Part shown: positions 1 through 33,930 of the stretch, in pieces
Layout of the letters: every line of letters starts with the position of its first letter
Position numbering within the stretch: the first letter of the stretch is position 1
NCBI RefSeq assembly: GCF_000315625.1
Contig: NW_005434407.1
Span: 19,825-53,754 of the forward strand
Length of the DNA stretch: 33,930 nucleotides
Direction: 5' to 3'
Origin: Guillardia theta CCMP2712
Taxonomy: Eukaryota > Protista > Cryptophyta
Translations under genes and position numbers: made by a program
The notes under the pieces: generated by a model
What the model was told of the DNA's origin: nothing
The model's database searches: none
Seen by the model: the letters and a program-made list of their open reading frames with translations, nothing else

Positions 1-976
1 TCTTGTCTCCGTTCACGTGATGTGTCACGTGACCGGTCAGGTGAGCTGTCAGCGGGGTCACGGACCCTGTCAGCCGGCTGACATGTCACGGGCCTGCTGA
101 CACGGTCCGCTGACCGGTCACGGCCGCCCGGAGAGATCAGGCCCCCGGCCAATCTCCGGACACTTAGCCTCCTGGCGGGCCTCCAGGGGGTCTGAGGCGG
201 GGCTAAAGGCTGCAGTCGGTCTACTGACGGGCCCGGCCGGCAGGATCCGTCGAGAAACAGGGGGGTCAAGGGAGGTTTTCTTCCCCCTGGGAGAAATGTC
301 CTATGGGTTTTTGGATCTGCGATATAAAAAAGTCTTGTCTCGGTCACGTGATGTGTCACGTGACCGGTCAGGTGAGCCTGTCAGCCGGGTCACGGACCCT
401 GTCAGCCGGCTGACATGTCACGGGCCTGCTGACACGGTCCGCTGACCGGTCACGGCCGCCCGGAGAGATCAGGCCCCCGGCCAATCTCCGGACACTTAGC
501 CTCCTGGCGGGCCTCCAGGGGGTCTGAGGCGGGGCTGAAGGCTGCAGTCGGTCTACTGACGGGCCCGGCCGGCAGGATCCGTCGAGAAACAGGGGGGTCT
601 AGGGAGGTTTTCTTCCCCCTGGGAGAAATGTCCTATGGGTTTTTGGATCTGCGATATAAAAAAGTCTTGTCTCGGTCACGTGATGTGTCACGTGACCGGT
701 CAGGTGAGCCTGTCAGCCGGGTCACGGACCCTGTCAGCCGGCTGACATGTCACGGGCCTGCTGACACGGTCCGCTGACCGGTCACGGCCGCCCGGAGAGA
801 TCAGGCCCCCGGCCAATCTCCGGACACTTAGCCTCCTGGCGGGCCTCCAGGGGGTCTGAGGCGGGGCTGAAGGCTGCAGTCGGTCGGAGGCTACTGACGG
901 GCCCGGCCGGCAGGATCCGTCGAGAAACAGGGGGGTCAAGGGAGGTTTTCTTCCTCCTGGGAGAAATGTCCTATGG
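1..976. repeat. GC-rich tandem repeat array, 332-bp unit, about 2.9 copies (1-332, 333-664, 665-976), open at the window edge
   Basis: TCTTGTCT(C) restarts at 1, 333 and 665. Units are near-identical; unit 3 has a 6-bp insertion (about 885-890) and stops at ...GAAATGTCCTATGG (976), where the sequence switches abruptly to AT-rich. Confidence 0.97.
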
Positions 977-1022
977 CATTCAATATGAATAATGATTAAA
1001 AATATTAATAAAGAATAAAAAG

Positions 1023-3713
1023 ATGTCCGCTGAATGCGAACTCTTATATAACAATATGAATAGGGTAAATGTATTGGGCAACAATGGAGAAGAGAGGATA
1101 CTCAATCCACATTCAGGAAGATATATCAAGATACGAGGGCCAAATCGTTCTGAATACAGAAGAAGGAGAAGAGAATGCATAGATATAGAGAACCCATTCT
1201 TAGGTTCAGATACAGTTGATGGCATCCCAGAGGATATTAAGGCACCAACAAAAATCTCAAATGAGGCATCGGCTATAACAGATGAGACCTGGAAGAATTA
1301 TGTAAGAAACAACAAGATGTGGAAATCACCACCAATGAGCAAATTAAATGATTTTGCAACAATAAATCGTTTAGATAGAAAGATACGCTTATATCCTGAT
1401 TCAATCAAGGAGGTTACACAATATGACCCATATGATGAGGAATTTACATTAACAGCAATGGGAAGATCAAGAACAACAATAGACACAAGCAGGCATAGCG
1501 CAAGACAGGGCAGGAGTTCAACTATACCAACAAACAGTGTTACAAATTATAACATACCAACCAATGACAATGCAGCGACAACAGCCAACAACAGACGAAC
1601 TAATACAACAAACAACAATAGAAGAACAAATGCAAGAACCAATAACAACAGAGCACCAACAAACAGCAACAATACAAATCGTCAGACAATAAATGAAATT
1701 ATGGCAGATATTGATGAGCTTTTATCAAGACCATTATTTGGCTTAATAAGCATGAATGATAGATCTTCTGATGTGGAGAGAGATATTAAGAAAAGGGTGG
1801 AAAAATATATAGAGGACAATGCAGATGTGTACAGAACAGGACCACCTCTAGCAAAAGTAAAGGATATGATGGCGTTTCTATTGATGATAAAACAGATGAT
1901 AGATTTTATTAAAGGCACAAATATAAGTGCATTAAGAAATACAAAAGAATATAGGACAGCAATGACATATTTCAATGAACTAAAGAACAAGATTCAAACT
2001 GAGGCAAATAGAATCCAACAGCTTATCAACAATGGAGATTTACCTTCAAGTGTATTTAGAGAGTTATTGCCAATAATGAATAACAGCAATCCACCTGTGG
2101 GATCAACAAAGAATGCATTGCTTCTAGATTTTATAATGATGCACCGGAACAAGTTCTACAAGGATGATAGCATTCCAAAGGAGATGCTGTCTCTTCTAAA
2201 TAAATTGAAGGGCAATATGTCATCTGATGATAGGAGCAAGATAGATAGTGTGAGCACAGACAGAGTAACAGATGTGGAAAATTGTCTGAATACATATGAT
2301 GGAATAATCAATTATCCACAACAGAACAGTGAGTATAAAAGATTTGCCAAGAAGATGAAGAAGATCTGCAACAGACTACAGAAAACAAGCAACAATGATG
2401 AGAAGAGGATGAGAACATTATCGAAACATCTTCAGGAGATATTCCATACAAAGGTAAGAATGTATAGGACACAATTTATGTTTTCAAAACAGGATCCTGC
2501 ATTGAAGCAATACTATTTGAAATATAAGAGAAACGAATTAACATTGAGAGATATAGCAAAACACATCTCATATAAAGCTACATCATTCCGTGTAGGTTTT
2601 ACAGGAGAACAAGGCGTAGATATGGGTGGTCTATCAAATGAATTATATAGGATGTTAGAAACAGAGATAAATGAGGAGGACAACAAAATATTTGTTCCAA
2701 TATCAGAGAATTCAAGCAATTATCAGATGAACAAGGATCTTGATATGACAAGACTTGGATTGAGAGAGAGTGATAGGATACAATTCTATGAATTCTTGGG
2801 AGCCTTAGTATTCTCAATGATGAGGTCTGGTTATAGATTGAATTACAATCTATCAAAGATCATCCTTTATAATATTCTCTATAACAAGATATCGGATGAT
2901 GAAAAGATCTTTTTAGCAGTGAATGAGTTTGGAATGTTAAGCTCTGTTTTAAATATTATGAAGCCTGATCTTGACATAAGCATGATTGGATTATCATATG
3001 GTGAGGGTGATAATGAGCACAATGTTGAGAATCCTAGAGACTATATAGAATATCTAAGAAGAGATGCAACAGAGAAGCTAGATAGGGTTCTGAATGATAA
3101 GGTTAATGAGGCATTTATGGCAGGGTTTGTAGGAGCAACCTCATTTACAACCTTCCGCAAGAGCATATTGAAAAAGATTGAGGACAATGATGATGTTAAC
3201 TATCTGAATAGAGTGATCAGAATATATGATCTAAGCATGCTGATAACATCAGAAAAGATTACTCCTGAGATCATTGAAAGAAGGATCTTGAATGGAGCGC
3301 ATTCATTAAAGACTAACAGCTCTGCAAATATCAAAAACCATTACATATTTGAGTTTTTTATTAGGATGATTATGGATAAAGATGGATATCCTATAGAACA
3401 CGTTAGAGATATGAAGAGGAGATATCCCCATAGAAAATATCCAATGACTTGGGAGGAATTCATTCAAAAGCTGATGATATATTGGACGGGCAATAGAAAC
3501 ATAATGATCCCTAATGAAAACTTTAGATACAAATTACATGGAATAGGTATTGATCAAGAGACTATGGTAAACATAGCTTCACACACCTGTTTTCAGACAA
3601 TTGATATTAATGTGAATATAGTAGATGATGTTCCTGATACTGAGAGATATAGAAAATTTGTTGAGAAGATTATAGAGGAAGTAACAGTGACAACAAATTT
3701 TACAACAGAATAA
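1023..3713 (+). CDS. HECT-domain E3 ubiquitin ligase with putative N-terminal 2-cysteine adaptor motif and Asn/Thr/Arg-rich linker
   Basis: HECT N-lobe signature FTGEQGVDMGGLSNELY, YEFLGALV, C-lobe KLMIYWTG and catalytic SHTCFQTIDI (cf. AHTCFNRLDL). N-terminus reads C...NPHSGRYIKIRGP...EC. Confidence 0.9.
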   Translation: MSAECELLYNNMNRVNVLGNNGEERILNPHSGRYIKIRGPNRSEYRRRRRECIDIENPFLGSDTVDGIPEDIKAPTKISNEASAITDETWKNYVRNNKMWKSPPMSKLNDFATINRLDRKIRLYPDSIKEVTQYDPYDEEFTLTAMGRSRTTIDTSRHSARQGRSSTIPTNSVTNYNIPTNDNAATTANNRRTNTTNNNRRTNARTNNNRAPTNSNNTNRQTINEIMADIDELLSRPLFGLISMNDRSSDVERDIKKRVEKYIEDNADVYRTGPPLAKVKDMMAFLLMIKQMIDFIKGTNISALRNTKEYRTAMTYFNELKNKIQTEANRIQQLINNGDLPSSVFRELLPIMNNSNPPVGSTKNALLLDFIMMHRNKFYKDDSIPKEMLSLLNKLKGNMSSDDRSKIDSVSTDRVTDVENCLNTYDGIINYPQQNSEYKRFAKKMKKICNRLQKTSNNDEKRMRTLSKHLQEIFHTKVRMYRTQFMFSKQDPALKQYYLKYKRNELTLRDIAKHISYKATSFRVGFTGEQGVDMGGLSNELYRMLETEINEEDNKIFVPISENSSNYQMNKDLDMTRLGLRESDRIQFYEFLGALVFSMMRSGYRLNYNLSKIILYNILYNKISDDEKIFLAVNEFGMLSSVLNIMKPDLDISMIGLSYGEGDNEHNVENPRDYIEYLRRDATEKLDRVLNDKVNEAFMAGFVGATSFTTFRKSILKKIEDNDDVNYLNRVIRIYDLSMLITSEKITPEIIERRILNGAHSLKTNSSANIKNHYIFEFFIRMIMDKDGYPIEHVRDMKRRYPHRKYPMTWEEFIQKLMIYWTGNRNIMIPNENFRYKLHGIGIDQETMVNIASHTCFQTIDINVNIVDDVPDTERYRKFVEKIIEEVTVTTNFTTE

Positions 3714-3829
3714 AAATCTTTATATTTTGGGTAATGTTGTTGTTGATTGCAACTATAAGGAATTTATCAAACTTCATTGGATGATCTACAAAATGAAATC
3801 AGGGTCATGTCTTTGTGTTATTAGATGCG

Positions 3830-4681
3830 ATGCAGACAATCTATAAGAATGATTACAAGGAAAAACAAGACATCATCATCCTTGATTTTGATTGGTGTGT
3901 TATAACTCCGAGATGCATCCAGAATAAGAGGCCATCATCTCCAGATGATTGGAGGTTATCACAATCCAATGTGATAGATGTATTAAAGAGTTATATATGT
4001 AATGATTTTTCTGTGATATTCTTCAATGAATATCGTCCATTTATAGAAGAGAATATTGATAGGTTTGCAGAATTATACAATATTCCATTTCTTGCTATGA
4101 TTGTGCACGAGAAGGAGTACATAAAACCAAGCACATTAGGATTGATATCATATACATTATCGGAGCGATCTGTATTTGTATCAAATAGTGTGGATGAGGA
4201 TTTGAATATTGAATTCTGCAAGAGATTGGGCGTGAGGATGACTTACTGCTATCGATTGTTTCCTGTTTATGATATAAAGCGTGAAACACCAGAGATAGTT
4301 GTATTGGTAGGATATCCTGGTTCGGGCAAGACAACATATGCGATAAAGAATTATTCGAACAGAGAGAGCTATGTTATATTGCATAATGATGAGATGAAGG
4401 GAAGATTATTGAAGAGGTTGTGTGAAGAGCTAGATTTGGGGAAATCTGTGATTGTAGATGCAACAAATCCATCAAGATTGTGCAGACAGAGATATATTAG
4501 GATAGGGATGCAGAGAGGAGTGGAGGTTCGATGTATCCACATAAGCACAGATAACTACATATCGAATAGAAGGAACAGGCACAGACCAAACAAGGTGCCT
4601 AACTCAGTATTTAGGAACTATACAAAGATGTTCGATAAGCCATCATTGGAGGAGGGCTTCAAAAATATATTGATAATATAA
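3830..4681 (+). CDS. Polynucleotide kinase/3'-phosphatase (PNKP-like; HAD phosphatase then P-loop kinase)
   Basis: HAD motif I-like ILDFDWCV, PxxPDDW, Walker A VGYPGSGKTT, VIVDATNPS, RNRHR, and C-terminal PSLEEGF. ATG 3830 is preferred over GTG 3815 because AAAATGA sits 33 nt upstream. Confidence 0.88.
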   Translation: MQTIYKNDYKEKQDIIILDFDWCVITPRCIQNKRPSSPDDWRLSQSNVIDVLKSYICNDFSVIFFNEYRPFIEENIDRFAELYNIPFLAMIVHEKEYIKPSTLGLISYTLSERSVFVSNSVDEDLNIEFCKRLGVRMTYCYRLFPVYDIKRETPEIVVLVGYPGSGKTTYAIKNYSNRESYVILHNDEMKGRLLKRLCEELDLGKSVIVDATNPSRLCRQRYIRIGMQRGVEVRCIHISTDNYISNRRNRHRPNKVPNSVFRNYTKMFDKPSLEEGFKNILII

Positions 4682-4693
4682 AATAAGAACATT

Positions 4694-4924
4694 ATGGATC
4701 TTATATCGTTATTGGTATGGGCGTTTATAATATACATGCTATGGATTTTTATTGATGCAATATCATCTTTAAGAGAGGAGGTGAAGGAGATGCGGATAAG
4801 GTGTATAAAAGAGGTGCATAACAATGATATAAGTGCATTGGAGAGCAATCCAACAAAGGATCCTAAGAAGACTGTGATCGATCAATTCTCAAATCTAACA
4901 ACATATATAAAGAAGATAGTATGA
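4694..4924 (+). CDS. Small protein with N-terminal transmembrane helix
   Basis: Hydrophobic N-terminus LISLLVWAFIIYMLWIFI; fills the gap between two co-oriented genes. Confidence 0.7.
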   Translation: MDLISLLVWAFIIYMLWIFIDAISSLREEVKEMRIRCIKEVHNNDISALESNPTKDPKKTVIDQFSNLTTYIKKIV

Positions 4925-4947
4925 TATACATATAATAGTTATGAAAG

Positions 4948-5631
4948 ATGCCAAGGAAGAAGATCCTTAAAGAACCTGTTATAAAGAACAAGACAGTGGA
5001 TTCTTTGTTTGCAACGAAGCAGATTGATGATAACTATGTATTGCAGTTGCATCTAAGTGACATTTTTATTAACAGTGTGATAAACAATGACAATGTGAAT
5101 AGCGATACGGAACCCAAGGCGTATGAGCCATCGGATGTGTTTGCAAATGAGGCGGGACAGATAAATGAGGAGACCTGTGCAAACAGCACAAGGTCTGTAT
5201 GTTTTTGGTGTTGTCATGATATAACAAATTTCTCCTGCAGCCTTCCCTTATATTATAATCATCTGAAGGGGTTCTTTACGGTCTATGGGACATTCTGTTC
5301 ATTCCAATGTGCATCTGCATACAATTTTTCAATGAATTGCAAGAGTGATAGAGTATGGTATATAAATTCTCTTATCAATATGTTGGCTTCGAGACATGGA
5401 TACAAAGAGAAGATAAGGCCAGCGCCATCGAGATATCTATTAGAGATGTTTGGTGGGCCAATGAATATAGAGGAATTTCGCGGGGTGCATCAGGATTATG
5501 AGAGATCTCACATAATAAACATACCACCTATGATCGCGATAAATCCAAGCAATGAGATATTGAATACATCATATATCAGCAAGAAGACCAACAAGGGATC
5601 CATCGATAAGAAGATATCTGAACAAAAATGA
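4948..5631 (+). CDS. Viral late transcription factor VLTF2-like (poxvirus A1L family, FCS/MYM-type Zn finger)
   Basis: CFWCCH...GTFCSFQCASAY and APSRYLLEMFGGPMNIEEFR, typical of NCLDV VLTF2; directly upstream of TBP. Confidence 0.88.
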   Translation: MPRKKILKEPVIKNKTVDSLFATKQIDDNYVLQLHLSDIFINSVINNDNVNSDTEPKAYEPSDVFANEAGQINEETCANSTRSVCFWCCHDITNFSCSLPLYYNHLKGFFTVYGTFCSFQCASAYNFSMNCKSDRVWYINSLINMLASRHGYKEKIRPAPSRYLLEMFGGPMNIEEFRGVHQDYERSHIINIPPMIAINPSNEILNTSYISKKTNKGSIDKKISEQK

Positions 5632-5664
5632 TATAAGCAATAAAGTTTCTTTAAGTACCATGAA

Positions 5665-6534
5665 ATGGAGATGAGTATGTTATACTTTTCTCCATATAGG
5701 GTATCAACAATCACATCAAACTTTGATATAATCAACATTGATGATGGATCAAAAGTGAAGATAGATCTGATGTTGTTATTCCATAACATAACAATCAGGG
5801 ATGGCAATATGAATTTTGTTTGGACACAGTGTGTTGATAAGGAGACCCAACAGGATATAACACGCGGAGAGTATCCGAACAAGAAGCGGAGGACTGCCTA
5901 TAAGAAGAACAGGAGGAAGTTTGACAATCAGATATCATTCTTGTTCAAGATAGATGATGGATACTATCCAAATGTCAAGGTATTCCAGAATGGGAATATA
6001 CAGATGACGGGATCTAGATCATTTGAGGATACAATCCCAGCCGTGGAGGCAATCTTGAGAGAGATACAGAGCATTGCAATGAAGGATATACAGATTATAT
6101 CTATTGATTACAAGAAGATAAAGTATGATAATTTCAAGGTTAGGCTCATTAATACGGATTTTAGGGTATATCAGGATCCGGAAATGACCGAGAGGTTCTA
6201 TTTGAAGCGTAAGGAGCTGCATAGGCTTCTTATTGAGAAGAATGAGATCATTGCCTGGTTCAATGCAAATACCTATCCTGGTGTTAAGATTGAGTATTGG
6301 TGGAACAAGGACAATCCTGACAATAAGGGAAAAAGAGATCTATCAAAGCCTGTCCCAACCAAGGGTGTGATAAGCGATATAAAAAAGATAACAATTGCAG
6401 TGTTCGAGAGTGGGAGCATACTCATCACAGGTGCTATTACATTTGAGCAGGTGAATGAGGCATATCAATACATTTGTGATTTCCTATCATTGCATGTTAA
6501 GAGCATTGCTATAAAATTTGCGAATAGCAAGTGA
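5665..6534 (+). CDS. TATA-box-binding protein-like
   Basis: Two TBP repeats: NVKVFQNGNIQMTG and YPGVKIEY...ITIAVFESGSILITGA. Confidence 0.9.
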   Translation: MEMSMLYFSPYRVSTITSNFDIINIDDGSKVKIDLMLLFHNITIRDGNMNFVWTQCVDKETQQDITRGEYPNKKRRTAYKKNRRKFDNQISFLFKIDDGYYPNVKVFQNGNIQMTGSRSFEDTIPAVEAILREIQSIAMKDIQIISIDYKKIKYDNFKVRLINTDFRVYQDPEMTERFYLKRKELHRLLIEKNEIIAWFNANTYPGVKIEYWWNKDNPDNKGKRDLSKPVPTKGVISDIKKITIAVFESGSILITGAITFEQVNEAYQYICDFLSLHVKSIAIKFANSK

Positions 6535-6760
6535 TCCCGTGTGTGGTATCGATATAATCATTTATGCTGTTGTTTCCAGTTCTTGTATATCCGGGTATTT
6601 GCCAGGGAACACTGAAGTGTTTCATGTATTCCTCGGCTTCAGGGGTGATATGCTTAGGATATTCATTGGGATCAACCTTGCCAACATAAATCCCACGCCC
6701 ATCATCTGCTGGTGGTATATTTACATCTGAATTCTCTATGTATGTATATTTTAAAGTCAT
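6509..6760 (-). CDS. Hypothetical protein (83 aa)
   Basis: ATG-initiated ORF with plausible composition filling the gap; 26-nt tail-to-tail overlap with TBP. Confidence 0.5.
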   Translation of the reverse strand: MTLKYTYIENSDVNIPPADDGRGIYVGKVDPNEYPKHITPEAEEYMKHFSVPWQIPGYTRTGNNSINDYIDTTHGITCYSQIL

Positions 6761-6793
6761 TTTTTTATTTATGTCATATAATAAATTCTTGAT

Positions 6794-7114
6794 ATGTCTG
6801 CTGATTTTGTGCAGGATGGATTAACATCTGAAGAATTGTTGAATATTGTCATAGAGATACATACAAAGGTCAAGGATGGAAAGGACATAGACAGATTGAG
6901 AGAGATATATGCACAGAAATATGCATTCTTCAGTGAGAGATATCCAACACTATTCAATACTTTGTTTCAATCTAGTTTTGATATAGACAATTTCAAGTGT
7001 ATGATGGATATGAGGAGAAAGATAGAGAACAATGAAGAGACTGTTAAGAGTGCATCGGAATATATTGGATTAAAGTTCTTTAAACAATTCCATCCAGATA
7101 TGGATAAAAAATGA
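6794..7114 (+). CDS. Hypothetical protein, NCLDV-type (FSERYPTLF motif)
   Basis: Clean ORF in a compact core gene block. Confidence 0.7.
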   Translation: MSADFVQDGLTSEELLNIVIEIHTKVKDGKDIDRLREIYAQKYAFFSERYPTLFNTLFQSSFDIDNFKCMMDMRRKIENNEETVKSASEYIGLKFFKQFHPDMDKK

Positions 7115-7150
7115 AAGCACTTAAGACTATATTGTGTACAATATATAAAT

Positions 7151-8482
7151 ATGTCACAATTGTTAAAATCATTGGTTGAGACTACAAAACAGGTGTATGA
7201 AGAGAAAGATATTTCCTATAGCAATAGCCTCTTAACAGTATTGAGAGATAAACACTATTGGCCAAAGCTACAGATAAAGAGATTTAGCAACAATCCTACC
7301 ATGGTTCTATTGCACAATACATACAAGAGAAACAATACCGAAGATTTCCAAGAGCTATATGATGAGTGTAGGAGTGTGATATTTGATTTTGCAAATACAG
7401 ACAATGCAGTGCTATCTTGTTCTACCAGCATCCCATTAAGGATGAGTGATGAGGAGTATGAACCAGATGATAATGATGTATGTGAGATTGCATATGATTC
7501 TACTCTGATATATGTTTATTTCAATAATGATAATTGGTTCTTTAGCACCACAAGCTGTACATCGGTGGATAGCTCCAAATTTTCACATCCTACAAAGAGG
7601 CATGGTACAATGTTTAATGAGGCATTGCAGGAGTTATTCCCCAGTGTGCAAGAGAATGTAAGAGAGCATTTTGTTACATATCTGAACAAGGAGCATGTTT
7701 ATGAGTTTGCTCTTGTGCACCATGAGAATACCAAATTCATTGATTATAGAGAGGAGCTTGGTGAGGGATACAAGAAGATATTTCATATTAGCACAAAGAT
7801 AAAATTTGGTAGTCAGATAAACCATAGGCATGCCCTGTCAGATATTGGGATAATGTATCCAGATGTGTTTGATGACCCTATGCAGGCAATTGATTATATA
7901 CGCAACAACAAAACATATGGTTTCATTGTGATAAGAGATAATAAGAAGGTCCTTAAGGTTTCATCCAAGTCTCTCCTGTTTCGTGAGGAGACAGATCATT
8001 GCAATCCAAATCCTTGGAGAAATCTAATCTGGATATATCAACAACAGAGGGAGAATTATTCCATAAATGAGTATATAAAAGAGCACAATATTGAGCTCTC
8101 TGTAGATAACAATGGAAATGAGATAGATGCACAGGATTTGATTGATACATGCATGCATACATTATGTGATCTCATATACAAGATGTATATCACCACAACA
8201 TCATATTATCCAAAATACAATAGATTTAAGATGTCAAAAGAGATAGATAAGAAGCTGCCTCCCAAGTTGCAGTTTCATTTAGCCCAACTAAGGTATCATC
8301 AGATAACAAAGTATAAGGATACAAAAGCAATCATAAAACCAGAGCATGTAATGGAGTATTTATGTAAAGATAATAATGTCAAGAATATCATATCATTGAT
8401 TAAGCTCATTGCAATAAATAAAACATTTGATATTCCTGAAAATGTTATTGAAAAATTTGAATTGATAAGAGGATATCTCTAA
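7151..8482 (+). CDS. Degenerate T4 Rnl1-like (RNA ligase fold) protein, probably catalytically inactive
   Basis: ECRSVIFD (cf. ECRGIMFE), IAYDSTLIYVY (cf. TKEDGSLVSTY), YEFALVHHEN and YGFIVIRDNKKVLKV (cf. EGYVAVMKDGSHFKIK). The ORF is certain; the fold is inferred. Confidence 0.6.
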   Translation: MSQLLKSLVETTKQVYEEKDISYSNSLLTVLRDKHYWPKLQIKRFSNNPTMVLLHNTYKRNNTEDFQELYDECRSVIFDFANTDNAVLSCSTSIPLRMSDEEYEPDDNDVCEIAYDSTLIYVYFNNDNWFFSTTSCTSVDSSKFSHPTKRHGTMFNEALQELFPSVQENVREHFVTYLNKEHVYEFALVHHENTKFIDYREELGEGYKKIFHISTKIKFGSQINHRHALSDIGIMYPDVFDDPMQAIDYIRNNKTYGFIVIRDNKKVLKVSSKSLLFREETDHCNPNPWRNLIWIYQQQRENYSINEYIKEHNIELSVDNNGNEIDAQDLIDTCMHTLCDLIYKMYITTTSYYPKYNRFKMSKEIDKKLPPKLQFHLAQLRYHQITKYKDTKAIIKPEHVMEYLCKDNNVKNIISLIKLIAINKTFDIPENVIEKFELIRGYL

Positions 8483-11343
8483 TTGATCTTCCTAAAGATA
8501 GCCCATCTGTTCAAGAAGCTGAATTCTTTAAGATTTGGATCATTATCCAATAGCTGAAGATTATCCTTGATATATTTATCGTTTGTGCTTGATATAGTTT
8601 TATTAAATGTGGTCTCAAACATCTCAGATGATTCTAATTTCAATCCAACCTCATTGCATTTATTTTCTAGGAGACTGAAACTGACAAGGTTTTCAGCAAT
8701 GAACTTTCCTGAATTTTCTATGTAGACATTTATCTGTTTTCCATAAGGACTTCTCTGGTTCTCTGAATAGTTCCTCTTGATTGCCCAAACAACTGCCTCA
8801 CTTGTCGGATCAATCCCAAGCAACGATCCATGGTTTGAATGCAATTTATCCTCAACGGTCTTTCCATCCATAAAGGTGCATATGAAGACACCATCCTTCT
8901 TCAGATTTGATACTACATTGTTGAGGAAGCCACCTAGGCTTGCCTCATCCTGGAAGAAATAGTGGATAGAGAACATGCAAGAGGCAACATCGAATGACAC
9001 ATTGTGATAATCATTAAAGATATTTAGATGGCTAAACTTCTTGTCTGAATAACCTCTCTTTCCTAAAACAATCTTCAAGATATCCTCACTTGTCTTATCA
9101 AGGCCCTTAGCTGCCTCTCCTGATTCTAGCTTATGCTTGCAATCCCCAATAACAAATATCATCGTTGGAAAATATCTATCCTTGTTTTCTTTTTTTGTCT
9201 TGTAATATTTGGTGAGCAATCTCTTGTATATACCACTCACAGGATTTTCTATGTTGTCTTTGACATAATCTACACCAAAGACAAACTTATATCGTGCAAA
9301 CATCCAACGATCTATATCAGAACCCTGACCACAAGCCAGTTCTATGATGTTTCCACGATTGCCTCCCTTTATAGCAGGATATTCATATAGCATGGACTTG
9401 ATTATCCTATTATGGAAGAAGATCATCTTAGATGATATAAGCTTGCTGCTATCCTTGTCATTGAACCTGTTGTAATACTTATCATCGCTGGACAGCTCAA
9501 CATCAATATCGCTCTCTGAAAATTCAATAGATGTCTTACCAGTGATCATATCGTATGTAATAGGCTTTGAGATAGAGCGCCATATGTTCATTGCCACATC
9601 CCAATCATTTGCAGTCTTTGTGATGGGACCTGATCCGAAGTTGTAGATCCTGTTCTTGTCATGTCTTATCCTGTTTGCAATCCAACGCCTCTCATTCGAT
9701 AACATCACATTCTGTGTATTGTATGAGAATTCAACCACGCTGTTGTTCAGTACAAGCTCATTTGTATCAGTTGTATAGCAATTCCCAGTATTCTCATTTA
9801 CTGCAATATGAGCCTTCTGTGCCTTACCCTCTAGAATGTACTCACGGAGCTCATAGATAGAATTCCTATTCCGTGGCTTATATCGCTTATCATATCTTCT
9901 TGTCAAGCCTGTCAATACATCAATCATCTCATTGTTCTCAATATTGAAACCAACATACAATTGGAATTCCTTGTACCTGCTCCCATCTCCATAGGTATGG
10001 AATATGCCCGTCTCCTTCACAATAAACTCGATTGTGTTCTGCTCGGGTGGTTTCCATTTGAATACCCTATCCCATTTCATGTTTGCAGAGACACTCACTG
10101 GCTTGTTTGCATAATAACCAAATACTGGGAGCTTCATTGGAGTGAATACCAGCCCATCAATCTTATAATTGTATGAACTGTGATTGCTTAAGATCTCATT
10201 GCACTTATCAAGGATTGTTTCTCCATCAGATGCATAGAGCTGTTGCTTAACCACAAATTCATGAGATGATGTAGTCTTCATCATGCTCACATGTTTCTTC
10301 ATTATATCATATCTATCGGGAATAAGAGGCAGGTCCTTCACAGATTTTCCATTTAGAAGATAAACATCGAATATTGCAAACAGATCATGCGTGGAATCGT
10401 TCTTGCGCTCTGAACATAAGACCAGTTCGCCATCAAATAGGCTATTCTTGAGTGCAGGTGCATTCAGGCCTGTGCCTCTCACATTCTTTATGTTGTTGAT
10501 AAGGAAGGCCTCACCATCTTTATCAACAAATAACAGGAACCTCTCTCCATCTGCTTTCTCACTCACTGCATAATTCTTCATAATAGATATATAGCCAAGA
10601 TTGTCAGCCCTTCCCATATTGATCCTCTCTAATGTTATGGGCTTTGGTGTGATCAATATAACATCATTTGTCATGGTCTGCAATCGATCATTCAGCATGA
10701 ATTTTATGCATGCAGAGTATTGATCTAAAACTGAATTCTGTTTTGCCATCAATAATGGCCGAATATTACCATACAATGCAAATTCCATCAGCTTGAGGGT
10801 TTCATCAATATCAATCTTGTTGTTCTTTACAACTATCTTGAAATAGTATGTGTAGTTTGCGAGCATGGCCTTGCTCTCTTTGAATGTTCTTGCAGGTCGC
10901 AGGCCATTCTTACATACCTCAACAATGTAATCACAATTGTCATCATAATATGTAACTCTTTTTTTGAGAGAGAAGGACTTTAATCCCTCATTTGAATAAT
11001 CTAATGCATCATTATTTGATAACTTGAAGAGGACTGCCTTGAATGCAGACTCGTAATAATCCTTGAAATTCTCTTCATAATCGATAACCTTGTGATATCT
11101 CTCTACACATTCCATGTTTCCTTGTGTATATTCTTTGATATCCGTAACTCCCTTCACTACCAATATTCCCTTATCATCAAGGATCTCTAATATCTGTTCA
11201 TCGATATCTCTCTTCAAATTTTTTGCCGAAAGAACATTATTGAACATATCAAAATTTGCACCATTGAGAAGACCATCAGAATATATAATCTCAAAGGTTA
11301 CATTAGACGAAGCATCAAACCTTTTTAATACCTCATCCATCAT
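8479..11343 (-). CDS. mRNA capping enzyme (divergent triphosphatase region + guanylyltransferase + cap N7-methyltransferase)
   Basis: GTase motifs SEKADGER, FDGELV, FAIFDVY, IDGLVFTP, KWKPPEQNT and RIRHDK; MTase motifs ELACGQGSD and CMFSIHYFF. First ATG is at 11343. Confidence 0.95.
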   Translation of the reverse strand: MMDEVLKRFDASSNVTFEIIYSDGLLNGANFDMFNNVLSAKNLKRDIDEQILEILDDKGILVVKGVTDIKEYTQGNMECVERYHKVIDYEENFKDYYESAFKAVLFKLSNNDALDYSNEGLKSFSLKKRVTYYDDNCDYIVEVCKNGLRPARTFKESKAMLANYTYYFKIVVKNNKIDIDETLKLMEFALYGNIRPLLMAKQNSVLDQYSACIKFMLNDRLQTMTNDVILITPKPITLERINMGRADNLGYISIMKNYAVSEKADGERFLLFVDKDGEAFLINNIKNVRGTGLNAPALKNSLFDGELVLCSERKNDSTHDLFAIFDVYLLNGKSVKDLPLIPDRYDIMKKHVSMMKTTSSHEFVVKQQLYASDGETILDKCNEILSNHSSYNYKIDGLVFTPMKLPVFGYYANKPVSVSANMKWDRVFKWKPPEQNTIEFIVKETGIFHTYGDGSRYKEFQLYVGFNIENNEMIDVLTGLTRRYDKRYKPRNRNSIYELREYILEGKAQKAHIAVNENTGNCYTTDTNELVLNNSVVEFSYNTQNVMLSNERRWIANRIRHDKNRIYNFGSGPITKTANDWDVAMNIWRSISKPITYDMITGKTSIEFSESDIDVELSSDDKYYNRFNDKDSSKLISSKMIFFHNRIIKSMLYEYPAIKGGNRGNIIELACGQGSDIDRWMFARYKFVFGVDYVKDNIENPVSGIYKRLLTKYYKTKKENKDRYFPTMIFVIGDCKHKLESGEAAKGLDKTSEDILKIVLGKRGYSDKKFSHLNIFNDYHNVSFDVASCMFSIHYFFQDEASLGGFLNNVVSNLKKDGVFICTFMDGKTVEDKLHSNHGSLLGIDPTSEAVVWAIKRNYSENQRSPYGKQINVYIENSGKFIAENLVSFSLLENKCNEVGLKLESSEMFETTFNKTISSTNDKYIKDNLQLLDNDPNLKEFSFLNRWAIFRKIN

Positions 11344-11395
11344 CAATTCTTACTTTAATAATATACAAAAATCTCTTATATGCTTCATTTTTTTA

Positions 11396-12002
11396 TCATA
11401 CCATATAGCTCTCTCCTTGATAATCTGACAGATTTATTACTGCTTTCCTATAAATGAAAGAGATATCAAGTACATATGATAAAAGACGGCACACATAGAC
11501 ATTCCATTTGTTCTCAACTATTCCTGTCATTACACTTGATGTTCCCTTGATGGTTAGAAACTTCTGGACCTCCTTGTTGTCAAGATATTTCTTGATATAT
11601 TCCATGACATATTCTTTGTCATTATCCAATCCTAAGAAATCTATCAAGAAATCAATCGGTGGAAGTTTCTTCTTCATAAGGGTTATGTTCTTCTTCACAA
11701 TCTTGATATTGTTTGTATCATTCACAATATTTTCATCAACCATTTTTCTTCAATCTCCTGCCCATCACATGGCTGGATCTCATCTCTTTCAATCTGTCGA
11801 TCATATGGCTTAATCTCATCTCTTTCAACCTGTCCATCACATGGCTTGATCTCATCTTCATATATTCTCTCTTTTTTGTATTCTTGTTTTTTGCTGTTGG
11901 TTGTTCTTTAATCAGGGACCATTTATGATAAATAGATCTCTGTGTTGGAATAAAATAATCAAATTCTTTTGTTTGATCAATTGCTGCTCTAATCAATTCC
12001 AT
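11396..12002 (-). CDS. Hypothetical protein, probably one gene split by homopolymer frameshift(s) into ORFs 11736-12002 and 11396-11743; contains a 36-bp tandem repeat
   Basis: ORFs overlap by 8 nt at a T5 run (11743-11747). A 36-bp repeat occurs about 2.7 times at 11762-11857. Confidence 0.55.
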
Positions 12003-12029
12003 GTTTTGTATATATTCTGCAAAGAATGT

Positions 12030-12518
12030 TTATATGGTTTGCCTAGACAATATGACATCATCGTATGTTAGTGTGTCTTCAATGAGCTTGTTTGTTGAGC
12101 TTGTGCATTTTTGAAATTTCTTTTTCATCAGATAGAATTTTGTGTTGGTGTTTGTTTTCTTAATCTCCTTAGTATCATCTTTCTCTGCATATTCCTCTTT
12201 GATCTCATCTTGAGCATTCTCTTGAACAATCTCCTCCTCACCTTCGGTGGCGCTAATATCCATGTTCAGATTTTGGCGCATGCTCTCATATTTGTTTATC
12301 TCCTTCCGAGATTCACTACAAAAATCAATATAGTGTCTGATCTTCAACAATACCTCTTCTGACAACCATGATAGATTAATAAAAACTCCATTGTTGTTCC
12401 TACTATATGATGTATTGCTTGAATGCAATATCTTAAATAATTCTTCAACCTCTGCAGTGCTCAATGTGTCCAATTCTGCCTTGATTTTCATACAGGTTTC
12501 CTTACGATCTTCATCCAT
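12030..12518 (-). CDS. NET/extra-terminal (ET)-like domain protein, NCLDV-conserved
   Basis: IKAELDTLSTAEVEELFKIL...SRNNNGVFINLSWLSEEVLLKIRHYIDF resembles the BET ET helix-helix-strand-helix pattern. ATG 12518 has ATATAAG 25 nt upstream. Confidence 0.6.
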   Translation of the reverse strand: MDEDRKETCMKIKAELDTLSTAEVEELFKILHSSNTSYSRNNNGVFINLSWLSEEVLLKIRHYIDFCSESRKEINKYESMRQNLNMDISATEGEEEIVQENAQDEIKEEYAEKDDTKEIKKTNTNTKFYLMKKKFQKCTSSTNKLIEDTLTYDDVILSRQTI

Positions 12519-12562
12519 CTTTATATAATATATCACTCTAAACCTTATATGGTTTGTCAGAT

Positions 12563-13303
12563 CTAATCATCATCAAAGTTAATATCATCAGCCTCATCTG
12601 GAAGATCATCAAATTCATCAATTTGCTCAATGTCATCATCGGCATCAATATCATTGTTGATCTCACTATCATCATCATCCTTATCATCGGTTGCAGACTT
12701 ATTATCATCATCATCATCCTCTTCCTCTTGCTCGATCTCTTCATCCTCATATTTAGGTTCTTCCTCGGTGTATTCATCCTTTTCACAAACAAAGTCTTGA
12801 TTGATCTCTTTATCATCCTTTATTATCTTCCCAATTATGTTGATGCATGTATCATTCAATTTGTATTTCTTTCCACCATACACCTCTACATTGACCATGT
12901 CACCAACCTTGAGAGTATCAATATCAATCTCAGAAACAATGCCCGCCGTGATCCTTGGGATTAAGAATTCGATGATTACATCACCATTGTAGGTATATTC
13001 CGCCTTTGCTGCTGTATGATTGATTGCAACAATACGGCTTCTCAACACTGTTCCTATAGATGGATTGCATATCTCTGCATTGCAAACAATATTGTAACAC
13101 AGCTGACCATTGAAATGCTGTTTGATAATCTCACCACCAGACCTCTTTATTATACTGACACTGCCCTTCTTGACATAGCCATGCTTCATGCACTTGCCCT
13201 CAATCTTGTCCTTTAATTTGCTCAACACCAATTCATTGATGTTTCTTTGTAGATCACTTGGAGATATATGGACAATAGTCTTGAATTTCACTAAAACAAA
13301 CAT
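12563..13303 (-). CDS. rpb7: DNA-directed RNA polymerase subunit RPB7 (E') with long acidic C-terminal tail
   Basis: KIEGKCMKHGYV...SIIKRSGG...CNAEICNP, followed by an S1/OB fold (LKVGDMVNVEVYG...INIIGKI). Confidence 0.88.
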   Translation of the reverse strand: MFVLVKFKTIVHISPSDLQRNINELVLSKLKDKIEGKCMKHGYVKKGSVSIIKRSGGEIIKQHFNGQLCYNIVCNAEICNPSIGTVLRSRIVAINHTAAKAEYTYNGDVIIEFLIPRITAGIVSEIDIDTLKVGDMVNVEVYGGKKYKLNDTCINIIGKIIKDDKEINQDFVCEKDEYTEEEPKYEDEEIEQEEEDDDDDNKSATDDKDDDDSEINNDIDADDDIEQIDEFDDLPDEADDINFDDD

Positions 13304-13352
13304 TGTTCTACTCTAATCTATATTATTATATATCATTTTTCTTTTACTCTTA

Positions 13353-13371
13353 TACACCTTTCAAAGGTCTA
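13353..13371. terminator. Intergenic inverted repeat (hairpin), possible transcript 3'-end signal or transposon footprint
   Basis: TACACCTTT-C-AAAGGTCTA (9-bp arms, 1 mismatch), 21 nt past the stop of ORF 13393-13830. Confidence 0.3.
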
Positions 13372-13392
13372 AAAAGAGAGCATGAATATTGC

Positions 13393-13830
13393 CTACCATA
13401 ATTCTTGAATATCATAAAGCATCCAACAGTGATCATGTTTTACAAACTTGAATTTATAAGGTTTCTTGTTGATAAGCACATTTGTATCATAGTCAAACAC
13501 CTGTACAATCTCATATTCTCTTATCATCTCTGGGAACATCAAATCCTTCTTTAGTGAGAACCGGAGAACACTATCTACGTCTCGTGTCTCCATGCGGCTT
13601 AGAAGGAATAGAGTGATCTCCTTTATAGTCTTGTAAGGAGAAGGCTTTACCTTGTAGTCAACAATGTCTGGATAGGTAGGAACCTCCCCTACAAAGAAGG
13701 AAGAGAAGATTATTGGGATAGGCCTTTGCGGGATAAAATGATTGTAAGGTGGCATATCATTCTGCTGCATCCTGAGTGCAAGCAGTGGTCTGGCCTTCAT
13801 AGGCATATGATTGATGTATAGAAGGCTCAT
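13393..13830 (-). CDS. Hypothetical protein; weak resemblance to DUF4864/NTF2-like algal proteins
   Basis: ATATAAG 32 nt upstream; C-terminal YKFKFVKHDHCWMLYDI. Confidence 0.6.
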   Translation of the reverse strand: MSLLYINHMPMKARPLLALRMQQNDMPPYNHFIPQRPIPIIFSSFFVGEVPTYPDIVDYKVKPSPYKTIKEITLFLLSRMETRDVDSVLRFSLKKDLMFPEMIREYEIVQVFDYDTNVLINKKPYKFKFVKHDHCWMLYDIQELW

Positions 13831-13934
13831 TGCTCCAACTTCATAAGTTATTATGATTTACTCTTATATGGTATATTGGTGTAAATACACAAGATATTCT
13901 AAATAGAGAACAAAATAAACATCACTAGGAATAA

Positions 13935-14444
13935 ATGTATAACTTTATAGAGCCTGTAATACTTAGTGGCACAGACGGTGTGATTACCTGTTTCAATCTC
14001 ATGATTGGATTAGGTGCTGCAGACTTTGACAAGAAACTGATAATGATCATAATTCTTATAGCAATCATTGGTGATTCTATCAGCATGGCTATCTCATACT
14101 TCAATAGCAAGCTGATGGAGACCAAACAGATATTGGATTGGGGGCTTATCCTTCATTCATTATACAATATACTAGCCTTTGTTTTCTTTGGAACACTATC
14201 CCTAGTTATATATCTATACATTACAGACAGACCAACAGTTCTCAATGCATACATATCGATAATCATCCCATTGTTGCTTCTAGGATTATTGCAGATGACC
14301 TATAGAAATGGCAAAGTATCTTTTCTTATAACACTCGTGCTTGGAATGATAGGATCTGTAGTATCATATGTTGCAGGAACTCTTATAAAGATTGTAAATG
14401 AGAGTGTAAAGGACAACAGTGATGTGATAAACAATAGTATATAA
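13935..14444 (+). CDS. VIT1/CCC1-family iron/manganese transporter-like, short form
   Basis: ILSGTDGVITCFNLMIGLGAA (TM1 Asp) and IGDSISMAISYFNS (TM2 Met); five hydrophobic segments. Confidence 0.8.
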   Translation: MYNFIEPVILSGTDGVITCFNLMIGLGAADFDKKLIMIIILIAIIGDSISMAISYFNSKLMETKQILDWGLILHSLYNILAFVFFGTLSLVIYLYITDRPTVLNAYISIIIPLLLLGLLQMTYRNGKVSFLITLVLGMIGSVVSYVAGTLIKIVNESVKDNSDVINNSI

Positions 14445-14466
14445 AGATTTATACAAAGGATTTATT

Positions 14467-14805
14467 ATGATTGCAAACAAACACATGATATTCCTAAGAG
14501 CAGCCGTAGATGAAGCCAACAAGTCAACTATGACAAAGAAACATGGGTGTGTGATCGCTTGCAACAATAAGATCATAGCAAGAGGTTACAATTTTAGATC
14601 AAACAGTCTTAAGTTGTGTTTCAGCATCCACGCAGAGGTATCGGCTATAAACAATGTTGATAAGCAACACACCAATATGAAGAACCTTACAATGTATGTT
14701 GTACGGATTGATAAGAACAACAACCTGATGAAATCAATACCATGTGAACGCTGTGAAAGGTACATACAAAAAAGAAATATAAAGCGGATATATTATTCAT
14801 TGTGA
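14467..14805 (+). CDS. CMP/dCMP-type zinc-dependent deaminase
   Basis: KHGCVI...RGYN, HAE and PCERC motifs. Confidence 0.9.
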   Translation: MIANKHMIFLRAAVDEANKSTMTKKHGCVIACNNKIIARGYNFRSNSLKLCFSIHAEVSAINNVDKQHTNMKNLTMYVVRIDKNNNLMKSIPCERCERYIQKRNIKRIYYSL

Positions 14806-15432
14806 TTATCTTCTTGGCGGATGGAGATCGGCCATAGAGCTTGCAAATGACTGTTCATCTGCAATCTCCTCTTGGATCTCACGCAATAGATTGTTAACCT
14901 CATCTGATACCTCTTCCTCGATTGGAACATGCACCAATAGCAGACCCTTTTGCATAAGATCTGGGACCAGTGTTCTTGTAAAGAATTCATTGGTTGTGTG
15001 TAGAGTTGTCTGAGCAATGACCGATCTCTCTTTGTATGGGATGCTTGTATCTGACAATAGAGGCAATGTATCTCGGATGCCCTTTGCTACATCCCTTATG
15101 AGGTTAGACATTGGAGCTCTCCCTTTCTTCATAGAATAATTCATAAGGCTGCTGAGACCTCCACCTGAAGCATTCAATGCCTTGATTGATTTTATGCTAT
15201 TGGAGATACGGCCAATCTTAAGATTTATCTGTATATATGAATTCTTGATCAACATCTGGCATATTGGTGTAATGTGTCTCTTGCATCTCTCTCTTTCTTC
15301 CCCTAATTGTTCAAACAGATTTGCAATATCATTCAGATCACTGCGTATCATCTTAAGGTACCCTCCTCCATTGTTGCCTTGACTTGGTGATGATCTATTA
15401 TGGCTGCTCATTGCTGTATTGCTTTTTTTCAT
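14806..15432 (-). CDS. Hypothetical protein
   Basis: Long ORF, first ATG at 15432; its stop abuts the deaminase stop. Confidence 0.65.
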   Translation of the reverse strand: MKKSNTAMSSHNRSSPSQGNNGGGYLKMIRSDLNDIANLFEQLGEERERCKRHITPICQMLIKNSYIQINLKIGRISNSIKSIKALNASGGGLSSLMNYSMKKGRAPMSNLIRDVAKGIRDTLPLLSDTSIPYKERSVIAQTTLHTTNEFFTRTLVPDLMQKGLLLVHVPIEEEVSDEVNNLLREIQEEIADEQSFASSMADLHPPRR

Positions 15433-15492
15433 TATTTTGATTATATGATACAAAAATATATAAACATTAGCTTTATTTTGTTATAAAACATT

Positions 15493-15906
15493 ATGTTGAA
15501 GGTTAAATTGCAAGATGGTGCTACAATCCCTAAAAGAGCAACAGAGGGGAGTGCCTGCTATGATCTCTACAGCAATGAAGAGGGCACAATTCCAGCCCAT
15601 TCTAGGAGAATGTTTGATACAGGAGTCTATGTTGAATTCCCTAATCAATTCATGTTGCAAATCCTGTCAAGGTCTGGTCTATCATTGAAACACGGGCTGC
15701 AGGTTGGTGCGGGGATTGTTGACTCAGACTATAGGGGGTCTATCAAGGTATTGTTGTACAATCACAGTGATAGTGCATATCATATTGAGAAGCACGACAA
15801 GATTGCTCAGATGGCCTTGATACACATTGAAACGCCTGACATAGAGGTTGTAAATGAGATAAATGATACCGATAGGGGTGAGAATGGATTTGGGAGCACA
15901 GGATGA
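15493..15906 (+). CDS. dut: dUTPase (trimeric type)
   Basis: Motifs SACYDL, SRSGL, GIVDSDYRG, KIAQ and RGENGFGSTG. Confidence 0.97.
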   Translation: MLKVKLQDGATIPKRATEGSACYDLYSNEEGTIPAHSRRMFDTGVYVEFPNQFMLQILSRSGLSLKHGLQVGAGIVDSDYRGSIKVLLYNHSDSAYHIEKHDKIAQMALIHIETPDIEVVNEINDTDRGENGFGSTG

Positions 15907-16191
15907 TCATGGATCGATGCGTTAAGTTTGATAAATTTTTTTTATCATGACACTCTGTATGAATATCTTGTAGACATCATATGATGATGTGTTGTGACAT
16001 TGCATTAGATCCTAAAATAAAAACACTGATGTAGATGACAACATACAACCTCAGAATACGCTTTCTTTCTATGGAAAATCTCTTTATATTATAATCATAT
16101 GCAGGCATGTTGAGGAATACTATATAAGAATAATCAACAATCATGTGCTTCAGACTAAAGTGTTCAAGAAAATATGTAAGATATCTAATAA

Positions 16192-17301
16192 ATGGACACT
16201 TTGATTTCTTCTCCAGAACCAGTTACTCTCAAAGAACAGATCATGTATAGGATAAAATGGGAACACAAACGCATTGTACATGAAGATGCTGTTGATTATC
16301 TCGAAAAAATCCTCCGCCAACTTGTGCAAGCCTTCATTGATGCTGCTGTTCATATCAAGGACCCCAAGTACAAGACAATGCGATTGGTTGATATGCTTGT
16401 TGGTATACAGATGATACTCAGTATTTCTTATGAGATGCCTGTAAAAACAAAGGTCAACCAAGTTATCAAATATTACAATTATCTTATCCATAAATGCAAT
16501 CTAACTGCAAATGCTGCTATGGCTAAAATGCAAGATATTGAGTTCAAGGCAAACACATTCCAAGAGATGTTCAAGAATTCCTATCCGAACATAAGGGTAT
16601 GCAATGAGGCCTATATTGCCCTACAAGCAGTTTTAGGCCTGATCTTGAGCGACCTGTTCAACACATTCTCATTTCAAAATGTGAGAAATGGATACAAGCT
16701 AGACTTTGTCAAATCTGTCATAGACAAGACCATCTCCTACAGGAATATGTTCTATAGACATAAATACGAACCCACATCTATAGAGATGGAGGCCTTGCCG
16801 CCATTGACAAAGAGCATTTACGACAATCTCATATCTAAGATCCGTGGAACTTGTAAACGGGTAGCACCCGATGCTATGCAACACATACAGTCTCTTGCTG
16901 CAGGCCTGTTGAATAGAATCCTGAAGATCATCCATAAAGACACCAAATGTTCACATGACTATGACTATCTTTATACGGTGCTGCATAAAAATATGCTTGC
17001 AAATCAGCTCTTGACACAGTGTTATGAGTCGTGGTTCGAAAATAATGATATATCATTGAAGACAATAGTTGAGCAGTTCAAGAAAGATACCAAAATCCAA
17101 CATGAGACCATTGTCATTTGGATCAATATGCTATCAGACCCACAGGCTCCAATATTGAATGAAAGCACCATATGGATGATCCATCTGATAGTTGAGTCAT
17201 ATATTATCAACATCCTCGATAAGTCTTGCACATATGCCAAATACATGCAGAGAGCTATCATCACCAGGAAATACATAGAGGTGGTCATGGAATATGTCTG
17301 A
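16192..17301 (+). CDS. Fused histone quadruplet, order H2B-H2A-H4-H3 (divergent)
   Basis: Four consecutive histone-fold-like segments: VHEDAVDYLEKILRQLVQAFIDAA..KYKTMRLVDMLVGIQMIL (H2B); IEFKANTFQEMFK..IRVCNEAYIALQAVLGLILSDLF (H2A); LTKSIYDNL..CKRVAPDAMQHIQSLAAGLLNRIL (H4); LNESTIWMIHLIVESYIINILDKSCTYAKYMQRAIITRKYIEVV (H3). Confidence 0.75.
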   Translation: MDTLISSPEPVTLKEQIMYRIKWEHKRIVHEDAVDYLEKILRQLVQAFIDAAVHIKDPKYKTMRLVDMLVGIQMILSISYEMPVKTKVNQVIKYYNYLIHKCNLTANAAMAKMQDIEFKANTFQEMFKNSYPNIRVCNEAYIALQAVLGLILSDLFNTFSFQNVRNGYKLDFVKSVIDKTISYRNMFYRHKYEPTSIEMEALPPLTKSIYDNLISKIRGTCKRVAPDAMQHIQSLAAGLLNRILKIIHKDTKCSHDYDYLYTVLHKNMLANQLLTQCYESWFENNDISLKTIVEQFKKDTKIQHETIVIWINMLSDPQAPILNESTIWMIHLIVESYIINILDKSCTYAKYMQRAIITRKYIEVVMEYV

Positions 17302-17490
17302 CACAAATAAATTTATATCTCATGTAAAGACTGCTTCAAAGGAGTAATCAATCTCTCCCAAAAATAATGTAGACTTTTATTGACTTTTATTTCTTTTTGT
17401 TCGTATTTGAATGGTTTGAGTATGGATCTATCTATATATTGCTGCTAGAAGAATGTTCAAATTCATTTATATGTGCACTCAAAAGATATC

Positions 17491-17796
17491 CTAGACACCA
17501 TCTTGGTTTGGGTCAAAGTTTAGGAAACATCTAAGCCATGTGATGTCCTTAAAGCGCTTAGGCACTATATGGGACCTAGGCTTCTTGTATGGCCAGCTAT
17601 AGATGCCAAGATCCTTGCATGCCTTTTTCAATGATGTGAGTGAGATTCCGAGAGTGTTAGCAGCATCTCTCTGTTTGAGATGAAAGAGCTGAGCGATGTC
17701 ATTATGTGTCAGACGGACAATCCTGCGTATATAGTGGCTTCTAATGTTTCTTCTGGGATATATAGATATGATATGCTTTTCAGGACTGTGATCCAT
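17491..17796 (-). CDS. RWP-RK domain transcription factor (RKD/MID/NIN-like DNA-binding domain)
   Basis: LTHNDIAQLFHLKQRDAANTLGISLTSLKKACKDLGIYSWPYKK matches the consensus L..YFHLP..EAAK.LG...T.LKK.CR..GI.RWP.RK. Confidence 0.9.
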   Translation of the reverse strand: MDHSPEKHIISIYPRRNIRSHYIRRIVRLTHNDIAQLFHLKQRDAANTLGISLTSLKKACKDLGIYSWPYKKPRSHIVPKRFKDITWLRCFLNFDPNQDGV

Positions 17797-18003
17797 GCTG
17801 GTTTTTATTCATGAATAAGGATATATCTTTATGTATTACAATCTATTTATCACAGAGGTTGGTCTTATAGCATCCAAACACAATTTGTTATGTATTTATA
17901 CATAAATGAGATAACACTCACTAAAGACTTCATTACATTCTGATTTGCTGCTTCGAAAATAAACAAATTGATATTAGGCAAAGAGTGTAATATAGTATAA
18001 ACA

Positions 18004-18813
18004 ATGGATCTCTATCAACAAAAATACAATGAGTTCTATGATATGTATAGGTTCAGCTGTGGCATTCAACAACAAGACATTGATTTTATAAATCGATGTT
18101 TCCTAACCAAGATCAAAAAGGAACCTTTTGAGATTGTTGTGATGTTTATAAAGCCTACAATACATTGCAATTACAACAAGGACAAAAACATATACAGGCA
18201 GATATTTTTTTCAGAACTTGATTATCTATGCAAACTTGTAAGGATAATCTATGTAACTCTATATAATGAAGCAAATGATGATAATCACAGAACAAAGATA
18301 TTGCAAAATATATTAGAGTTTATAGAATATATTTCTGAAAAAGAAACAATCTTCAAAACGCTATTGGAATGTTTTAGGACAAGCAGCATAGATCTCTCAT
18401 CTATTGTGAGTTTTGGCAATGAAATCATCTTCACAATAAAAGATAGATTGCTAAAACAGATGTGTATCGATTATGATATACAAAAGTATACAGAACACGT
18501 ATACATGAATGATGATCTCGCAACAAATCATAACATAAGGATTATGCAGGATGCAATATATGTATACATTGATAACACAGTGAAAAGAATGAGCTATAAG
18601 GCATTCAAGGACTTATTCATAAGCAATTTCCAGAAAAAGCTGCTGTATTTATACAATGTGATATTCTTTCCTAGACTTTCAAAGGAAGAGAGAGAGACAT
18701 TCCGCAATAACATAGTTAAAACAAGGCTTGATTATGAATTTACAAGTTATTACAACAAGGTGTTCAGGCCGTGGTTGCAGATGAAGAGTTTCTTCTTTGA
18801 TATCAGCATATGA
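18004..18813 (+). CDS. Hypothetical protein
   Basis: 269-aa ORF; AAATTGA 32 nt upstream. Confidence 0.7.
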   Translation: MDLYQQKYNEFYDMYRFSCGIQQQDIDFINRCFLTKIKKEPFEIVVMFIKPTIHCNYNKDKNIYRQIFFSELDYLCKLVRIIYVTLYNEANDDNHRTKILQNILEFIEYISEKETIFKTLLECFRTSSIDLSSIVSFGNEIIFTIKDRLLKQMCIDYDIQKYTEHVYMNDDLATNHNIRIMQDAIYVYIDNTVKRMSYKAFKDLFISNFQKKLLYLYNVIFFPRLSKEERETFRNNIVKTRLDYEFTSYYNKVFRPWLQMKSFFFDISI

Positions 18814-19038
18814 TATCTGCTGTTGCCAAGCTTACAAATTTTTTATGATTTATGTGATATCAAACTTGAATAAAGAACAAACAAAATAACTACATAATGA
18901 TTTTGTTCATTCGAATATCATACATCTGTACACCAATTATCCGAACTCGCCTCACTAAAATATAAAAGAAACAAAATCCTACCTTTGTAAACAAATTTAT
19001 ACCCAAGGGGTTGAAGAGCATATCTTTGCTGTTGATCC

Positions 19039-19722
19039 TTATCTCAATCCACACAATATGTCCATATTATCATACATAGAGATCTTATCTTTCAACAACA
19101 ATATGTCAGCTGCAGAATACATCTCTAGATACTTTTTTTGAGCATAGTAATCCTTTCTGTTATAAACATTTAATGAGGGGTCTCTGTCGCTCTTTATTGG
19201 CAAATTTAGCGCCTCAGATATCTTTCTCACTATATTGAAATGGTCATCTAGTAAATCCTCATATTTAATATACAAGGATCTTCTCATTCTCTTGCTTATG
19301 TCAAACCAATTATTGTACTTATTGAAATACATATCATAAACATTTTTATGGTTTCTATTTATCATACAGTCATTAAACATACGACTATATTCATTTAACC
19401 ATGTATCTGTCTCGTACAATTCAACATCTCCTTTTATAAATGACTTGAAATCATCTGCAACTTTTGTTAAACCGTAAGGCTTATTGAATATTGATACAAG
19501 CCACGACTCAATGTTTTTCGAGATTATCAATAATATAGCGTTATCCCTCTCTAACCTTTTATACTCTTCATCTGATAATTCACCATGTTTCCAACCATAG
19601 TACCCATCTGCATCCAATCCAGATTCATTTATATTCTGATAATCACTCTCAAAATATTTCTCAACTATCTTCCTTAAAAACTTAGTTCCAGTATTCCTCT
19701 CTCCTTTTATACAAAAAATCAT
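19039..19722 (-). CDS. Sulfotransferase-family protein
   Basis: 5'-PSB loop GERNTGTKFL, GWKHG, 3'-PB-like ISKNIESWLVS and IKYEDL. Confidence 0.75.
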   Translation of the reverse strand: MIFCIKGERNTGTKFLRKIVEKYFESDYQNINESGLDADGYYGWKHGELSDEEYKRLERDNAILLIISKNIESWLVSIFNKPYGLTKVADDFKSFIKGDVELYETDTWLNEYSRMFNDCMINRNHKNVYDMYFNKYNNWFDISKRMRRSLYIKYEDLLDDHFNIVRKISEALNLPIKSDRDPSLNVYNRKDYYAQKKYLEMYSAADILLLKDKISMYDNMDILCGLR

Positions 19723-19887
19723 CTTTTATATATGAAATAAAAACAAAATTGATGTTTTTATCACATGAATTATTTATGGATCTGATATCTCAATGCTCAT
19801 GGACCTCCTTCAAGGCATTCATACGGATAGCTCCTGACGCACACCTCGCCTTGCTAAGGTTTGTTTGTAGCCGTTTGAATATTTCCT

Positions 19888-20100
19888 CCCTTGAAGGTTT
19901 AAAATGGACACTTCTGGTAATATGACTCACCTTAGCCTTGATCTCAAAATTAGAGCTATTTAACACTTTCTTACAAATCAAAACTATATGGAAACTTCTG
20001 AACTCTTCTCAGTTCCAAGAACTACCCTTATGCGTTGGGTTCAAAAATACCAAGATGACCAGACTATTGCTCGGAAGAAGAGAGAATACACAGCCCATTA
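19888..20100 (+). mobile_element. Truncated, pseudogenised IS630/Tc1-like transposase (N-terminal HTH only) with candidate left end
   Basis: ATG 19922 reads MTHLSLDLKIRAI*HFLTNQNYMETSELFSVPRTTLMRWVQKY..ARKKR, with in-frame TAA at 19961. No DDE domain follows. CCCTTGAAGGTTTAAAATGGACAC lies at 19888-19911. Confidence 0.6.
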
Positions 20101-20102
20101 CT

Positions 20103-21845
20103 TTATGGATTATCTTGAGAAACAGGTTGTAGATTATCTAATTGCTGCACTAGAAACAAATAGTGTTCCCGTAAGATCTGTCTTAGACTATGTGCTGTGT
20201 TGTCCTCAATACCTGGATTGCGCAATATTAGTTGTTGAATGAAGGATTGCATCGAGCTCATAATGCTGTTTTGATTTGTGATCAGCATGCTGAAGAGCAC
20301 GTTTATGTTATTGAGATCTGTAAAAGAATGCCTTTTAGATGTTGTGTGAATTGTGCAATGCACATACCTGTTTGCAGATTTATAGGTAGGACCTGCTGCG
20401 TATTGGCTTCAGGCCTTTGTCTCGTTGTTTTTTTGCGTTTCTCTGCAGAGCAAGATTAGTTGAGATAGGATATAATCATCCTGAATACTCTCAGGTGGAT
20501 TGTCTGTTGGAGCTTGCTTGTCGATAGCCTGCTGTTTATTTGCCCTCCTCTTGAGGAGTTCTGTTTGAAGGGCCTCTGCTTGAATAATCCTTCTCTGGGT
20601 AGGTTCATCTTGCTCATAGCACGGATACTGCTGCTGAGGGTCTGTGTTTGATTGGATTGTGCACTCCTCGTTTGCATGTGCTTGTGCTTGTGCTGCTTGA
20701 ATAGATGTCAATAAATAGAGAGAGCATGTGATTTAAGGGCTTACACAGCAGAAAGTCCTTGTAAGAGCCGCTTGGCTTGTCAAGATTGGATAGTGCATGA
20801 TCTATAAAATTAGAAACCTTAGAGCTCCCTTGTGATAAGGATATCTCCTCTGTAGGGGTGTTGTCATCCCTTATATATGGAGCAGCAGAGGGTATTGTGT
20901 AATTGCTTGTTTCCTGCCCATCATTGTCTGATTCTTCCAATCCTGTCCTTGTATCATCATTAGCTGCTTCTTGGCTGTCTGGCAGTTCATCAATCCTATC
21001 AAAGGATGGTTCACTGCTTATATTGATATAAGATATGTCCTTGTTCATGCTAGTGAAAGATGTGACGTACGCATCGTAGATCTCCATAAATCTTGAGGCA
21101 TCACCACATGGTTTTTTCCTTATATCATTCCAAAAATCACTCTTATTGAAGAATTCTTCATTGGTGCATACAGGTTCCAACAGGCCCATGAAATTCTTGT
21201 GATAAATCTCGTGAGGTTCCTCCATAACTCGGATAAATGGGCACAGCTCCTTGAAATAATGAAAGATAGATATGAAAGATGGCAGCTTTCTTATTGAGAT
21301 CCATTCTATGATAGGATAGTCCGGATTTGTCATCTCAATGTATGGGTTGTACCATTCCGTAAGAGCCATGAGGGTGTTGTTGAACATTACAAGATTGTGC
21401 ACTATTTTCGGATGAAGCCCAATATCAATAAGATGCTGTGGATGATCATTTATAGGATAATTGTTGAACATGTGCAAGGGCAACCTATTTCCCTTCACAA
21501 ATGGCACATAGAGATTTCTTGTAAGGAAGAAGCAATATATATGATAGTCTGTCAATTGTGAGAGTTTAACCTGCTTGGATTTATGTCTTATCAATACATT
21601 GCCACCTTTCTGTTCTAGATAGAATGTCTTGACCTTGAACATTATATTGTCATGATCAGACATGAATGCATTTATCGGAATAAGGATGATTTCATCCACA
21701 TTGTCACAAGAGAACTGGAACAGGTATACAATGCTCTCAATAGCATAATTACATATGCTATTATACCGTATCACCTCCTTGAGGAGCACACTGAGGATTG
21801 ATGTTGTTCCTAACAGATGTATAGTAGATGTCTCTCTCCAGAAAC
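20103..21845 (-). pseudogene. Fragmented large hypothetical gene (ORF pieces 20614-21936, 20409-20711, 20103-20363)
   Basis: Three consecutive or overlapping same-strand coding-like pieces in different frames. The 5' end collides with the DUF4116 gene without an intergenic region. Confidence 0.45.
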
Positions 21846-23568
21846 TTGCTGTGCTTTGCAATATGCAAGTGAAGACCTGAAAAGAGATAAAGAGGTTGTG
21901 ATGTGTGCTGTCAAAGGACACGGTTGTGCATTGCAATATGCAAGTGTAGATTTAAAGTGTGATAGAGAGGTTGTAATGTGTGCTATTGAAAGAAATGGAT
22001 GTGCTCTTCAATATGCAAGTGCAGACCTAAGAAGAGATAAAGAGGTTGTGATGTGTGCTATTCATAATGATAGTTCTGCTCTAAAGTTTGCAGATGAAAC
22101 AATAAAGGATGATTATGATGTTATCATAAAAGCAGCAAAAACATGTAGATTTAGTTTAACACACATTACAGATAAAGCAAAGAATGACAAAGAGTTAGCA
22201 TTTCGGCTTGTAAAAATCAATAGTGATAATATGAAATATTTATCTGATAAGTTAAAATGTGATAAAGATATCATTGTAGAAGCTGTTAAAACAAAACCTT
22301 TCTATGTAAAGGATCTAACAAATGAACAAAAGAACAATAAAGAGCTAGTATTGGAGCTAATAAAGCATTCTATATACACAATTCAATTTGTGTCTGATAA
22401 TTTGAAAGATGATTATGATGTTGTCATAGAAACTGTTAAAAGAGATGGAAAATTCCTTAAAGAGACATCTAGTAGAATGAGAAAGAACCATGATGTTGTA
22501 TATGAGGCAGTAAAGTCATCAGACGGCAGCACTTTTGAATTTGCCGACAAGACCTTGAAGGCAGATAGAGAGTTTGTTGCTAGGTTAGTCGAAATTGATG
22601 GAAAAAGTCTATTGTTTGCTGATAGAAGCATAAGAGATGATGTTGAATTGATTGTAAAGGCAGCCAGCAAAAACAGTTGGTACAAACAATATCAAGACAA
22701 TAAAACATTTATTGATAAGGTCTTATCATCCGGCAGGTGCATGTTTAGAAAATTCATACTAGCTATATTTAAAGGCAAGGAAGCATTATTGCATGATGAT
22801 AATATAATAACGAAACTAGTTTCAAGCAATGGCATGTTATTGGATATTGTACCATTAGAATTAAGAGCAAAGAGGCATATTGCACTTGCAGCTATTGAAC
22901 AATGTGGGATTGCATATGCATTCGTGCCAGAGACATTAAAACAAGATAAAGAGATAATTATGGCAGCACTCAAGAATTACCCGCCTATATTTGGGCATAT
23001 ACCTGAAACAATGAGAAATGATAGAGATATAGCACTAGAGGCCATAAGGGTCAATAAGACAGTTATCAAATACATCCCTCTAGATATAGTATATGACACA
23101 AAGTTTATTTTGAAAATATTATTGCATAGGCTGGTTACAAGCTCTGATTTAAAGTCATACAATACTGGTGTATATCATATCGTGCTTCATTTTGTTGATA
23201 AGCTAATAAATGGTGAAGACATGTTCGAGTTTGTCATGCACATAAAGGGTTTAAATGAAAAAGCAGTCTGTGATATGATACTTACCAACCTTGATTGCTT
23301 TCTCGAATCTGATTATTGTGGCAAGGTGTTAGAATTCTTCCTAAAGTACTATTACACAACCCTGCTAAATCACAATATTGCACTCAATCTCATTTATAAC
23401 AATGAGGACGCACTATTGTTCCTAGACTCAATAAATGTGAAGCTCTTATCATTGCGTGAATTAAACCCCGACCATGCTTATGACGATAGTGAAGTTATGA
23501 AGCATATGATTCAAAAGCACCATGGTAAAGATGTGTTATTTTTGGAGCTAGCAGGATCTATGAAATAA
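21817..23568 (+). CDS. DUF4116 repeat protein, possibly 5'-truncated
   Basis: Many roughly 25-aa repeats of the form GCALQYASxDLKxDKEVVMCAV; the first three are near-identical 75-bp units. Confidence 0.88.
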   Translation: MYSRCLSPETCCALQYASEDLKRDKEVVMCAVKGHGCALQYASVDLKCDREVVMCAIERNGCALQYASADLRRDKEVVMCAIHNDSSALKFADETIKDDYDVIIKAAKTCRFSLTHITDKAKNDKELAFRLVKINSDNMKYLSDKLKCDKDIIVEAVKTKPFYVKDLTNEQKNNKELVLELIKHSIYTIQFVSDNLKDDYDVVIETVKRDGKFLKETSSRMRKNHDVVYEAVKSSDGSTFEFADKTLKADREFVARLVEIDGKSLLFADRSIRDDVELIVKAASKNSWYKQYQDNKTFIDKVLSSGRCMFRKFILAIFKGKEALLHDDNIITKLVSSNGMLLDIVPLELRAKRHIALAAIEQCGIAYAFVPETLKQDKEIIMAALKNYPPIFGHIPETMRNDRDIALEAIRVNKTVIKYIPLDIVYDTKFILKILLHRLVTSSDLKSYNTGVYHIVLHFVDKLINGEDMFEFVMHIKGLNEKAVCDMILTNLDCFLESDYCGKVLEFFLKYYYTTLLNHNIALNLIYNNEDALLFLDSINVKLLSLRELNPDHAYDDSEVMKHMIQKHHGKDVLFLELAGSMK

Positions 23569-23712
23569 ACCTGTCTAATGTAAGACTGTAAAATTTTATC
23601 ATTGAGACATTCATAATTAGTCATAAAACCATGTGCATTTTCAGGTATTTTAATAGCATTTATATAAAAAGTGATTTGAGAAAATGTTTGTTCTTTATAT
23701 ATAATTCCCGAC

Positions 23713-24233
23713 ATGACTACAAGGACTATTTACTGTTCTTCACCTAAATTCGATGAAATTTATAAAAAGATAAAGCAGAGCTATCCCAATTGTTGTCTGT
23801 TGTATGTGGAAGAGATATTCAATGAAGAGCTTGAAGCAGCTTATCAAGAACATAAGAACAATATCATGCAAAAGCGTGGTTTTGTGAATGAAGCGAAAAT
23901 GTTCCATGGAACAAATGAGAATGCAAAGAAAAGTATTATACAGAAAGTTTCGATCCTAAAATGAACAAGGTAAGTGCCTATGGCATAGGTACCTACTTTC
24001 ATATTCAAGCCAATTATTCAAAGGACTATGCTCCACCAGGTAAGAATGATATATCCTACATATTCCTTTGTGACGTTCTTATTGGAAATAAAAAGGTAGG
24101 CAAAAATAATGAAGTGATTGACACAGCAGAGTATGACAACTTTACAAATCATAATGAATCCATCGTTGTTACACCATATATGAATGGTGCAGTTCCCAGA
24201 TATTGTGCTGTTTTCTACAGGAACGCAAAATAA
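23713..24233 (+). CDS. PARP-family catalytic domain (likely mono-ADP-ribosyltransferase), frameshifted at about 23947
   Basis: MFHGT in ORF1, and SAYGIGTYF, YSKDY, IFLCDVLIG and PRYCAVF in ORF2. Adding one G at 23947 gives SIIQKGFDPKMNKVSAYG. Confidence 0.85.
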
Positions 24234-24330
24234 TACACGTTTGATTCTTATATGACAAGCATATAACAATAACAACTAGCAAATGTTCATAAGAGATAAA
24301 AATTTGGGAGTAATTCTTTATTTTTATTTA

Positions 24331-24978
24331 CTACAAATCTCTTATGCGCTCTTCACACTCTAGCCTTCTTCTCTTGTGGCTGCATTGTTCATCTTCAACC
24401 TTGCAGTCCTTGCAATCATGCCTTTTGTTGTTGTGGATGCAAATAGAGCCCCCTTTACACTGTATTGTTGTATTATGCTCACATATAGAACTACCTCCAC
24501 AGTCCTTGCAATAGCTTCTAAATATGTTATGCTCACGTATGGATCTGCCTTTACACTCCTTGCATTGGCGCCTTTGTCTATTGTGATGACATATTGAGCC
24601 ACCTCCACATTCCTTGCATACACTTCTCACTCTATTGTGCTGACATATTGAACTTCCTCCACACTCCTTACATTGGCTCTTTATTCTATCATGTGGACAT
24701 ATTGAACCACCTCCACACTCCTTGCATCGGTTCTTTATTCTATTATGCTGACATATAGAGCCACCTCCACACTCCTTGCATAGGCTCCTTTGTCTCTTAT
24801 GCTGACATATAGAGCCACCTCCACACTCCTTGCATCGGCTCCTTTGTCTCTTATGCTGACATATAGCACTACCGCCACATTCCTTGCATTGATCTTTTAC
24901 TCTGTTATGATTACAGTATCTCTTACAGGTCTTACATTCACCTATAGTTCGATTGTGTTTACAGATATTGCTGTCCAT
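24331..24978 (-). CDS. Cys/His-rich 18-aa repeat protein (CxHxRxRxxCKECGGGSI), putative zinc-binding; paralog 1
   Basis: About 9-10 repeats of 54 bp. ATG 24978 aligns with the paralog start and has AAAATGA 34 nt upstream. Confidence 0.85.
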   Translation of the reverse strand: MDSNICKHNRTIGECKTCKRYCNHNRVKDQCKECGGSAICQHKRQRSRCKECGGGSICQHKRQRSLCKECGGGSICQHNRIKNRCKECGGGSICPHDRIKSQCKECGGSSICQHNRVRSVCKECGGGSICHHNRQRRQCKECKGRSIREHNIFRSYCKDCGGSSICEHNTTIQCKGGSICIHNNKRHDCKDCKVEDEQCSHKRRRLECEERIRDL

Positions 24979-25137
24979 AATGCAGTGTTTATTCAATAAA
25001 GATAGAAGATATTCATTTTACTACAAATCTTTTGTACATTCTTGAAAATTTAGATTCCTTCTATTGTGGTTGCATTTCTGGAGAGAAACAAAAGACACAA
25101 TGAATAAAAACGAATTTGTTGATGTAAGCTTTTCTAA

Positions 25138-25851
25138 TTAGAATTTATTGTACAAACCATTGATAATCCGAGTCTTATTATCGAATTCATTGAACAATTC
25201 ACGCAACATCTCTCTAAGCTTGATCAAATCAGTATTTTCAGTGAACTGATTCTTGAATTCCCGAAATTGGGTCATGAAGCTAGCATATATATCGGTCTCT
25301 TTCTTTATTTCGATGTTTTGATGCAACACATTGGTATAGTTATTTAGAAGGACTTGTTGATGCTCTGGAAATTTTAGATCATTCCTCATTGTCTCTATCC
25401 ATCTGTGCATATCTTCAAGATCCTTTTCTTTATTCACCAATATATAATTCAAAGCAACTATCTCATTCTGAAGTTTTATATTATTCTCTTGAATGTTATA
25501 GATGTTGTTATCTACTAGAGATTGCGATTCAGATGCTCGAAATCTCTTATTTGTATCGTTATTATCATCTTCTGTTTTAAATCTCTTATGGAACCTATCT
25601 TTTATCTCTTGGACAGCTTGTTTTGTCGAGAAATGTGTATAATCACAATATCTGTTCTTGCACAACTCTTGATCACGGCATGGTTTATGTTTCTTGCTGC
25701 ACTTTGTTGGACAATGATATCCAAATTCACATTCACCACGCCGTTGTCTACGGATCCTATCAATCTCTGCTTCATCGTGTGAGAACCTGCACTTATCAGA
25801 TTGACAACCAAAATGATTTACACGGTACCAACAATATGTTGAAAAGTCCAT
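25138..25851 (-). CDS. Triple CCCH zinc-finger protein with C-terminal coiled coil
   Basis: C-x8-C-x4-C-x3-H, C-x5-C-x3-C-x3-H and C-x5-C-x4-C-x3-H fingers. ATG 25851 has AAAAATGA 30 nt upstream. Confidence 0.75.
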   Translation of the reverse strand: MDFSTYCWYRVNHFGCQSDKCRFSHDEAEIDRIRRQRRGECEFGYHCPTKCSKKHKPCRDQELCKNRYCDYTHFSTKQAVQEIKDRFHKRFKTEDDNNDTNKRFRASESQSLVDNNIYNIQENNIKLQNEIVALNYILVNKEKDLEDMHRWIETMRNDLKFPEHQQVLLNNYTNVLHQNIEIKKETDIYASFMTQFREFKNQFTENTDLIKLREMLRELFNEFDNKTRIINGLYNKF

Positions 25852-26268
25852 TGTAAGTTGGATAAGAGATATGAAACGCATTCATTTTTGAAGCAAATTG
25901 TCAAATTTTGTGTAAGGATCCCACGTTGATCAATATTGAGATACACATAAAGAGATATCGAAATTCAAAGAGAATTTTACAAAACAAAGGATCTTGTTGA
26001 GAGATATCTTAGCAATCTAAACATCAAAACTCTTGATATTTCAGATTATGAGAGAAACATAAAACACCTGAATGCAAATCCCATAACAAAATCAGTAATC
26101 ATATTATATCTGATATGCAAGGATAAAAACAAACACTTCATCACATATACAAGATGGTTGGTGCAAGCACGAAATATGTAAGACCAATATTAATCAACAT
26201 TTCAACATATATTGAAGAATTTGAAACAAAAATGAGATAGTGTGATGGCGTAGCAATCACCACAAATA

Positions 26269-27045
26269 ATGTTGCATTGGCATAATGACTATGAACAAGT
26301 GATAGAAGTCCTAGATAGAACAATTCCACAATTCCCAACAGATGTTTTAGATAAGATCAAGAATTATCTGCATGCATATTATTGTTGTACATCATACATT
26401 CCAAATTTCAACAAATCTTTCAAATATAACAATAAAACGACAGCAATCGGTGGATGCAATCCAAATGCCATAAGAGATATTATAAATAATGCAATAGAAG
26501 TTGTGGATAATTCATCAGCTATATCAATTCGGTTTGTGATTCTAGCAACCTTGAAAAGTTTAAATTCTAACAACAAGAAAATAAGAATTCTATTTGATGA
26601 TATTGATTATATTATAGAATCAAACTTTGATGATAATTTGTATGATCATAATGATGATTATAATGAATTCTATGAGAAATACAATGAGATGCACAGATTG
26701 CTATATGACTCTGCTAGATTGATAATATGCAGCAGCATATTTATATGGTTTGCATCAAAAAAGCATGATAGTTTAAATCATTATTTTAGAAAGTTGTACA
26801 ATCATATTCATTTATTTAAACTTATAATATATGAAATAAATCTATCACATAGAAGGATTTGGCCACAAAAAGAATCTCTATTTAAACCAGAAGACAATCT
26901 GGATTGCTTTAGATTGAATATGTTCATCTTTCGTTCATGTGGATTAAAAGATCAACCTACATATAATCCTCTAGTGGATATAGATATTGATTATAATATG
27001 TATGTAGAAGATTTGGAGAATGACATCAAGAATATTCAAGAATAA
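26269..27045 (+). CDS. Hypothetical protein, possible N-terminal F-box-like motif
   Basis: IPQFPTDVLDKIKNYL; AAAAATGA 33 nt upstream. Confidence 0.65.
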   Translation: MLHWHNDYEQVIEVLDRTIPQFPTDVLDKIKNYLHAYYCCTSYIPNFNKSFKYNNKTTAIGGCNPNAIRDIINNAIEVVDNSSAISIRFVILATLKSLNSNNKKIRILFDDIDYIIESNFDDNLYDHNDDYNEFYEKYNEMHRLLYDSARLIICSSIFIWFASKKHDSLNHYFRKLYNHIHLFKLIIYEINLSHRRIWPQKESLFKPEDNLDCFRLNMFIFRSCGLKDQPTYNPLVDIDIDYNMYVEDLENDIKNIQE

Positions 27046-27200
27046 GATTCCAAGATCTCCTAAAACTATTTTTACTATCCGTTTCAAGTTTATTGGTATT
27101 TGTAGTATTATATAAATGTTTTGTATTCATCAGATCTTCTTATTTTAATATATGTCATCTACATTCTCATTTATTGAATAAAATAGGATATTTATTTTTA

Positions 27201-27806
27201 CTACAAATCTCTTATGCATTCTTCACAGTCTAGCCTTCTTCTCTTGTGGCAGCATTGTTCATCGATCTTGCAGTCCTTACAAATACACCTCCGCTTGTTG
27301 TGGATGCAGATTGAACCACCACCACACTCCTTGCATTGACTCTTTCGCCTGTTGTGCTGACATATGGAGCCACCTCCACACTCCTTGCATGTGCTTCTTA
27401 GTCTATTGTGTGGGCATATAGAGCCAGCTCCACACTCCTTGCATTGATGCTTTCTTTTATTGTGCGGACATATATATCTTGTTTCGCCATCTCCACACTC
27501 CTTGCATCGACTTCTTCTTCTGTTGTGCTTGCATATAGAGCCACCTCCACACTCCTTGCATCGACTTCTTCTTTTGTTGTGCTTGCATATAGAGCCACCA
27601 CCACACTCCTTGCATTGACTTCGTGTTATGTTGTGCTGACATATAGCGCTACCACCACACTCCTTGCATAGACTTTTTCTTATGTTGTGCTGACATATAG
27701 AGCCACCACCACACTCCTTACATATGCTTCTTACTCTGTTGTGAATACAATATCTCTTACAGGTATTACATTCACTCTTGGTTCGATTGTGTTTACAGAT
27801 ATCCAT
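27201..27806 (-). CDS. Cys/His-rich 18-aa repeat protein; paralog 2
   Basis: Same repeat unit and near-identical termini (ICKHNRT..EC.TCKRYC; HKRRRL.CEE.IRDL) as 24331-24978. Confidence 0.88.
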   Translation of the reverse strand: MDICKHNRTKSECNTCKRYCIHNRVRSICKECGGGSICQHNIRKSLCKECGGSAICQHNITRSQCKECGGGSICKHNKRRSRCKECGGGSICKHNRRRSRCKECGDGETRYICPHNKRKHQCKECGAGSICPHNRLRSTCKECGGGSICQHNRRKSQCKECGGGSICIHNKRRCICKDCKIDEQCCHKRRRLDCEECIRDL

Positions 27807-28155
27807 GATGTAATGTTTGATTAATAAAATCAGAGGATATTCATTTTTGCTACAATTATCTTATGAATTGTTGAAAGGGATATAAGAATATGGCTTATAA
27901 AAATAATTGACGCCGGTTTTGAAAGGCCTAGTTAGGGCTTGCATATAAAAACCCAAAAAGTATTGACATATCATACCTACATTTGCTTTACCAGATAATA
28001 TTAGAGTAGTTTCATTTACTAAAATTCTATTCAAGAACACTTTACATAATTGTTATGCAAAAATCATTATCTAGGCATATTTAATGTATAAAATTATAAT
28101 TGCAAGCTGCTAAAAATGATACTTCAACTCTGTTATAACAAATAATTCAAGTGAG

Positions 28156-29333
28156 ATGAGTTACACACTGTCGCCTCTAGTTGATGAAACCAAGCTTAAG
28201 ATCGAGGGTCTCTGTTTGAACGATAATCCAAAGGCAATGATTATTGTGAAGAATAGGATTAAACAGATGACCGATAAGGCTTGGAGATATCTATCAGGCA
28301 ACAACAATGCTGCTGACATCCTTGTTGAGAACATCGATAGGGTTGATTTCAATGCTCTAAAGAATACCAAGATCTATGCCAAGATCGTCAAGCACAAGCC
28401 TGATATGATTGACTGGTCTGTCCTCTCATCAAAGGATGATGAGGACGCCATCCAACTGTTGAGGGATAACCTTGACAAGGTTGATTGGAGGGTCCTTTCT
28501 GCCAACAAGGGTGCCATCGACATCTTGAAGGACAACCTTGATAATGTATATTGGAGTGAGTTGTCAAAGAATGAGAATGCCATCGAGATCTTGAAGGCAA
28601 AACCCGATAAGGTGGTCCATGACTCTCTATGGTTTAACAACAACCCCGAGGCAGCAGATATCTTAGACGTATCAAGGTGTGATCCAGTGCCCCCTCTGAC
28701 CATCAACAACTTTCTAAAGAGGTTAGACCAAGAGAGATACTCTAGATTTATGGAGGACAATGCATCGATCATATCGGAGAAAATCGATCATCTAGAATGG
28801 CTTGATGAGATATGTCTGGATTTGTTAAACATTATTGTAGAGAAGAAAAAGATCTTATCGAGGAGAATGCGTGGAATGAGATCTGCATGAATCCATTTGC
28901 CGAAAAGATTGTAAAGGACAACATGGATAATATTGAATGGAATGGAATCAGTTACAATAAGAGCGATTGGGCCTATGATCTGCTTATGGAGAACAAGAAA
29001 AATATTGTTTATAGTGGAGTGCTAAACAATAGCAATCCTAGATGGTCCGATACAATCAAGAAGATTCTTCATCGAAATTATGAAGATGCAATTATTGTTA
29101 TGATCAAGGCTGGAGACGAAAACTGGAAATTGAAATTGATATCAAATGAAGAAACAAGCAATATATTGGCTCAATACTATAATATAGAGGACTTCCATCA
29201 AGAGCTGCATGATGCTTTAAGTACCTTTGTCAAGGATATAAAAAAGACAGAGGAGATTGAATTCCTCAAGACACATCTAAAAATAAAGCTATTCTACAAG
29301 TATATCAGCAGATGTCCAGCTATCTTTCAATAG
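28156..29333 (+). CDS. NCLDV-type W-x2-LS-x-N repeat protein, frameshifted at the A5 run 28846-28850
   Basis: Repeats such as DKVDWRVLSANKGAIDILKDN continue in the second ORF (AWNEICMNPFA, IEWNGISYN). One extra A joins them as EKKKDLIEENAW. Confidence 0.75.
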
Positions 29334-29503
29334 AAATAGTGTTGCAAAAAAATTATTGTATCTTATAATTTTTATTCAATGAGTTGTTAGAAGCTTACAT
29401 TCAAAACCAAATAAGTCTTAGCAGATTATACCAACATTGCCTTGAGAAGAAGTCCATTACAAGAAAATATTAAAAATGTTATGATTTTGTTTTTTTGAGA
29501 GAT

Positions 29504-29998
29504 TTATGGATGTTTTTGAAACAAGAATTCCAAAGCGCAGTCATCTCGCAATATCTCATGCACATCATCCCTAGTTATTGTGGTTTCATGTTTATCAGCA
29601 ATCAGATCATAGACCATCATCATTGTATATTCATACAAATACTCCATCACCTTTGTCAAGTATATTATGCTCTCTCTTGACATCTCCTCTTTGAATCCAG
29701 CCGACTTGAATATGTTCTGTGTCTCCTTCCAGCTCAACCTGACTCGGTGGTTACCTTTCTCCATCTCCTGCCATGCGCACGCAACGACATGATCGCAAGT
29801 GATGTCTATTGTGATGCTCCGCAAATATGTGTGAAGTGCATCAATGGTACAATCCTTGTTCTCATTCAAGTATTTTACAATCCTCTTTACAAATTTCTCG
29901 TAGATCATATCATTCAGGTATTGAAAGGCTGTGTCAGTAATATCTGCGTCAAATGTGACACCCTTGATCACATTGTAGATAGATACGATTGAGTGCAT
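29504..29998 (-). CDS. Fused histone doublet H2B-H2A
   Basis: SIYNVIKGVTFDADITDTAFQYLNDMI (cf. H2B [27 protein letters not shown]) and SIIYLTKVMEYL...DKHETTITRDDVHEILRDDCALEFLF (cf. H2A APVYLAAVLEYL...[26 protein letters not shown]). Confidence 0.85.
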   Translation of the reverse strand: MHSIVSIYNVIKGVTFDADITDTAFQYLNDMIYEKFVKRIVKYLNENKDCTIDALHTYLRSITIDITCDHVVACAWQEMEKGNHRVRLSWKETQNIFKSAGFKEEMSRESIIYLTKVMEYLYEYTMMMVYDLIADKHETTITRDDVHEILRDDCALEFLFQKHP

Positions 29999-30033
29999 TG
30001 TGTTGTGCTTTAAAAAATATCACTATAGCACAA

Positions 30034-30113
30034 TCATTTTTTGAACTGGAATCTGTAAATGTCGACACATTATCAGGATGCATAGTCACACACATATTCA
30101 TAATAAAAAATGA
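30034..30113. promoter_or_regulatory. Back-to-back AAAAATGA early-promoter-like motifs driving the divergent genes 29998(-) and 30150(+); representative of about 12 copies
   Basis: TCATTTTTT at 30034-30042 and AAAAAATGA at 30105-30113, each 35-36 nt from its ATG. Confidence 0.7.
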
Positions 30114-30149
30114 TGCATTATATTTAGTTGTGTGATTATCACCCATACA

Positions 30150-30734
30150 ATGAACCAACAGAGTATGAATGCGATGCTCCATAAAAAACAGTTTGACAAG
30201 ATCTGGTCAATGAAGAACAAGAAAAAGAACCCCGAGAAGATCCGTGCGTTCATGTCCTCGCAATTTGGTAAAGATCCTCTTCATGACATCCTTATCCAGA
30301 CTGCAGATGATACACAAAAATGCAGGGAGATTGTGTACAAATTCATCAAAGGAAAGGATATCAATTATTGCAATACACTTGAGATCGATAATAATTCGAT
30401 AGTGATCTTGAATCAGATTTCTTCGATCCGTGAGTATCTGAAGATGATTACTGCTTGCAAATTGCCAATGGATGAAAATAATCTAAAAAAAGTCTTCTTG
30501 AACAACACAGTCAATTTCATATTGACAGATATGAATGCAATCATCGATAACCCTAGTATTCTTGAGGAATTCTTCGACAATAAGATAACAGAAGAGACGT
30601 TTAAATGCAATATATGTGGAAAAACCAATATTAAGAAGAATGGATTGAAATCTTTATATAAAGCCGTGTATAAGGATGGTTCTGAAAAACATGTATGCGA
30701 GGAATGTATCTTGAACCACAAATTAGAGGTCTAA
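30150..30734 (+). CDS. Hypothetical protein with C-terminal CxxC...CxxC zinc ribbon
   Basis: CNIC...CEEC; ATG 30150 has AAAAAATGA 36 nt upstream. Confidence 0.7.
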   Translation: MNQQSMNAMLHKKQFDKIWSMKNKKKNPEKIRAFMSSQFGKDPLHDILIQTADDTQKCREIVYKFIKGKDINYCNTLEIDNNSIVILNQISSIREYLKMITACKLPMDENNLKKVFLNNTVNFILTDMNAIIDNPSILEEFFDNKITEETFKCNICGKTNIKKNGLKSLYKAVYKDGSEKHVCEECILNHKLEV

Positions 30735-31044
30735 GATAAGCCTGATGTACAATAGTATGCATCCAAATATTTTTATTATCTTTCAACCATCAATGCTAAA
30801 AAAGAGATATATATGTCTAATGCATATGAAAAAAAGTTGATAAAAGATGGTAAAGGATAAAGATTATTAAGCTATATAAAAGGGAAATATATTTTAGAAT
30901 CTTCTTCCATGTTGTTTACAACTATATATAGGAATTGTTTATGTGATGTGGATCTAATATATGCAACAATGGATTTGTATGATATGATGGGGGATGTTTT
31001 TAGTTACAATAGTAAAAAAATAGATGAACAGATTTGCTATTTTG

Positions 31045-31461
31045 TTATGGTGAAGGTTGATGGTAAGGCCTTATAGATATAGGGAGAACCTCCTTGAAGG
31101 TAATAACCTCTTGATGACCAGAATTAGTACCAATATACTCATCCTCTTGTTCACATTGAGCAAGCAACGGTAGATCACCTAGCATATCGATATACAAGTT
31201 ATAGATATGTATCCTATCTAATCTGATGTTCTCTTTGAGAAGACAGAGTATCTTTTTCTTTTCACAACATATGCGGGTCTTCCATCCGTGATTGTCATCT
31301 TGTTCTGGACGGCAATATTGCTCATAATACTCAAACACATATAGATTGTTAGGTGTTTGCCTCATCTTAGATAGTGTATCCATTATATCCTTGAATTCTT
31401 TGTCGGTAAGCTTCTCCTTGCAAGCAAATACTTGATCACTAAGTGAATCGATATATTCCAT
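31045..31461 (-). CDS. Hypothetical protein
   Basis: ATG 31461 (MEYIDSLSDQ) has AAAAATGA 29 nt upstream; the track's ATG 31494 lies inside that motif. Confidence 0.7.
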   Translation of the reverse strand: MEYIDSLSDQVFACKEKLTDKEFKDIMDTLSKMRQTPNNLYVFEYYEQYCRPEQDDNHGWKTRICCEKKKILCLLKENIRLDRIHIYNLYIDMLGDLPLLAQCEQEDEYIGTNSGHQEVITFKEVLPISIRPYHQPSP

Positions 31462-31936
31462 TGTGTTTACACATTGAAATGTTAATTCAATCATTTTTAT
31501 CTGGGAGAGCGCCCCGGACGAGCGTTAAGACAGAGGTAAGGCCTATATATCAGACATACACAATACCTCGTACAAGATCCATATGTAACTCTCTATGACT
31601 GCTTATTGAGCATTTATACAAGCATGTTGTAATATGTTGGATAATGACAATGGATTTGTATATGATATGAAGATAGATATATAGAGGTGTCATATCAAGT
31701 ATTGTACGTAGTCGTGTGAAGGGCCGGAGTCATGACGCTACCTTATAATTGAATTGAATTGATTGTTCACAAAATTAGAACATCGCTGTTATTGATAACT
31801 AAAAGAAGGGGTTTGTTTGTTTATAGGAAGTAAATAGTGGGTATTGCAAGATGTAAGATATGATGGCTTGATGTAGTTTTTATTTATAATAGTAAAAGGT
31901 GTGATATGGGGTTTTGTGAAGGACCCCTCTTAAGCT

Positions 31937-32917
31937 TTAAGACGGAATGAGATGATGCTGTTGATAGTAATCGTGATATCGATCATAGATGCATAGGTGT
32001 TGATATGCGGTCTCCTCCTTGCATATATCGAATTCATAGAATAGAGGATTGATATTCTCAACCATATCATAGTATATATAGGGATGTATCTTGGTATAGC
32101 ATTTCAATTTTTCATTCTGTCTAGGATAATGAGCATAAGTCAATTCAAAGGATCTCAGAAGCCATAATTCCAAGAAGATATCAGCTTCAATCCAAAACTT
32201 GTACTTGTTCTTCTTAGATATCAAAAGGATGCACTCCTTGTATTTCTCATCATATAGAACTGGCTTGAAACCATATTTATGGACATCTTTATCGGATACA
32301 CAATATATGAAGAACTCTTCTTGATCCTGCAAGTAAGTGACATTCTTGAGTTTCTTAGTATGAACCCTCTTGATAGTATCAATATCAACATTACGAGTAA
32401 GGATGTACAATTCACGATGACCTAGACGATTGAATGTATGGAACTTGAAGCAACTATCCGGTAACCATAGTTTATAAGGGAGAGATTGTATGTATGGGTC
32501 TTGAGAGAGTTCAAAATAATCCCATAATCTTCTATCATGAGACTTCTTGAAGAAGCAGAATTGTATCCGATAGAGCTCATTGATATGGCCATAGAGGGTG
32601 TGTCTGAGTTGTATGATACGTGTCTTTTGTTGTTTAAGGAGAGGATGGGGCTGATCAAAACACTTCCAATCAGGAAAAAGAAAGGTAAGGTCTGAAGAGA
32701 ATTGGATAGTAAGGATAATAAGATCGTGCAAGGAGAGTTCGATGTAATGTGGATGTAATATATCATATCTGAAATAGAGATAATTGAGAATGGCGTGAGT
32801 GGGATTATTGAAAGACCTGATATGGTTGGAGATGAGTTGGTACAATTTAGAGACAAGCTTATACTTATGTTTGATGTTATTCAAGATATCATCATGTAGG
32901 ACAGATAGATCAATCAT
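31937..32917 (-). CDS. Hypothetical protein, possible degenerate F-box-like N-terminus
   Basis: 326-aa ORF starting MIDLSVLHDDILNNI; ATATAAG 27 nt upstream. Confidence 0.65.
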   Translation of the reverse strand: MIDLSVLHDDILNNIKHKYKLVSKLYQLISNHIRSFNNPTHAILNYLYFRYDILHPHYIELSLHDLIILTIQFSSDLTFLFPDWKCFDQPHPLLKQQKTRIIQLRHTLYGHINELYRIQFCFFKKSHDRRLWDYFELSQDPYIQSLPYKLWLPDSCFKFHTFNRLGHRELYILTRNVDIDTIKRVHTKKLKNVTYLQDQEEFFIYCVSDKDVHKYGFKPVLYDEKYKECILLISKKNKYKFWIEADIFLELWLLRSFELTYAHYPRQNEKLKCYTKIHPYIYYDMVENINPLFYEFDICKEETAYQHLCIYDRYHDYYQQHHLIPS

Positions 32918-33440
32918 TTGCTATTGGAATATATGAAAGATATACTTATATTGAAGATGGTATTTATATCAATGATAAAAATTAATATGAGGTCGGTAAG
33001 GGATATAGGATGTCTCCACCTCTCCCTAAGGATTTTTTATTGTTGATGTATATGTTTTGTGTAGAATAAGTGGAAGCTGTTATTAAGCCGTCAGGACAGG
33101 GGGAAGCAGTACTTCTTCAAGCCCAACTCAATGATAATCCTTAAATGTGTGTGTTATCATTAGATGGAGTAGATGTTTCTTTCAGAAAACGATGGGTCGG
33201 ATAAAACACCGAAATAAGTCGTCCAACACAATATAAGGTACAATATCTATATGATGCTCTCTATATAAACTTTTTACGACTTATAGAGAGATGTTGAATA
33301 TATGATTTTATGATTTCAACATAGTTGTATAATGATATAAAGAATGACATAGAGATATCATATGGGTATTGTACAGAGTACGTGTGAAATTGTTCTTAAG
33401 CCTTATTAATCATGAGAGCTTGAAGGGAAAAACAAGACTC

Positions 33441-33866
33441 TTATGAGGAGATATTCTGTAAGAGTTTCTGTTGTTGATATTTTTCACGCCTCTTGCGGTT
33501 GATCTCATCCTTGTTCTGATGGTACCAATTCAATGAGGCTTGAGAATGATATATGCGATATTGTTGCATTTGTTCGGGAGTGAATTTTTGGATGCGTTCC
33601 TTGTTGTATTCATTCAACCTCTGTTTTTCTTCAGGTGACATATTGTGATATCTTTGAAGATTTGTATGATGGACCTGTTGGTACTCTCGTTGATATCTTC
33701 GTTGATAGTTCCGCTGATATTCAATCTTTTTTTCAGGCCAATAAGTCTTTTGATATTCCTTTTGATATTCCCTTTGGTAGTTCCGTTGATATTCCTTTCT
33801 TTTGAGTTTCTTCAATTCATCAGGTGACAACTCACTTAGGGTGGTAATAGAAGAAGGGTTCTCCAT
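33441..33866 (-). CDS. Basic helical protein with (R/K)(E/N)YQ tetrad repeats
   Basis: KEYQRNYQREYQKEYQK, YQRNYQRRYQREYQ and NKDEINRKRREKY. Confidence 0.7.
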   Translation of the reverse strand: MENPSSITTLSELSPDELKKLKRKEYQRNYQREYQKEYQKTYWPEKKIEYQRNYQRRYQREYQQVHHTNLQRYHNMSPEEKQRLNEYNKERIQKFTPEQMQQYRIYHSQASLNWYHQNKDEINRKRREKYQQQKLLQNISS

Positions 33867-33930
33867 TTGTATAATAGTATATACATGAAATTGTTCTTAA
33901 GCGCGTTTGAAAGTACTTAAAGAATAGCTA

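What the first reader, a model, noticed from the sequence alone, without database searches (positions are those of the whole stretch)
16192..17301. Single-polypeptide half-nucleosome: tailless H2B-H2A-H4-H3 histone quadruplet
Seen: four histone-fold-like segments in 369 aa, almost no basic tails and strong divergence (H4 alpha3 and the H2A C-terminus are weak). Knowledge: fused histone doublets to quadruplets occur in Nucleocytoviricota and can self-assemble nucleosomes. Inference: a homodimer would form a full octamer-like core. It lacks the AAAATGA motif, consistent with late or virion expression.
Basis: partly seen in the sequence, partly recalled or inferred. Interest (0 to 1): 0.8.

Follow-up and report, generated by a model that had tools for sequence, protein, structure and literature searches.

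The report
Probable divergent viral four-histone-fold protein
An intact 369-residue gene in giant-virus DNA inside the alga Guillardia theta probably encodes four fused histone-like folds, a kind of viral protein already known; the evidence is low-confidence modelling and its weak positive charge makes true nucleosome formation doubtful.

Summary
The ORF is real: 16192..17301 (+), 369 aa, intact, in a Mimiviridae-like giant-virus insertion at the end of Guillardia theta CCMP2712 contig JH993231.1.

Sequence methods do not show histones. The only hint is a sub-threshold Pfam Histone match on the last 41 residues (E 0.011). An exhaustive search of 1.84 billion representatives found one distant full-length relative (22% identity) and one decayed fragment in the same alga.

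Two low-confidence AlphaFold2 models (pLDDT 43 and 47) give an all-helical protein with four short-long-short helix units. Single-residue bridges join loop 1 of one unit to loop 2 of its partner in each half.

Foldseek on the whole model puts double histone folds on top in both libraries: Melbournevirus and Marseillevirus H2B-H2A doublets, single-chain H2A.Z-H2B, and the SOS histone domain (TM up to 0.65, E above 0.1). The C-terminal half alone also ranks double histone folds first, but only weakly (TM 0.27-0.41).

The quadruplet reading is therefore plausible (about 0.55) but unproven, and type assignment is supported only for the H2B-H2A-like half. Net charge is +6, and the relative's core is -16, which argues against a canonical DNA-wrapping octamer. 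An H2B-H2A-H4-H3-like quadruplet is already published for a mimivirus-related genome, so this would be a divergent variant.

The parts
16192..17301 (+). Intact ORF, 369 aa plus stop: the candidate four-histone-fold protein
   Evidence: One search lists the ORF. One search shows that the public 352-aa model starts at Met18. Searches show the relative P0002 aligning from residue 12, which favours the ATG at 16192.
15907..16191 (+). Upstream intergenic region, AT-rich, without the AAAAATGA motif seen about 40 nt upstream of 8 other ORFs
16228..16527 (+). Unit 1 (aa 13-112): helices 13-25, 31-53 and 65-76, then a long helix 84-112. Read as H2B-like (alpha1-alpha2-alpha3 plus alphaC).
   Evidence: DSSP of the model, with a bridge residue at aa 29 in loop 1. 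pLDDT is 55-70 over aa 11-50. The type label is an inference.
16552..16752 (+). Unit 2 (aa 121-187): helices 121-128, 134-161 and 170-179, then a short helix 181-187. Read as H2A-like without a docking domain.
   Evidence: DSSP, with a bridge residue at aa 168 in loop 2. pLDDT is 53-61 over aa 150-180.
16753..16800 (+). Linker between the two halves (aa 188-203), non-helical and proline-containing
   Evidence: DSSP; translation.
16801..17034 (+). Unit 3 (aa 204-281): helices 204-220, 226-251 and 256-281. Read as H4-like, with the third helix running on into the connector.
   Evidence: Searches give the same helices in both models, with a bridge residue at aa 224. The fold matches are weak. The type label is an inference.
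17056..17295 (+). Unit 4 (aa 289-368): helices 289-299, 304-315, 324-351 and 359-368. Read as H3-like (alphaN, alpha1, alpha2, alpha3). The protein ends one residue later.
   Evidence: with a bridge residue at aa 357. Pfam Histone matches aa 326-366 to profile positions 79-119 of 122 at E 0.011. CENP-T_C histone fold scores E 0.13.

Best explanation
The gene most likely encodes one polypeptide made of four very divergent histone folds. These pair within the chain into two pseudo-dimers.

- The N half (aa 13-187) resembles viral H2B-H2A doublets.
- The C half (aa 204-368) is laid out like an H4-H3 doublet.

The gene belongs to a Mimiviridae-like giant virus whose DNA lies in the Guillardia theta genome.

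Inferred mechanism: each pseudo-dimer offers loop1-loop2 surfaces carrying basic residues that the only relative also has (K61 with R135, and R223 with R359). Through these the protein would bind and bend viral DNA, acting as a histone-like organiser in the viral factory or virion. It might pair with a second copy through the last unit.

What is shown: the ORF, its viral context, the helix pattern and the fold matches. What is inferred: the histone types of units 3 and 4, DNA binding, dimerisation, and any octamer-like particle.

I put four histone folds at about 0.55, and four folds together with DNA organisation at about 0.4.
For: - **Whole-protein model.** It is all-helical with four short-long-short units. 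Single bridge residues sit at aa 29 and 168. The C-half model has them at aa 224 and 357. That is loop 1 of one unit against loop 2 of its partner, as in a histone handshake.
- **Foldseek against PDB.** Every match with probability of at least 0.5 is a histone dimer or double histone fold: 7n8n_B (0.97), the SOS histone domain 1q9c (0.97, TM 0.60), single-chain H2A.Z-H2B 7dlx, 6ae8 and 4nft (TM 0.61-0.65, rmsd about 5 A), and 9cvt_B (TM 0.64). PMC13088155 identifies 7n8n_B as the H2A-H2B-like doublet.
- **Foldseek against BFVD.** Top matches are Clandestinovirus H2B/H2A (0.92), Marseillevirus H2B/H2A (0.91) and Melbournevirus miniH2B-H2A (TM 0.64, rmsd 4.9).
- **C half alone.** The highest-probability matches are again double histone folds: 9cvt_C and 9cvt_D, 1q9c, 3ksy and 1f1e.
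- **Sequence hint.** Pfam Histone (E 0.011) and CENP-T_C (E 0.13) fall on alpha2-L2-alpha3 of unit 4, in register with the end of the protein.
- **Context.** Nearby genes are typical of a giant virus: capping enzyme, TBP-like, Rpb7-like, dUTPase and dCMP deaminase.
- **Precedent.** An H2B-H2A-H4-H3-like quadruplet is already reported in a mimivirus-related genome.
- **Conserved basic residues.** 14 basic positions are shared with P0002, several of them in loops 1 and 2.
Against: - Model confidence is poor: mean pLDDT 42.9 and 46.7, pTM 0.38 and 0.35, with an alignment only 3 rows deep.
- No Foldseek match reaches E 0.1.
- The C half has TM of only 0.27-0.41 and rmsd above 11 A.
- No sequence method reaches significance. 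The relative P0002 gives no histone hit at all.
- The two halves show no detectable similarity to each other.
- K+R is only 12% and net charge +6. The core of P0002 is net -16, and its basic tail is encoded from a contig-end inverted repeat, so it is doubtful. Such charges are far from those of DNA-wrapping histones.
- Melbournevirus miniH2B-H2A, the best-fitting BFVD (viral-library) match by TM, binds DNA poorly on its own.
- There is no expression evidence for the gene.
Confidence: 0.45

Rival explanations
1. The protein has four histone folds but is not a nucleosome protein. It would be a protein-protein scaffold like the non-nucleosomal double histone folds (SOS histone domain, SPT3, TAF pairs). 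It might work with the virus's own TBP-like factor and transcription genes nearby.
For: - The SOS histone domain ranks as high as the viral histone doublets.
- Charge is weak (+6) and the homologue's core is acidic at -16.
- There are no tails and no H2A docking domain.
- A TBP-like gene, an Rpb7-like gene, a capping enzyme and an RWP-RK gene lie in the same window.
- PMC13088155 lists SPT3 and SOS as double histone folds.
Against: - The best-fitting matches are nucleosomal H2A-H2B types.
- Basic residues are conserved in loops 1 and 2.
- The only SAGA match has probability 0.06.
- No link to the TBP-like gene exists beyond lying about 10 kb away.
Confidence: 0.2
2. Only the N half is a double histone fold, an H2B-H2A-like doublet. 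It would be fused to an unrelated helical C-terminal domain, as Talbert et al. describe for the Loki's Castle genome LCMAC101.
For: - All matches with TM above 0.5 cover about 190 columns, one half of the protein.
- The best pLDDT lies in aa 11-50 and 150-190.
- The C half alone never exceeds TM 0.41.
- Talbert et al. describe an H2B-H2A doublet fused to about 190 unrelated residues.
Against: - The C-half model still ranks double histone folds first.
- It has the loop1-loop2 bridge residues.
- The only Pfam histone hint lies in the C half.
- Foldseek did not report which half of the whole model was aligned, so assigning those matches to the N half is my inference.
Confidence: 0.15
3. The protein has no histone fold at all. 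It would be an orphan helical viral protein of unknown role, and the histone matches would arise because a near-single-sequence AlphaFold2 run pushed a helical sequence into a familiar fold.
For: - pLDDT is below 50 for 294 of 369 residues.
- All Foldseek E-values exceed 0.1.
- No profile search is significant.
- Only one distant relative exists among 1.84 billion representatives.
Against: - Three searches in two libraries, with two separately computed models, agree on the same fold class.
- TM of 0.6-0.65 to about 175-residue targets is a same-fold level of similarity.
- The weak Pfam hit is to the same family and in register.
- Low-probability matches in the same lists are a random mix of helical proteins, so the histone hits are not simply what any helical model returns.
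Confidence: 0.2
4. This question is independent of the fold. The copy in this window may be a silent relic of a past infection that does nothing in the alga today. Its function would then be a property of the free virus only.
For: - The region lies in a host genome assembly next to a GC-rich 332-bp tandem repeat.
- A second, decayed partial copy sits on another G. theta scaffold.
- No transcript-derived record of the full-length protein was found.
Against: - The ORF and most neighbouring ORFs are intact, and the promoter-like motif is kept. This points to a recent insertion or a maintained element.
- Expression was not actually tested here.
Confidence: 0.3

Closest known systems
H2B-H2A-H4-H3-like histone quadruplet of the mimivirus-related metagenomic genome ERX552270.89 (Talbert et al. 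2022, PMC9145170)
   Same: It has the same proposed order of four fused folds in one chain and the same broad viral lineage (Imitervirales or Mimiviridae-like). It is also known only from sequence.
   Different: That protein was recognised by sequence similarity to histones, and this one is not. Direct comparison was not possible because no tool here returns its sequence. That genome also encodes an H2A-like singlet, and none was seen in this 34-kb window.
Histone quadruplets HQA, HQB and HQC (Irwin and Richards 2024, PMC11222145)
   Same: They are single chains with all four core-histone domains joined by linkers. They are predicted to dimerise into pseudo-octamers and never co-occur with other histones.
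   Different: - They were found with histone HMMs at E below 1e-5, whereas this protein fails that criterion.
- Their middle linkers are about 24-56 residues, against 16 here.
- They have a positively charged DNA-binding edge and protected about 148 bp in E. coli. Here net charge is +6 and nothing has been tested.
- Histone repeats were reported mainly in the marseillevirus, iridovirus and medusavirus clades.
Marseilleviridae histone doublets H2B-H2A, H4-H3 and miniH2B-H2A (Liu et al. 2021, PMC8357426; PDB 7n8n, 9cvt)
   Same: They are among the best structural matches of the model: 7n8n_B at probability 0.97, and miniH2B-H2A and 9cvt_B at TM 0.64. The fold order within each half is the same. 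The short H2A C-terminus resembles the mini variant.
   Different: They are two separate doublets rather than one chain. They share up to about 30% identity with eukaryotic histones, while here identity in the structural alignments is 7-14%. They are shown to be essential, to be packaged and to form nucleosome-like particles.
Non-nucleosomal double histone folds (SOS histone domain 1q9c; SPT3; Methanopyrus kandleri 1f1e)
   Same: They match the models as well as the viral histones do. They have two folds in one chain without long basic tails.
   Different: They have one doublet rather than two, and they are cellular proteins with regulatory or archaeal chromatin roles.

Membership tests
Histone-fold superfamily (Pfam PF00125 and relatives) | Significant sequence-profile match to a histone-fold family | tested here: not met
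   PF00125 scores E 0.011 and 16.4 bits against a cut-off of 26.4, on aa 326-366 only. CENP-T_C scores E 0.13. Nothing was found for the other three segments, for P0002, in NCBIfam, or in PDB sequence or profile searches.
Histone-fold superfamily (Pfam PF00125 and relatives) | Short-long-short helix unit (alpha1-L1-alpha2-L2-alpha3), paired head to tail with a partner unit through L1-L2 contacts | tested here: inconclusive
   Four such units, and bridge residues at aa 29 and 168 and at aa 224 and 357, appear in both models. But pLDDT is 43-47.
Double histone fold, H2B-H2A type | Overall fold match (TM above 0.5) of one half to solved H2A-H2B dimers or doublets | tested here: met
   TM normalised to the target is 0.52-0.65 for 7n8n_B, 7dlx, 6ae8, 4nft, 1q9c and 9cvt_B, and 0.64 for Melbournevirus miniH2B-H2A. 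Caveats: the model is low-confidence, E-values are 0.3-4, and Foldseek does not report which half was aligned.
Double histone fold, H4-H3 type | Overall fold match of the C half to solved H3-H4 dimers or doublets | tested here: inconclusive
   Double histone folds rank first, but TM is 0.27-0.41 and rmsd 12-18 A. The H4-H3-like doublet 7n8n_A reaches only probability 0.09.
Viral histone quadruplet (Irwin and Richards 2024; Talbert et al. 2022) | Each of four domains assignable to H2A, H2B, H3 or H4 by HMM or phylogeny | tested here: not met
   No domain reaches an HMM threshold. Published quadruplets were defined at E below 1e-5.
Viral histone quadruplet (Irwin and Richards 2024; Talbert et al. 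2022) | No other histone genes in the same genome | tested here: inconclusive
   No other ORF of at least 100 aa in the window hits a histone family. Only 34 kb of the viral genome is available.
Viral histone quadruplet (Irwin and Richards 2024; Talbert et al. 2022) | Basic DNA-binding edge | tested here: inconclusive
   Net charge is +6 and K+R 12.2%. The core of relative P0002 is net -16. 14 basic positions are shared, some of them in L1 and L2. No reliable surface model exists.
Viral histone quadruplet (Irwin and Richards 2024; Talbert et al. 2022) | Homodimer forming a pseudo-octamer that organises about 150 bp of DNA | not testable with these tools
   No multimer or protein-DNA prediction is available here.

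The most novel reading that the evidence does not exclude
The most novel reading not excluded: this is a lineage of fused four-histone proteins that sequence profiles cannot see, tailless and nearly neutral in charge. It would belong to a mimivirus-like virus of cryptophyte algae and be preserved in a culturable model alga. It would still assemble a nucleosome-like or half-nucleosome particle. That would mean viral histone diversity is much wider than HMM surveys show, and that nucleosome-like architecture tolerates far less positive charge than assumed.
Probability: 0.25. Interest if true: 0.7.

Novelty: new variant of a known kind. Interest (0 to 1): 0.5.

Why it matters
[quoted passage not shown] All published examples were found by sequence similarity to histones.

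If this protein is a true quadruplet, it shows that such surveys miss very divergent members. It would add a cryptophyte-associated, mimivirus-like example lying in the genome of a culturable, sequenced alga, where transcript and protein evidence can be looked up. It would also give a natural test of how little positive charge a histone-fold assembly can have.

If it is not a quadruplet, the case is a useful warning about reading histone folds from helix patterns and low-confidence models.

Tried and rejected
**Searches that found nothing useful**
- Word-indexed protein searches with the protein, with the 3-row profile and with the N-half profile. They returned only the protein itself and P0002.
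- Scans of viral and metagenome contigs with the profile found no relative.
- PDB sequence and profile searches for the whole protein, both halves and the last quarter returned only chance hits: an engineered OspA repeat, HSP82, Prp8, malate synthase and IL-13.
- Pfam on the segments of P0002 and NCBIfam gave no histone.
- hhalign of the N half against the C half showed no internal repeat signal (probability 0.7%).
- Look-ups of the 369-aa product and of the 896-aa neighbour by exact sequence found nothing on record.

**Ideas rejected**
- The missing AAAATGA does not mark late expression. Most ORFs here lack it.
- The basic C-terminal tail of P0002 is not evidence for DNA binding. It is encoded from a contig-end inverted repeat.

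- Direct comparison with published quadruplets or Marseillevirus doublets. No tool returns their sequences, and none may be typed.
- Determining which half of the whole-protein model Foldseek aligned. The tool does not report it.

- I used none of them in any call or as evidence.
- The script printed alignment bounds of the broken second copy. They are not repeated here.

Full report
**The gene.** An ATG-to-stop ORF runs from 16192 to 17301 on the + strand and encodes 369 aa. A frame this long in DNA of 35-37% GC is not a chance event. The protein is rich in Ile, Leu, Lys and Tyr. K+R is 12.2%, D+E is 10.6%, net charge is +6 and pI is 8.7. The public gene model starts at Met18 and gives 352 aa (P0001).

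**Where it lies.**
- The exact-sequence look-up places the gene on contig JH993231.1 (53,754 bp) of assembly GCA_000315625.1.
- That assembly is Guillardia theta CCMP2712, as shown by the name attached to the fragment protein P0003 and by the taxonomy look-up.
- The window is the last 33.9 kb of that contig.
- Bases 1-976 are a 332-bp tandem repeat at 63% GC. The AT-rich region starts directly after it.
- The AT-rich region has the gene content of a nucleocytoplasmic large DNA virus: a fused mRNA capping enzyme, a polynucleotide kinase, a TBP-like protein, an Rpb7-like protein, dCMP deaminase, dUTPase, a DUF4116 repeat protein and an RWP-RK protein.
- Gallot-Lavallee and Blanc (PMC5294986) list G. 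theta among genomes with a Mimiviridae-like core gene.
- This is an alga-associated giant-virus insertion, not a virus of animals, people or crops.

**Relatives.**
- The exhaustive HMMER search of 1.84 billion representatives has no length filter, so it also covers shorter and longer kin. It found three proteins: the gene itself, P0002 and P0003.
- P0002 is 404 aa and 22% identical over aa 12-349 (E 3e-6). It comes from a 1.36-kb contig of run SRR23967302.
- P0003 is a 68-aa fragment.
- Word-indexed searches with the protein, the profile and the N half found nothing more. Scans of viral and metagenome contigs also found nothing.
- P0003 belongs to a second, decayed copy on G. theta scaffold JH992972.1 and on three JGI contigs, beside retroelement genes. 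That copy keeps only two pieces of the C-terminal half, about 100 of 369 codons. The pieces lie in two reading frames (at least one frameshift), there is one internal deletion, and both ends are missing.
- Fragments of two other window genes lie in the same loci. Related viral DNA therefore entered the nuclear genome at least twice.

**Sequence tests for histones.** These fail.
- Pfam gives only a sub-threshold Histone match on aa 326-366 (profile positions 79-119 of 122, E 0.011). A CENP-T histone-fold hint at E 0.13 falls on the same stretch.
- The other three segments, P0002, NCBIfam, and all PDB sequence and profile searches show no histone.
- The two halves are not detectably similar to each other.

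**Structure prediction.**
- With the 3-row alignment, AlphaFold2 gave a low-confidence whole-protein model: mean pLDDT 42.9 and pTM 0.38.
- It is all-helical, with helices at 13-25, 31-53, 65-76, 84-112, 121-128, 134-161, 170-179, 181-187, 204-220, 226-251, 256-281, 289-299, 304-315, 324-351 and 359-368. Isolated bridge residues sit at aa 29 and 168.
- A separate model of aa 198-369 (pLDDT 46.7) reproduced the same helices, with bridge residues at aa 224 and 357.
- The pattern is four short-long-short units. In each half, loop 1 of the first unit touches loop 2 of the second. By established knowledge of histone dimers, that is the geometry of a histone handshake.

**Fold searches.**
- Whole model against PDB. 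Every match with probability of at least 0.5 is a histone pair or double histone fold: Melbournevirus particle 7n8n_B (0.97), the SOS histone domain 1q9c (0.97, TM 0.60), single-chain H2A.Z-H2B constructs 7dlx, 6ae8 and 4nft (TM 0.61-0.65, rmsd about 5 A over about 190 columns), and 9cvt_B (TM 0.64). A review identifies 7n8n chain B as the H2A-H2B-like doublet and chain A as the H3-H4-like one.
- Whole model against BFVD. The top matches are Clandestinovirus H2B/H2A (0.92), Marseillevirus H2B/H2A (0.91) and Melbournevirus miniH2B-H2A (TM 0.64, rmsd 4.9).
- C half alone against PDB. Double histone folds rank first (9cvt_D, 9cvt_C, 1q9c, 3ksy, 1f1e), but with TM 0.27-0.41 and probability of at most 0.69.
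- No E-value is below 0.1 in any search.
- My reading: one half, most likely the better-modelled N half, has the fold of an H2B-H2A doublet. The C half is compatible with a second doublet but this is not shown. Foldseek does not report which half of the whole model it aligned.

**Domain map (inference from the helices and from known histone architecture).**

| Unit | Residues | Reading | Basis |
|---|---|---|---|
| 1 | 13-76, plus long helix 84-112 | H2B with its C-terminal helix | helix layout |
| 2 | 121-179, plus short helix 181-187 | H2A without a docking domain | helix layout |
| Linker | 188-203 | non-helical | DSSP |
| 3 | 204 to about 268 | H4-like | third helix runs on to residue 281 |
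| 4 | 289-368 | H3-like | two short helices, then a long and a short one, as for H3 with its N-terminal helix; the chain ends one residue later |

It is also the order of the two Marseillevirus doublets placed in series.

**Charge.** This is the main argument against a true nucleosome. The protein is only +6. The conserved core of P0002 is -16. The basic tail of P0002 is encoded from a 25-nt inverted repeat at the contig end and may be an artefact. On the other side, 14 basic positions are shared by the two proteins. They include K61 and R135, which lie in or beside loop 2 of unit 1 and loop 1 of unit 2. They also include R223 and R359, which lie in or beside loop 1 of unit 3 and loop 2 of unit 4. 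These are the places where histone pairs touch DNA. Liu et al. report that the mini H2B-H2A doublet, the closest-fitting viral-library match, binds DNA poorly on its own.

**Most likely explanation and rivals.**
- Best explanation: a very divergent four-histone-fold protein of the virus, forming two pseudo-dimers within one chain and organising viral DNA through its loop surfaces, possibly as a dimer. I put four folds at about 0.55, and four folds plus DNA organisation at about 0.4.
- Rival 1: the same fold used as a non-DNA scaffold, like the SOS domain, SPT3 or TAF pairs, perhaps with the viral TBP-like factor (0.2).
- Rival 2: a doublet fused to an unrelated helical domain (0.15).
- Rival 3: no histone fold at all (0.2).
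- Independently of the fold, the copy in the alga may be a silent relic (0.3).

**Comparison with what is known.**
- Fused viral histones are established. Marseilleviridae doublets form nucleosome-like particles (PMC8357426).
- Thirteen quadruplets in three configurations were described, and some protected about 148 bp in E. coli (PMC11222145).
- Talbert et al. list an H2B-H2A-H4-H3-like quadruplet in the mimivirus-related genome ERX552270.89. They raise the idea that a single quadruplet could form a hemisome (PMC9145170).
- The kind, the order and the lineage are therefore not new.
- What would be new: divergence beyond HMM detection, the near-neutral charge, the lack of tails and docking domain, and a location in a culturable alga's genome.
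- I do not file the protein as a member of the quadruplet family. The defining sequence criterion was tested and not met. The resemblance is structural and provisional.

**The promoter remark.**
- AAAATGA occurs 18 times in the window, no more than chance (19 expected).
- Even so, AAAAATGA sits 36-45 nt upstream of 8 of 32 ORF starts. That is far more than the roughly 0.1 expected, so it is probably a promoter element.
- The gene lacks it, but so do 20 of the 32 ORFs. No timing can be inferred.

**Slips and limits.**
- I used none of them.
- One search printed alignment bounds of the broken second copy. They are not repeated here.
- No comparator histone sequence could be obtained through the tools, so no direct alignment to published viral histones was made.

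Noticed in passing
window 1-976: A 332-bp tandem repeat (2.9 copies, 97% matches, GC 0.63) directly abuts the AT-rich virus-like region, which starts near 977. It is probably the edge of the insertion in the host contig, or a terminal repeat. The window runs to the end of contig JH993231.1.
   Followed up: partly
window, upstream of ORFs starting at 5665, 7151, 26269 and 28156 (+) and at 11346, 13303, 27806 and 29998 (-): AAAAATGA lies 36-45 nt upstream of 8 of 32 ORF starts, although its total count equals chance. It looks like a promoter element, similar in kind to the early motif known from mimiviruses.
   Followed up: partly
window 17491-17796 (-): The convergent neighbour is a 101-aa protein with an RWP-RK domain (E 6e-16). 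This is a transcription-factor domain of plants, algae and protists, seen here in a viral region.
   Followed up: no
window 24471-24889 and 27316-27743: Two arrays of 54-bp tandem repeats (7.8 copies each, 79% matches) lie inside ORFs 24331-24996 (-) and 27201-27806 (-). The units are similar, suggesting a pair of repeat-protein paralogues with no Pfam match.
   Followed up: no
window 21817-23568 (+): A 583-aa protein made of 11 DUF4116 repeats (E 2e-116). Its start overlaps the TTG-started ORF 20614-21936 (-) by about 120 nt, so one of the two starts is probably wrong.
   Followed up: no
window 5665-6534 (+), 12563-13303 (-), 8479-11346 (-): A TBP-like protein, an Rpb7-like RNA polymerase subunit and a fused capping enzyme (guanylyltransferase plus N7-methyltransferase). 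The virus carries its own transcription apparatus.
   Followed up: partly
L003 (G. theta scaffold JH992972.1) and L004-L006 (JGI 3300017164 contigs): A decayed patchwork holds fragments of three window genes: the candidate histone gene, ORF 28156-28890 and ORF 33441-33866. It lies beside retrotransposon genes, and the same block occurs in several sequence contexts. It is a second, older insertion of related viral DNA.
   Followed up: partly
L002:1-1363: The contig of the only full-length relative (GC about 0.48, against 0.37 here) carries a 25-nt inverted repeat at 3-27 and 1208-1232, plus an 18-nt direct repeat at its 3' end. The relative's Arg/Gly-rich tail is encoded from the repeat onward, so it may be an assembly artefact or part of a small element's end.
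   Followed up: partly
window 13935-14444 (+): A 169-aa ORF matches only the first about 55 positions of the VIT1 (vacuolar iron transporter) family (E 2e-9). It is either a fragment or a short derivative of a cellular gene.
   Followed up: no

Follow-up and report, generated by a model that had tools for sequence, protein, structure and literature searches.

An intact open reading frame (ORF) in giant-virus-like DNA of the Guillardia theta CCMP2712 nuclear assembly was found to encode a small member of the RWP-RK domain family, and our best explanation, advanced with moderate confidence, is that it is a transcription factor of the host's own family that was captured by a cryptophyte giant virus and is likely a functional mimic of host regulators. 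The ORF occupies positions 17491..17796 of the minus strand of the stretch analysed here (33,930 nt, hereafter the window, to which positions refer unless stated otherwise), starts with ATG, encodes 101 aa with a single domain and is unannotated in the source assembly. Comparison of its product with Pfam PF02042 aligned residues 29-75 (17572..17712, minus strand) to profile positions 2-48 of 49 (E = 5.7e-16), and the score of 58.6 bits was about twice the gathering cutoff of 29.3. The protein is therefore a member of the RWP-RK family with a full domain, as the first-pass annotation of this DNA had claimed. The canonical RWPxRK signature is replaced by SWPYKK (residues 67-72; 17581..17598, minus strand). 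Among 82 aligned relatives W68 was invariant and P69 and Y70 were at least 90% conserved, and since signature positions 1 and 5 vary in clear members of the family (K/R/E/S/H/Q and R/K, respectively), SWPYKK falls within family variation. Beyond RWP-RK, no further Pfam domain was detected in the 101-aa protein at E <= 1, save weak overlaps of helix-turn-helix (HTH) type. A six-frame search of the window, which contains no N, with a profile built from the 82 relatives recovered this single RWP-RK copy, and an exact-protein look-up of the ORF returned no record.

The domain is flanked on both sides by short motifs, and each of the motifs listed in the first-pass annotation was located, i.e., IYPRR at residues 12-16, SWPYKK at 67-72, and DITWL at 84-88. 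The N-terminal hydrophobic-PRR motif (IYPRR; 17749..17763, minus strand) lies outside the Pfam model and is common to the cryptophyte relatives. Its residues P14 and R15 were at least 90% conserved in a 21-sequence alignment (A1), as was R15 in the 82-sequence alignment (A2), and a PR(R/K/H) motif stood at the matching distance in most of the top single-domain matches and in 82 of the 202 proteins scanned. The small cryptophyte family is marked by a hydrophobic-PR(R/K) motif that precedes WP by about 50-55 residues, and the window protein thus has this motif too. When the 82-sequence alignment was used for AlphaFold2 modelling, pLDDT was 89-95 over residues 9-70, and the model is of the helix-turn-helix type, with a strand at residues 9-12, just before PRR, paired with a second strand at 27-30 and followed by predicted helices at 31-35, 42-49, and 53-63. 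Because of this modelled pairing, and with the N-terminal strand packed on the domain at a pLDDT of about 90, the N-terminal flank appears to belong to the structure of an extended domain. No solved RWP-RK structure exists for comparison. The PDB yielded nothing significant by sequence or by fold; the weak, non-significant top fold neighbours were all HTH DNA-binding proteins (RpiR-type, Fis, NtrC, TyrR, Trp repressor, and homeodomains). A search of the BFVD viral structure library likewise returned no significant fold match, so no viral protein catalogued there is close in fold.

The C-terminal Trp/hydrophobic-acidic motif runs from DITWL to the acidic end of the protein (residues 84-99; 17500..17547, minus strand) and was modelled with low confidence. 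It consists of Asp, a hydrophobic residue, any residue, Trp, and a hydrophobic residue, followed by Phe/Tyr and acidic residues. When tested by local alignment against shuffled tails, it reached z > 3 in 12 of 181 relatives, namely two named cryptophyte proteins, five environmental viral proteins (with Phe for Trp), and five unlabelled proteins. The Hanusia phi protein P0009 aligned with the query over residues 10-99. The first-pass annotation had likened both flanks to those of the expanded cryptophyte family, and both comparisons held, the first in that PR is at least 90% conserved and modelled as part of a strand, the second in that some of the relatives also carry a C-terminal motif of the DxxW type.

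To place the protein among its relatives, an exhaustive HMMER search was run against 1.84 billion representatives with no length limit. It returned 763 homologues at E <= 1e-3, none of them above about 56% identity; a word-based search yielded no candidate with a length 0.55-1.75 times that of the query. The top total scores belonged to proteins with multiple RWP-RK domains (from Chlamydomonas incerta, Vaccinium, and a pedinophyte), since scores sum across the domains of such proteins. Thirty clusters were looked up among the best matches and nearest neighbours, five of them without an organism name. G. theta or H. phi accounted for 22 of the 30, and for all 22 of the named single-domain homologues; a profile search added two further H. 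phi proteins. On 50 trimmed domain columns, the window protein shared a mean identity of 53.5% with 24 labelled cryptophyte sequences, a figure inflated by the fact that this set was drawn from the query's best matches, and the cryptophyte sequences shared a mean of 53.0% among themselves (per-member means 45-58%). The similarity therefore lies within the cryptophyte family's own range, with the members again being the query's best matches. Mean domain identity was 42% to the environmental viral family described below and 40% to green-lineage matches. Only one departure from the cryptophyte columns conserved at 80% or more was seen, a conservative Arg-to-Lys change. In a neighbour-joining tree of the same 50 columns the protein fell among cryptophyte and unlabelled sequences, with no placement surviving 200 bootstraps. 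The cryptophyte affinity proposed in the first-pass annotation was thus borne out by the named single-domain homologues, and it is to the G. theta assembly that the contig belongs.

The nearest counterparts are small, uncharacterised RWP-RK proteins of Guillardia and Hanusia (P0009, P0010, P0011, P0026, and P0032), which have the same three-part layout as the window protein, i.e., an N-terminal PR(R/K) strand, an HTH core with WPY and, in a subset, the C-terminal Trp/acidic motif. Domain identity between the window protein and these paralogues is 45-64%, equal to that of the paralogues among themselves. However, the window protein is shorter than most of them, carries Ser rather than Arg/Lys as the first signature residue, and is encoded by an uninterrupted ORF in viral-like DNA of about 35% GC, compared with 50-57% GC for theirs. 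Overall, host single-domain relatives with this layout measure 80-250 aa. In the green lineage, RWP-RK regulators control mating type (MID), gamete or egg fate (RKD), and nitrate signalling (NLP/NIN/NIT2). The MID, RKD, and NLP proteins carry the same Pfam domain, and those of the MID and RKD types resemble the window protein in their shortness and in having hardly anything outside the domain; the green-lineage matches recovered here were multi-domain proteins at about 40% domain identity to the window protein. The 101-aa protein has neither the PB1 domain at the C-terminus nor the long GAF-like N-terminal region that characterise the NLP/NIN subfamily. Since orthology is not established, the functions of MID, RKD, and NLP are not transferable to the window protein.

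The window corresponds, in the same orientation, to positions 19825-53754 of scaffold JH993231.1 (53,754 bp; GCA_000315625.1, the G. theta CCMP2712 nuclear assembly) and so reaches the scaffold end; the capping-enzyme product of the window is on record (P0207) and is placed on GCA_000315625.1:JH993231.1. From position 977 to 33930 (positions 20801-53754 of JH993231.1) the DNA is giant-virus-like, of algal mimivirid type, with about 35% GC and a coding share of 81% (ORFs of at least 90 aa). It encodes a three-domain mRNA capping enzyme (8479-11346, minus strand), a TATA-binding protein (TBP; 5665-6534, plus strand), an Rpb7-like subunit (12563-13303, minus strand), a PNK-like kinase (3815-4681, plus strand), a dCMP deaminase (14467-14805, plus strand), a dUTPase (15493-15906, plus strand), a DUF4116 repeat protein (21817-23568, plus strand), and a sulfotransferase-like protein. 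A short ORF with a partial PARP match was also seen and may be a gene fragment. Genes of NCLDV type flank the RWP-RK ORF on either side in uninterrupted sequence. No major capsid protein, family B polymerase, packaging ATPase, or VLTF3 was found in the window, and tRNA and Rfam scans of it returned nothing. Relatives of the capping enzyme were proteins of environmental origin, in many cases encoded on very long contigs of up to 527 kb; the closest, at 66-67% identity, all came from one sequencing run, SRR23967302, and the others were at 49% or less. The RWP-RK gene was absent from three contigs carrying such relatives (L009, L010, and L011; 47-67% identity), which are short or leave the syntenic side uncovered. 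No syntenic relatives were found in viral contigs by way of either the capping enzyme or the 369-aa neighbour of the RWP-RK gene, and a 332-bp GC-rich repeat at positions 1-976, which may be a host repeat or the terminal repeat of the element, had no exact counterpart there. Pattern scans of viral contigs and of metagenome contigs revealed no close relative of the RWP-RK gene itself, and its carriage by circulating viruses is therefore at most putative.

That giant-virus DNA occurs in the G. theta assembly was already known in outline, since a 2017 survey reported one Mimiviridae-like NCLDV core marker, and one only, among the RefSeq proteins of G. theta, and named H. phi as one of the species with NCLDV matches in their transcriptomes (PMC5294986). 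That survey makes no mention of the RWP-RK gene. The viral DNA may be either an endogenous element or a co-assembled virus. In having mimivirid-type genes inside a eukaryotic assembly it resembles the giant endogenous viral elements and NCLDV-like insertions of algae, from which it differs in that no host-virus junction can be read, because a run of N (a scaffold gap) lies directly upstream of the window. The description of the gene as virus-encoded therefore stands only in part: the gene sits within mimivirid-like DNA and has a virus-like composition, but the DNA is itself part of the host assembly. As for that composition, the RWP-RK ORF has a GC content of 0.425 and a GC3 of 0.47, with other genes of the window ranging from 0.28 to 0.44 and from 0.24 to 0.54, respectively, whereas two host paralogue loci have 50% and 56% GC, with gene spans at 0.56-0.57. 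The base composition of the ORF is thus virus-like, not host-like. One host paralogue, P0011, which NCBI lists under G. theta CCMP2712, lies on GCA_000315625.1:JH993048.1. Its translated match is split in two inside the RWP-RK domain and its gene span exceeds its coding length, together consistent with a short intron, whereas the window ORF is uninterrupted.

The RWP-RK gene stands tail-to-tail with a 369-aa ORF (16192..17301, plus strand), the two separated by a 189-bp convergent intergenic region (17302..17490) in which terminator and hairpin scans found nothing. The first-pass annotation had described this neighbour as a histone quadruplet. The convergent arrangement was as described, but the identity of the neighbour remains unconfirmed, its length and helical content being compatible with a quadruplet. 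The Pfam Histone match was sub-threshold and limited to the last ~42 residues (E of 0.011 with the whole protein and 0.043 with the last quarter), PDB sequence searches with the whole protein and with two of its quarters returned no histone, and a single-sequence AlphaFold model was all-helical with a pLDDT of 37 and hence unusable. The paper that defined viral histone quadruplets makes no mention of Guillardia or of endogenous elements. On its other side, the RWP-RK gene is head-to-head with an ORF at 18004-18813 (plus strand), across a divergent intergenic region of 207 bp (17797..18003) that carries TATAAG at -73 relative to the RWP-RK gene. Among the genes of the window, the distance of the TATAAG-type upstream motif from the gene varies widely.

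A de novo k-mer count over the 120 nt upstream of 32 ORFs in the window identified AAAAATGA in 10 of the 32 regions, against 0.65 expected; the octamer occurs 12 times in the window on both strands, nearly always 23-45 nt before ORF starts. It is identical to the putative early-promoter octamer of Aureococcus anophagefferens virus (AaV), which is one mismatch off the early motif of mimivirus and CroV (PMC5917014). With up to one mismatch allowed, AAAAATGA was not matched anywhere in the 200 nt preceding the RWP-RK gene, and an early-type octamer was likewise missing at the neighbouring 369-aa helical ORF and at the dUTPase gene. This absence counts against an early host-reprogramming factor, which might be expected to carry the octamer. 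However, in AaV 22% of late genes have the octamer and about half of early genes do not (PMC5917014), so its absence says little about the timing of RWP-RK gene expression.

A second marine set of mimivirid-like contigs also encodes small RWP-RK proteins, separate from the Guillardia element. The profile search recovered about 40 clusters of environmental RWP-RK proteins of 105-145 aa with the same three-part layout (P0124, P0161-P0199), on gene-dense contigs, about 22% GC and up to 114 kb long, that consist mostly of ORFans and come from Tara and other marine samples. One of these contigs is placed by IMG/VR within a giant-virus MAG (GVMAG-M-3300027833-31_000001). On two such contigs, 15 of 26-27 genes were preceded by AAAAATGA at a distance of 25-47 nt, where 0.8 would be expected. 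The octamer was found 30 nt upstream of the RWP-RK start on one contig (L003), and on another (L001) the called start falls inside a copy of AAAAATGA, with the family-conserved start expected to be about 30 nt downstream. The marine family therefore resembles the window gene in being virus-borne, small, and single-domain, on contigs that use AAAAATGA. It differs from it in its domain identity of about 42%, in the lower GC of its contigs, in an N-terminal PR(V/L)Q instead of PRR, in a C-terminal Phe for Trp, and in an early-type octamer about 30 nt upstream of its genes, which the window gene lacks.

Taken together, these observations are best explained by capture. Judging from its sequence, the product of the ORF would be a minimal sequence-specific DNA-binding protein that is part of, or descended from, the small RWP-RK proteins that form a lineage-expanded family in cryptophytes of the Guillardia/Hanusia type. 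We infer that the gene was most likely taken from such a cryptophyte host by an algal mimivirid-like giant virus and would later have taken on viral base composition. During infection, the viral protein would occupy the same DNA sites as the host regulators and might thereby affect host genes. A functional mimic is the most likely form of such a protein because the whole architecture of the family is kept, from the N-terminal strand through the HTH core to the C-terminal Trp/acidic motif.

The most serious alternative, although we judge it rather unlikely, is that the ORF belongs to an endogenised, transcriptionally inactive giant-virus fragment with no present function and is still intact since the insertion was recent. 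The DNA is, after all, part of the host nuclear assembly and the ORF is unannotated. The collection searched includes proteins derived from G. theta transcriptomes, yet it held no near-identical protein, so that nothing points to expression in culture, and it is this lack of a transcript-derived match that makes the alternative serious. The single NCLDV core marker among the G. theta RefSeq proteins (PMC5294986) gives a further hint of a partial element. However, marker counts from annotated proteins underestimate viral content, since the eukaryote-style annotation of JH993231.1 is sparse, with just five genes over 22 kb of densely coding DNA. In addition, a silent fragment sits poorly with a window in which 81% of the sequence is coding, long ORFs are intact, and promoter-like octamers are conserved, and with a protein that retains all but one of the conserved domain residues of its family.

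It is also conceivable, if unlikely, that the protein binds viral DNA, either controlling non-early viral genes or being packaged with the genome alongside the chromatin-like protein encoded next to it, and does not act on host genes. Giant viruses commonly encode their own transcription factors, and the window has both TBP and Rpb7. A role of this kind would suit the shared lack of an early-type octamer at the RWP-RK gene, the 369-aa helical ORF, and the dUTPase gene, as well as the tail-to-tail position of the RWP-RK gene next to a possible DNA-packaging protein, the 369-aa ORF. However, the likeness to host regulators extends over the full length, including motifs outside the domain, and fits shared host targets better. 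The TATAAG-type motif, for its part, stands at widely varying distances among genes, and the absence of the octamer is weak evidence on timing, as the AaV data indicate (PMC5917014).

Very unlikely, in our view, is a dominant-negative competitor, i.e., a stripped-down domain that blocks host RWP-RK factors, an idea suggested by a length of only 101 aa with RWP-RK as the sole domain. Host relatives are equally minimal and share the three-part layout, and the viral copy keeps the C-terminal motif and the conserved residues. Since nothing has been lost compared with the nearest kin, a functional mimic is likelier than a dominant negative, and the latter, which the first-pass annotation had offered as one option, is disfavoured.

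Slimmer still is the prospect that transfer ran in the reverse direction, with giant-virus genes entering the host genome and seeding the small cryptophyte RWP-RK family. Two separate mimivirid-like lineages do encode small RWP-RK proteins with the three-part layout, NCLDV-like sequences have been reported for both G. theta and H. phi (PMC5294986), and the domain tree has no supported placement. However, the host family is large and diverse and is spread over many large scaffolds, with host-like GC and split gene structure; 56 RWP-RK genes have been reported in another cryptophyte, compared with one copy in the virus-like window. Finally, a host gene misassembled into the viral region, or inserted there after integration, is scarcely credible: the scaffold does come from the host assembly, and the nearest relatives are indeed genes of the host, but the sequence runs on between viral-type genes with no N or break in composition, the GC of the ORF is far from that of host paralogue genes (0.425 versus 0.56-0.57), the interruption of the host paralogue is missing, and about 56% identity is the most that any host paralogue reaches, so that this objection, foreseen in the first-pass annotation, is largely refuted.

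The RWP-RK family and the capture of host genes by giant viruses are both well known. What appears to be new is an RWP-RK factor in giant-virus DNA, its tie to the host's own expanded family, and a second, widespread viral family; a literature search found no paper that treats RWP-RK factors as giant-virus genes. The finding draws attention, moreover, to a gene that the annotation of a widely used reference genome has missed, and to the poor annotation of the viral scaffold that carries it. For cryptophytes, from which giant-virus isolates have been reported only recently, capture would supply a concrete virus-host link that rests on two independent lines, namely that the DNA is present in the G. 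theta assembly and that the captured gene is a member of a family specific to the host lineage. By analogy with the green-lineage regulators, small RWP-RK proteins might even be a recurrent tool with which algal mimivirid-like viruses take over the nitrogen-starvation or gamete and sexual programmes of their hosts, a broader proposal that we regard as doubtful at present; if it were true, the G. theta copy would be the first whose host is known. If such proteins do act on host nitrogen or life-cycle regulons, they would represent a new route by which viruses may steer algal physiology and bloom dynamics.

Approximately one third of the ORFs in the window carry the octamer AAAAATGA 23-45 nt upstream, examples being those with starts at 5665, 7151, 11346 (-), 13303 (-), 26269, 28156, and 29998 (-). 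This octamer is identical to the published early-promoter octamer of Aureococcus anophagefferens virus (PMC5917014). When the 120 nt preceding each of 32 ORFs were searched, a TATAAG-type motif was also found to be enriched, occurring in 11 upstream regions vs. 2.4 expected, with a position less specific than that of AAAAATGA. A separate family of RWP-RK proteins (105-145 aa) was observed on marine contigs of ~22% GC and up to 114 kb in length, with genes at 10001-10372 of L001, 10001-10345 of L003, and 8534-8893 of L005, and one contig of this family belongs to a giant-virus MAG. The same octamer occurs upstream of genes on these environmental contigs, including the RWP-RK genes themselves.

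For the capping enzyme (8479-11346, minus strand; L006 in the public G. theta scaffold record), the public annotation places the start internally and gives a length of 731 aa vs. 955 aa as an ORF; full-length relatives are 930-1000 aa. Since that annotation calls only five genes across 22 kb of the scaffold, most of the viral genes have no annotation in the G. theta record. Sequencing run SRR23967302 holds two different capping enzymes, on contigs L009 and L010, that share 66-67% identity with that of the window. The local gene order of L010 matches that of the window, i.e., a convergent gene of ~450 aa that overlaps by 4 nt, and then a gene of ~110 aa.

At its start (1-976), the window holds a tandem repeat consisting of 2.9 copies of a 332-bp unit (63% GC, 97% matches), and each unit contains an imperfect inverted repeat of ~100 bp. 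An N gap of the scaffold lies directly before the repeat and viral-type DNA of 35% GC directly after it, and a search of viral contigs for an exact match to the repeat returned none. The repeat could be a terminal repeat of the element or a host repeat at a junction. The largest stretch lacking an ORF of at least 90 aa (19723-20613) spans 891 bp at a GC content of 0.39, and GC reaches 0.42 in the 1-kb bin at 20001-21000. Within this stretch is an 84-aa ORF whose N-terminus resembles a helix-turn-helix; a Pfam search of this ORF gave no match.

Two minus-strand ORFs (24331-24996 and 27201-27806) are built of 54-bp (18-aa) repeats, in about eight copies that are ~79% matching. Neither has a Pfam match, both are preceded by the early-type octamer, and the two probably encode Cys/Gly-rich repeat proteins that are paralogues. 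A 90-aa ORF on the plus strand (23961-24233) aligns with only the middle of the PARP catalytic domain, from position 81 to 135 of the 199 in the profile, at a score just under the cutoff, and is possibly a gene fragment. Finally, a 169-aa plus-strand ORF (13935-14444) matches the N-terminal part only of the profile for VIT1, of the vacuolar iron transporter family, an unusual cargo for a virus.
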